A DNA stretch of 63,462 nucleotides, filler included, from Sphacelaria rigidula (taxonomy: Eukaryota), in assembly GCA_964200075.2 (NCBI GenBank). It is 10 parts of 10 records of this genome, joined end to end, with 100 filler letters (N's around TTAATTAATTAA, not from the genome) between each part and the next. Parts side by side here need not be neighbours in the genome. Positions count along the whole stretch, not along the records: positions 38,139 to 44,394 come from CAXNAA020021194.1; 9 more parts are not named here. The stretch is one strand, 5' to 3'. The position numbers and the translations under genes were made by a program. Shown here one piece after another: positions 1-63,462 of the stretch (positions are counted from its first letter, which is position 1; each line of letters opens with the position of its first letter). Below the pieces are notes generated by a model, which was not told the origin of the DNA, did no database searches, and worked only from the letters and a program-made list of their open reading frames with translations.

Positions 1-3000
1 AGCAACAACAACAACAGTAGGGGCAACCACAACAGCAACATCGGCAGCAACAACTCCAACGGACATCAACGCCAAGCCAACACAGCCGTCGCCGATCCAG
101 CTTCTACAACCGCACCATCGAACAACAACGGTCTACAAACTTCTTCATCAACAGCTGCGACAGTGATAGATTCATCATCACCACCAAACGGTATGGGATT
201 TGTTTTTCTCTCTGGTTCATATATCAGTGATACATCCGATCAAATTTCTTTCTAGTTGACCGTGGATAGCGGCAGCACTGGACACTTTTTGGATGATCAG
301 TTGCTACCCGATATCGAACGTGAAATGGTCGAGCTGGTCAAACTCGACCCACCGATGACTATTTCAACACCGGGACGCCATCTACTACATGGTACAGCAA
401 AAGGAGTTCTGAACACCGTGGTCATTGACCCTGAGTAGTACCAACGTTCTGTTCGGCTCCCAGTCGTAGTTGTCCCACGTTTGGGGAAGCATCTGTTCTC
501 CCCTGAGCAAGCTCTCGCAAAGGGGGCTTCGACTATATTTTTTCACGAGTCCCATGTCGACCTCGGAACGTTTAGAGTGCCAATCAACAGTGACAGCAAC
601 GGAGCGTTTCAGTACATCAGCGTGAGAGTTGCTCGGAAATCGGGTAATATTGAGAACAGCTCAGCATTTACAGCTACAATTATGTCAGGAGAGTCCATGG
701 GCATCTGATTAGCCGTCGGTGCAGAAGTCATTCACCACGACATGCCGGGAGTTTCAGCAGCCATGTCTGCCACAGCGGGAGCAGAACCGACAGCTTTGTC
801 TACCACGGCAGGAGCAGACATCTGGCATAGGCGACTTGGACATCAAACGGAGCAGGTCATGCGCCGTCTTCTGAATATTCCTGAATCAGGTGTGAACTTT
901 GAGGGGTCACTGTCACCTTGTGTAACGTGCAAGCTTAATGAAAGTGTACAGCAGGACCACCCAAAGACCGTACACTCCACGAATATTTCGGAACGACTGC
1001 AACTGGTCAGCACTCACCTAACAGGACCGATTACGCCCATGGCGCAGGGGGGCTACCGGTACATGGCAAAGTTTACGGATCACTTTTCGCGTTTCAAGGT
1101 AGTCTACTTCATCAAAACGAAGGATGATACCCTAACAACGCTCTGCAGGTTCATCCAAGATTTGGCTACCCCTTTAGGACTCCATGTACACCGTCTGCGG
1201 TCAGACCGTGGGGATGAGTATATCGCGGATTATTTTAAGAGGTACTGCAAGACTACGGGTATCCGTCAAGAGTTCACCAGCCCATATACTCCTCAGGAGA
1301 ATGGAATCAGTGAAAGAGATGGGCGGAGTATTTTGAACGTTACACGTTGTCTCCTGAACGAATCGAGTTTGCCGAAAACGTTTTTGGGAGAAATTGCTGC
1401 AACTGCGGTCTTTTTGATCAATCGCCTACCGCACACAAGCATCGGCGGCGATACACTATATTTTCGGATGTTTCTCAAGCAACCGAAGCTATCATCCTTG
1501 CGGACAATCGACTCGAGGGCGTTTGTGCACAGGGAGCGCCATCACAGTAAGTTAGGAGAAAAGGCTTGGGAAGGAGTGCTAGTGGGCTATGATTCCGATA
1601 GTCCATCGTACCGCATTTACAACCGCTACTCGGGAAAAATATCCAGCTCCAGAAACGTCACTTTCATCGAACAATTAACAGGAGCTCCTTGCAGGGATGA
1701 AGATTTTTCGACATTGGATATCCAGGAGCCCGACGTATCTGCAGTTGATAGGGAACATCATGACGACACAAACAACTTCAACATGAATATCTACGGTGGT
1801 ATAGCTCAGCTAGAGGACAGCACCACGGAGGACAATTCACCGATTACAGGGCCGCCTATCGCCCAAAGGAGGTCGCGTTCAGCCGGCGGCCCCAATCAAC
1901 ATCCTCCTGGACCTATTAACAAACGGCAAGTCAGTGAGCTAAAGCGACTAGCCTTCATGATATGTCAGTACATTTTCACTGTCGGAGTTCAACAGGATGC
2001 ACCGCCCGCGTCAATTTTAGTACCTACCAACTATCGACAGGCATCGAGTTTACCATACTCGAACAAATGGAAAGCAGCCATGCTGGACGAACTTCAAAGT
2101 ATAAAATATCATGATGTAGCCGATATCATCTCGGCCAGCTCTATTCTCAGCAACAACAACATCATCGGTACAAGGTGGGTCTTTAAGGTCAAAGCAGACG
2201 GGCGTTATAAAGCCCAGTTGGTGGTTCAAGGTTGGTCTCAGAGGCATGGACTCGACTGCGGGAGTACTTTCGCTCCAGTTTGCAGGTTAGAAAGTCAGCG
2301 ATTGTTACTGGCAATTGCTACTGCGGGAAATTGACCTATTTTAGCCCTCGACGTACAAACTGCTTTCTTGAACGGCAAGCTACAGGAAGCAGTATTATGT
2401 AGACAACCGCCTGGCTTCGAGACGTCTGACCCAGCGACAGGAGAACCACAAGAAGTGATGCGTCTTCAGCGCACGCTCTACGGACTGCGTCAGAGTCCAA
2501 GAGGGATATGTCATGCTTACTTTGTTTGTAGATGATGTCTTGATGACAGGACCGTCAATCAGTATACTGCAACATGTTCAGGATGCACTGAAGTCAAGAT
2601 TCTCCATCTCCGAGCTAGGACCAGTTCCTCTTATTATCGGTATAGAGGTCATCAGGGATGAAGTGCGAGGAGCCCTCAAGTTGTCACAGCATAGGTGCGT
2701 AGAATCAATGCTCAAGAAATTCGGCATGAAGACATCCAATCCAGTTCACACAACGGGAACACCGACTCAACTCGTCGACGACGCGCCTGAAGATGCCTCC
2801 CTGGAACCGTCAGAGAAAACTAAGTACCAAGCGATGGTTGGGATCCTCATCTTCCTGGCTCAGAGCGCAAGATTCGACATCGCATTTAGTGTCTCCCAGG
2901 TAGCACGCCACATGAGCAGCCCGAGGCGTCAAAACTTAGTTGCAGTTATACGGATATTTCGGTATCTGCAGGGAAAACTCGATCTTCCGCTAACGTACTC

Positions 3001-4806
3001 AACCTCCAATGAGAATCTGGTTTCAAAGGGATTTTGTGATGCTAGCTATGGTAATGCCGGGCTTCAGGGGAAAATGCAATCAACAACGGGGACGTTATTT
3101 TTTCTGTCTAACGGGCTAGTTCACTTCACTTCGAGCTTACAACGTATAACAGCTACTTCAACGACAGAAGCCGGGTTAATTGCCCTTTCGAAATGTGGCA
3201 AATTCGGAACGTATCTCTTCAATCTGATACGAGAGCTTAGACGGTCATCTATTAAGCCCGCGACTATCTACTCGGATTCACAAGGCGCACTTTATCTGTC
3301 TTCAAACGCCAACTTCAGCACCAGCTCGAAACACCTGGCGATACAATTCTTCAATTTAAAATACATGATTCGAGCCGGACAACTAAGGATAAACTATGTA
3401 CGATCTTCAGAACAATTAGCGGATCTTCTCACCAAAAGCTGTGATAGAATCGTACATCAGAGACTGCTGAAGGCTATAACCGAATTTGGGAGACAGCGGA
3501 TATTAATCTGGCAGGATATTTATCTTCAGCATCATCGTCAACGCTCAATTTCGATCATCTTCATCAACGCTCAACCTCGATCATCATCGTCAACGCTAAA
3601 CTTCGATCATCATCGTAATCGGAGTTTGAGGAACTTGATTTTATTTTTTCTGTTAAGAAATGTGATTGAGTTAAAGAACCCAAGTAACTTCAAGATGCCT
3701 GCAATACTTGTACAATATATAGAACGCGCGGCAAAATTACCTGCGTTAGGTGAATTTGTTTTGATTGTTTGTTTTATTCGAGTGCATTTTTTCAAGGTCC
3801 ATAGGGACATGTCGTAAAACCACGACGATCTCAACGACCTCCGTGCAGTTTCAAGGTCCAGAGGAGCATGCTAAAACCACAGTGTGCAAATCCCTACATT
3901 TATGATACAAGGTTCAGAAAACACGCTGTAGGAACAATCCGTGCAATTACCTCTACGTTTGCGATGTTCTTTCCGTCTTTGCCTACTTTGCTCTTTTTTC
4001 TCCCTTTTGGGAAGGGTGTTTTATCTTGGGGGGGGAAGAGAGAGTCGGGAAACATATTTGGCATCTGTAAGTTATCTTTGATTGCTACGTCGTCACATGA
4101 TCAAACATTTCGCGGTTTGATGTTACCGCACAATTGTTCTTGTTAGTCTAATTCTTTTGTACCTCACGGAAATCTGATGCACATGCAAATACATGCGCAT
4201 GTGAGCGGAGATTTGCAACAGTGACCAGTGTCGTTTCTCAATTGATGTTGGTTTAGTCGTTCCTTTTGAAACATTATAGACACGTGAACGGTACAACAGT
4301 ACAAATACCTGGACGTTTGTCTTTGTGTACTGCCAGTACTACATACTTCGACTGATTGTATTCGCTTGCTACACATGACGTGTAAGGTACACCATCTTTG
4401 CTTGATAGCGACATCTCACTCACAGGGGGGTGTTGCAAATTAGGACAGGACGGTCTAAGGTTCGTTATGTGTGATTGAAATCGCCGCTACTACAAGATGC
4501 TGTACTGTATAAGCGGCACGACTTGAATGCTGTTTGTTACGGTTCAGGTGAAACTGTTAACCACGTATGTGTCGTTTCACTGTACCTTTTCCATGGTAAA
4601 TTAGGGTACGTTGTAAGGTCTTTCGGTTTGCGTACAGCATAGGTTTTCCTCCAGATAGTGGAAAGTGTTGAGGCTCGCTCTCTCTCGCCATCGCTTCTCA
4701 CTCTCCCCAGCAACTCACTTTTGCTTCCACAGCTCTCTCTTGCACAAGAGGCTGTTTGATATTTCAGGCTAAAAGTGCCGAACTACACCATCTTGGTTTT
4801 ACTACA
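1..4806 (+). mobile_element. Ty1/Copia LTR retrotransposon, 5'-truncated by the contig edge and degenerate (stops, frameshifts, RT deletion)
   Basis: Copia domain order is visible in the ORFs: protease VDSGSTGH (256-438), pre-integrase WHRRLGH...CVTC and rve core RLRSDRG/TPQENGISER (742-2334), RT WVFKVK...DVQTAFLNG...LYGLRQSP...LFVDD, and RNase H FCDAS...STTEA...IYSDS...ADLLTK (2513-3480). A purine tract CAGGGGGG at ~4423-4430 precedes TGTTG. Confidence 0.95.
4431..4806 (+). repeat. Putative 3' LTR of the Copia element
   Basis: Starts TGTTG right after the PPT. It probably ends at CTACA (4806), an imperfect inverted terminus. The right end is inferred because no 5' LTR is in the contig. Confidence 0.6.
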
Positions 4807-5357
4807 CTACTCCTCGTAAGTAGCTTTACCGCTACAGTGCAGGCCTATGCCTACCTGTCCAGTGAGACAGTGCCGTGCCAGCGAATAATTTCTAACAAAG
4901 ATATCCCACCGATACAATGACAATGAACAAGCTGGAGATTCTCTTGAAGGAGATCGGGAGAGAGAGAGAGAACGTAAGGAAGGGCGGATGGAGGGATAAA
5001 GCGTGGTCGGGTAAGGTATAAGAGGTAAGCGCTGGTATTCGGAGTCCGTACTGACATGACGAGAGTTGATTTTAAAAGAAATGCGATGAAGTGGGATTGT
5101 ATTGTTTAGCAACAGGAGAAGTAGGAAGGGACGGGGAACACTTCCGAGTCCCACTACAGAAGAGAGCGAGCAAGGAGTGGGAGAGGATAGAAATGCGTGA
5201 GGTATCGGCATGGGTTAGAAGGGTAGGAAGGGGAGTATGCATTGCTAACGGAATATCAGACCTAAGACGTGGTGCACGGGCAAACGGAGGGAAAGCGAGG
5301 CAGAAACAGGTAAATGCCCGGAAGGGGAAGGAGAGGGGACACAGCGCACCAAAATAA

Positions 5358-6257
5358 ATGGACGAAGTCCAAACCGGCAAGGGGCAGAACAATAAAGCAA
5401 GGGAAAGTAGAAGTAAGAGACACTGGAAGAGGATAGGGAACAACAAAAGAGCAGATTATGATTCGGGAAGGAAGTTGAGAATAAGATCGTGGAACATCTG
5501 TGGCTTCACCACAGACGAGCGCAGACGAGGAGAGATAGCGGAACGAGTGAGTAAACACGACCTAGATATGGTAGGAATTCAAGAGTCATGGGAGAGAGCG
5601 GGGGTAGATATAGGATGCAAAGTTGAAGAGTACGCATGGGTAGGGGAGAAGCGGAAGGTACAGAAGGACAAAGGCAGGGGAGCGGGGGGAGTAGGGTTTT
5701 TGGTCCAGGAATACCTGTGTGACATTATAGAAGTGACCGATGACACGAAACTCGACGAGAGCACATGGATAAGGGTACCAGGAGAGCGGGGAACGAAGGA
5801 CTTCTTCGTAGGGAATATCTTATATGCCCCCAGAATCAAAGAGTACGGTGGACGGTATTCAGCGTAGGTTTGGAGAGATAGCAGTAGATGTACATAAGTA
5901 CAAAAGGCAAAGGAAAGCATTGATTGTGAGAAATTTTAATGCAAGGGTAGGAAGAGCAGGTCAACCGGATGATATCATTGGGCAATACGGGGAAGGTAAG
6001 AAGGACACGAACAAGATCGCAATGCTGGACTTCCTTGAGCATAACGAGATGAAGACGCTGAATGATAGAGTAGCAAAGCCACAGGCACAATGGGCATGGA
6101 CGAGGCAATGCAAAGGAAAGATAGAATGCTCTATTCTTGACTATATAGTGGTAGAGAATGGAAAAAGGGAAGAAATGGAAGTACATGTCTGCGCGGAGGA
6201 CGTGGGAACCACAGATCACTGCCTGATATGGACAGAACTTGAAATGGGAAAAGCCGA
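5358..6257 (+). mobile_element. Non-LTR retrotransposon (LINE) fragment, APE endonuclease domain, frameshifted at ~5820, cut by contig end
   Basis: EEP/APE motifs across two ORFs: IRSWNICG, DMVGIQESW, GGVGFLV, NFNARVG, LDYIVV, TDHCLIW. Confidence 0.85.
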
Positions 6258-6357
6258 NNNNNNNNNNNNNNNNNNNNNNNNNNNNNNNNNNNNNNNNNNN
6301 NTTAATTAATTAANNNNNNNNNNNNNNNNNNNNNNNNNNNNNNNNNNNNNNNNNNNN
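6258..6357. other. Artificial contig spacer N44-TTAATTAATTAA-N44; also at 12615-12714, 18971-19070, 25327-25426, 31683-31782, 38039-38138, 44395-44494, 50751-50850 and 57107-57206
   Basis: An identical 100-bp N/six-frame-stop linker recurs every ~6356 bp, and the intervening contigs are 6257 or 6256 bp. Confidence 0.98.
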
Positions 6358-7353
6358 CCCCGCAAAGGCAACCATTCTTTTTCATTCAAAAAAGACTTTT
6401 TACTGCCCCCCCCCCCCCCCCCCCTTCCCCCACCTAAATGTTGGAGGTATCTCTAGTGGGAATACGAACGGTGCTCAGTCTCGGAAGGGATGCGTGGTAA
6501 ATGGTCACTAAGGCAAGCAACAGATGAGAACGCCCCCCACCCCTCCCCCGTCCCGGCTTTGTGGGGATGCGAGGTCTACGGTATGCAAGACCATGAGTGC
6601 GCCCCTCCCCTGAAGATATCATTATCCCTCTGCGGGTATCCCCTCAGAGACAGTATCCTCATTCCGCGTTCAAGTTACACTAGAGAGGGAGTCAAGTGTT
6701 CAGTCTGTCAATCATCGACAGGTCGGATTCTGGTCCCTGAACACACCGCATTTTCTACATCAAACCAAACGTATTAAAAAATTCACGTCTGGTCTCCCGA
6801 CCAAATCAACAGGGCAGTGCGGTTATTCTCCGGCCCGGCATGACCGCACAACAGCGGAACCCCGGACGACACTGGTATAGTAAAAATTATTGATTTTAGG
6901 ACAGCAGATCGGTCCTAAGGACCTCCCACTTTCGAGAGTTGCACTGTGAACGTCATTACACTGTACCCCCCCTATGTTGGAGGTCTATGATTTATGTGTG
7001 AAGCCACCTCCTACACCAGAGGATCGTGGGACGGTAGATGCAAGAGTTGTGATACCAACCAGCCCACAAATTCACAGCCTCGTGGGGGATTTGATCGATT
7101 TTATTTATTTGATTGTCGCGCAAGGACCCAGCCGTGGTCACGTGATCGTCACACGATAGACGTACTCGAGATAAAAACAAAACTGGAACACTCGCTCGAG
7201 AAAAAATAGGAAAACAGAAAAAGTAGGACGAAATAGCAGAGTAGACTGACGGAAATAAAAAAACTACAAGAAAAAATAGTAATAGAAAAGTGACCTGATG
7301 AAAGTCCGCACCCAACCCCGCCTCTCCCCAGATTCCCCGAATTCCCACACTAC

Positions 7354-7522
7354 CTGCTTTTCCCGCTTCCAACAGCCCCCACAATAGCCACCAGTTCTCC
7401 CTTCTGCACTTGAAGCGTGCAGCCGTGCAGAGCGGGGTCCACCGTCTGACGCGCCCGCCCCGGCGAATCGTCTTCGTCCGCTCCCTCTATGCTGGCTCCG
7501 TCGGTGGGGGCAGTTGAGGGGT
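7354..7522 (-). CDS. ABCC/MRP-type ABC transporter exon (start of NBD1, Walker A)
   Basis: Translates (D)PSTAPTDG...PALHGCTLQVQKGELVAIVGAVGSGKS. It has a pyrimidine tract plus AG acceptor (7524-7523) and a GT donor (7353-7352). Its phase 1 start matches the upstream exon at 12332-12515. Confidence 0.88.
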
Positions 7523-7927
7523 CTATTCGCGGCCAAAGAGACATGAAAAAAAAATGATTACCGTCGAGGGAGTGGAAGCGGTGGAACATGAGAGATACGG
7601 GGGAAAAAATGGGTGGGGGGATTGCCCGCGAGAAAAAGTTCTAGGCACATGTTGATGCATGACAGGGGACACCAACGCAACATTTTGCGGACCCAGACAT
7701 GCAGCGACAGAGCTTGACACGCTTTACTTAATTGGTTTACTCCGTGGTTGTCGTTCGGAGCACCCTTGCGCACAATTTGCGGGATAAATTGGGGACTTCT
7801 CGGCAAAGGGGGGGGGGGGGGGGGGGAGAGGCCGGGGGGAAGGGGGGGGGGGGGGTTGTAGGGGGGGCGGGGGGGGTTTTGGCGAATTGCCGTGGCCAGA
7901 TTAGGGAGNNNNNNNNNNGGGGGAGAA

Positions 7928-7968
<41 letters not shown>

Positions 7969-9148
7969 AGGGGCTTGGGGGAAAGGGTGTGAGGAGGTTG
8001 TACGGAGGACGCGGGGGATTTTGGCGAATTGCCATGGCCAGATTAGTGAGCGTCGTGACTGTTGCTGGGAAACGTTTAGCATGTTAGTTTAGCTTCTCCG
8101 TAGATTGCTGGCCGTACTATTTTTTTGTCTTCCTTTTATTTATTGTTCGAGGTCGGTCATCTCTTCCTGTGCTTTGCTCTTGCTGAGTTTTCATTTCGTA
8201 TTTTTCTGTTCCCTTCTTCTCTTCAGCGAGTGTTCCAGTATTGCTTCTCTTGGGTACGTCTATCATGCGACCAAGGCTGGACCCCTAGGGGGTCAGTAAA
8301 AATGCGACAACCAATCAACCAAATTAATCAAACTAATGCTCTTGTGCTCTCGTGCGGAAAGAAATGGCCAAGTTCACCAAGGGAGAGGCGAGGACGGAAG
8401 ATTATATAGCGGGGATGCGACGACATGATGGGTGGTTCATACTCTGGACAGTAAAATATACACAGCCAAAAAGTGTACTGTGTACAGTATCGAGTATTGC
8501 GCCTATTCCAACAGAAAATGAAATCCCATACTGTACGCAGTATATTTTTCAACAACGTAATTCATTCTTCAGGGTGTGGAGTGTTTCGAGTGAGGAGTTG
8601 TACGGCGTCAGGATGATTGATCCTGAACATGTTCAAGAGCAAGAGAGCTCGATTTTTTGTCGAGGAAGGTTGCCGGACTAACTTTTTCCGAGAGAGCGGG
8701 TGCACTTTTTGGGGAGTGGAAATTGAAGTCGCGTTATTTTTTTGTATGTACTCGTACCTTGTTTTGCATTACTTCGGCGCAGTCGGCACAGGAACATCGG
8801 TAAGTTAGTGTTAACTTTGCGCTGGCCTTTCTTCAGGAGATTTGATCGTCGTTTGCCCGAGTTAGCAGAAAACTGCGGGTAAATTATGAGAACAGTTGCG
8901 GGTCAATAGTATGGACGCATCATAGTTCATCATAGTTGATCTTCACGTATTCGAGATTGCGCGTGGATGTTGCAGGACGTCAGCCTCGTGTTCGCGGGGT
9001 CTTCATACGGTTGCAGGGCTTCATGTTTTTTTGTCGGATTTCGGGGGGGGGGGGGGGGGGAGGGGAGGGAGACTCATTTGTTCCTTGCCTTATTCGTTTG
9101 ACCGTTGACCACGCATCCTTTTCGAGACGCAGCACCGGAGCAATGCTA

Positions 9149-9404
9149 CGGTAGGGGTTGCACTTTTTGGTTCAGGGGCTCTCCCTCTTGTAGGAACACA
9201 AATATATGGGGCTTAGTGTGCAACCCTAACCCTTTGAGAACTGGACTCCCAGAAACACAATGTCTGCACGCAGGGGCCTTTTCATGAATCGGCATCATTT
9301 TCAGTCTTTTTCCCGTAAAAATGCTGCCGATTCACCGAATGCCCTCTCCAACGCCCCGAACAGCCCCGAGAACTGTGTTAGCTGAAAAAGTGCAACCCCT
9401 ACCG
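9149..9404. mobile_element. Tc1/mariner-like MITE nested in a G-tract-anchored repeat
   Basis: TIRs CGGTAGGGGTTGCACTTTTT / AAAAAGTGCAACCCCTACCG, flanked by TA on both sides (9147-9148, 9405-9406). Confidence 0.8.
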
Positions 9405-9876
9405 TAGCATCTCTCACCGTTTCTACTCCTAGTAGAGACACTTCCAACATTTGGGCGCTCTTTGCCTTCCTTCCGTACACTACACGAGAACCATTTGCAT
9501 ATCTCATTCCCTTCCCTGCTTCGCCGTTTGTGGCTACCAGCTATCTCCTAGTATTAGCGTGGGGGGGTGTACTCATGATCGTGCATGCCATAATCATGAG
9601 TACATTAGCGTGGGGGGGGGGGGGGGGGTGAACATTTCGGTTTTTAGACTTATTCCTTTCTAGAAGATTAGGTAGAGAAACTGATAGTTCTNNNNNNNNN
9701 NGGTCTTTTCGTGGCGGGACTCGCGTGGGGTTTGTGTGATCCGTAGGGGGCGGGTGGGGCGGGGGGGGGGGGGGGGGGGTAATCATCACATTGTTGAGAC
9801 ATACGTTTTACGAGAAGCTTAGGAAGGGAATCTATGAATTTCGGCGGGGTGCGGGGCAATATTTGAGAGGGTATTA

Positions 9877-10344
9877 GGCTACTTTCTATGTGGAAAAAAT
9901 AAAATGTGAGAAGTGCATTTTTGGCGCTTCTCCGTCGTTTCCCCCCCGAAAAGAGGGCCAGGCGGATATTGACACCTTGGAATGACTTGCTCTACTCGCT
10001 GAGACGGTTTCAGAGCACTTTTGCGTTTCCCGTAGGTCACGGCTTCGTTTTTGGCCGAACTTGCATCTTAAATAAGAAACGGTCAACTTACTAAAAAAAA
10101 TGTCAGTTTTCCCCCTGTTTCTTGATAACTTGACCGTTTGTTATTGGAAATGCAAGTTCGGCCAAAAATCAAACCGTGAGCTACGGGAAACGCAAAGGTG
10201 CTCTGGAACCATCTCAGCGAGTAGAGCAAGTAATTTCAAGGTGTCAACATCCGCCTGGCCCTCTTTCGGGGGAATAACGACGGAGAAGGGCCAAAAATGC
10301 ACTTTTCAACATTGTTTTTTTTCATTTTTACATGAGAAATAGCC
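9877..10344. mobile_element. Foldback (almost fully palindromic) MITE, PIF/Harbinger (Tourist)-like
   Basis: Arms of ~210 bp are imperfect reverse complements (GGCTACTTTCTATGT...ACATGAGAAATAGCC). TTA lies on both sides (9874-9876, 10345-10347). Confidence 0.8.
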
Positions 10345-10350
10345 TTAGGC

Positions 10351-10813
10351 AGACTCCAATGGGAGCCGTTCAAAATCCCTCTCGAAAACTGCCTCTTGGG
10401 CCCTTCTCCGTCGATTTACGTTCGAAAAGAGGGCTAGACGCATGTTGACGCCTTGGAATGACTTGCTCCACTCGTTGAGACCGCTCCAGGGCAACTCTGC
10501 ATTTCCTGCTGGCCGCACTTTTGTTTTTGACCAAATCAGTCCAAACATGAATTTCAGGTGAAAAACGGTCAGGTGATCGAAATTTCCCCAGTTTTTGATC
10601 GCTTGACCGTTTTCATTGAAAATGCGTGTTGGGCCAAAAATAACAGTGCGGCCAGCGGGAAATGCAAAGTTGCCCTGGAACGCTCTCAATGAGTAGAGCA
10701 AGTCATTCCAAGGCGTCAGTACCTGCCTAGCCCTCTATTCAGGCGAAAAACGACGGAGAAGGGCCAAAAAGACAGTATTGAACAGGAATTTGGAACGGCT
10801 CCTATTAGAGTCT
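10351..10813. mobile_element. Second foldback MITE, related to the adjacent one
   Basis: Termini AGACTCCAATGGGAGCCGTTC / GAACGGCTCCTATTAGAGTCT. It shares internal motifs (CTTCTCCGTCG, GAAAAGAGGGC, CCTTGGAATGACTTGCTC) with 9877-10344. Confidence 0.75.
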
Positions 10814-10890
10814 TAGAGCTGTATTTGATGAGCGATGACGGAAGAAAGACATAAATTTGTCTACATTTTTTTTCGCACAAAAAATATATC

Positions 10891-10962
10891 CTCCCTCACC
10901 GGGAATTGAACCCGGGTCTCATGAGTGAAAGTCATATATCCTAACCATTGGACTATGAGGGA
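10891..10962 (-). tRNA. tRNA-Glu(TTC): tRNA-Glu (anticodon TTC), inside the ABCC intron
   Basis: Reverse complement is TCCCTCATAGTCCAATGGTTAGGATATATGACTTTCACTCATGAGACCCGGGTTCAATTCCCGGTGAGGGAG. It has acceptor stem TCCCTCA/TGAGGGA, anticodon loop CTTTCAC, T-loop GTTCAAT and a T6 Pol III terminator ~7 nt downstream. Confidence 0.93.
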
Positions 10963-11368
10963 CAACCGCTGATCTTCGGCGAAGTTGTGGCCTTTTAACA
11001 GACCTCAAGCCCTTTTATGCCAATTCAAAAACAGAACATCTGCATCGCAGTACTGTACTGTACAGGCGAGCCTACGTCGATGACCACGAGTTCCAGAGAT
11101 CGGGCTAGTGTGCGAAACAAAAATAATTAAAACTAATATAACCGCTCGCTTATGGTGATTCCAGGGCGGAAGCATTTAGATATGTAAAGTCATGAATCGT
11201 GTGTCCATTTGTCCTATAATAGAGATTATTCTTTGAATCAGTTAGAAGAAGTGCCCACCAACCCTCATCCAGTAGGCACCGCCCACAGAATGTTCCGGCA
11301 ACCACTCTTCCCTTTCATACAAGAGCGTTCTTTTTATAGCACCACTTCTTGAAAACTTGGCATTTGAG

Positions 11369-11634
11369 CCCTTTCAACGCCAGGGTAGGCGATCTTTGAA
11401 TCGGCACAATTTTTTGTCATACTCCAGTATTTCTCACTCCCTGGATGATGACACTAGATTACGTTGTCAAAATATGTACTGCATACAGTATCGACTATTA
11501 CGTCAATTGCAATAGACATTATAGTCCATACTGTACGTAATATATAATGTAATATTTCGTGCAGGGTGTGATATTTTTCAAGTGTACGTGATGCCGATTC
11601 AATGCATCACATACCCAACCTAGCGATCAAAGGA
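11369..11634. mobile_element. Degenerate piggyBac-like MITE
   Basis: Imperfect TIRs CCCTTTCAACGCCAGGGTAG / CCCAACCTAGCGATCAAAGGA followed by TTAA, with internal TGAATCGGCA/TGCCGATTCA. The internal part resembles 8440-8590. Confidence 0.5.
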
Positions 11635-11959
11635 TTAAGAGGTTGAGCCCCGAAGATTTTACAACGGGACACCTTGAGCACGAATTATGATGCCTGGTGC
11701 CTGAGTACTAACCCTACACTAACTGAAACCTACAGGGTTGCTCTCGGTAGCCCACAGCGGTGACACGAACGCGAGTCCCACGCCTATTAACCGGCTCTTA
11801 GGTGGTGGCGCTACCTGGAGCAGCGTGAGAAATGAATCCTTCGCGAGGTAATTGATCGATTAATTGGTATTCGCGCACTCAGCCATATGACCGCGAGCGT
11901 AGGTCATCTTACAGTATCGTCTAAGAGCTCTTACCCCCCCCCCCCCCCCCCCCCCGTTC

Positions 11960-12275
11960 ACGTGAGGCACCAATGAGGCAGTGTGTGGCCCGTGGCTGTC
12001 TCTGGAGGTGGCGATACCAGAAAATAAAGCAACTCACGCCAGGCTGTCGTCCATGTGCAACACATTCAGTACCCTTCCGGCCGAATAATCCTAGCAGGAT
12101 GCAGCTTAGCCTTGATGCGACTCGCCGAACACCTCACCCTCACGCTTCGGCGTTTGGTGATTGATTGCAACCCTGCTCCGGCAAAAACCCGGCGTGCTCG
12201 GTCCCGGCTTTGTAGGGATGCGAGGTCAACGGTCGCATGACAGCATACAACATAATCCCCCCCCCCCCTCCCCCC
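11960..12275 (+). repeat. Interspersed repeat family B (C-tract-terminated); other copies at ~6545-6610, 9560-9600, 21650-21915, 21925-22030, 40040-40215 and 50195-50625
   Basis: Shared sequence ...GGATGCAGCTT...CCCGGCGTGCTCGGTCCCGGCTTTGTAGGGATGCGAGGTCAA..., ending in a C-run in most copies. Confidence 0.8.
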
Positions 12276-12331
12276 TTCACGTCATATCTAACCGCTCCCC
12301 CCTTCACGTCATATCTAACCGGAAAGCCCAC

Positions 12332-12515
12332 CTGTCCAATAGAAGGCCCCCTCATGCATACTGATGCATATGTCGTCGGGGTAGACCTTGCCTCCGAAAT
12401 CACCCCCGCCAGGCACCGACACTGCCAACGAGCCAGGTGCAACTCCATTCACGCGTTGCACGTAGGGCAACACCTCCTCCGAGTTGAAAAAGTTCGATAG
12501 ACGATCGATTGATAC
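12332..12515 (-). CDS. ABCC/MRP-type ABC transporter exon (end of TMD1 and linker to NBD1)
   Basis: Translates VSIDRLSNFFNSEEVLPYVQRVNG...ICISMHEGAFYWT, matching the MRP-like pattern VSxxRLxxF...xxxFxW. CCCCCAG acceptor and GTGGGC donor; 184 nt, ending in phase 1. Confidence 0.85.
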
Positions 12516-12731
12516 CTGGGGGACGGGGGAGAGGGGGGGGGGGCGGTCTCATGTGTGGCTTGCCTTAGTCGTTTGACCATTGACCACGCATCCCTTTCGA
12601 GACGGGGCAGGGGGNNNNNNNNNNNNNNNNNNNNNNNNNNNNNNNNNNNNNNNNNNNNTTAATTAATTAANNNNNNNNNNNNNNNNNNNNNNNNNNNNNN
12701 NNNNNNNNNNNNNNGGGGTGGGGTGGGGGGT

Positions 12732-12773
<42 letters not shown>

Positions 12774-14180
12774 GGGGGGGGGGGGGGGGGGGGGGGGGAG
12801 CGCACTCATTTACTGCTTGCCTTAGTCATTTGACCATTGACCACACATACCTTCCGAGACGGAGCACTTGATGGTGGGGTGAGGGGGGTACTATCACTTC
12901 GAAAAACTATTTTCACCCCGAACGACGTACGAATTTGTACACGGATCTATGGGTAAGAATTTTACAAGAGCAGGATTCGGAGACAAACAACTAACGTTGA
13001 GTTATAGTCAGATCGCAAACAGTTTCGTGTCGAGATTTTGGTGACAAGACGCTGTGGCTGGAGTTAGACCCGACATCGTTGTTTGATTTTCAAGCCTCTT
13101 GCTGTTCAAAGTCGCACTACGTACGCACTTGCAGTCAACCAACCTTTTGTGGCTCGTACCTGCGCTACTTCCTGCAGCTTGTCCACCGTTTCGAAGGTGA
13201 AGCTCATGCGTTTTGAGCGCGCTCAAGAGAATGAGCAGTCCTTCAGTATTGAAGACTACTTCATGTTCAGTGCAACACTGTCCCTGTACCTTACGATATC
13301 ATCTGCAAGACCTGTGTTTTTCAGGGGGAGCGGAGATGAACGCTGCAGCTACAGCTTTTATACAGTGAGACAGAGAAATGCATCGGGAACTATCGTTTTC
13401 AGTCCTCATGTCGCTCAGTAGCCTCGTTCTCAGTAGTCCTCCGTTAAAACTATAGGCCATGTGGTCGCTTTAAAACTAGTGACGGATCTTGAGGAGGGAA
13501 GCTGCGACCCCATTTTCATTTCTTCACGAAAAACATGTAGTTGAGTAGTCCAGTACACAACTGTGACAACATATCCATCTATTCATCAATAAATCAACAC
13601 AGAATTGACATTTCTGCCAACACGGGTCTACCGCCGCGCCCTGCTGGTGTAAATGTACATGGTCCAACTGTCACCATATAGATGTTTTTTTCGAATAAAC
13701 TAAAAATAACGCTGACCCTAACCCCGATCCGAGACGTACGAGACCCTCGGGAAAGTGGGGTGCACAGGTTACTCTAGACACAGTGTGCCTTTGCAGACCT
13801 GAAATCGACGCTGTAGGCGCCGATTTCGATAAAAACACAATCTGGACGAGCTGGGTCCACTGCTCACCTGCCCCAAACCTCAAATTTTCTCAGAACTCTC
13901 TCGATTATATAATCAAGTAGTCATGTTGCCAATCATAGATATACGGTCAAAGCTTCAGGTCTACTGGCCGAAGGATTGATTCGTACGGTACGAATCAATG
14001 ACACTGAGATCGAGTATTTTTTCCGACGAATCGTTATCCGTCCGGCCCTTGGGATAATCATACGCGTCACTCACTCGACACGGTAGCTCGACACTTGCCC
14101 GTGTTCACCCACAACACGAAAACTTTTGCCAGCACTCCTTGCCCCAACGCCCGCCCAGCAATGTCTACTCAGACCCGCAC

Positions 14181-14337
14181 CTCTATAACTGCCGCTGCCG
14201 TGCCGCGGCGAGCCCCCAGATCCTCGGGGCTGTAGACTCGACTAACGCACAAGATCAACGGCCGACAGGCAGCGGCGTCCCCTTGGAGTATGGCCTTCAA
14301 TGCGGGCTTCCGTGCACGCATGATTTCGACATCATAC
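14181..14337 (-). CDS. BRCA2: BRCA2 exon (start of OB1 of the DNA-binding domain)
   Basis: (R)YDVEIMRARKPALKAILQGDAAACRPLILCVSRV resembles the BRCA2 OB1 start RYDxEI...LVLCVS. TTTCCAG acceptor and GTGCGG donor. Confidence 0.88.
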
Positions 14338-15261
14338 CTGGAAACGCCCAGAAATGAACAAAAAACGACACTGTGGTTCATACGCGAAGCGTAGGTCAGT
14401 TTGCACTATCTGGCGACACCAACGAAAACGTTTTATTTTCGTCTTTTGCTGAAAACAGCGTTGCCATGTACATTCAGTAAGTAGTGCGAGTGCTCAGATC
14501 CGCAATACGCAATAGAGAAGTAATCACGGGGGAACACTTTGTTTTAGTGTGTTTAATGGTAAATCAGTCCAGATCCATCCGAAAGAGATCAGCGGTCCAC
14601 ATGGTCCAGCAGGGATGAAGTGTTCCCTTCTTGAGAACAAAATCACGCGTTTTGTGCTCAGACCCATGGCAGGGTAACAGTAACAGCGTGCAAAGAAGGC
14701 GCCCCCCCCTTGCCCAAAGTTCAGACAGAAATCAATTTGCTCTCAAGTGGTGGTTGAATGATGACCTAATCGTACAGTTTCAAGAAAAAGGGTACGCTGA
14801 CACTGACACAGGTTGATCCCGGTGCTAGATACACTGTAAGCCATCGGTCACCAACGGCGACGTGGTATCCACTGCATGAAATTCTCAGCGACACCTCAAC
14901 TGAAGAAGAACGCAAAGAATACATATGATCCTAAATGGCCGCGGTAACACTGAAGTTAGCAGAGGGTGGATAGCCTATATTGGGATGAAATATGCAAAGT
15001 ATATATATATATATATTGTTTACCACCACTTGGTTGCCTACGATAGAGCTCCGCTGTCCGGTCAACATACTTTACACGGATGGGTATACTGCAATAGGAG
15101 TATGACCGTACAGCGCGAAATTCGATGTAAACCAAAAACAAGACCGCAATATTGATTCCGCCGTGCCAACGCACGCCATAATGTATCCCTCCGCCGAACA
15201 ATCGCGGGTATGGCATCGAGTGCGAGTGTCACCCAGATGAATCGATAGAGTCACGTCGTAC

Positions 15262-15363
15262 CGGTATTGCAACTGCCGCGTGACAGTCTCAGCCGTCAGG
15301 TAGCCGTGCGGGAAGCAGTCAGGAAACCTCCTTTCCGTCGCCGCCAATTTCCAAACAATCCAC
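15262..15363 (-). CDS. BRCA2: BRCA2 exon (helical domain)
   Basis: (R)WIVWKLAATERRFPDCFPHGYLTAETVTRQLQY(R) is the BRCA2 helical-domain signature. AG/GT boundaries are in phase with both neighbouring exons. Confidence 0.9.
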
Positions 15364-15434
15364 CTTATTTTCAGTTTAGTCATTTTGGAATCAGCAGCAT
15401 GACGGGAGGGGGACAGACGGACAAGGGACTGATG

Positions 15435-15756
15435 AGCCGAAAAAACAAAAAGATTATGCGAGAAGACAAGATAAGAGCAAAGCAGGACTACACTCCTCGA
15501 TGTTGTACTCCAGGGGGACGGTCAACCGCTGACCGCGGCATACCTTCCGCTCGAGAAGTACACCATAGACCGGAGTCTATTCTTGACCTCATCAGCCAAA
15601 AAACGAAACTGATTATGCGAGAAGACAAGATAGGAGCAAGCAAGGAATAACCTCCCCGATGTCGTACTCTAGAGGGGACAGTGAACCGCTGATCATGGCA
15701 TACCTTCCGTTCGAGTACAATGTACCCCGGGGACTACTCTTAACCTCATCAGCCAA
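15435..15756. repeat. Diverged ~158-bp tandem duplication in a BRCA2 intron
   Basis: Two copies of ...GATTATGCGAGAAGACAAGATA...CATACCTTCCG...CTT.ACCTCATCAGCCAA. Confidence 0.8.
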
Positions 15757-15983
15757 TTGAAACACCCGCAGCACTGCATTATGACAGAGGAGAGCTACAA
15801 AATATGTACAACCGATGAAAATACATCGCTGCTACACCACTGGTACCAGAACAACGCCGCTGACGGTGTGCGAACGAAAAGTCCCACACAACTTACTTAC
15901 CGTGACAGCTTTCTCACATACACCACAAAAAATACACCTTTGCTGAAGAAACAATTGCGGAGGTAATTCTTCTTCTCGAATAC

Positions 15984-18970
15984 CTGAGGTGATTGGCAAC
16001 CCAAGTAGGGGTAGCCAAGTCCCCATCCGCCCCGCGTCGAATCAACTCGCTCCAGAATTGCGTCGCCGAACCCGAGTCCCTGCCAGCAGCAGCAGTAGCC
16101 ACAAAATGTTCTCCGCAGCACAGGACGCCATCTGCTCCACTGCCGACAAAACACGCTCCCATTCCCACCTCACCTCCAGCCGCTCTTCTTGCATCGCACC
16201 CCTCCTCCGCCACCTCCAGAGCGTCCTGCTGTACTTTTCGGGCGAGTGTACATCGATCTTCGACCTCAGTCATGGGTGATGGGGACGAAGCCGAACAACG
16301 TCCCAAATTGGTCTCCGTTTCAGCCAGTGCTCTCCTTGCTCCGGCGGCTGCGACGTTTGGTCGTGGAGCTGCTGTGCCGTCCAGGAGGCAGCAAGGACGG
16401 CCAGCGGCGGCCGTTGTGGTGGAGGCGAACCGAACCTGGCCAGCATTGTCCGCCGTGACCCGCCGGAGTAAAGCCAAAACGGAGGATCGAAGATCTCCCG
16501 GAGCTGGGCCAAGCAACGGCGACGAGTCTGCTCCGGCCGTCGGTTGATGCGAAGACACAGTTTCCTCCGGCGGAGCACATGCAGTAGTGGCCGTGATGTT
16601 TACTTTTCCCTCCGCCGCGTTGCCGCCATCCTCTGCCATCGCGACTGACGGATCGATACAATTCTTCGACGTCCATCCGGAGGGCGGCAGCAACTCGCTG
16701 AGAATATCCTCGGCATGGTCTTTTGGGTTCAAACCGGGTTTGGAGACAACCACCGGGTGTGCTGCTGTGACATGAGGAACTGGGGGAGGAGGTGGTGGGG
16801 GCGGCAACGGAGAAGGGGCGTTCAGCAGAGACGACAACGACCTGCGCCGTCGGCGGCGGCCTAGCCGATCACCGCTGCGGCCATTGGGCGGCGCCGACTC
16901 TGCTCGTTCATCAGCGCCTTCGAACAACGCGCGTGCTGCCGGGCAGCCAGATTCAGGCGCGAGGGGAGACGAAATTGGCCCCGATCGCGCTTCGGCATCG
17001 TCTCCATGCACCGCACCTAACAGGGTTTTGACCGCGGATTCATTAGGCGTGCAGACCACTGGTGACTGGGACCGTCGCGGGAACGCTCCTCGTACCCGAC
17101 TCCCGCCTCCCGATGCCGCGGAGGCACAATCGGCGCGTGATCGCCTAGGAGAGAAGAGGCCTCCGCCGGAGCTGACGCCGCCGACACCGTTGCCTCGACA
17201 GAGCCTCTTGGCGGGAATGCCACCGGCGGCGCCCCTTAGTAGACCCTTTGGAGACGGAGAATTGGCGGCTCTCGATAATGGCGACGCTGACGAATTTGCG
17301 CCGGGGTTGTGTCGTGACCGTATCAATGACGGGGAGAAAGGAGAGGGCGTGACGACACCTGAAGCAGGCGATGGTGGTGGCATTCTCTTGTGCTGCTGAC
17401 GCCACGGCGAAGGCAGACGGCCAGCGGACGCCCCCCCTCCGGCCAGCGGGGTCCGATATGAGGAGATATTCGTAGAGCTACAGGCCAAGTTTACAGGCGT
17501 CGATGGGGCTCTCTGTCGGAGGCCGGCCGGAGCAGATCCCACACTGACCCCCCGCGTCCCCATCACCGGCAGTCGAGATGGCGTACCCCCGCAAAACGTG
17601 CTCGTATGTTTTCCCCCCCTTCTCCCTGCAAGGTTCTCTTTCTCTCCGCTGAGTGGCGTGACCTGGCTTGCGACCAGACGACCCCCCTCGGTCGCCAAAA
17701 ACTGCTGCCCGCCAGGTGGCGCGGACTCTCGCGGGAGACTTAGCATGCCCCCGACAACATCAGGGCCACCGATAGACGTGATCTCGACTTCGGATAGACT
17801 TGACGCCGGTGCTGCTGTGGATGCCAGAAAGGGCGAGTGAGATCCAGCAACAGACGCGGCCGGCTTCTTGTCGCCGATGTCACTGCAGCCGTCACCACCA
17901 TCGCCGCCGCTGCCGCCTCCATCGTTGTCATCAAACATGCGTTGGGGACGCTGCAACGGTTCGATAGACACATGAACGGCCTTGTTCCCTCTCGCCAAAC
18001 ACATTGAGTCGGCGGTTGCGGCGACCATACCGGTCCCCTCTCCGCTCATCGGGGCACCGGCATAATTGGAGGGGTCTGCGCCGCTTGTTTCACCGTCGTC
18101 AAACATGGCACTAGCACGGGCGAGGGCCTCGGCACTCACCGTGACAGGCCGGCCTCTTCCCGTCGAAAACGTGGCGGTCACTTCCGGCCCTTCGATTTGT
18201 TTCCAGTCGGCTCGGTGTCTGTTGGAACCGCCTGTCGCTTCCGAAATTTCTGTTGATGGAGCCATAACAGCCGTCGCCACCGTGGCGGCCGCCGCTTCCT
18301 CCGCGAATCCGCCGTCTCCTCCTAACGGCTTCCCAGGCAGGGTTGATGGAGTATGACCTTTTGCAAATCCGAACGGGGCATTTACCTCGTCAGGTTGGAG
18401 CCCTGTCGAGGTGAAACCCGATGGCATCGATCGTCCTGCACTACGTTTTACATGATCGCCAGTACCTTTATCTTCGCCTCCTGCTTCTATTCCCAAAAGT
18501 TTAGCAGACTTTGCCAACGCCTCCTCCGACACATGCACGGGCGTCCCTCTAGCCGTACGGAAACCACCAGGCGGAGTTGCTGCCGGCGCTAGGACCGCCG
18601 ACGAAGTTGCACGCTCTAAACGTCTGCCGGCATCATCTCCGATATTCTCATCTGTCGTTTTCGTCAGGAGCTTCGTAGCCTTTGCCAACGCCTCCTCTGA
18701 CACATGCACGGGCGTCCCTCTAGCCGTACGAAAACCACCAGGCGGAGTTGCTGCGGGCCTTACAGTCGCCGACGAACTCGTATCTTTCAAACGACTGCCG
18801 GCACCATCTCCGATATTCTCATCTGTCTTTTTACCCAGAAGTTTCGTAGCCTTTGCCAACGCCTCTTCCGACACATGCACCGGCGTCCCTCTTGCCGTAC
18901 GAAAACCACCGGGCGCACTCACCGCGGGCGCCACGGCCGCCGACGAAGTTGTATCTTTCAAACGACTGCC
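15984..18970 (-). CDS. BRCA2: BRCA2 large exon: BRC repeats, low-complexity linker and start of helical domain; 5' part lost at contig end
   Basis: Open frame of ~995 aa with BRC motifs GFRTARGTPVHVSEEALAK (x3), FSTGRGRPVTVSAEALARA and a degenerate fifth copy. It ends ATPTWVANHL(R) at a GT donor (15983-15982) that splices to RWIVWKL. Confidence 0.92.
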
Positions 18971-19271
18971 NNNNNNNNNNNNNNNNNNNNNNNNNNNNNN
19001 NNNNNNNNNNNNNNTTAATTAATTAANNNNNNNNNNNNNNNNNNNNNNNNNNNNNNNNNNNNNNNNNNNNAAATAACCATCTGACTCCCCTCCTTGCACA
19101 GTTCCCCCCCCCCCTCCTGGGTGCGGTCCCCCCTCCCCTCCCCCCCCCCTCTTATGTTTCCCCCCATTTTAGTTTTTCCACTTTGTTTTTGCTGTTGTTG
19201 GTGTGAAAATCGGGTCCTTGCATGCACCCGATGATCGTCTGATCCCCAATATTGTGTACAATCGCGCGCAG

Positions 19272-19459
19272 GACTACGATGGGTCAGATTGCGGCCGCCG
19301 CCGGCAAGAAGAAGACGAGCGAGGGCCCCCTGACGGCCGAGATAGAGTCGTTCGTGAAGATGACGGCGGTGATTGCCACCATCACGGGGAGCGTGTTCTT
19401 CGTACTGGGATATGTCCTCGTCGACTCCAACTTCCTCACCGAATTTATCTTCATGGTCG
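19272..19459 (+). CDS. P-type ATPase (P2C, Na+/K+-ATPase-like) exon, end of A domain and M3
   Basis: TTMGQIAAAAGKKKTSEGPLTAEIESFVKMTAVIA...FIFMV(G), with GCGCAG acceptor and GTGAGT donor. Confidence 0.88.
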
Positions 19460-20502
19460 GTGAGTACTTCGTCAAAGCAGGGGATGAGATGAGCTTTGGC
19501 AAACATTGTTCCGAGACATTTCGATCGATGGATCTTTTTCGTGCTTCCTTCTGAAGGGGCTAGGCGTTGGGGGCGGGGGGAGGGGAGGGGGGACGCGCGA
19601 AATCTTTTGCTGCTGCTTTTGTTGCTGCTGCTGTTGCCTTCGTGATGAGGGAGCTTCCCTGAGGTTGTGGTGCAAACGACGCCGGCCCACGTAGTTTGCC
19701 GACACGGAGGAAGCTCGGTCGACAAGGCAGTAGCAGGCATCGTCTAGCGGTGGTGGTGACGGTTCATCATTTTTTTTTTCTCGCATGGCTACCTGTACGA
19801 CTACCTGTGCATATCATATCGTCTCCGCAGCGGAGCAGGAAGACTCACTCGACTTGCTGATTCTACTATTTTAGTCATGACCACAAGAGAAAACTATGGG
19901 TGGATTTATTTATTTTTTCGCGTCTTTTTCTGCGTAATTCTCGTGCTCTACCCCAAAATCTGGGAATCGTTCTGAACCCTCTCGAGAGTATGTCGCGACC
20001 TATTTAGTATTGTATTGTATTGTATTTTATCGTCATATCGTCATATCGTCATATCATCATATCATCATATAATCGCATCGTCCCATCATCATATCATCAT
20101 ATCGTCATATCATGTATCGAGTACCGTAGCAAGTACACCGTGGGGCGCATGTAAGGCAAGTCCCCATTCTTGACCCCTCCCCCCCCCCCCCTCCCCCGCT
20201 CTGCTCGCAGTAGCCCTATATTTCGGTGTCCTTATATTCTTTGCCGTGGTGTTATACTTGGTCCTCTCTAGATATTTTTGTTATTTTGCATCATTTCCAG
20301 TAAGAGGTCGATATTTCAACAGAAACGGCTTAAAACTAGACACCATACACAACTATGACAACACACTGGAGGATAACCATATACTGAAGTGTGACAGCAT
20401 GCTGGAGTATGACAACACACTAGCGTGTAACACAGACCGGAACCCCCCCTCCGTCCTCCGTCCCCCGTTCCCCGTCCCGCGTGAAACACAACGATAATTC
20501 AG

Positions 20503-20735
20503 GTGTTTTCGTTGCGTTCGTGCCGCAAGGGCTGCCAGCGACCGTGCTCATGCTGTTGACCTTCGCGGCCATGCGACTCAAGGACGTCAACGTGTTGGTC
20601 AAGGACCTGACAGCCGTCGATACGCTGGGCACCATCACCCTGCTGGCCTCCGACAAGACGGGCACTCTCACCGTCAACCGCATGACCGTCGTCGACTTGT
20701 GGATAAACGGAGTTGTGGTTTCAACGGAGACTGGA
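20503..20735 (+). CDS. P2C ATPase exon, M4 and phosphorylation motif
   Basis: VFVAFVPQGLPATVLMLL...NVLVKDLTAVDTLG...SDKTGTLTVNRMTV, with TTCAG acceptor and GTAAGT donor. Confidence 0.93.
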
Positions 20736-22964
20736 GTAAGTCATGCGCTCAGTTTCCTTCTGCTGGTTGACTTTCTGTCTTTGTTGTTGTTGTTGTTGTT
20801 GTTGTTTTTGTCATTTTGATCCGAGTATATGCCGCTGCACGGCGGTATTTTATCGTTGTGACTGGAGAGCTAGGGCCGAAGCTCCCGAGAGTAGAGCGGC
20901 ACGTGCACTGTGCCAAGTTGATATGGGGGTTTTAGTTGGAGCACCCCTCACACTGCCTCGAGCAAAGCTTGCGAACGCTCAAGGCGCTTTCCCCAAAAAT
21001 TTACCGCGAGGCAGTCAAGCCGAGCATTTTTGGTAATCGGCACACGAACTCGCTTGCGAGGCAAGAGTTGGGTTGGGTTCCGTTCTTCCGTCAAAGAAAA
21101 AGAAGAAGGAGTTATGACTGGTGTACCGACAGCTAGGAGGGACAGAAGGTTACGGGGCTCCAATCTCGACAAAAAGAGTCATCCTCCGATGGGCGGGAGG
21201 GTGTTTTGGGCCATTTTCTTGCACCAAGATGGCATTTCGTATCGTCGTTACGAGCAGCAACTTTTGTTCAAACGCTCTTGGTACAAAGAAGACGCACTCA
21301 TTCGTATCTGCTTGAAACCGTTTTTCACCCGAAAAAAAAAATCGCACCGCAAGTGTTTTAGGTCGTCTGATGCACTTGTGAGCCCCTGCTTGTCGTGTTG
21401 TCAACCCCTCCCTACCGTGAGATCACTCAAAAATCCTGTCTTCTCTTGAGTCGAAGATCATTATCGCGGTTGAAAGTAGGGACAATGTGTACTGGTATAT
21501 ATTATGGTGCGAGTCACCGGGATGCGGGTGGGTGCTGATCTAATCCTCGACATCGAAATGTCAGACAGGGACTGCCCCTAGGGGAGAGATGGGGTGGTTC
21601 CTTCCATTGAGACCACGGGCTTGTCCCGAGTCCGCGGCGGCGGCGGCGGGGGGGGTTAGGTCGGTGTACGCATGATTTTGTATATCGTAGGCACAATACC
21701 ATTGACCCTGCATCCCTGCAAAGCCGGGATGGAGCATGTCGGGTTTTCGCCAGACCAGGCTTGCAATCAATCACCAAGCGCAAAACGCCGTGATGTGATC
21801 ACCAAGCGCTAAACGCCGTGATGTGTTCGGCGGGTCGCATGAAGGGTGAGCTGCATCCTGCTAAGATTGTTCGGCCCGAAGTGTACTGATTATCTTGTGC
21901 ATAAAGGACAACCTACAAAGGAGGAGCGGGGGGGGATGTAATCATGATCTTGCATGCCATAGTCATATGACCATTGACCTCGCATTCCCACATAGCCGGG
22001 ACGGAGTACGCCAGGTTTGTGCCGGACCAGGACGGGGAGAGGAGGAGAGGGGAGGGAGGGGGGGGCGTACCCTTTTTGTTGCTTGCCTCAGTCGTTTGAC
22101 CATTGACCACGTACCTCTTTTGAGACGGAGCACCGTGCCTGCCCCTAATAGAGACACCTTGAACATTTGGGCGCCCATTATGTTCCTTCCGTACACAAAA
22201 CAAAACCTCTTACATATTTTGTCCCCTTCCTGTTTCGCTGTCTGTGGCCAGCCACCATCTATCCCCTAAATAGGATAGCCATCGTTTTCTCGCTACACCC
22301 CAATGTATCAAACATTTTCATGTCACCCTCGTTTACTTCCCACATTTCCCCCTCTTCCCTGGGGGGGGCGTACTCGTTTGTTGCTTGCCTTAGTCGTGTG
22401 ACAATTAACCATGCATCCCTTTCGAGACGGAACCCTGGGGGGGGGGGCACGAACGAATGTGCTACGCTATACACTGCATTACTTCATGTAGCATGTACGT
22501 AGGGGGTGGTGGACCTGCTTTTGAAGACTCGATGCAGAGTCATGGTGGATGGTTTTTCAGCCTCGAATGAGACGTGTGTGCGATGTGTATGATTTGTGTC
22601 CCATGGATTGGTCCGCTTTGAGATATAGATATGCAATTTGCGAGGAAATTACTTGATTTCACAGGACCGTTTTTTTTTTCGTCAGTGTTCGTGTGAAGAG
22701 TGCGTGGTTTTTTTACTCAGCATGGCACAGCACAGCACGAGGGTTGAACATTAATCTGGAACTTGCGTTAAAAAAATAAATAAATCATTTGTAATTATGA
22801 GCGAAAATTTCGGCGAAGAATTTTTTCATCTTGAGAAGTGAAGACTACCAATGGAATTGTGATTTTGGTGTCCCCTGCCGATCACTTGTTGGCGTTTGGA
22901 TTTACTGCTGTATAATATACGAGCTGGGCCAGGAGTAAATCCCGCGTTTGCGTGTCACACCATA

Positions 22965-23200
22965 ACTTATCAAATTTACCAAATCAGCCCGACTTGAGTG
23001 TATCGGTGTGAACTGCAGACCAACCTGGTAACGCACGACACCGCCCCCGAATGGAAATAAAAAAGGGAAAAAAATGTACTGCATAACGTATCACCCAACC
23101 GACGGAACAAGGAAAAAGAAATCGGTCGGGATTCGAACTCGTGACCTCCATAATTGGAGTCAATTGCATCACTCGGATTAAGAGGAGCGCAGCCGTGCCA
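22965..23200 (-). mobile_element. tRNA-derived SINE; the body also occurs at ~42870-42995
   Basis: The minus strand has a degenerate tRNA-like head with B-box GAGTTCGAATCC. The body CAAATCAGCCC...CAACCTGGT..GCACGAC recurs in contig 7. Confidence 0.6.
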
Positions 23201-23837
23201 CACGAAAAGTTGGATGCTGCGCTAAATTCCTGGAATTTTCGGCCGACATTGGACCAGGATCTCCACACAAGGACGCACAACTACACTAGGAATGCCCCCG
23301 TATTTCTTTTCTTTTCATGTTGTTATGGCCTTTTTCTACTTTTTGCAGATACTTCAAATCGCTCTAACTTTTTTTTTTTTGGCATATCTTGGAAGGTTGT
23401 GCGTAGTGATGATAAAAATTTTGTGTCCAAATTTCAGCGCCCAACGCTTCGGATTACCCACCGCCCGGCGCGGATACATTCGCAAATCACTGTCAGCTGG
23501 CCTAGCTCGTACTCTACTCGTTCTTGACACAAACCATACATTCTTCTTTCCAGTCTTTTGAATTCATGGAATCTCGTCTAGTGCCCCCACCCCCCTTCCC
23601 CTATCGATTGGTCCGTTTTAAATATCGATTGGATATTGGATGCGTGCTATTTGCAAAGTCGTTTTCTAACGAACGACGTCTTGAGGGTCCGGAAGACGTG
23701 AGAAATATCCCTTCATCTCCCCCTCCTCATCTCTCCCTCATGCCGTCGCCCCCTCTATCCCGTTCCGTCGCTTGCTTTCTCGCTTGACGGGTTTGTTGGC
23801 GGCCCCGTCGCTGTGTGGGTGATGGATACAACCGCAG

Positions 23838-23882
23838 AATTTCAGCATTGACACCACTCCGAACTCCACTGTTATGCTGCAG
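23838..23882 (+). CDS. P2C ATPase 45-nt exon (N domain)
   Basis: CCGCAG|AATTTC...CTGCAG|GTGCGT encodes NFSIDTTPNSTVMLQ in phase 0/0 and fills the expected gap between ...STETG and CFILNS. Confidence 0.75.
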
Positions 23883-25011
23883 GTGCGTATGTTTTAATAT
23901 GATCCAACACGGTACGATGCGATATGATACGATACCAGGCGATGCGATGCGATGCGAATGCGGATCTCGTCTCTTGTCCTGCTCACGAATTCCAAGTTCT
24001 CAAGCGTACTATCGGGTGGTCTTCTTGTTGCCTACATCGCGCTGGTTTACTTTTTTCCTACTGTCCCATCCTGCTAATGATGTCGCATTGCCGAGGGTCG
24101 CGTGTGTTGTGGGTTGGTGGATTGAGTAAAAACGTTTCTGTGGGGCGGGGGGGGCGGGGGGGCGGAGACGGTTTCTGTAGCCCTCTGCAGTTAGCGGCGT
24201 GGCGCTGCCTTTTTCTTTTCATACACGAACGTTTTGGTAATACAATCGATGACGCTGCACGTATTCTTCGTGGAAAAACTCGTGTGTTGCTGTTGCGTTG
24301 AACGGTGCACTACACTGCTGGCCGCTTTGAGTCTTTTGCTGTTTCGCCCAAGTGTGCTCCCGATGTGGGCTTGATGTATTGGTGATATATATATATATAT
24401 ATTGCCTCTATCCTTTCGCCTTGTATGATGTCGTGCAGCGCTTCAAACGTCATGTACAGTAGTCGACGTTTCATTTGTGTCGGTATGTGCGTAATAGTTG
24501 ACAATTGTTCGAAACAGGAACATGATAACGTCGTTTCCGTGCCCTCCTCCCCCCGTCTTTTTTTCTTGTTTGGCGTGTCTTCTGTCTTACGTGTGTGTGC
24601 ATTTTGTTTTTGAACAGTGTGTTCTTTGTGTCCAGTTGTTTTTGTTTTTGTTTTTGTTTTTGGAGAACTACCGACGGTGCGACATTTTTTTTGTCATGTG
24701 AATCGAAATTTCGCTACGAATCCAGCCGTGATCCATAAATAAGGTGGACGTACCCGGGGTATAATAAACTGGCAACAATTGCTGAAGATCAGTCGACAAA
24801 AGGGGGGTAGTGGTGAAGGAGGGGGCATAAAAAATGTGGGGAGGATACGAACAAGAAAGGAGGGGGGGGGGGAAGGGAGAAGGAAAAACTAAGACGCTGA
24901 TTCAACGAATGGACACTCTCCGGGCGTTTCAGTTATCACTGAAGATTCCTTGTTTTTATTCCTGTGTGTATGTGTGTGCATGTGCGTGTCGTGACGTTTT
25001 CTCTGGTGCAG

Positions 25012-25179
25012 TGCTTCATCCTCAACTCTACGGCCAAGTACGCCGGGGGACATGCAGAAGGCTTCGGCGCCGCAGCTAAGATTCTGGGCGATGCTACCGA
25101 GAGCGGCCTGTTGAGGTTTGCGGCATCTACCTTGCTGGGTAACGAGGACGTGGAGGCCTTCCGAGACCGGCACGAAAAG
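25012..25179 (+). CDS. P2C ATPase exon (N domain)
   Basis: CFILNSTAKY...ILGDATESGLLRFAA contains the GDAxExxLL motif. GTGCAG acceptor and GTGTGA donor. Confidence 0.9.
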
Positions 25180-25874
25180 GTGTGAGCCATGATATTATTA
25201 GTGTCTTTTTTTCACCACAGGAGTCCAATTACAAAGACCCGCGATCGAAATCTACCACGGTTAGGACAAATCATCACGACTCAAAATCACCAAATTCACG
25301 ATTTCTTCGGCCTGACTGCCCAAAAGNNNNNNNNNNNNNNNNNNNNNNNNNNNNNNNNNNNNNNNNNNNNTTAATTAATTAANNNNNNNNNNNNNNNNNN
25401 NNNNNNNNNNNNNNNNNNNNNNNNNNCCCCCCCCCGCGGGGCCCCGCCCCCCCGCAGCGCGGGCGGGGGGCCCGGGGGGCCCTCGCGGCCCCGGGCGGGG
25501 GGGGGGGGGGGGGGGAGGTGTACTCATTTGTTGCTTGCCGGGGGTACAGAGGCTTACACAATATGGGGGAAGATATGAAGCAGGACCAATAAACCAAGTG
25601 GGGCGACATACGTACTTGATTGCTGGACACACGAAACGAATCTTATGTTGCCGTCTCTTTGCTTTGCTCCCTGTAATCAAACGGCACTTCTGGCACTGTT
25701 ATATACCCAACATTATTCCTCCCCCGCCTCCCACTCCCCCCCAGAATAAACTTCGAAAGAAACGTATACTATATCAGGCTGAGAACCCGCCCGCTGCTGC
25801 ACTCAGTTGAACGATTCGTGGCATGATATTTGGTCGGTACCGCGCCATGGCCGTCGCTGTTTTTTCGCTCGCAG

Positions 25875-26204
25875 ATGTATCGTGTGGGCACGTACTTCTT
25901 CGGTAAGCGTCACAAGACCCATCATAAATTCTTCACTTGCGCGGCGGACTCGCTCGAGCTTCCGCCCTCGGACTATCTCGCGAGCCCGATGGGGCTGATA
26001 CGAGTTCATCCGGGCAAGAAGGATAGTATAACGGCCCTAGATAGCACGCGTATGGGCTACATGCTGTGCTCCATTCTACGAGGCATGAACGCTGCGCAAG
26101 CTGCGTACAAGCGACGGTACTGTGCACCGGAGGAAATTTCCGGTGGCGTCCGGAGATTTACAGATCTCAGCCCAAGAGATCTTGAGATCGATAAGTACGG
26201 ATAA
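25875..26204 (+). CDS. Possible terminal exon of an unidentified gene
   Basis: Strong acceptor TTTTTTCGCTCGCAG, then a 109-codon protein-like open frame ending in TAA. No family recognised. Confidence 0.4.
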   Translation: MYRVGTYFFGKRHKTHHKFFTCAADSLELPPSDYLASPMGLIRVHPGKKDSITALDSTRMGYMLCSILRGMNAAQAAYKRRYCAPEEISGGVRRFTDLSPRDLEIDKYG

Positions 26205-28576
26205 TGATGGTGATGACGCTAGAGCAAAAGTGGCTGGAAGCACAGGAATTATGGAACGAAAAAGTGCGGCCAAACAGGACTTTGCCGCGTGATATTTTCT
26301 CTCTGAAAATAATTTTTGTTTGTGTTCGATGCTGCGATCACCATCATACGTTACAGAGAATAATACCGGCAGTTTGTTCCGTTGGTAGATTTTGGGCTGT
26401 TCTTCGCATATCGATACCTACGGTGCTGTATTAGGGTGGTTAATACCACCCCCGGATAGCGAGTTTTCGGGCCCCAAGAAGTCACTACTCGGGCGAGTAT
26501 ACTGTGCTACCCACCGTAGGTGTCATCATCGGTGTCATATTTTTGTTTTTCCCTCAAGGCTCTTGTTAACTCTTGTCCGTTTGTGTCGCAACTGAGGGGG
26601 TGCTGAAGGGGATTGATATAACCGAATTAGAAGTGAATCCACCCATGATTCTCGTCGCTTGATGCGGGAAGAACGACCATATGGCAGTGGCTACGCAAAG
26701 GGTAAATTTGACCCAACTACATCGGAGATTATCTACGTGCTCGGAAATAGAACTTGATGACGCGTGTTTTGCTTTCCGTGTTTTGTAGGTACTACTGAAT
26801 GCTGCAGGCAGTGTATACAGGGTCAATATATTAGGACATTTCATGTTTAGCTACTGAGCACGTACTTATAAGATATGGGGTGAATGGGGAGTTGGGAGCG
26901 CCGCTCAAAGCAAGCGGGACTGCTCGACGGAGAGAGTGCTCGAGCTTGTTTCAGACGGCTCTGTTGGATCGTTTTTCACAGCGTCGAAGTGAGAGTGTAC
27001 AGACTAGTAAAATAATGGTACGGTCTCTGCAGCTGTTGCGCTACACCGAAGTATTCAAAATAGGGGCAAAGTTGACGACGTGAGGAGGGAAAGGCGGGGG
27101 GGGGTCATGCTGTGATCTCGTTGGCTCCTTTCTCCACGTGATGTACGTTGAGTCGAACTCTGCTCAACTTTGTGCCTGTTTATTCGTTTCATCACTAGGA
27201 AAGGTGGGGAACAAATGATACGCGTCGGGGGAACCGGGCGGCTTGTCCAGCATGAAGATGGGATGGCGTGGATAGAACGTAGGATATTATTTATTGGTGC
27301 GGTATCGATATTTGTGGACTCGTGTATACCACGCCTGCTGTACGTTTCATTTACCGAGCAACAAATGTATCCAGTTTCTTTGTTGAAGAGCTTTGAGCGT
27401 TGTGATATCCATGTTTGGTGCACTCCCATCCAGGAGGAGGAGAACGAGGAGGGGGGATACGGTTTTGGCTAAAGGGATTGGTGATAGATTGACGGGGAAA
27501 TCTTGAGCGAGTGGTAGATGCCCTGATGTAATGTGAGGTAGGTGGGTGTGTTGTCGCCTGTACTACCTTCGTGGTTTTAATGTTTCTATGACAGCGTATA
27601 TTTTATGTGACGGTTTGTTGAGGTTTTTGTTAGTGTTAAACGACGTGTTTGTTTGTTAGTCGGCTACTCATGACAAGTGACTTTTTTATCGTTATTTATC
27701 AAGTTTTCGTCTCGGACGCTCTTTCGGCCTCCTGCGATGTGAGGTCTTCTCTAGGGGCGAGGTCACAAACTACGCTGGCCGAGGTGACCGCTTCACGTCG
27801 TCAGCTTGGACCTTGTGGGAAAAGTTCAATGACAAAGTCAGGAGGGGCACTGCACACATCATGCGGGAAGGACGAGTGTGGGGCATCTGCGGCAGACCCC
27901 GGGGCGACCTAATGGTGATACCTGTAGACGAGTATGTGGCTGTGGTTATTGCCACGATAGCCCGCCCCAGAAAAACGGCTGGTTGAAGGCGGAAAAATCT
28001 AGATGTTAAATCAAAATAAAAGCAGTGGAGTGCACCCAGCAGCTGGGAATTTCCACGCTTGGGATCGTTTTCGCCAGCGCCCCCCATATGAGACGCTTCA
28101 TCGTCTGACACCAGCTATCATGCGATGTAAATATGGCCATTCTCTTCGTGATAGGATTTGGGCTGGTATGAGGGGAGGTGCATCTAGGAAGCCACCAACC
28201 GATATGCACATCCAGCGAACCATCGCACACCAATTTTCACGCAGCACTCAGCAACTTCGAGCAGCTTGCTGTGCGCCACGAGTGCTATGCCATGATTCAA
28301 GTGTACTTCGTCGACCGTGAGATTACGGTTGATTCTTGTTCTGCTCGAATCAAGTGAACCTAAGGGTACCCTCGCACCAACACGGGAATCATTGTGATGA
28401 CACCAACCCCATTTCGTGGTATACATGCCGCTTAGCCTAGAGTGAAACTTACAGTGAGGTCTCGTATCGGCCGTACAATCGCGGTCTGACGTGTATGTGA
28501 TGTTCACGTCGTTCACCACCCTATACTGCAACTGTAACCCTCTCTCATGAGACTGTGAAGACTGTTCTGATCACCT

Positions 28577-31500
28577 TGACTGATTGACTTGTCGTACTCT
28601 AGCTGAGCCCCCAGAGATCCAGTCATGGCCACATGATAGACGTACCTGAGACAAAACAAAACGGAAACACTCGCTAAAACAAAAAAAAGAAAAGGTAGAA
28701 GTTAACAACATAGTAGACTAAGACATACAAAGAAATGGAAGAGGCGGGAGAAAAAGAAAATAAATGACCGGCCTCGCCACATGGCTTCGGCGGGAAACAT
28801 CTTACGCAGAACTAGACTCATACCCGGACGTAAAAACCTAAAGCTCGTGAAGAAGGAAATTAATGCCCCTATTGAATACGACCGCTCCATTTGGAGTATG
28901 AACCCTCTCACCTATGAACAAACACAACACGGGTGACCACTGGGGTGCCTGCAACCTCGAATTTGGACGTCACAGACGTTGCACAAGACCTGTAACGTCC
29001 AAATTTGAGGTTACAGGCACCCCAGTGGCCTCTCATTAATGAAGCGAGGTACCACACTGCTCTGGCATACGCCGGGAGGCAAAAACACATTTATAGAGAG
29101 GAAGATGGGGAAAAGGGAGAACAGAGAGAAAACTACAGAAGTGGTGAAGTCCGAAGAATTCAGGGTAGCAGAGCAGATACAGACACACATCAGGCGGCAC
29201 CGCAGAGCCACCGACCAAGGACACGATCAACAATCGATATGGGCAAACAAGATTCTTCGATGGGCGGCCCTCGATGCAGCAGCCTCATGTTCTTGACGGC
29301 CGTCTGATCCGCGTCTGTCCGCGCGCGTCGCCACGTGTTCTCAACCTCTTCCGCTTCTTGATCGACTCTAGTATCCCATTTTCCCACCTTCTTCGTCGTA
29401 GTGACCCGACGGTATGCATCGTTAACCTCTACACCGTATCCGGACCATTTTTGTCGTACTCTTTTGTGAGGAGCAGCCCCTTGTGCAAGTAGGTTCTTCT
29501 GGAGGGTTTTCTCCCATCGCTCGGGGAGGCGGCCAGGCTCCCTGGGCCCTCGTGTGGATAACCGTCGGTTCATGATGCGCTTAGGAAGGCGTGTTCCCTT
29601 CTGCCGGACAAGGACTCCCGCGAACCAGACTTGATGTTTGCGGAGAGTCGTCTCGATACGTTCGCAGTTGGTCATCTCGGGCACGGTTCTGTATGAGTAC
29701 TGTAGCCATTTCGATCTCTCCTGCGGAATCCAACCACTCGCAGCAAGAGCGTGTGATGGGTAGTACGTAGACTGTCGAAGTCCTGAGAACGTAACGTCCA
29801 TGTGGCACATCCGTATAACAGAGTTTCTACCACCTCCCCCTGAAGCAGCCGGACTCTCAAGAATACCTGGGAGTTGGATCGATTGTAGAGTTCGGAGCTA
29901 TATTTTTGGATACGTGCCCACGCTGCGCTGATGCAGCGGTCAAGTTCGATGGACATTTTCGCATCCGCGCCGATAGCACCACCAAAGTAGACGAACTGTA
30001 ATACGTGAGAGAACCGCGTGCTTAGGGGACTGCATCGGAATTTGAACACCCCTGTGGTTTGGGTTGGGGTTAGTGTTAGTGTTGGGGTTAGGTTCAGGGG
30101 CGTGGTACCTGCAGGGACTGATCCGATTGCTTTTGAAAAGCGTCGATCCGGAGGTATTTTAAACTACGGCGTGGTCCTCTGAGCACGCGGTCCTCTCGAG
30201 CATTACACGAACTTCCCTGTCTGCTTATACCGTTGACCGGCAGCTTCGATGTGCAAGGCGGCCTCCGTGGAACTGGGTACTGACCACAGGCGCACGGACT
30301 TTGTCTTGCTCTCGGAGGCCGTCAGACCGAATTTCCGGCTGGTCATCACTACCACGGTCATCATTAGAGCAAGGTCGTCTGAGATCCTCGAGACTATGCC
30401 GGCATCGTCCGCATGAAGCATTGCCCACACCGCGCGTCGCACCTTTTCCAGTGGCGTCTCTTGCAGGAGTTCACCATCGCCACCTTTTGGCGCATCATCT
30501 AGAAAAACCAAGTCTGAGACGATGACTGGGTCCGCCGCGAAGCGCTGAACGATCTCGTCGACCAAGGCTGCACCGAAAATGTTGAACAACAAACAGCGGG
30601 GGCGAAACAAAACCTTGTCCGAGTCCCTGACAGGCGTGGAACCACGCAGATAGTTTGCCACCATCTAGCTGTAACCGAGCGCGCACACCGTCGGTAAACA
30701 TACGGATGATCGTGATCATTCGCGGCGGGACTCCGAACCGAGCAAGCACTTCCCACAGGAGCGTGCGGTTTATGGAATCGTAGGCTTTTTGCAGATCGAT
30801 GAAGCACATGTCTAGTGGAACGTTGCTCGCCCGTCCTGACTCCTGAAGTCGACGCACTACGAACATCATTCCTGTGGTCAATCTTTGGCGCTTAAATCCG
30901 CACTGCTCTTCCGGGAAGACACCTGTTTCCTCGCAGAAATTACCAAGCCTGTTGGCGACAAGTTTGCGGAGAACTTTAGCAGCATGTGTCGCAAGTAAAA
31001 TGCCACTGAGTAGGTACAACACACACTCGGTCCTACCCTTTTCTTTGTGCGGCACTTCCATAGTGACATCTTTCCATTCTTTGGGCACCTCGCCAGATGT
31101 CGAGATCACAGAGACAATGCCGTGGAAGTTGTGCAGAATCTCCAACGCCTCCCTCTCAAGTCCAAGCGTCAGGATTTGAGCAGGTAGACCATCCGGACCC
31201 GTCGCATTGCTGTTCAACATAGCTCTCAGAACCTCCTCAATTTCACGTTGGCTCGGGTCTTCTAGTGACAGCACTACCAGTCGTTGCGCAATCTTCCCGG
31301 TGACGCTTCTTTCGATAGTTGCCGATATGGCGTTCAGCAATGTGGAGAAGTACCGTTCCCGTCTCTCACTGATCCTTGTCCTGCAGTATATTGCTGTCCT
31401 TATCTCGATGTACTTCTCACTCTCGGTTGGTCATCCAGACAGTCTCCACCCGTCTTTGAGATTGTCTGTACCATCTTCTCATGTCCCCAACTCGAGTGTA

Positions 31501-31610
31501 CTCCCCCAATTCTCTGGCATACACATCCATATATCTGTCCACCCCAACTTGGATTATGGGGTTGGCGTCGGTTGGCGATGACGCTATGAAACACGTCACT
31601 CACTACGTGA
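28577..31610 (-). mobile_element. RTE-type LINE, degenerate; RT domain, 3' UTR and short (CAAT/CAGT)-like tail
   Basis: Motifs ATGPDG, PEEQCGF, FIDLQKAYDS, LFNIF, LHADD, FVYFGG, LLYGCATW and RLPKRIM occur in successive broken frames. The 3' end ...ACAAGTCAATCAGTCAA is at ~28577-28592. Confidence 0.9.
29997..30207. mobile_element. 211-bp MITE with TGT...ACA termini and 5-bp TSD (Ginger-like), inserted in the RTE ORF
   Basis: TGTAAT...GAGAACCGCGTGCT / AGCACGCGGTCCTCTC...ATTACA, with TSD CGAAC (29992-29996, 30208-30212). Removing it restores GKFVYFGG in the LINE. Confidence 0.85.
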
Positions 31611-31782
31611 GCTAGGCAACCAGGTTACCGCTTTTTTTTTGCGCTCTTTCGTTTTTTTCGTGGTTATCCCGATGGTGGTAGTNNNNNNNNNNNNNNNNNN
31701 NNNNNNNNNNNNNNNNNNNNNNNNNNTTAATTAATTAANNNNNNNNNNNNNNNNNNNNNNNNNNNNNNNNNNNNNNNNNNNN

Positions 31783-32081
31783 AATTTGACCCCAACAGAT
31801 TCGGCCTTTACTGCAGCTAGGCGATGAGACCGGAGCAGCGAGAACACTGTCTTGTGCCCACCCCCGTCAACGTCACCCCTGTCTATGCGGGACATCTCAA
31901 TGAGGGCCACCTGCAGAGATCTGGGTTGGCTGTCAACGCCTTCTTGTTTGTTCTCCATGGACCTTGATCCCTCCTCGAGAATTTTCTCGATGCCCCAGAC
32001 AGGCACAGAAGCAGTGATGGTGGCGATTACGGAGAAGACCAGGACCAGCATGCCGTGGACAAGCAATGTTGGGATTTTCAT
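31783..32081 (-). CDS. First exon of a probable secreted protein (signal peptide; weakly reminiscent of an aspartic-peptidase prosegment), truncated by contig end
   Basis: MKIPTLLVHGMLVLVFSVIATITAS is a hydrophobic N-terminus, the start context is AAAATG, and the frame is open to the contig edge. Confidence 0.5.
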
Positions 32082-32360
32082 TTTGTCGTCCTTTGCTGAT
32101 CACGGCTTGTCGCACAAGTACTGGTGGCAGTAATGGCTGAGATCGTACTTTGCGATCCTGTGCGAGGAACAGGCGGAGGTCGAAGCTGCTGTGTTGAGTG
32201 TGTGTGGTTGTGCGGTTGTTCGTGACGGCATTGGCATGTCATGTGGTGTGCCGCGTGCCTTTGATCTGTCGGGAGGCGTGTTTACTGCATTTATTTGATC
32301 GTCATTTTAGATTACGAACGTCTCAGAACTTGTTCGTAATACTCGTACTGTAGTACTACA

Positions 32361-33228
32361 GGCGCCATCCGCAGTGAACGGCCACGTTTTTTGGAAACAA
32401 AGCATCCCCGGCTAAGGTCTCACAATTTTATGGTAGTACACTTTGAGTCTAATATTGACATGCACCGAGAAAAAAACATCGATTACGGCCGGGTCACAGC
32501 TAGTTTTAAGTTCACCCCTAGGGATATTGTGGGAAACGCGGAAAGCGGGGATGGTTGGGAAATATCCCCGTTTTGAAAAAAGTGTCCGATTAAGAAGAAA
32601 ATTTAAAGGGTGGCTCAATTTTTGGGCGCAGATCACGAATCTGCAATGAGATTTTCTCTCCTCGTTGTTGTTGCTGAGATACGGGCACATTTCGAGGGAC
32701 AACACCTGTCGCTGGAAAACGGTCAAGGTTACAAAAATATATTTTGTAGATCATGTCGAGATATCTCCCCGCAGTCCGAGAGCTCCGCGATTATCGACCG
32801 AATCAAAAGAAATCGTGTACTGGCACAGCAACAAGTGCCAATCGTCACTTCTCGTTTGCACTCGCCAGGCTTTGATATCACGGGCGCCTGGCCACTTGCG
32901 GGGCTGGCTACCGCCAGCCCAGCTGAAGTCTCACTCATGATGGGCTTCTGCACAACGGAGTTTTTGGCTGAGCTGTATTCTGAGTGGCTATACCCCCCTG
33001 AATCGACCAAGCGGAGTCAATTCCCGGGGTGAACGAGTTTTTTTTGGGGGGGACGCGGCGAAAAAATAGATTTCGGCGAGGTTCGGACCCTCCTGAACCA
33101 TTTTTTTTCTGTTCACGTCTTCAAATGACGGCAATAATGGGTGTTATCAAACGCAAGAAAAAACGTTCTTTATTTTTAATTTATTTTGGCGTGTGCAGGG
33201 CCAATGTCCCTTTACCGCGGATGGCGCC
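32361..33228. mobile_element. Non-autonomous DNA transposon, 868 bp, 4-bp TSD
   Basis: TIRs GGCGCCATCCGC / GCGGATGGCGCC, flanked by TACA on both sides (32357-32360, 33229-33232). Confidence 0.75.
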
Positions 33229-34319
33229 TACAGTATTCTTTTGCAGCAGTCCCTGCCAGACGTGATTGTTGATCGTTCGGTTGACTATCGTCCATAAAGT
33301 TATCCGACCCAGGCGTGGTCACATGAAATACGTACAACGTGTCGGTGATATTAGGAACAGTTTTGTCTCGCAACGGGGGGTTTCCGGTGATGTACACCAA
33401 GACGGTCGAATCGTCCGAAACGACCGTCAGCCCCTGAAGGAAGCCGATGATACGACTGGAATTATGGCGCAATCCATTTGGAATCGGTGACGCCTTCCAT
33501 GAAATACGGCCGCAAATGCGCAAAACATTTTTGTCTCGCTTTTTGGGCATATTTCCCCCGATAACTAACTGCACCGTGTCATTCGATTTCGAATCGTTTC
33601 GCACCAAACTTCCCGCCAGATCACGGGCTGTCAGGGGGGTGATGGTCGTGTCGGACGATTCGAACATGTTGGGGTAAAAAACAAATTACGCCCTGTTCCG
33701 TGAAAAAAGCATCCGTTCCTAATCACACGAACATACATGTTGTTGTACCCGACATGAACAAAGCGGAAACCGTTGGCGAAGAAAAATGAAGAAAACAGAA
33801 AGCTACAACAATCGAACAGAGTACGAACTAGGCCAGCCTGTGGTGGCGGATCTGTAGGTTGCAGTCGCATTCTCACCTCAATTTCGAGAGTTGCAGTATG
33901 TAGTTTGAAATGAAAAATAGGTGGGGAACAATAGAAGCAAATTCGATGCCCTTGATTTTTCCATGATCTAAGGACAAAAACAAGGTCCATTTCCCCCTAT
34001 AACGTCCCTAACTCATGGAAAAACAGCCGATTTTCGAAGTTAAAGATGAAGCTTTCATTTAGGATGATGAGCCGACATTTTCAAATCTTCGAATCTACAG
34101 AGTGATTCTACGGTAGGTAGTTGTGCACGTTGAAGTCCAAACGTTTTCTGAGGCTGCAGACTAAGGTCCAGGTATTTGTCATCGAGAGGCTCCTAGAGTG
34201 CAGATCCCCAGAAAGAACATTGTGCACCCCTATCGCAGAAACACTTCACACCACTTCTTAGGGTTAGGACGAGGACTAGGGTTAGGGTGATAGTTTGGGT
34301 TATGTTGTTTTTGTAGCTG

Positions 34320-35355
34320 CAGGGACACGTTTCCGCCGTGCTGTCCCGTTGTTTAGGTGACTACGAGAAGGTGTTCCCGTCCCGTCCGGATCCTTCGGGT
34401 AACGGCTTCTCGCCCTGTCCCGTCCTCACGGAGGAAGTCCCGGTATATTTCACGGAAATTCCACTCCGATTTGACGGGAGCTTGAGTATATATTGCAAAT
34501 CACGATGTTTTCGTGAGATTGAGAGTCTGGGACCCAATTGAGGGTGAGAAGCGATCTGTGAATGAACGGAAATATGTCAGTTCCGAGATACCCCTGCAGT
34601 CTACGAGGTCCGGTACACCTTCTGTAGTAGCTTGTCACTCAAGCCTTTGATATCCATGAGTAGGATAACGACATGTAGCTGTAAGCACACGACAGTGTTA
34701 CGGGAACATGAAAGCACACGACAAATGAAAACATGTTCAAGTTAGTTAGAGCGAGTAAGAGAACTCGCTCTCAATCAATGCTAAACTATCAATATACCGA
34801 AAACATTGTTATATGCAAGATGTGGGCAGGTGCTCTTCATTCTAGTTATTTCTAGACCCTGACCCCTTCCACAGCCCGTTTCCCACTTATGTTCAACATG
34901 AAAGGATGAACGGTCGCAATTGCCGTGACCAAGGCTTGTGGCAGGACTTTGATATGGAACCGTTTTCCTGCCGCGATCGTGAGTTGATCCAACTGTTGTT
35001 CTCGGATCTTCTACCTGAGAAGCGGCGATTGTTTTTTGGTGAAAATGTCAAAGCATGGCTGCAGAAAATTGTGTCCTCATCGTGCTCGTCTCGGTGAGTT
35101 TACAGGCGTTCTGGTGAGGACGGGACGGGACGGGAAAGTCGCACGGGAACGTTCTCGTGAGCACGGGATGCGACGGGAGTTGCCGTCCTATCACGTCCTG
35201 TCCCGTCCCCGTCCGTCCCCGTCCCGTCAGTTCACAGAAACTTCCATGTCGTCCGATTTTGTAGTATTTGAGCGACTGGGAATCGTGCCCCTTCCGTTGC
35301 TTTTTGACGACGGGAATACGGACACGTCTGTTCTGAAGTCCGGTGACGAGCCCTG
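34320..35355. mobile_element. Probable hAT-like non-autonomous element
   Basis: CAGGG...CCCTG termini with many subterminal CCCGT/ACGGG motifs at both ends. No clear TSD. Confidence 0.5.
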
Positions 35356-35749
35356 ATATTTTCTCCCGCCCACCTGGAGTTACAAACCAGATCCACCGCT
35401 GAACGCAAACCCTAGGGTTCCGAAAGCATTGTCAATGAATCGGTCCAATGGGTAAATCGCACGTACATGAGCAAAGATGCGATGCTAAAGCGGTATTTCA
35501 ACAGGTCCTCGAAAATCCAGGAAGTTGAAGGACGGACCTCCACTCATCTGCAGCAAGCTTTTCATGCAGGTTTGTGTTGTATAGCGGACCGAACCCGCAA
35601 TATAGGCAGCAGGAAGATCGCATCGACCTCACCGATGTCTCGAATGTATTTTCGAAAGCAGAGATGACGATGAATTTCCAAGGACTTCCACGACTTATCG
35701 TTGACCTTTTTTTAGACCGGATTGTATTTCAGTTGACAAGGGAGTGTGC

Positions 35750-36075
35750 GGGGGTCAGGGGGCGGGGCGTACTCATTTGTTGCTGCCATAGTTTTTTTAC
35801 CATTGACCACGCACCCCCTTCGAGACGGAGTGGGGAGTGGGGGCGGGAGGGGCGGGGGGGACGGGGGGCGTTCTCATTCGTTACTTGCCTTAGTCGTTTG
35901 ATCATTGACCACGCATCCCTTTCGAGACGGTGCACCGCTCCTTCCTTTAGTGGAGACACCTCCAACATTGAGGTGCCAAGTGCGTTTTTTGCATACATTA
36001 CACAAAACACTTGTACATATCTTTCCCCCGTCCTGTTTCGACGTCTGTGGCCACTATTTTCCCCCTATTACAGCC
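35750..36075 (-). repeat. Interspersed repeat family A (G-tract then CGTACTCATTTGTTGCTTGCC... on +); other copies at ~6437-6535, 9062-9555, 12535-12610, 12795-12870, 22060-22280, 22362-22435, 25515-25540 and 63385-63430
   Basis: Recurrent CTCATTTGTTGCTTGCCTTAGTCGTTTGACCATTGACCACGCATCCCTTTCGAGACG, always next to a G-run. Here a short copy is directly followed by a longer one. Confidence 0.85.
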
Positions 36076-36245
36076 ATGAGGGTTTCCTACTGTCTGATGC
36101 ATCACACGATTTCACGCCACCTTCGATCACGTCCCGCAATGGCCCCTCTGGCACGTCCCGTTCATCCTTATGAGCTCTGTTCTCTGTTGCTTCACCACAG
36201 AGGCAATTATGTCCATCTACTTCCTCCTCCTCTCGACTATTTGTT

Positions 36246-37535
36246 TGAACCTACCATATCATAGCCCGGACATGGACGTGAAATAGAGAAGCTAACCCTC
36301 CTTTCTCTTGAACCTACAATACCACAGCCCGAACATAGACATGGAATAGAGAAACTAACCGTCATTCTTTTTAACCTGTTATAATACAGCCCGGAGATAG
36401 ACGTGAAATGACGAAGCTCACCCTCCTATCTCTTCAACCTACCCGAACACAGCCCGGACATGGACGTGAAGTAGAGAAGCTCACCCTCCTTTCTCTTGAA
36501 CCTATCATAATACAGCCAGGACATGGACGTGACATGACGAAGCTCACCCTCCTTTTCCTTCAACATACCAGAACACAGCCCGGACATCGACGTGAAATAG
36601 AGAAGCTAACCCTCCTTTCTCTTTAACCTACCAGAACACAGCCCGGACATAGACATGGAATAGAGAAGCTCACCCTCCTTTTTCTTTAGCCTATCATAAC
36701 ACAGCCCGGACATGGACGTGAAATGACGAAGCTTATCCTCCTTTTCCCCTGACCTACCAGAACACAGCCCGGACATAGACATGGAATAGAGAAGCTAACC
36801 CTCCTTTTCCTTTAACCTACCATACCACAGCCGGGACATAGACATGAAATAGAGAAGCTAACCCTCCTTTTCCTTTAACCTATCATATTACAGCCCGGAC
36901 GAAGACGTGAAATGACGAAGCTCACCCTCATTTTCTTGAACCTACCAGAACACAGCCCGGGTATGAACGTGGAATAGAGAAGCTCACCCTCGTTTTTCTT
37001 CGACCTACCATAACGCAGCCCGGACATAGACATGAAATAGAGAAGCTAACCGTCATTCTTCTTTGACCTACCAGAACACAGCCCGGACATAGACATGAAA
37101 CAGAGAAGCTTACCCTCCTTTCCTTTAACTTACCAGAACACAGCCCGGACATAGACACGGGATAAAGAGACTAACCCTCCTTTTCCTTTAACCTACCAGA
37201 ACACAGCCCGGGCATGGACGTGGAATAGAGAAGCTCACCCTCGTTTTTCTTTGACCTACCATGACACAGCCCGGACATAGACATGAAATAGAGAAGTTCA
37301 TCATTTTCTTTCACCTACCAGAACACAGCCCGGAGATAGGCATGAGCTAAAGAAGCTAGCCCTCCTTTTTCTTCAACCTACCAGAACACAGCTTGGACAT
37401 AGACACGGGATAAGAGACTAACCCTCCTTTTCCTTTAACCTACCATAACACAGCTTGGACATAGACGTGAAATAAGCAAGTTCACCCTCCTTTTCCTTGA
37501 ACCTACCATAACACAGCCCAAACATGAACGTGGAA
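36246..37535. repeat. Minisatellite, ~63-bp unit, ~20 copies
   Basis: Consensus CAGCCCGGACATAGACATGGAATAGAGAAGCTAACCCTCCTTTTCCTTTAACCTACCAGAACA. Unit starts at 36262, 36325, 36387, 36450 and onward. Confidence 0.95.
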
Positions 37536-38565
37536 TCGCGACAAAACCAGATCTACTGTTCCACATCAAGTCGGAAAACAACCGAGATCCTCCCCCCCAA
37601 TATCAAAACAAACGTAAGACAAAAATACAGCCAAAACCTAGACATGTAAACAGCAGCGTGAAGGTCGGCCACCTTACATGCAAATCAAAAATACAGAATA
37701 TATAACCAGTACGGATAGGGTAGGGTCATCAACCCCTCCATGTCACATGGAGGTTGGGGTCTCGTGGTGAGATACCCGTAGAACCCTACCAGTTATCAGT
37801 AGGCGGTGAGAGTCTGGTCAGCCATTTCCAGAAATTTCCGACATCAGGTGCAAAAAGCGCCTGATTAAGGGAAGGGGTGGACAATGCATGGCATAAATGC
37901 CAAGACCTAATGCACTTACGAAACAAAGACCTTACCGATGACCGACCACATGATCTACGAGAAGGGGCACCAAGTGGTACGTAGACTCTTGAGATCTTGA
38001 AGGATAACAGCTGGTACAAAGGGTGGGGGAATCGTTGGNNNNNNNNNNNNNNNNNNNNNNNNNNNNNNNNNNNNNNNNNNNNTTAATTAATTAANNNNNN
38101 NNNNNNNNNNNNNNNNNNNNNNNNNNNNNNNNNNNNNNTCCCCTTTTCCCTTTACGTTGCTGCTTGCTATTTCCTTTCCTTCCGGCTCCCCCCTTTTTTT
38201 TTTTTTTTGCAGTATTATCTGGTTGACGTCGGTCAAGGCCTGAGGCCGTTGGCTGCAAACAAATACAGACAAGAGTTGACGCAGCCCGAGAATGCTGATC
38301 CAATCCGCTAAAAAATGATATCAAACAAAGGCAGGTGGCACCGGAAGAAGAGATAGGTTGATCCCATCCTAGAGAGTAGGGACTCATGCCGAGGAATAAA
38401 AGTCGGGGTTATTGAATCCAACAGTATGTCGAAGAGAGGAAAATAATTTTACCGACAGTGACTGACGCAGCCCGCCCCGCTTTCCCAACCTTAATTTTCC
38501 TACCACATACACGATGTTCTATTCACCTCTGTCGTCGTTTTGTTCGAACTGTCGTATCGATCCAG

Positions 38566-38799
38566 GTAATCGCCCTGATCGCCCACCTGCGATCCAAGAA
38601 CGTGAACGGACCGTTCCTCGTAACGGCCCCCCTCGCGACGTTGCCCAACTGGGTCAACGAGTTCAAGAAGTGGCTGCCCTCCGTCGACGTGCTTCTGTAT
38701 CACGGGTCCAAGCAGCACAGGCAGGAGCTGCGGAAGACGGCCATGAAACCCCGCATGTCTCGGACGCCTACTTTCCCCGTCGTCGTCACGAGCTACGAG
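38566..38799 (+). CDS. DDM1: SNF2 ATPase HELLS/DDM1-like exon (motif Ia)
   Basis: VIALIAHLRSKNVNGPFLVTAPLATLPNWVNEFKKWLP...LLYHGSK...FPVVVTSYE, with TCCAG acceptor and GTTGGT donor. Confidence 0.88.
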
Positions 38800-39164
38800 G
38801 TTGGTTCCTGCGTGTTCCCTTGTCTTCTTCACACTTGTGTTGGCGGGTTGTTGATGTTGCCACGGCATGTAGCCGTAGTCCCCGTGGAGGTTAGTCCACC
38901 ACCTGGTAAGGTGAAGAACTTTCTCGGAAAATTATTATTTCGAATAACCCCAACCCTACTGTCTCCGTGTGTGCCTGCGTACTGTCCTTGGATAAAAAAA
39001 AGGCTTCCACTCCGCTTTCGTTTCACCTTTTGTGTTTTATCTTTTGCTCGGCTGGCAGCAACAGGTGCGTTTTTCTGCTATGACGTCCTGATGTTCTGTT
39101 CGGGATGAACTTGTGTGTGTATATATATTTGTATGCTGCATACACGCGCGTGAATGTGACTGAG

Positions 39165-39505
39165 GGCTTGGTTAATTATTATCGCGCATTAACTGGTGGG
39201 GTCATGGGTTCGAATCTCGGAGCGATCTGAGATTTTTTCTCACACTGTGCCCAACAGTGGTGAGAGCGACTATGTCGAGGGTACACAAAATTCGAACTAG
39301 TGGTCGACAAGGGAAAGGGACTGCTGAACCCCTCTCGCGATAAGAAATAAAAAAAGGCGAGCACGGCAGAAGGAACATGAAGAAAGAAAATAAAGAAAGA
39401 AAATCTCCTGTGTTGGCCTCCCTCCTGTGTGACCCTGGCTGGTGCGTGCATATATTCCGGAAGGTGTAATCGGCGTCCAGAATAGATGGGACGGCGACAC
39501 ATTAA
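39165..39505 (+). mobile_element. tRNA-derived SINE, same family as 49370-49745
   Basis: B-box GGTTCGAATC. The body (CGACTATGTCG..GGGTAC, CTCCTGTGTGACCC, GGCGTCCAGAATAGATGGGA) matches the copy in contig 8. Confidence 0.75.
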
Positions 39506-39543
39506 CTGTCTCTATTCCCTCCCGCGTTGTGCGTTGTCGTCAG

Positions 39544-39768
39544 ATATGCATCATCGATCGCGCCCCGCTTCAGGGGTACAACTGGCAGTACCTCATCATC
39601 GACGAGGGCCACCGAATCAAGAACGCCAGCTGTCGGCTGGTGAGGGAGCTGAAGAAGCTTCCGTCGGAAAACCGCCTGCTCCTCTCGGGGACGCCCATCC
39701 AGAATACTCTCGAGGAGCTGTGGTCGCTGCTTAACTTTGTCAACCCTCAGATCTTCGACGACCTCACG
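39544..39768 (+). CDS. DDM1: HELLS/DDM1-like exon (motifs II DEGH and III)
   Basis: WQYLIIDEGHRIKNASCRLVRELK...RLLLSGTPIQNTLEELWSLLNFVNPQIFDD, with CAG acceptor and GTGAGG donor. Confidence 0.9.
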
Positions 39769-40595
39769 GTGAGGGCTGCGTGTGTTGGAGGGGTGTTTCA
39801 GGTTACAGCGTGTATCCCCGGCGGGTCGTCCACTCCCATTCCGAAGAAGGGTTGGCGTCCGTTGGCAACGACGCTGTAAAACACGCCACTGATGGCTTCA
39901 GCTAGAGGATGAGGTCACCGTTTTTTTCTCGCTTGCATTTTTTTGCGGTGACCGTTACGGTGGTAGAGTTAGATCATGTTACGCGGAGTGGGAAAACCTT
40001 AAGTCCGCACCAAGGGTGTGATCGTACTGCGCAGTGTTTGGGTGGTGAGACACCCATGAGGCCGCGTAACCCGTGACTGTCCCTGGAAGTGACGATACTC
40101 AAAAATGACACCATCTTTTCTAGGCTGTCATCATTCACATGCAAGATAAATAACATCCTCAGGGCCGAATAATCTTCGCAGGATGCAGCTTACCCTTCAG
40201 GCGGAACGTTTCGGCCATTTTTGTTCAAAACACTGTTGTGGCAAGTACCGTAGGATGCGTTGTTCAAACCACCCATTTTATGAAGTTTTGGAACCCAAAG
40301 GCTTGCTCCTCAACCGGGGTTGCTGTTGTTGTTGTTGTTGTTGTTGTTGTATATATCTCGGGTCTATCCGCGGCTGGAAGGCTCCCGTAGCTCATCAGTT
40401 GCGTGTGCGACAATCAATCCATCAACCGCCGTATGAGTGCTGCGACTGATCTCCCTTTGATTTGGCTGTCGCACTTGGACTGGTCGCCCATGGATCCAGC
40501 CGTGGTCACATAAATTTTGAAATCGAGGATGAGTTGGACCAGCATCACCGCGTCCCGCCCACCCCTTTTCCAAACGACGTCTTCCTACTCCTCAG

Positions 40596-40691
40596 ATTTT
40601 CCAGTCCTGGTTCGGTTTCAAGAACATCGGGAAGGACACGAGTGTGGATGAAATCGTAGACGAGCAGCACAACTCCAAGATTGTCTCGAAG
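40596..40691 (+). CDS. DDM1: HELLS/DDM1-like exon
   Basis: IFQSWFGFKNIGKDTSVDEIVDEQHNSKIVSK, with CTCAG acceptor and GTGGGG donor, phase 0/0. Confidence 0.85.
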
Positions 40692-41307
40692 GTGGGGGTG
40701 TTTTACGTCTTTTTTATGGCATGTGTGCGCCCATAAATATATGTCTCCAGCCGTTTTCGCCCGTCTCGCGAGTCGTGCCTGACTAGACGTACCTCGGTAA
40801 TGTCCGCGCGTTTTTTGCAAGTGTATCGTGAGTGCTGTGAAATGATCAACGCGGCGCATTTTTGTTGTTGTTGCGCGATTTGAGATTCTGCTATCATTGG
40901 TACGCCTTTTCATCTTGTTTTGGTACCTCCGTTTTATTGTCAGCCGTTTTGACGGTTTACACGCGGGAGGGATCTCGCGCAACGCTTTATAGCGCTGTTT
41001 TATTGCGTTCGTGTTTGTTCTTTGTCGGTTGTGTCGGTTTTCCACGCTTCGCAGCGGATTAATTTCCCTGTCTCTTTCGTTTGCTTGTCTGCTTGTTTTC
41101 TTCGTGTCCTCGTTTCTTTTCCTTTGTTTTTTCTTGTTTTTTTATTCTAGTGCATTTTTGCGCACTTGCTACTTCTTCTCTTGCAAACCTTGCTCTTTCA
41201 CTTGCATCGGATGAGCCCCACCTGCCCTCATCGTCGGCGGTCACGCAGATTAATTACCTCGTCACCCTCTTCCATCTTTCTCACTTTGACTGTATCATGA
41301 CCTGACG

Positions 41308-41903
41308 TAACTGGCACCGGCGTTTGCCTCAGCACATAGGAGGGCACTGTACCGTTATCTCTCCCAAGTCACACTCAGGCGCAGGTGCAATCACCGCTCG
41401 TTTGGCCCCATCGATAGTACACCCATTTATATGCTTCCTCATTATGCCACTCTGCGTCCTGAACGTTACTTCCAAACTCCTGCGGTAGGACTGGGAAGGT
41501 AGCTGTCCCGCAGCTGGTGACATACCCAACCTAGCTTTCTCCTCAACGTAACCGTCGGGACCAGCGTAGAGCTGGAGAGGGTACATGATGGTGTTGCCAT
41601 ACCTTACCATGTGCCCCATGCAATCCCGATGCATCTCACACTTCACTAGCATACCCTCCGTATACTCCGTGAGCTCCAATACCTTTGAGGTATACTGGAC
41701 TCGGCATGGGCCGTAACCACCCTGTAGCTAGCGATCTTCATAGGCATGCCCAAGGGGGCGTCGTAGTACACCAACCTAGTTGGAGGATTTCCCACACCGT
41801 AGGGTGCGAGCACGGGCACGCCACTGTACTTCAGCCTGATGGTGGCAAGTCTATTCAGCGACCCCGCCTTCTTGGCCAGGCCAAGTACATGTATGTGCCC
41901 ATG
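41308..41903 (-). pseudogene. Frameshifted fragment resembling the N-terminal part of a divergent multisubunit RNA polymerase largest subunit (beta'/RPB1)
   Basis: Motifs in order on the minus strand: HGHIHV, then YRRSLEVTFRTQSGIMRKHINGCTIDGAKRAVIAPAPECDLGEI(T/V), then after a frameshift VPSYVLRQTPVP. Compare RPB1 GHFGHIEL and KSxxxRLKGKEGRxRGNLMGKRVDFSARTVIxxDPNLxxDQVGVP. Flanked by TGACG direct repeats. Confidence 0.55.
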
Positions 41904-42074
41904 TGACGAAATGGAGGTTGGTACGCTGTGTATTGGCGAGTATCCGTACGAACCAAGTGTGCGCCCAATGTTGCTCTAAGCATTCGCATATGATGCTGCT
42001 GTCTACTGGTTGAACGACAGTTTCATTACGCCTCGGTTTTTCTTCTTACACGTGTCGTCTTCCCTTCTCAACAG

Positions 42075-42239
42075 TTGCACGAAATCCTTCGACCATTCCT
42101 GATCCGGCGCATGAAGAAGGATGTCCTGGCAAACGATGGCCTTCCCCCTAAGCGAGAGGTGGTGGTCTATGCCGGCATGACTACCATGCAGCGGGGATAC
42201 TACGAGCTGGCCTGCAAGGGTGCTCTTCGGGACACTTTG
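42075..42239 (+). CDS. DDM1: HELLS/DDM1-like exon
   Basis: LHEILRPFLIRRMKKDV...LPPKREVVVYAGMTTMQRGYY, with CAACAG acceptor and GTACGT donor. Confidence 0.9.
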
Positions 42240-43070
42240 GTACGTACGGCCTGTAGATTACGGAGGATAACACCCCCAGTTTGCGTATTTTTTCCGGTCC
42301 TTCAGAAATATAGAGGAAGGCAAACATTGATTGACTTGTTAGTTGGTTGACGAAGTAATTCATTGTTGCCTACTTTCCAATCCATTACGGAGCAAGTCGT
42401 CGTTTTTCACAAGTTGGACGTGGGGAAATCAAGGTAATCCTGAACAAACAGAACTCTCGCCGATGGACTCTGAGAGAAGAAGCTGCGAAAGCCTCAAGAG
42501 AAGAGAAGATTTCAGCCCCTTTGAACTATTCTGGCAAAAACTAATGCTCACCAAAGTCCGTACCTAAAGTCTGTACTAATTAATCTCTGAGGAACAGAGT
42601 CCTACTCTCGAAGCTGTGGGTGTGAAGTATCGAGCTCTTGTGCCCAGGTTGCACCAGCATACTGAGTGAAGATATTTTGCAATAAGAAACTAGCTATTAA
42701 TAGCGACGACAATACCGGGTCCTCGTCAATGTGCTCCTCGATCACGATACGTGAAAAAAACTATCTTCTACTTTCACATTAGGTACGTTATCGGATTATG
42801 AGACACTACGAACTCGGCAAGCCGTAAATGCCACACACGTTGGGCACGCGATAACCTTAACCCTTTTCAGTTTCCCAAATCAGCCCCGATGTAAGTATGT
42901 CACTGTGAAGTGTATAGATCAACCTGGTGATGCACGACTCTGTCGCTGTTCGATTGACGCCGTTTTGGCATCAACGTTTTTGTACTGCATTGAGTACCGG
43001 GTGCGTCTCACATCGTGGCGTTAAAGCATGTTTTTATTTTTTTTGCGCTTCATTGAACGCGGGGGAATAA

Positions 43071-44285
43071 CGTTGGAAAGGCACACCGTCCTGGGCATAC
43101 GAAAACTCTGACACGCACAGACAAAAAACGCACTGGTATTGCTGCGAGATGGCATCAAGCTGGTCAGCAGTTCCATCGTGGGAGAGGACCTCCGAGCCGG
43201 TTGTCACCGTTTTTCGGAAGTCCCAGGGTTTATGTTCAACGTTTCCGGGTCTAAATCCCAAGAACGGCGTGAAGGTTTGCGCATTTGTGCCATGAGATGA
43301 GCTTGAAGCGTGTAAACTCCCAACCACTTGGTTTTAATATCGAAACGTCTGGTTCGGGAGCATCTAACTTCGAGACCCGCGAGAAAAACTATACGAGATT
43401 TTCGATTTTCTTGACCAAACGTACATATGTTCCTTGGACTGCCATGAGACACATCATATCCTTCTTTTTTCGAGGCATTTTCTACCGCCTCTCGGGGGTC
43501 TTCATACTGGGATCCCCGGAAGCCGGTAGAGAACGGAGAAACCTTTTGAGTATCTTCAGGAATACAATTTTTTCCATTCGGATCATCAGTACCTACCGGA
43601 CTGCAAAGTTTGAAGGCGATCCGAGCATTTTTACGACAGATGAGGAAATCGGTGACTTGACCGTACGGTGCAGTTTGTGCGAGATGGTGTGTTTGCGTGT
43701 AGAAACCGCCACGAGGCTCCCTGGGTCTGTGCGTACCATCACTGGAAATCACTGGATACTAGATAACGCCATGACCCCACATCACCGCAACACCATGGTT
43801 TCGGGTATAATTCGACTCCGTAGTAACCGTTTTCAAATCTGTTTTTTTCCGTTAGATTCACGATCTGTTGGCAGTTACTATGATTTGAAGCATGTGGACA
43901 TTCTAGTGAAAATTAGGCTTGGAGTTCGTATTTTCGATTTCAGTAAAAATTGGAGGGCGCTGATCGGTCGAGGTACCTTTTCGCGCTCAGCGCCACCATT
44001 GTGGCCTTGAACATAAACCCGGCTATGTCGCGCGCTCTTCAGCTGTCCATGGCGGTCAAAATGTCATCATGTTTGAGACTGTTGAGGTATTGGGCATTTG
44101 CTGACGGCACAATTTTCGGTGATGAGCGTGAACCAGCCTGAACCTTTTTTTCGGCGTATTGATGTAGGTTTCGTGCCAAACGTTCAGCTCCCAGCTCCCA
44201 GAATTCAGCTGAGAAGCTGAGAAGGGCTAGTTTATATTGGTCACTTGATTTTCGTGAGAAAATTCCGCCGAGGCCTTCCAAGGGT
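43071..44285. mobile_element. Possible degenerate piggyBac-like non-autonomous element
   Basis: Imperfect inverted ends (TAA)CGTTGGAAAGGC / GCCTTCCAAGGG(TT). The internal 241-aa ORF has no recognisable domain. Confidence 0.35.
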
Positions 44286-44679
44286 TGCATACTATTTATG
44301 GTGTTCAGAGCTTTCCCCCCCCCCCCCCCCCCCCCCCCCCCTCTTAGAGCCCTATTGCCTTCCCCCAGCCCTAATCATTTTATAGAATGTGGCTNNNNNN
44401 NNNNNNNNNNNNNNNNNNNNNNNNNNNNNNNNNNNNNNTTAATTAATTAANNNNNNNNNNNNNNNNNNNNNNNNNNNNNNNNNNNNNNNNNNNNCCCCCC
44501 GATTTTGAAAAATCAAGATTCGTGCTTGCCATAAAAGGGAGTCTTAAATCGGCGCCTGGGGCGCAGACATGGACGAAAAAACCGGTTCTGGGCAAGCTAT
44601 AATAGGAGCACTCGATACTGTCACCCCCTTGAAAATTCGAATATTGGTGTTGCTTCTAAAATCGAGTAATCAACCGTTT

Positions 44680-44939
44680 CACGGGTCGGACGAATTAATT
44701 ATTCGTCTGAAAATTACTTGATTTTAGTGTGATTGATTCGTACCGTACGAATCAACCCTTCGGCTTTATTTTCAGCGTTGCAACCCAGGTACGCGCACAC
44801 CCCAGGCACGCGGAATGGCGCAAAGGTTGCGTGGGATCCTTTTTGACCATCGGTCGACTTTGTTTCCCCTTTCGAGCAATCAGGCCTGAAAAATCGTGGA
44901 TTTGGTAATTCGAACCGGCGATGATTAGTCCGAACCGTG
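44680..44939. mobile_element. hAT-type MITE (260 bp); related copies at ~25240-25326, 48154-48405 and 50628-50750
   Basis: TIRs CACGGGTCGGAC / GTCCGAACCGTG, 8-bp TSD AACCGTTT (44672-44679, 44940-44947) and internal inverted repeat GATTCGTACCGTACGAATC. Confidence 0.85.
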
Positions 44940-46293
44940 AACCGTTTTTGCGACAAATGCGTAAGCTCCACTGGCAATGGCAGACATACACGTGCCTAGC
45001 AAAATAACACCCGTCTTGGTGCTAAACTGCTTGTATTGGTGATTTCGTCTGAGTGCTGATTGCGTCTTGTCGTGGGGTCCGCTACTACTGTGTTGTACGT
45101 ACCCCGTGACTTTCGTACATAACATCGAGGGAGAACATCATGCTCGCCAGTGATTACGTCTCACCCTCTCGACTATCTCAAAAGAAGCGGAGACACTGAC
45201 TGTAGTGATTGTACTGTCTGTACTGTATTGCTGTTGAAAATGGCTCCAAGTGAGTGTAGATGGCACGAACGTGTAACAGACAGCGTCTTTTTCCACCGCT
45301 ACTGTGATCGGGGAAAAGCGTCAGTCAACCTTTCAAGAAGTGTACTTCAAGGACACAACACAACTAGGGTACGCCATGGACAGGAGATACGCGAATCGAT
45401 CGTCTACGGTGGATTTGTAGCACCTGCTGCCTGCGGCGACAGCAAAGTGTGCTGTCTGGACGGTTAGGTTGTATGTTGTCTTTGGCCGATCAGTAGGATG
45501 GGCTCGGGCTGTACAGCACTGCACTATTAGCGTAACAAGATGAAGTTGTATCGCATTTTGGTCATACTCCAAAAGTTTCAACACGTTTGCCCAAAATCAT
45601 GGCGGAAAAAATCTCGCTGGTCGATGCAGGGGAGGGCGAAATACCGTTTGCCGGGCAAACGATTATTGGATTGAAATTATGTCAGCATCGAGACCAATAG
45701 ATGTCCATTTCCCATGGAGGGAAACAGCGAGAGTGTATTTTCGGTCGCTTTGAAAAAGACACGAAACGCTTTTTCTTTTTTTGCATAGGACTGCAACGCA
45801 GGTGTACAAGCTCCCTGTGCACAGGCGGATAGCTTGACGAAAAAATTATGTTTCTCGTAATGTTCGGGTGAGAGTCATGTTCTGTGATCCATTCGTTAGG
45901 CTGCCATATAGCACTCTCAAACTGCCGATCACCTTGAGCTTCCGTTTCGCATTCATTCACGCGTATGGCACAAACACAAAAAAAATGAACAGATAAAATA
46001 AACCGGTGTCGGTGAGTCATGTTCCAGAACACGTGTTATTGTAGAACGATCTGTGCTGTTAGTGTCGACTAACCCGGAACGCGGAAGCTCTGCGGTCGCT
46101 CTGTTCGGCTTGGCGGAAAACAACGTCAACGTCCATTGGGGCGAAGACTCATGGTCACCGCCTGCTTACACACCATCTGACGGACGAGCATCTGCAGCGA
46201 AACTACTGTATTGTTGCTGAGCGGAGCAAGTCTTCAAAGTCAAGAAGAACAACAGAGACAGGGCTTGCTATCGTCGGTCGCCAAGGAAATTTC

Positions 46294-47840
46294 CAAGGTT
46301 GCGTTATGTAGGGTACGTGTTTCTGTATACCCGGGGTATTTTTCCGGGTATTTACCGTACCCGACAGTTCTGTGACTTCTGTAAGACGTTCATACCGGTA
46401 CCCGACAGTTCTGTAATCTTTGCAAGACTTTCATACCCGTACCCGATAGTTCTGTAATCTCTGTAAGACTCCCGAACCGTTACCGGGGGGCACGGGTACG
46501 CTCTTGATAAGATGCCCGATTGCGGGTACGGTATTCTGTGCAACCTCCATACCCTACCCGACAGTTTCTGTGAGTTCTGTAAGCCTCCCATACCCTTACC
46601 CGACAGTTCTGTGAGCTCTGTCAGCCTCCAATATATTTACCCGGGGTGAGGGTATACCGTTATAGATATACCCGATTGCAGGTTTGAGCACAGGTATATA
46701 TACCTTGGGGAGGCATGGATGCAGGTTCAATCCAAACAAAACATCATGACCTGAACATGTACCTCCCATCAATCAACCCACCCAACTCCTTCATTCAAAA
46801 CTGCACACCAACAATAGCTCAATTTTGAAAAATTCTGTAGTTTGGGCCCTGGCGAGATACGAGGTACCGCTGAGTGGACACACGAAGCATAAGCAGCGCT
46901 GCAGACCGTCAGAATGGATCATCCCCAGACTCGAGTGATGACTCGAGCGGGGGCGGCTCATCTGCGTCACCGGCGGATCAAGTAGCAAGACGCATGTCAT
47001 CGACGTTGATGGTTGTGTCGTGGTCATTAAACCCCAGGCCGTTATCGACATGTACAGCACAGAGTATGGGCTACCACCGAACGTCGTCAAGGCCGTCGGC
47101 GATTCTGTCGCATGCCGAAGAGCTTCCAGAGAACGGGCAGCCGTGAATGCTCCTTCATGTACTCTCTGGGAGTGTACGTAAAGCCGATAGATGTTGACGA
47201 TCCCATGCACATGTACTACTGCGATTGTTTGCGTAGTCTCCCTCTGTCAACCCCATGAAGCCGTTCAAAGTTTTCGTGAACTGTCATCTTTTGTATTTCG
47301 CCACTATTGTAGTGACGTAGGTCCCACTAAAGGGGTAATGATAACAAGGTCGTGTTTTGGAGTGTAAGACTTTCTGTATACCCGGGGTATTTTGCCGGGT
47401 ATTTCCCGTAACCGACAGTTCTGTCGATTCTGTAAGACCTTCATGCCCGCACCCGATAGTTCTTTGAGTTCTGTAGGCCTCCCGTACCGTTACCGGGGGG
47501 CACGGGTACGCTCTTGATAAGATACCCGGTTGCGGGTACGGTTTTCTGTGCAACCTTCACACCCTACCCGACAGTTTCTGTGAATTCTGTAAGCCTCCCA
47601 TACCGTACCCGATAGTTCTGTGAGTTTTGCACACAAAAAATTACCCTAACCCGAGGGGCGGATATGCTCTTGAAGGATACCCGATTACCGGTACCGGTTT
47701 TCTGTAAGCCTCCTATACCGTACCCGACAAGTTCTGTGACTTCTGTAAGACTTTCATACCGATACCCGGCGGTTCTGTAAGTTCTGTAAGGAATCTCATA
47801 CCCTACAGAACGTACCCGTACCTTACAGAACACAACCTTG
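46294..47840 (+). mobile_element. Non-autonomous hAT element with subterminal repeat arrays and a possible BED-finger remnant
   Basis: TIRs CAAGGTTG / CAACCTTG and 8-bp TSD GAAATTTC (46286-46293, 47841-47848). TACCCG and TTCTGT repeats lie at 46320-46680 and 47370-47830. Confidence 0.88.
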
Positions 47841-48509
47841 GAAATTTCCACAACCTGGATAATAACCATGTATGGTCAATGGATGCAATAGACTAAATAT
47901 GCACTGGGTAAAGTATAGGCTTATCGAAACTATTGACGGCTGAAAATAGTTGCAACAGGCCCATACTTTACCCAGTACGCTTCTTCTCTATTGCATCTAT
48001 TGTACCGGGCAGAGATGGGTTAATCCCTTGAGACGACTGACTCGCCCCGAGGAAAGGGAGGGGTTCAAAGTGCGATAAATAAACAAATAAATAAATAAAA
48101 TAATGTATATTTACCATATTTTGTCCAGGGTGTGGAGGAATCCAAACGTTTGGAAGGGTCGGACAAATAATTATTTGTCTGAAAAGTACTTGCTTATTTT
48201 TAAGCGCAATTGATCGTACCGTACGAATCAATCCTCGAGCGTTGCTTTCAGCATAGCCCCTCACGTACGCGCACCCCAGGCACGCGGGACAGCGCAAAAA
48301 TTTGCGTCGAGACGGTTCTGAGCCGCGGTCAACTTTCTTTTCTTGTTTCGAGCAATCAGGCCTCAGGTGTCGTAGACTTGGTGATTCGAACCGGCGACGA
48401 TTCATCCCACCTCTGGAATCTACGGAGACGAGAGAACAACACGCTATGTATAACAGCGAAATCACTCGATATTGCAGAGTTTTGTTTGACGTTCATGTCC
48501 CCAGGTTAC

Positions 48510-48608
48510 CTCCCGAGACAGCTGACCCCCTGAACTAGAACCTCCCCCTCTGGCGCGAGACCCACAAACGAGCCCAGCGTCGCAGACGAACCCTTCTCCA
48601 TGCACCAC
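48510..48608 (-). CDS. Thioredoxin-like [2Fe-2S] ferredoxin-domain protein, exon
   Basis: (R)WCMEKGSSATLGSFVGLAPEGEVLVQGVSCLG(R), with TTTGTCCAG acceptor and GTAACC donor. With the upstream exon it gives the VFVCTNRWC...CLGx pattern of the TRX_Fd family. Confidence 0.78.
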
Positions 48609-49369
48609 CTGGACAAATGACAATCAGGAGTTACGGTACGCAGTTACGGTACCGCAGTGACATGGCGTGATGTGCTCCAAATTCGTCAGGAAGAGGACTG
48701 TCGCGATTTAAGAAATGCACTTCGTATACCGGAGTAAAATCCAAGAGGTACGTGAATATGCGGCCGAGGGAATGATGATGATGACGATACTTGTGTGTTA
48801 TAATAGCTTGCAATACTGCACCAGTCAGACGCCCTGACCTTCCGCATGATATTTTTCTCCAAGTTACCACTGTACATATATAGATAGATTTAGATAGATT
48901 TAGATAGTTTCGTTGAACCTAAATACTTGGACAAACCGCCCAGTTGCTCCGAACATAAAAGGCGATGCCTCGGGGCTAACCTCTCCAAAAAACGTTTTGA
49001 TTCGAAAGCCATGCTACTATTCTCCGCTGAAATCCCACACTACAGTACAGTACGCTGTACCATACAATACTATACTACGGTCAGTATCAACAAGTGTGCC
49101 TTCGAGAGCGGATCTAAGACTGCAGTCGGTATAGAGTACCTGAAAGTCGACCCAAACACACACAACACACGTACACATACACACACAGGAGAGAGAGAGA
49201 GAGAGAGAGAGATTCCTGCCTAAAAGTGCGGTTTCCAGACGGCTGACTCGCAACCTGCCCCCCTGCATTTCCTTTTTGTACGGGTCTCCCTTGCCCGGAG
49301 CCCTTTACCACTGCTCTCTCCCCTATGCTTCATCTTGACACTATTTCTCGAGCTTACTTAGGCAAGCGT

Positions 49370-49745
49370 ATAGTTGTGTTGCCATCCCATCTATTCTGGA
49401 CGCCACTCTACACCATTCGGACTATGTGGGCGCATCAGCCGGGGTCACACAGGAGGAAGGTCAGTCAACACACAGGAATTTTCACTTCACGTCATATTTC
49501 GTTTCAGTACTCCGCCTTCCTTCTGCGGTGCTTGCCTTACTTTTGATCGCAAGAGGGGGTCCAGCGGCTCCTTTCCCTTGTCAACCGTGGAGTCGATCTA
49601 TTTGTACCCACGACATAGTCGCTTTACACTGCTGGGCATGGTGCGAGAAAAAGAAAAAAAATCGTGTGACTTCACCGAGATTCGAACTCACGACCCAACC
49701 GCCCGACGGTTTCGAGGTTACCAACGTAGCCACCTGGGCCACCGG
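49370..49745 (-). mobile_element. tRNA-derived SINE (head resembles tRNA-Ser CGA)
   Basis: The minus-strand head GGTGGCTACGTTGGTAACCTCGAAACC...GAGTTCGAATCTC has A- and B-boxes. The body is shared with 39165-39505. Confidence 0.78.
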
Positions 49746-49959
49746 TAAGTATCCCCGTCTATCTGCTTCAGGTACGTCTACCTGGTGGACACGGCTACAT
49801 TATCTGGGGATCAGCACATGTGCGACACTCAACCAAGCAAAACGAGCAATCAACTAACCACACACGCGCACCCATAAAGCATAGAATTGCCGCAGGAAGT
49901 CTCGGCGAAAATGGCCCACTACTTTCATCCACACTTGCCACACCACCCCCCGCTCTCGC

Positions 49960-50164
49960 CTGTTGGTGCACACGAACACCCGCTTCTTGCACCCCGTACC
50001 AAAGTTGACTTGCGACCATTCCAGCCCCTCCTTCGCGCTGCTCGAGGCAGCTGCCGGCTCACCGCCCTCTACACCCTGCCGTCCGCCTGCTGTAGCGACC
50101 CCACCAGACGACGATGCAGTGGAGGCTTGCTCCCTGTCACCCCCACCTCCTGCTTGCAGCAGTC
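49960..50164 (-). CDS. Thioredoxin-like ferredoxin-domain protein, upstream exon (5' boundary uncertain)
   Basis: ...AKEGLEWSQVNFGTGCKKRVFVCTN(R) ends AACAG|GCGAGA, a GC donor in phase with exon 48510-48608. Confidence 0.7.
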
Positions 50165-50850
50165 CTGATCCCATCGAGGAGGGAGGTGGGGAGGAGGGGG
50201 GGGGGGCGTACTCATAATTCTGCATGCCGTGGTCATAATATCATTGACCTTGCATCCTTACAAAGCCGGGACGGAGCACGCCGAGTTTTCGCCGGACCGG
50301 GCTCGCCCTAGGTGGGGGAGGGGGAGGCTCATGATCTTGCATGCCATGGTCATAACACCATTGACCTTGCGTTCCTACAAAATCGGGACAGAGCACGCCG
50401 GGTTTTCGCCGGGCCAGGCTCGCAATCACCAAGCGCGAAGCGCCGTGGTGTGTTCGGCGTGACGCATGAAGATGAACTGCGTCCTGTTAAGCTTGTTTGA
50501 CCCGAAGCGTACTAATTATCTTGCATTTGGATGACAGCCTACAATGAGTTGCTTCATTTTCTGATCTCGCCATTTCCAGAGACAGCCACGGTCTACACGC
50601 TGCCTCACGGGTGGCTCACAACCTAACAAGGGTCGGACAAATAATGTTTCGTCTGGAAATTACTTGGTTTTAGTATTATGAGTCGACTCGTAACGAATCA
50701 ATCTCTAGGCTTTATTTCAGCGTTGCAACCCGGGTACACGCAGCCCAGACNNNNNNNNNNNNNNNNNNNNNNNNNNNNNNNNNNNNNNNNNNNNTTAATT
50801 AATTAANNNNNNNNNNNNNNNNNNNNNNNNNNNNNNNNNNNNNNNNNNNN

Positions 50851-51117
50851 ATTGGGGCAGCGTGGGCGACAACATATTGCCCGCCCAATATATATTAGGG
50901 TCGCATTGATGAGAAAATATTGACCGGTCGATATATATTGGGTCTGCGTGGGTGACATGTATTGGCCGGTCAATATATATTAGATATTTTAAGTATCGTT
51001 GTACGCTCTGGGAGAGATCCAGACGCGATGGATGCTGGAGCCCGTGCAGATCGGGAAAAGCTTTAAAGGGAGCCGCAGAAGTTCGCGTGCATTACTGCGG
51101 AAAGTTGTCGAGTGCGT

Positions 51118-51149
<32 letters not shown>

Positions 51150-52225
51150 CTGGTTAGAAAATATGGTGACAGAAGAGGCGACCCAGTATATATGCCTCCT
51201 GATACCTATCTGGTCACCGGTGCGGGGCCGCCCATCCCCTTTCCAGCATGTAATATAAATATCTTGGCTAAATATCACGACGACAGAAAACGCATGTCGA
51301 TAGGCGCCTTTTGGTACCCCTGTGGTCGCCAGGGCTGTGTTGCTTATACCCTGGACAATATAGTATGTTTCAATATGATGTCAATACTTTGTATTGGAGC
51401 AAGCGCAAATATTGTCTTTTCAATATATATTGTGTTGAGATGTCCTCGGAGATATTGAAGCAACAACATATATTGCTCGTGTCATGATCATGAAGTAATG
51501 TGTGTCAATATATATATATATATATATATTGTGTGTGCCGGACGTGTATGTATTGAAGTGTCAATATATATTGAGTCGAGGCGATGCGTAGTATATTGTT
51601 ACCATTAGATATATATTGAACGCAAACCATGCAGAAGTATTGTTTTTTCAATATATATATTGCGCACGCTGATCGGATAGCTATTGTGCAGCCAATATAT
51701 ATTGAACACGCTTGCGGAGGAATACATTGAGCATTTTCGGCATGCAAAATACGTCTTTGAATGGCGCCCGCGAACAAAGGACTGCCCATAACACTAATTC
51801 CAATACACTTTCCAATCTATATGTTGAAAATCAATATATTTTGCTACACCAACATGTATGGTGACCGTCGGTTCCCTCGTGTATTGTCCACCCAATATAT
51901 ATTGGCGCTTCGGGTGTCGAGTATATTGAATCGTCAATATATATTGACCTCGGGTGGCAGCAAATATAGTACTCGATAAATATATTTTGGTGCCTTCTCG
52001 CACCAACATATTACTCGGCCAAGATATATTGAGGTGGCGCGTGTCGTGATATATTGTTCGGTCGATATATATTGTATGTTGCGAGCCTTGATATATTGAT
52101 GGCACAATATATATATTGACCCTCTCTCGTGTCACAATATTGCTCGCCCAATATATATTGACGACCCGACGCCTCGATATATTGAGCGGGCAATATATAT
52201 ATATTACATATTGTATTGTCCAGGG
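50851..52225. repeat. AT-rich array of palindromic CAATATATATTG-like motifs; 51348-52225 is bounded by inverted ends (MITE-like)
   Basis: Many AATATATATTG/ATATATTG motifs, with inverted ends CCCTGGACAATA (51348) and TATTGTCCAGGG (52225). Confidence 0.65.
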
Positions 52226-55200
52226 TGTGGTATAGTTGCATTTATGATTGGAGCAGTGGCAGGGGACAGGGGATCCTAGATCGATGGCCCTTTTCTGTGT
52301 GGCCCCTTGCTGTCTGGCTCGTGATCTGTTGAGGATCACCCCGAGATAATAACAAGTTAGAAGAAAGGACTTGTCGAGCACGAGGCCAGTGATACTGGAG
52401 GAGTCCCTCGTTGAAAGTCCTCTTGTCCAGATCGTCCGGCAGAGGCTACACTATCTTGATGTTATTCTCGGCACTTTGTTGGAGAAGTTTGGCTGAGGAG
52501 AAGGGGCCGCAGCTGGAAGCCAGTTTGGCCCGCAGTCGGAAGGAAACCTTCTTGAAGCGCACAGCGGTGGAGGACGCTCCGTGGGCGGGAGGACGCACAA
52601 GTATGGCAAGAGTCTCTCCGTTGAGTGTTTGAATCCTAGACGACATGGCTCAAGCGGCGGCAGCGCCGCTGGTGTTAGGTGAGCAGCTAGACCCGCCAAA
52701 GTATGGCGAGGTGTGTGGACCGAGGGAGCATCAAGGATGTTTTACGCCGCCTATCTTGGTTATGAAGAGCGTCTGTATCTGGCAAATGCGCAAGGAGTCG
52801 TACGGTATGCAAGGGTGAGCATTGGGCAACTTATCCTCACATACATTCACCGGTGCTGTGAAGGCATGTACAAGGGCCGTCGGGCTATGACCCCCGACGA
52901 ATTGCTAGATGCTGTGAAGCAGCATGTCGGGTAAACCACAACCAGCGGCAAGCATGACACTCCGCGGGTTGCATCATACCTACGTAGAGTTTTTACTATG
53001 CCACAAAGCGGTGGAACATCCGTCATGAATAGAGCGATGGTGATTGATTCGCCGATGGAAAATGTTTTCGCTGAAAAACTCACGATGCAAGCCATGTACC
53101 GTGCGGAGGATAGGAGCTGGTTACCAGGCCCGGCCGAGTCGGTTTCCACAGCTTTGGTGAACGGGATTTCGCCTTTGGAGTTCAAGGGTTATGTCCGAAG
53201 TGTACTAACGTATGTTGACGGCCGGAAAAAGAACCCGAACGCGGGGTTCAACAAAATATTTGAGGCCGCCGAACACTGGAAGTTCATTGAGGCGCATGGC
53301 CGGCGCGATTCTGCGGCAAGTGCAGGTGGTGCACGCCGCAAACAACAGCAGGAACAGAAACATAAGCCGTCTTCGCGAGCGTCGTCCACTTGCGCGTGTT
53401 ACAACTGCGGCGACAACGGGCACCTGATTAAGGACTGCCCCAAGCCTCGCGCTCAAGGCGCTGCTCAGGGCAATGCTCGAGATTCATCAGAATCTCGAGG
53501 CGGTCGTCACGGTGGACGGGGCCGTGCGAATCAGGGACGCGGGCGCGGCGGCCGCGGTAGCAAGCAATCGGCGGCAGATGGTGGTTCCTCCGCTGCTGTT
53601 TCTTCCACGACGTCATCAGGTGGTGACTCTGGATCTTATGGTTCGTCCGTGTCGGGGCGCACAGTGTACTTGGGAAATGCAAATACTTCGGTGGGGAGTG
53701 CTGGAGCGAATAGTTCGCAACCCCTCGGCCAGGCAGGATCCGTGTCAGGTGCATTTCCTACTGCTGCGACGGCTGTAGCAATGCTGTCTGCATATTCGGC
53801 GACGTTGTCTGGGTGAACCGCCGATTCTCAATTATCGATGTCAAGTACTGGAGCGCAGCCCTGACGTCAGGTGACTCTTGGTACCGACCAGGGTTCGTCG
53901 GCAGGTGTGGTACCTGTCGATCGCAAGGAACAATGTTTACGCGTAAATCTTTCCTCGCCTGGCTCCGTAGGTTCGTTCAAGGCCCGCGTTGTTCTGGATT
54001 CTGGCTCCGCGCTCACATCGATCGGTGCGCGGTTGCTGGAACAATTGTCGTCGCAGTTTGGCGGCGCTCAGCTGCAGATTCCGTTCGAAAATGGACCGCA
54101 AATGGCACAGACCGCCACGGTTGCTCCCGTGTTACACATAAAACGGTGCCGATAGCTGCCAGTGTGCGTACGCCGTGGGGGGCTGTGTAGTTGCAGCCCA
54201 TCACTTTCGCTGTCATACCCGACAGGGACGACGAGGTTATGTTTGGGATGGCGACGATGAAGGAGCCCGGGATTGATTTGTATCCACTGGCGTTGTATAA
54301 GTTACGCCCGCGTACTGTGCCGGTGCAAACCGGCGTGGGAAAGCCCAGATATTTTGCTGCAAGGCGTGTGACCGTATCCATGCGGTCGTTCCAGAGAACC
54401 AATGATTAGGGGGCTCCTGCGGATGAAGCGGTGGGGTGCTTGGTCGATCGGTGGCCCGACATGTTCATGGACCCAGCAGAGGAGAAAGATGCTAGAGAAC
54501 GTGCGCTAGAGGATAGCGTGCAGCAAGCCGAGTAGAAGGGCCTGAGCGCCGACGGGGCATACCGTCTGCGATATTTTGGCTCATCGCGTGGATACGTTTC
54601 GTCGTGCGCTGCGTGGTGATCCGCCAACGCGCGTGGAGCCCATGAGGGTGCAACTCAAGCCACAGGCAAAGGCTGTGAAGGCCAAGCCCCGACGTTACGA
54701 TCCGGTGAAGACCGGGTGTCTTGCCTCATGCATCGCAGCTTCGGTGGCGTTTGGTTCAGTGGTTAGGAACGTCCAGGCTGTGTGGGCGAGTCCGGCGATG
54801 GCGGTGCCGAAACGGGACATATTCCGTTTGGTCAGCGACTATCAGGCGGTGAATGCGCAGATGGAAGAGTCTTTGGGGGTGATGTCAAGCCATGAAGACA
54901 TGCGGGGGTTGCTGGGAGCCCACTGCTCCGGCAAGTTGGACCTGCTCCAGGGGTATTCGCAGATGCTTCTGGCGCCGGAAGCTCAGGAGATCTTCACGAT
55001 CGTCGCGCCTGACGCTTTGTTTTTCCCTACTCGTGCCCCGCAGGGCGTGTTGAATGCCACGGCGTATTTCCAAGGTGTGCTGACTGACATTTTGCGAGGT
55101 CTAAACTGTAAAGTGTGGGTGGATGATGCTTTCTTTTTTGCTGAAACCGAAGAAGCATTGTTAGCTTTGCTTGACGAAATTCTTGGCCGCCTGGAGAGTG

Positions 55201-57106
55201 TTGGTCTGTTCGTCGCTGCACATAAGTACACCTTTTTCGCCCGCGAAGTAATTTGATGTGGTAAGGTGTACTCAAAGGGTACTGTTTCGCATGATCCCGT
55301 CCACATCCAAGGTTTGAGCAATATGCGACGTCCACAAACCGTTAGTGGGGTGATGCAATGTCTGCAGGCGGTGAATTGGTTGCGGACTTCGCTTCCGCGC
55401 ATGGCGGAGGTAGTTGCGCCGCTTTGTGTGTTTTTGGAACAACTTATGGCCGGGGCTTCGCGTCGGACCAAGCGGGTGGCGCGTAATCGTATCATCCCGG
55501 AGGACGCTGGGGCGGAGGATCGTATGCATGGCGTGCTACGCAAGATTCGGATTTCCACTGTGGTAGTTTTTTATCGCAAGTGCCTGTCGCCAAGTGTTGT
55601 AGTGGCATTGCGCTTGAAAACATGCCACACGAACCATTGGCTTTTCTGAGTGATAGCTTCAAGGTTTCACAGTTGCGGTGGGCGACAGTGGACAAAGAAG
55701 GTTTCGCGATAGTCATTACATTTCGAAGGCTAAAGTGCTTGCTTCGAGGTGGTGTTCGCATTTTCACCGATCATCGCAATCTGAAATACAGTTTTAACCA
55801 CGAAGAGTGTGTCACATCGGTGACGAAGGCCATGGCGCAACGGCTTGAAAATTGGAAAGGAGTGTTCGGCCAAGATCGGTATGCCGTTGAACACATTCCT
55901 GGAGAGCTCAATTGTTGGGAAGATTTGCTGTCTCGCTGGGTGAAGGTTCCTACCGTTCCTGTTCGTTCTGTTGCCGTGTACAGCCCGTGTGATGCCGATG
56001 ATTCGCTGCCATCGTTAGATGTCACTAGTACCGCGCAGTGCAAAACAGTCGGCGACGGTGTTCATTTTTTTCCCACGACTTTTGGTCAAGCTGCCTTTGC
56101 TGACGATGGTTTGTTTCGCGTGCATGTTGGCAGTAGTGATGTTTTCTGGATTCCGTGGGATGACAGGGTTCTACAAACTCGCTAGATGGTGTGTGCTCAC
56201 GTGCGATCGGCTGGTCACCGTGGTGTGGCGCCTACTCTGTTTCGTTTGAAAGAATACTGTATGTGGCCTCATGTGGATTCCCATGCTCGCGATTTCGTTC
56301 GCCAGTGTTTGCATTGTATAGACACTCGTGCTGGTGCGATTGTACCTCGTCCTTACGGTGATACTGTCTGTGCATGGTACAGCTCCAGGTGAAGTTTTTC
56401 ACCTCGATTTTTTGTACGTCGGAAGTAGCGGCCCTGAAGGTGCTAATGGTTTGCCTGATGAGGATGGATTTCTGTACGTTGTGGTGAACATGGATTATTT
56501 GTCCAATTTCGTTTGGTTGGAGTCGACCGAGGCTTGCACCGCCGAGGTTACGGCTAAGCGCTTGATGCATCGGTGCAAGACTTTGAGGGTGTCGCGTGTG
56601 TGGGTTAGTGATGCCGCCACGCACTTCAAGAATCGAGTAATCGCGCAGCTGAGCGATGCGCTGAAGGTGCAACACCAATTTGCTGTTGCGTATACCCCCT
56701 GGTCGAATGGTGCTTGTGAACGCATGGTGGAAGAGGTTGTTCGTGCGTTGCGGTCCATTTTGTTAAAACAAAGACAGCCGGCGTTTGAATGGGTCGATGT
56801 TTTTCAGCCCCTCGGTGGGCGTTGAATACTTCTCTTGTGTGGCGTTTGGGCGTGCGCCACGCACAGCGTTTTCCGCGCTAACTTCTGTCACTGGCGGCGA
56901 GTGGAACGTCGATGTCATGGATGCTGATACGTTGCGTGACAAGGTCCGAGGCGTGGTTGACGAGCAAGTGCGGTTTTGTAGCGAAGTGTAAGCTGCTGTC
57001 GCGGTGTCTCGCGAAACCAAACGCAAGCTTTCTCAGAGCCAGGCTGTGTTGCCCAAGTTTGCAGTTGGAGATTTCGCCTTGTATGCCCGTGTTCGTAGGC
57101 AAGGTG
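52226..57106 (+). mobile_element. Ty3/Gypsy LTR retrotransposon, degenerate, 3' end lost at contig edge; putative short 5' LTR at 52226-52354
   Basis: Gag CCHC knuckle CYNCGDNGHLIKDC, protease VVLDSGS, RT WASP...LDLLQGYSQ...PQG...VWVDD, RNase H DKEGFAI...FTDHRNL and integrase GHRG...CLHC...VSDAATHF...NGACER, in Gypsy order with many stops and frameshifts. Confidence 0.93.
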
Positions 57107-57277
57107 NNNNNNNNNNNNNNNNNNNNNNNNNNNNNNNNNNNNNNNNNNNNTTAATTAATTAANNNNNNNNNNNNNNNNNNNNNNNNNNNNNNNNNNNNNN
57201 NNNNNNATTTTAATCCTCCGGGTTCTCATCCTCAATGAAAATCTCCATCCTCAACATAGGTGATCCGCTGTTTTTAG

Positions 57278-57378
57278 CCCTTTGACGGCGAGAGTAGGTC
57301 ACCTGTTGAATCGGCATCAGTAGTTTCACTTGAGAAAAGTATGCATGATCCACGTTGACTACCCTCGCGGTCTAAGGG
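57278..57378. mobile_element. 101-bp piggyBac-like MITE with TTAG flanks
   Basis: TIRs CCCTTTGACGGCGAGAGTAG / CTACCCTCGCGGTCTAAGGG, with TTAG at 57274-57277 and 57379-57382. Confidence 0.65.
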
Positions 57379-57472
57379 TTAGGGTACTCTATGACGCACG
57401 TCGAGTGATGCCCCCTCATCACTAGTTTTTCACCGGAAATCGATAATGACTCGTACGAAAATGGAACACCTG

Positions 57473-57921
57473 GAACAGTGTGAAATAGAAGTGTAGGATG
57501 AACGATATCTATCTGTAGTAGGATGAGATGCTGAAAACTAAGAATCGTCATATGTTCCGCAGAACGAAACGAAGTCCACCAATATTTTTTCGGTACGTTT
57601 GTGGTACAAAATATGAGCGCGTCACAGAAAATTGAGGGTTTTCACGGAATATCGAGGGTCCTGAAGCAAAAAACAGTTTGTTGACATTTCCACGCACACG
57701 CGTTTGCACGGAAATGTCAAAAATACGGTTTTAGCTCTAGGACACTGAGAATTGAGCAAATCTCCTCATTTTTTTGTGACGTGCTTGTAATTGGTACCAC
57801 AAACGTACCGAAGAAAAATTGATGGACGTCGTTTTGTTTTGCGGGAGATATGGCGATCCTCAATTTTCAGAATCTCATCCTATAGATATCGTTCATCCTA
57901 CACTGTTATTTCACACCGTTC
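57473..57921. mobile_element. Foldback MITE (~450 bp) nested in another repeat
   Basis: Near-complete palindrome GAACAGTGTGAAATA...TATTTCACACCGTTC. Its flanks join to match the uninterrupted repeat at ~62795-62905. Confidence 0.8.
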
Positions 57922-58177
57922 TGGGACGTTTTAGACCTTCTCCTTTGGCACAAATGTTTATGAGACTAGTGCGGTCCGCTTTGAAAAAAGAATAACAATG
58001 CGGGGATGGGAATGGCCTATCCTCTAGTTTTCGGAACATTTTTGGACATCAAGTCTATGATTGGTAACGCCGTACCCGACGAAAACGTTTTTTTCTTCTT
58101 CTACTTCATTAACGCATCGAAATACGTTTCGACAGTAATGTCCCAAAATTTGATGTCCATGCGTCACGATTAAGGTA

Positions 58178-61100
58178 TGTGACGCGAGTAGGTTGCTAGT
58201 ACTGCAGTGTCTAAATGCTGTTGAGGGACTCCCCAGTTCCACTGGCCTCAAGGTCTTCGTTGTCAGCCTTCACAACACCTTATCATTCCCGGAGTAAACA
58301 GCTGCAGCCCCGTACCGTCAGGCTTGGGCTACACAGCAAGGGTCATCATCCACAGGATGCCCTTGTCCCCTGGTCATCATCCAGGATCCACTATATACTC
58401 AACGTGACGGCGTGATTTCGCCACAGCACCCCCAAAGCGCGTTGGACGAGGAACGAGCAACAAGCTTGACACTAAAAAAACTAACGCCAAAACGATTGAG
58501 CAAGTCGCAACTGAATCCCACTATCGGCGTACGATCATAACGACGTCGGTACACTGTATTGAGCGCCCATTGCACCGGCGGCAACACGCCCACCCACTCG
58601 GAAACCGCTCTACGCTGCTTGAGAAGAACAGATCGAAGAACGAAGTACGTCCTTGACCATGCGTTCGCACATACCGTCAGACCACGGAGAATACGCTACC
58701 ACAAACTGGTGATCAACGCGCAAAGCCTCTCGCAATCGGGCCAAGATCGCTTTCTTGAAATACGTGTCGGCATCACTCACCCACACACGGGGCACCCCCA
58801 AAGTTTTGCACCAATTCAGAAAAGACGCAGCAGTTGATTCAGCAGTACACACTGCTACTGGTTCCAGAGCCACAAAGTTGCTCAAATCATCCATGATTAC
58901 CAAAATGTATCGAAACCCCGCATCCTCCGATAAACCTTGGGAAGCTAGCGCGCCATTCACGTCCACGTACAAGAGGTCAAGATGAACGACTTCATTCGGC
59001 GTGGTCCCATGGACCGTTTCGCCGAGCGTGCGGGGAACAACATCGCCCGCCCTCGAGTCAGCACAGTGAAGACACTGGCGGACAATTTTTCGCACATGAG
59101 TTTCTATCCCCTGTCAGACACAAAACTCTTGCAAGCGCACGAGCGTCGCAGCCACACCACGATACCCAGCGTCGCGCATGTGCGCGCAAATCATCAGACG
59201 TACCTGCAACAGTTAACTGGTTGTCAGAACTCGGAATCCACAAAACGTTTCGGCCACGCACATGCACGCGAAACAGACCTTCATTATCCAAGATAGCAGT
59301 ACCAACGTCCGACTCGAAAGATAAGACATCCGCATCGTCGGCCCCAAGGTATTTTCGTTGCGCTTGGCGAACAACAGATTTGGACGGCATCGAGTCATCA
59401 GGTTCGCACGGACCATACACAGCCACAGTACGCGCAGGCAAAGTGGGAACATTTACCCAGCGCGACAGCAAGTCATCCCACGCGTTACGTTCACCCCAAA
59501 TCTGACCAATTGTGTACCGATATTGGCCTAGTACACCTTTCCACCCCTCCGATCGCTGTGCCAACGCTCTCGACACAGACGTCACGCATGCCTCCGGGTT
59601 GAAAATGTACGCTAGATTTCGATGATCCGTGAAAATGTGTACGCCATTCCACAATAGATGCTCAAGACGACGAAAAGTGCGATAGCAAAACCTTCCTTGT
59701 CAATGGTTGCCCAACGCATCTGTGAACCCTTGAAATTACCTCTCAGAAAAGCCAGCGGTTCATGCGTCATGTCTTCAACCGGCAACCGTTGTTGCATTTT
59801 TGCATCAGGTACCTGCATTACAAACTACCCCAATGGCACTCAAATGCATCCGGAAACATTGACACCTGACAATCAGGACGAGGATGGGGCAACGTCACTG
59901 CATCAGCCATCAGATCCTTCGCTGCCGCCCATGCCTGCAGCCTGCCCTCCGTCCACGATGCAGCCTTCTTCGGAAACCCCATATCTGGACTGGACCACCC
60001 CGCCTGCAAATTCCGTGACACCAACCCGAGCGCCAAAAGAGCCGCCATGCACAATGCCAACCAACTCGGCTTCACTGGATCGTACCGCCGCGGCTTCGTC
60101 TTCACCGCGGACGCCCCAGGTTCTAGCTGAACACGCATGGGCTCCACGCGCGCAGGGGGATCAACCCGCAGCGCACGACGAAACGTGTTGACGCGGCAAT
60201 GCAATATGCCGCGCAGGCGCTCCGCTTTTGAGACGCTGAGGTTTTTCGCCCCAGCATCCGTCACGCTCTCCTCTGGCGCGACTTTCCGAGCGGACTCCTC
60301 TTCCGCCGGATCAATAAATATCTCCGCGTCGCGCTCTACCAAGCGTTCCACAGCCGCACCCCGCTCCTCGGTCACCTGCCCTCCATCCTCCTGAAAAGCA
60401 TCCACCGACAAGCTCACGCGACGACTGCCCAAAACGGCGCGCGTCTCTTAGCGTGGACCAGGCGGAGACATCCGCGTCTTCATGGAGTCTCACAACCGCC
60501 GAGCGTTGACTCCCATATCCTGAACCATCGGCAACCCCAGAAGAATAACGCCATCCGACTCCGGCATGATCGCAAACGAGATAGGAGGCAACTGCGCCGG
60601 CCCCCAGGAAGTCATCAAAGTCAGCTGCAGCGGAACAGTACTCTCTGTGACGTAAACATGCTGACCCGACGCGGTGACGGCCTGCCGCGCCCCGAGCGAA
60701 GATGGAGTGGGCAGCGGCACACCCGGGAGAAGACGCTCCAACATCTCTACAATCTGTACCGTCAGACTCGCATGACCCGTCCAGTGGGCGCCAGAATCTC
60801 ACTTAGCCTCTACCGCAATGGCTCCCAGCGCCTGGTGATTCGGGAGATATATCTCTGCAGGAATGCATTTGCCTTGATACTCGACCGGCACCTGCTCCGC
60901 CAACTGATGGGTCGTGATCTCCACTTGACGCCACGCATGCGCGCGCGGCGCAGGCATAGACGCCCCCGCTGGGGTCACCGGCACCACCGGCGGGTACGAA
61001 GCCCCGCCCACAGAACCAAATTGTAGCGGTACTCCGGCCGACGCAGCTGCGGATCCAAATTTTAGCTGAGCACCGGCCGGCTCCGCAGCAGGCGTCTCGC

Positions 61101-62790
61101 CTTGCTCTGGTGCCGGCGGCGCCGGCACCGAGCCCGACACTAGAGAGGTCGGTCCCACCTGCACCGCCCGTTGTGGAGCAGCAGCCCCTGCGGCTGAGCC
61201 GGACCCAGAACTGGACCTTTGCTGACGCCGCTGCTGCTGCTGCTGCTGCTGCTGTTGGGAACTCGACTGTACACCTCCACCGCTGGATGATCCGCCTCCG
61301 CCACCACCCCGATTACCTTTCTCTCCTTTGTGATTGCGAGGGCGCGCGGTGCTCGTCTGCCCAGACTCCCCCTCAAAAGGCGTTGGATACTTCCGTGCGT
61401 AGTGGCCTACCTGGCCACACTGATAGCAAGTAATATTGGCGGCGGCACTGCCTGCGGATTTTGATCAGCGGTTACGCGAGCTCGAAGAATGCGGCGACGA
61501 AGTGGATGATTTTCCGAATACTTCGACCCGCCGCCATGCCTGAGCTTCAGCCACCACGGTATCTATAACTAAATACGGGTCCGACTTCCAGTTTGTTTCG
61601 TGCCGTAACTGCACAAGCACGACCTGCTTAAATTCCGCCAGTGCCAGACCCTCTACCATCGCTTTCGTGACCACCGCAGCGGGCCCTGGGCAAAATTTCC
61701 CATCGGAGGAACGATAAACCATCTCTACGTTGGGAGTTCCCGAAAAATACGTCTCCCACTTGCCCATTATGGGCTCCACCCTCTCACGCATGGTCCTCCC
61801 CTTGTGGTTCATTGCGATAGCCCTCGCCACGGCCGCGGACGCCTGTGTAAGCTCTACCTCCGCGCCTGTCGTATGCCCTGCGTGCTTCTTTCTCGCTGCG
61901 GCCAACTGCTGCGGCGTTATGGTATGCTTTTCATGGAACCTTCTCGCGAAGACGCGTTAGAGGGGGGTAGGCACGAGTTGCGCCATAGAAACCACCTGAT
62001 GCCTTACCGCACCCCCCGCATTCGCATGCTCCACCCCCCTCTTGCATTCCACGTATTTGGTGTAGAACGAACGAGAAGCACCCTCAGAATACAAATTCCC
62101 GTAAGTGGGCGGCCGTAACTCTCCCCTTAGAACGACTGGGATTACAGTCGCCTCCGCTGGTTCTATTGCCGGTACCTCGATAGGCGACATTCTCGAGCGA
62201 AAAATCGAAGATTTCTGAAATCTTCTCGAACTTACAATTCACACCTGCCTTCTTCGCCGCTTCACACAGCCCCGGGATCCTATAAACACCCGCTGCACGC
62301 AGCTCCAGCAAGTCTCCAGTCTGGATCAATCACGAGCCAGCCGCCTTTGCAGCCACCTCAGCTTGAAACCTCCTCACGCGTCCGTGAAGCTCTATGCCCG
62401 AAGCTCTCACAAGCTGTCCAGACTCCTACCTGCTGAAAATTTTCCAGCAGTCTCCTAACGATAGCACTCCTAGCACTCCTAGCACTCCTAGCACTCCTAG
62501 CACTCCTAGCACTACTAGTACTCCTAGCACTAATATCGATATTGTGACGCCAGCAGGTTGCTAGTACTGCAGCGTCTAAATGCTGTTGAGGGACTTCCCA
62601 GTTCCACTGGCCTCAAGGTCTCAGTTGTCAGCCTTCACAACACCTTATCATTCCCGGAGTAAACAGCTGCAGCCCCGTACCGTCAGGCCTGGGCTACACA
62701 GCAAGAGTTATCATCCACAGGATGCTCTTGTCCCCTGGTCATCATCCAGGATCCACTATATACTCAACGTGACGGCGTGATTTCGCCACA
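58178..62790 (-). mobile_element. Ty3/Gypsy LTR retrotransposon with both LTRs, internally deleted (RT core missing) and degenerate
   Basis: 248-bp LTRs at 58178-58425 and 62543-62790 (TG...CA), TSD GGTA. Contains a gag knuckle remnant CYQCGQVGH, protease DSGA, RNase H FTDHRNL and integrase CLHC...VSDADTYF. Same clade as the contig-9 element. Confidence 0.95.
62462..62531. repeat. 9-bp tandem repeat (TAGCACTCC)n in the Gypsy 5' leader
   Basis: About 7-8 imperfect units, starting 11 bp inside the 5' LTR boundary. Confidence 0.9.
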
Positions 62791-63462
62791 GGTACCATGA
62801 CGCACGTTGAGTGATGCCCCCTAATAACGAGAAGTCGACAATGACTACGAAAACGGAACACCTAGAGGTAGGACGTTCCAGAATTTTCCCTTTGGCACGA
62901 ACCTTTACGCATCGCAATGCATCCCCATGCATCACTTTCCGGCACCAAAGAGGGAAATAGTCAATTCGGGTATTATATTGGCCTGTCCCCGTATTTTCGG
63001 AACAAGTTTGAGCATTCTTCTCCGTGTTTGGCAACGCCGAAGTCAACGAACACGTTCGTAAAGCTCTATGATTTCTGTTTGTGTTGAGCTACCCAACCAA
63101 GTGGAACTTGTTTCGACATATATCTCGCAAACGTTGGTGTTCGACGGTTGCAATAAAACACGTTTGCTGCCCCCCCGCCCCCCCCCCTGCACACGAAATG
63201 CTCACCAAAATCGACAATGACTACGAGAACTGCAGACGCAGCTCGCAGACAGCAGCGAGCACGAAACAGATCAAACAAAGCAGCGAAAGATTCGCAGAAT
63301 CTTCCTCGGTGATGGTCTTCCACGCCCTGGTCCCTTGCGGAGTAACACCTACGGCGAAGATATCCACGAGTGGCGCGTGTAGGGAGGGGGGGGCGTACTC
63401 ATTTGTTGCTTGCCTTAGTCGTTTGACCATGAAGGGGGGGGGGGGGGGGGAGGGTAACGAGG

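What the first reader, a model, noticed from the sequence alone, without database searches (positions are those of the whole stretch)
41303..41908. Relic of a highly divergent, compact RNA-polymerase beta'/RPB1-like gene inserted in a HELLS/DDM1 intron
Seen: a 596-bp segment between TGACG direct repeats (41303-41307, 41904-41908) is coding-like from end to end on the minus strand, with no introns and about two frameshifts. It reads HGHIHVLG...IMYPLQLYAG...YRRSLEVTFRTQSGIMRKHINGCTIDGAKRAVIAPAPECDLGEITV, then VPSYVLRQTPVP in another frame. Established: largest RNAP subunits carry GHI.L in the clamp region and later SLxxRxxGKxGRxRxNxxGKRVDxSxRxVIxxxPxxxxxQxxVP at the entry to the DPBB domain. Inference: motif order and spacing fit, but the near-invariant GKxGR and GKRVD residues are replaced, and the GHI-to-DPBB distance (~140 aa) is much shorter than in cellular Pol I/II/III. 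This points to an RNAP from an uncharacterised virus, linear plasmid or selfish element, not a host pseudogene. The phaeoviruses usually integrated in brown algae are not known for encoding large RNAP subunits, so the donor may be a different class of element.
Basis: partly seen in the sequence, partly recalled or inferred. Interest (0 to 1): 0.82.

Follow-up and report, generated by a model that had tools for sequence, protein, structure and literature searches.

The report
Relic of a compact RNA-polymerase gene
A dead, frameshifted piece of about 600 bases from a gene for an unusually small RNA-polymerase catalytic subunit lies backwards inside an intron of an algal chromatin-remodeller gene; its only relatives are unnamed proteins of about 600 residues from metagenomes and two chytrid fungi, which hints at an undescribed virus or mobile element.

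Summary
The central frame (41332-41727) matches five clusters of otherwise unannotated proteins (best E=7e-15 among 1.8 billion). Four of them pass Pfam's RNA_pol_Rpb1_2 threshold and carry a NADFDGDE-type catalytic loop. The intact ones have only 586-649 residues.

Several details are wrong:
- Homology runs through the lower "TGACG" repeat down to about 41199, so the repeats are not insertion boundaries.
- "HGHIHVLG" is not the clamp motif. The equivalent is KCEMHRDCMGHM (41608-41640), only about 55 residues before the GK.G.R-like motif.
- The relic covers about the first 200 of roughly 620 family residues. It has three frameshifts and stops before the catalytic loop.

It is single-copy and lies antisense in a 1,383-bp intron (40692-42074) of a HELLS/DDM1-like SNF2 gene. 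A second study's contigs, about 1% divergent, carry it at the same locus.

The donor is unknown. I found no close relative in IMG/VR, JGI metagenomes or phage genomes. The only named relatives are "hypothetical proteins" of two chytrids. The relic is inert; the family it reveals is the interesting part.

The parts
41694..41795 (-). Possible N-terminal part of the relic (GNPPTRLVYYDAPLGMPMKIASYRVVTAHAESS), first reading frame
   Evidence: It is collinear with P0002 residues 6-39, but only at E=0.48 in a single pairwise comparison. The family HMM does not detect it. Weak.
41350..41664 (-). Core of the relic, second frame: clamp-type H..C.GH motif through the GK.G.R / R.VI.P motif (family HMM positions 43-147)
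   Evidence: Family HMM E=7.1e-24. phmmer E=7.4e-15 to P0001 and 9.8e-12 to P0002. tblastn with P0001 gives 40% identity over 120 residues, E=9e-23.
41608..41640 (-). CEMHRDCMGHM, counterpart of the family's invariant H..C.GH motif (position of the zinc/clamp CPGHFGH motif of canonical subunits)
   Evidence: H, C, G and H are invariant columns in alignments A1 and A3. The alignment to canonical 'kdCpgh' is not significant on its own.
41377..41463 (-). FRTQSGIMRKHINGCTIDGAKRAVIAPAP, a degenerate form of the LKGKxGRFRxNLxGKRVDxSxRSVIxPDP motif before the catalytic barrel
   Evidence: canonical profile, domain E=0.0098; family profile positions 107-162 against Rpo1N residues 297-352.
41243..41350 (-). 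Third frame: VPSYVLRQTPVPVTSGHDTVKVRKMEEGDEVINLR (family HMM positions 146-183).
   Evidence: Family HMM E=4.2e-5. tblastn with P0002 residues 145-186, 43% identity.
41199..41240 (-). Fourth piece: PPTMRAGGAHPMQV, matching P0002 residues 187-200 (PPCLWIGGVQPMRV). Homology ends here, about 30 residues before the catalytic loop.
   Evidence: It is supported only as a collinear third segment in tblastn sum statistics, for 4 of the 9 query proteins: P0002, P0008, P0016 and P0027. It is too short to score alone.
40692..42074 (+). Host intron that holds the relic (GT at 40692, polypyrimidine tract plus CAG ending at 42074)
   Evidence: Read from the sequence. The flanking exons are in frame, with SNF2 similarity. 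No transcript evidence.
40596..40691 (+). Small SNF2 exon (IFQSWFGFKNIGKDTSVDEIVDEQHNSKIVSK)
   Evidence: Frame and splice consensus. It fills the gap between SNF2 profile positions 187 and 207. Inferred.
42075..42239 (+). Next SNF2 exon (LHEILRPFLIRRMKKDV...)
   Evidence: Pfam SNF2-rel_dom E=1.5e-9. PDB: SMARCA5 7e-9, HELLS 1.8e-7. The exon ends are inferred from the sequence.
39433..39768 (+). Upstream SNF2 exon (DEGHRIKN ... NPQIFDDLT). The 5' end given is the start of the open frame, not a mapped acceptor.
   Evidence: Pfam SNF2-rel_dom E=1.3e-25. PDB best hits: HELLS 7.5e-28, DDM1 2.7e-23, ISW1 9.6e-22.

Best explanation
The segment from about 41199 to about 41795 (minus strand) is an inert, single-copy fossil of the 5' third of a gene. 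The gene belongs to a small, unannotated family of compact (about 600 aa) homologues of the largest RNA-polymerase subunit (beta'/A'/Rpb1).

Intact family members keep four recognisable features:
- a clamp-type H..C.GH motif;
- a GK.G.R...R.VI.P motif only about 55 residues later (about 235 in archaeal Rpo1N);
- the catalytic double-psi beta-barrel with NADFDGDE, which in canonical enzymes holds the active-site magnesium;
- a C-terminal half of about 350 residues with no demonstrable similarity to anything.

The copy in the window has three frameshifts and ends about 30 residues before the catalytic loop, so it cannot encode an enzyme. It lies antisense in an intron of a HELLS/DDM1-like SNF2 gene and would be removed with the intron.

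Inferred, not shown:
- The donor was a virus, plasmid-like element or other mobile DNA that brings its own minimal transcription enzyme.
- A fragment of it was captured in the intron, for instance during break repair.
- The living enzyme needs a beta-like partner for the second barrel, or provides that barrel in its own unexplained C-terminal half.
For: Homology of the relic to the family:
- phmmer with frame B against 1.84 billion representatives gave 8 hits at E<=0.001. Five are family: P0001 7.4e-15, P0002 9.8e-12, P0003 1.2e-7, P0007 7.6e-4, P0008 8.5e-4.
- A family HMM built without the window gives 7.1e-24 and 4.2e-5 for two adjacent frames, the only 2 of 2,794 window ORFs below E=4.
- tblastn shows three collinear pieces in three frames.

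The family is RNAP beta'-like:
- 4 of the 5 pass Pfam RNA_pol_Rpb1_2 (61.8, 41.1, 37.3 and 38.4 bits against a cut-off of 25.3). The fifth, a 119-aa fragment, does not.
- 9 of 9 members of alignment A6 match that family at E<=10.
- Catalytic loops are visible.
- The family profile matches 119 PDB sequences. All 60 shown are RNAP largest subunits, best Rpo1N at 2.7e-17.
- hhalign gives probability 98.9%.

Direct link of the relic to canonical RNAP: E=0.0032, top of 2,794 ORFs; RPA190, E=0.19; phage RNAP family phrog_2987, E=0.18.

Compactness: lengths of 586-649 aa, and no Rpb1_1, 3, 4 or 5 domains.

Single copy, fixed locus:
- One contig of run X1 spans 40360-42600 with 0 differences, at the same depth (74.8) as the flanking exon.
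- Contigs of run X5, from another study, carry the relic joined to the same flanks. They show 7 and 14 differences over 40360-41376 and 41428-42600.

Host gene and intron.
Against: - Pfam finds nothing in the relic itself, even at E<=10. Its RNAP identity rests mainly on transitive homology plus marginal direct matches.
- The catalytic loop is absent from the relic.
- No family member was found in any recognised virus or mobile element:
  - IMG/VR scans gave only giant-virus RPB1 at 20-41% identity over short parts, or nothing.
  - JGI metagenomes gave none.
  - 50,697 phage records gave none.
- The only named relatives sit in nuclear genome assemblies of two chytrids, which would also fit a cellular gene family.
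- I could not see a genomic neighbourhood for any intact member.
- The C-terminal half shows no significant similarity to bridge-helix or trigger-loop regions (hhalign probability 0.4%, E=0.17).
- The AlphaFold model is unusable (mean pLDDT 43).
- The nearest relatives, P0001 (119 aa) and P0002 (252 aa), are themselves short and may also be relics.
Confidence: 0.8

Rival explanations
1. The family consists of cellular genes: a divergent nuclear paralogue of the largest RNAP subunit in some eukaryotes. On this reading the relic is a decayed host gene copy, not foreign DNA.
For: The only named members are 'hypothetical proteins' in the nuclear assemblies of Chytridiales sp. JEL 0842 (621 aa, contig 27 kb) and Zopfochytrium polystomum (341 aa, contig 33 kb). 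No member was found in IMG/VR, JGI metagenomes or phage genomes. The relic has host-like G+C, 53-58%.
Against: - The distribution is patchy: an alga, two chytrids and a few metagenome or SRA assemblies. Only 5 clusters at 50% identity turned up among 1.84 billion representatives.
- Members were called as uninterrupted ORFs.
- The relic is a truncated antisense fragment inside another gene's intron.
- Members are extremely divergent from each other (19-34% identity).
Confidence: 0.13
2. The relic is a fragment of an integrated giant virus (Nucleocytoviricota, including phaeovirus-like elements) whose RPB1 homologue has decayed beyond easy recognition.
For: Giant-virus RPB1 genes are the only IMG/VR sequences that match the family at all: 231 of 591 candidate stretches at tblastn E<=1e-3, 20-29% identity over residues of about 111-261. 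Algal genomes are known to carry integrated giant viruses (recalled, and the listings).
Against: Those matches cover only the universal barrel region and are no closer than archaeal or eukaryotic subunits. The relic's true relatives are 600-aa proteins, not 1,400-aa RPB1. Nothing else virus-like was detected in the ORFs scanned around it: 106 ORFs from 30-52 kb gave only SNF2 and one RVT_1. The relic is an isolated piece of about 600 bp at single-copy depth.
Confidence: 0.05
3. Organelle-derived insertion: a nuclear copy of plastid rpoC1 (a beta' N-terminal half of similar length), or a pseudogene of host Pol I/II/III.
For: Family length is similar to cyanobacterial or plastid gamma/RpoC1 (624-625 aa chains among the PDB hits, E about 1e-10). 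The relic shares 'RKH' with RPA190.
Against: Bacterial-type subunits score worse (1e-10 to 1e-12) than archaeal or eukaryotic ones (1e-16 to 1e-17). Pfam domains 1 and 3, which any rpoC1 or Rpb1 would show, are absent. The relic is 36-43% identical to the compact family but only marginally similar to RPA190 (E=0.19).
Confidence: 0.01
4. Chance open frames in intron DNA, with no real gene relic.
For: Pfam finds nothing. The N-terminal frame and the 14-residue last piece are not significant on their own.
Against: E=7.4e-15 in a search of 1.84 billion proteins. E=7.1e-24 with an independent family HMM. Three collinear frames follow the order of the family sequence.
Confidence: 0.01

Closest known systems
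Largest subunits of multisubunit RNA polymerases (bacterial beta', archaeal A'/Rpo1N, eukaryotic Rpb1/RPA1/RPC1; Pfam RNA_pol_Rpb1_2)
   Same: Relatives share the catalytic double-psi barrel with NADFDGDE, the preceding GK.G.R...R.VI.P motif and a C..H..C.GH motif at the N-terminus. The relic keeps the last two features.
   Different: The family has about 600 aa, against 880 for archaeal A' alone and 1,400-1,970 for Rpb1. About 180 residues between the GH motif and the GK.G.R motif are missing, and about 40 more before the barrel (alignment). Pfam domains 1, 3, 4 and 5 are not detectable. Bridge helix and trigger loop are not demonstrable.
Baculovirus/nudivirus LEF-9 (Pfam PF05094), a beta'-like subunit of about 500 aa in a four-subunit viral RNAP (size and role recalled, not from a call)
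   Same: A small beta'-like catalytic subunit encoded by a eukaryotic DNA virus. A LEF-9 cluster is among the language-model neighbours of P0008 (rank 5, score 0.85, 171 shared features; a lead only).
   Different: No Pfam LEF-9 match in any of 9 family members, even at E<=10. The family keeps a canonical NADFDGDE loop. The hosts of LEF-9 viruses are arthropods (recalled).
RNAP of yeast cytoplasmic linear plasmids / virus-like elements (pGKL2 K2ORF6/K2ORF7)
   Same: A minimal, non-canonical multisubunit-type RNAP carried by a selfish DNA element of fungi (PMC6211774: search listing and start of abstract only).
   Different: As I recall, the large subunit there is a beta-beta' fusion of about 970 aa with a separate small subunit. 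The family here looks like a stand-alone beta'-like protein. No sequence comparison could be made because no such sequence was on hand.
Split or reduced beta'-like proteins of jumbo phages (PHROG 2987/2986), and single-chain two-barrel RNAPs such as YonO (the latter recalled)
   Same: Highly diverged, shortened beta' homologues in mobile genomes. phrog_2987 matches 9 of 9 family members, best E=6.4e-11.
   Different: Matches are no stronger than to cellular subunits. tblastn of P0007 against 50,697 phage records finds nothing. The named relatives are from eukaryotes.

Membership tests
RNAP beta'/A'/Rpb1 superfamily - the relic itself | Catalytic NADFDGD loop in the double-psi beta-barrel | tested here: not met
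   Homology ends at about 41199, family position about 200, roughly 30 residues before the loop. No further piece was found in the window by family HMM or tblastn. The relic is a truncated fragment, so this is absence through loss.
RNAP beta'/A'/Rpb1 superfamily - the relic itself | Pre-barrel motif (LKGKxGRFRxNLxGKRVDxSxRSVIxPDP) in the right order after a clamp GH motif | tested here: met
   A canonical profile aligns QSGIMRKHINGCTIDGAKRAVIAPAPECDLGEITV. Whole-ORF E=0.0032, the best of 2,794 ORFs. RPA190 E=0.19. Both invariant lysines of GK..GK are replaced.
RNAP beta'/A'/Rpb1 superfamily - the relic itself | Significant match to a curated family model (Pfam Rpb1_1 / Rpb1_2) | tested here: not met
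   0 families for all three frames at E<=10.
RNAP beta'/A'/Rpb1 superfamily - full-length relatives of the relic | Pfam RNA_pol_Rpb1_2 above the gathering score, with a NADFDGD-type loop | tested here: met
   P0002 61.8, P0003 41.1, P0007 37.3 and P0008 38.4 bits against a cut-off of 25.3. Loops AADYDGDE, NMDFDGDE, NADYDGDE and NADFDGDE. PDB profile search 2.7e-17. hhalign probability 98.9%.
RNAP beta'/A'/Rpb1 superfamily - full-length relatives of the relic | Bridge helix and trigger loop (Rpb1 domain 5) downstream of the barrel | tested here: inconclusive
   No Pfam domain 3, 4 or 5. hhalign of the C-terminal half gives probability 0.4%, E=0.17, although the top alignment pairs 'sGYlGR' with 'SGYLQR'. 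Language-model neighbours of residues 265-627 carry Rpb1_5, scores 0.79-0.84, leads only. The AF2 model is too poor to use.
Baculovirus LEF-9 (PF05094) | Match to the LEF-9 model | tested here: not met
   No LEF-9 hit in 9 of 9 members at E<=10. There is only a language-model neighbour at 0.85.
Endogenous viral element | Homologue in a recognised virus genome | tested here: not met
   IMG/VR gave only remote giant-virus RPB1 or nothing (whose 4 hits are phage capsid genes). Phage records gave none. The pattern-based scans can miss diverged relatives.
Endogenous viral element | Foreign-type coding fragment embedded in host chromosomal DNA, disabled | tested here: met
   It is contiguous with SNF2 exons on single contigs at single-copy depth in runs of two studies. 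It has three frameshifts and a truncation.
HELLS/DDM1 subfamily of SNF2 ATPases (host gene) | Closest similarity to HELLS/DDM1 rather than other SNF2 subfamilies | tested here: inconclusive
   Exon 39433-39768: HELLS 7.5e-28, DDM1 2.7e-23, ISW1 9.6e-22. Exon 42075-42239: SMARCA5 7e-9, HELLS 1.8e-7. SNF2 membership is firm. The subfamily is probable, but only two exons were tested.

The most novel reading that the evidence does not exclude
The relic is a molecular fossil of an undescribed lineage of eukaryotic DNA viruses or plasmid-like selfish elements. These would transcribe themselves with a minimal multisubunit-type RNA polymerase whose catalytic subunit of about 600 aa is less than half the size of any cellular one. 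The lineage would have invaded hosts as far apart as an alga and chytrid fungi, and would still be alive in the environment: intact ORFs recur on several metagenome contigs, including a 21-member cluster.
Probability: 0.45. Interest if true: 0.78.

Novelty: new variant of a known kind. Interest (0 to 1): 0.6.

Why it matters
The relic itself does nothing. It matters as a pointer to a family of very small beta'/Rpb1-like proteins that carries no annotation beyond 'hypothetical protein' in the sources searched. My five literature searches turned up no description of it (these were word searches of open-access text only).

Minimal relatives of the cellular RNA polymerase, such as LEF-9, the yeast killer-plasmid RNAP, YonO and the jumbo-phage enzymes, have each been informative about what the two-barrel catalytic core really needs. 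A 600-residue version associated with eukaryotes would add a new data point. It may also flag an unknown class of virus or mobile element in algae and zoosporic fungi.

For genome annotation, it shows that such fragments escape Pfam entirely and are found only through metagenomic relatives.

Tried and rejected
- Pfam and PHROGs directly on the three frames: no Pfam hit at E<=10, and one PHROG hit at E=0.18.
- Whole-genome search of the window's own assembly: no genome is held.
- Other copies in the window: none by blastn or tblastn, none by family HMM.
- The three long hits (P0004-P0006, 1,591-2,195 aa) were dropped as spurious. They are repetitive CHU_C/SprB/SdrD-type bacterial surface proteins without any RNAP domain, and they match only query residues of about 70-132.
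- IMG/VR loci L075-L078 turned out to be a phage capsid-like ORF sharing 'DGSIRMVI' by chance.
- JGI metagenome scans: nothing, twice.
- Single-protein IMG/VR scans: only remote giant-virus RPB1, or nothing.
- Phage tblastn: no match.
- Two alignments were too diverse for pattern scans, so I used smaller ones.
- AlphaFold2 of P0008 with a 9-row alignment gave mean pLDDT 43 and pTM 0.31. I ran no fold search on it because the model is too poor.
- ESM Atlas neighbours all scored under 0.9 and count as leads only.
- RNA evidence: no RNA holder was listed for the stretch, so nothing can be said about transcription.
- TGACG as a target-site duplication: rejected.
- A 14-nt direct repeat (40720-40733 / 41954-41967, 13 of 14 identical) brackets the relic and could be a duplication. 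However, 11 of 40 block-shuffles of the intron give at least one such pair, so it is at chance level.
- 'HVFNRQPLLH' at 59726-59866 (+) resembles the RNAP NRQPxLH motif, but it scores E=4.8 and its flanks are unrelated, so I take it as chance.
- Earlier findings of this scan: none by place, sequence or words.
- Mycodnaviridae paper (PMC13533422; abstract, outline and a term search): no mention of these strains or of an RNAP. Its supplements were not opened.
- A phylogeny against Pol I/II/III, giant-virus, mirusvirus and plasmid RNAPs was not built, because labelled reference sequences were not on hand and only about 150 columns align.
Full report
WHAT IS THERE

On the minus strand between about 41199 and 41975 the window reads as protein in successive frames.
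- The central open frame (41332-41727, 132 aa) contains KCEMHRDCMGHM and, about 55 residues later, FRTQSGIMRKHINGCTIDGAKRAVIAPAPECDLGEITV.
- The next frame continues with VPSYVLRQTPVPVTSGHDTVKVRKMEEGDEVINLR.
- A third shift gives PPTMRAGGAHPMQV.

IS IT MORE THAN CHANCE?

Pfam finds nothing in any of the three frames, even at E<=10. An exhaustive phmmer search of the central frame against 1.84 billion cluster representatives gave 8 hits at E<=0.001.
- Three of them (P0004-P0006) are long repetitive bacterial surface proteins without any polymerase domain. I dropped them.
- The other five are P0001 (119 aa, E=7.4e-15, 43% identity), P0002 (252 aa, 9.8e-12), P0003 (586 aa, 1.2e-7), P0007 (609 aa) and P0008 (627 aa).

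An HMM built from nine family members, without the window's sequence, was run over all 2,794 window ORFs of at least 12 aa. It scored the central frame at E=7.1e-24 (profile positions 43-147) and the following frame at E=4.2e-5 (positions 146-183). Nothing else scored below E=4. tblastn shows the pieces are collinear with P0002 residues 56-152, 145-186 and 187-200. The relic is therefore real.

WHAT THE FAMILY IS

- Pfam: four of the five relatives pass the gathering score of RNA_pol_Rpb1_2 (61.8, 41.1, 37.3 and 38.4 bits against 25.3). The 119-aa fragment P0001 does not. In the nine-member alignment, 9 of 9 match that model at E<=10, and none matches LEF-9 or Rpb1 domains 1, 3, 4 or 5.
- Catalytic loop: the sequences show AADYDGDE, NMDFDGDE, NADYDGDE and NADFDGDE at the expected place.
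- Solved structures: a five-member profile finds 119 distinct PDB sequences at E<=0.001. The 60 shown are all RNAP largest subunits: archaeal Rpo1N 2.7e-17, Rpb1 about 2e-16, RPA1 2.4e-16 and bacterial beta' about 3e-12 and weaker.
- Profile against profile: hhalign against 13 canonical A'-type subunits gives probability 98.9%, E=1.8e-17, over family columns 106-265.
- Direct link from the relic: the canonical profile picks the relic's central frame as the best of the 2,794 window ORFs (E=0.0032). PDB phmmer gives RPA190 residues 448-497 at E=0.19.

CORRECTIONS TO THE OBSERVATION

1. The TGACG pentamers exist but occur 158 times in the window against about 135 expected. The homology also runs straight through the lower one (41303-41307) to about 41199. 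They are not a target-site duplication.
2. HGHIHVLG is not the clamp motif.
   - The family's invariant H..C.GH columns align with CEMHRDCMGHM at 41608-41640.
   - The upstream frame matches only P0002 residues 6-39, at E=0.48.
   - HGHIHVLG lies further upstream still, beyond the relatives' start.
3. The spacing between the GH motif and the GK.G.R-like motif is therefore about 55 residues. This is a property of the whole family. In archaeal Rpo1N the same two landmarks are about 235 residues apart (alignment).
4. The relic covers only about the first 200 of roughly 620 family positions. It has three frameshifts of the same sign, near 41700, 41350 and 41243, and stops about 30 residues short of the catalytic loop. 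It cannot make an enzyme.

SETTING

Plus-strand ORFs at 38416-39105, 39433-39876 and 41994-42347 match Pfam SNF2-rel_dom at profile positions 32-113, 115-187 and 207-250.
- Reading the sequence gives a donor after 39768.
- A 96-bp exon lies at 40596-40691 (IFQSWFGF...).
- The intron runs from 40692 to 42074.
- The next exon runs from 42075 to about 42239. These splice sites are inferred and have no transcript support.
- The best solved relatives of the 39433 exon are HELLS (7.5e-28) and DDM1 (2.7e-23), ahead of ISW1 (9.6e-22). The 42075 exon is too short to discriminate.

The relic lies antisense and fills about 43% of the 1,383-bp intron.

Public contigs laid on 39400-42600 show the stretch from 40577 to 42600 at uniform single-copy depth.
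- One 2,685-nt contig of run X1 spans 40360-42600 without a difference.
- Contigs of run X5, labelled algae metagenome and from a different study, carry the relic joined to the same flanks with about 1% differences.
- The best holder may be the source sample itself, so only X5 counts as independent.
- The neighbouring intron (39828-40255) is made of very high-copy repeats.

WHO DONATED IT?

This remains open. The rest come from SRA assemblies and ENA metagenomes, including one 90% cluster of 21 sequences with intact 627-649-aa ORFs on several contigs.

I could not fetch any of those contigs. Pattern-based scans found no close relative:
- IMG/VR gave only giant-virus RPB1 at 20-29% identity over the barrel, or less.
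- JGI metagenomes gave nothing.
- 50,697 phage records gave nothing.
- Jumbo-phage RNAP families match no better than cellular ones.

The following features make a virus or selfish element the best guess at about 0.6, but they are circumstantial:
- the patchy distribution across an alga and chytrids;
- the uninterrupted ORFs;
- the extreme divergence within the family (19-34% identity);
- the way this copy sits as a truncated antisense scrap in another gene's intron.

A cellular paralogue is the main rival. A plastid rpoC1 insertion and a host Pol I/II/III pseudogene are disfavoured by the domain content and by the relative scores.

HOW IT WORKS

Shown: the relic is disabled and truncated, and it is embedded in host DNA.

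Inferred for living relatives: the NADFDGDE aspartates bind the catalytic magnesium, as in all two-barrel polymerases (established for the superfamily). The enzyme needs a second barrel, either from a beta-like partner or from its own C-terminal half.

That half shows no significant similarity to bridge-helix or trigger-loop regions (hhalign probability 0.4%). Weak leads do point that way. The AlphaFold model was too poor to help (mean pLDDT 43).

How the fragment entered the intron is unknown. A 14-nt repeat that brackets it is no more than chance (11 of 40 shuffles).

NOVELTY

Five word searches of open-access literature and one paper on chytrid giant viruses (PMC13533422; abstract, outline and term search) gave no description of such a family. 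Earlier notes of this scan hold nothing.

I rate it a new variant of a known kind: a minimal beta'-like protein of the multisubunit RNAP superfamily, seen here only as a fossil. Interest is moderate to high because of the family, not because of the relic.

Noticed in passing
window 30498-31430 (-): A 311-aa open frame with a Pfam RVT_1 reverse-transcriptase match (E=3.7e-10), i.e. a retroelement remnant about 8 kb upstream of the SNF2 gene.
   Followed up: no
window 39400-39506 and 39828-40255: Very high-copy repeats inside the SNF2 gene's preceding intron. Summed contig depth is 10^4-10^6, against about 75 for the single-copy flanks in run X1, with many alternative joints and loose ends. Probably short dispersed repeats or MITE-like elements.
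   Followed up: no
window 40319-40351 and 40862-40873: A GTT/TTG trinucleotide run that reads as poly-Cys, poly-Val or poly-Leu in the three plus frames. Contigs appear cut there.
   Followed up: no
window 40720-40733 and 41954-41967: A 14-nt direct repeat (13 of 14 identical) that brackets the relic plus the purine-rich tract below it. The position is suggestive of a duplication, but 11 of 40 shuffles give such a pair.
   Followed up: yes
window 59726-59866 (+): A 47-aa frame containing HVFNRQPLLH, which resembles the universal NRQPxLH motif of RNAP largest subunits. It scores E=4.8 and its flanks are unrelated, so it is probably chance.
   Followed up: partly
window 40900-41200: A strongly T-rich plus strand (AT skew down to -0.77, G+C 40-47%) directly below the relic's truncated end. 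On the relic's strand this is an A-rich tract following the broken gene. Its origin is unknown.
   Followed up: no
window, every 6,356 bases (e.g. 38039-38138, 44395-44494): Paired 44-base runs of N recur at a fixed period, 812 N in all. They look like masking, not assembly gaps. None touches the finding.
   Followed up: no
proteins P0001 (119 aa) and P0002 (252 aa): The relic's two closest relatives are themselves short and truncated. P0001 lacks the first Cys of the motif and ends at the same point where the window's copy frameshifts. P0002 stops soon after the catalytic loop. They may be further relics in other eukaryotic assemblies.
   Followed up: no
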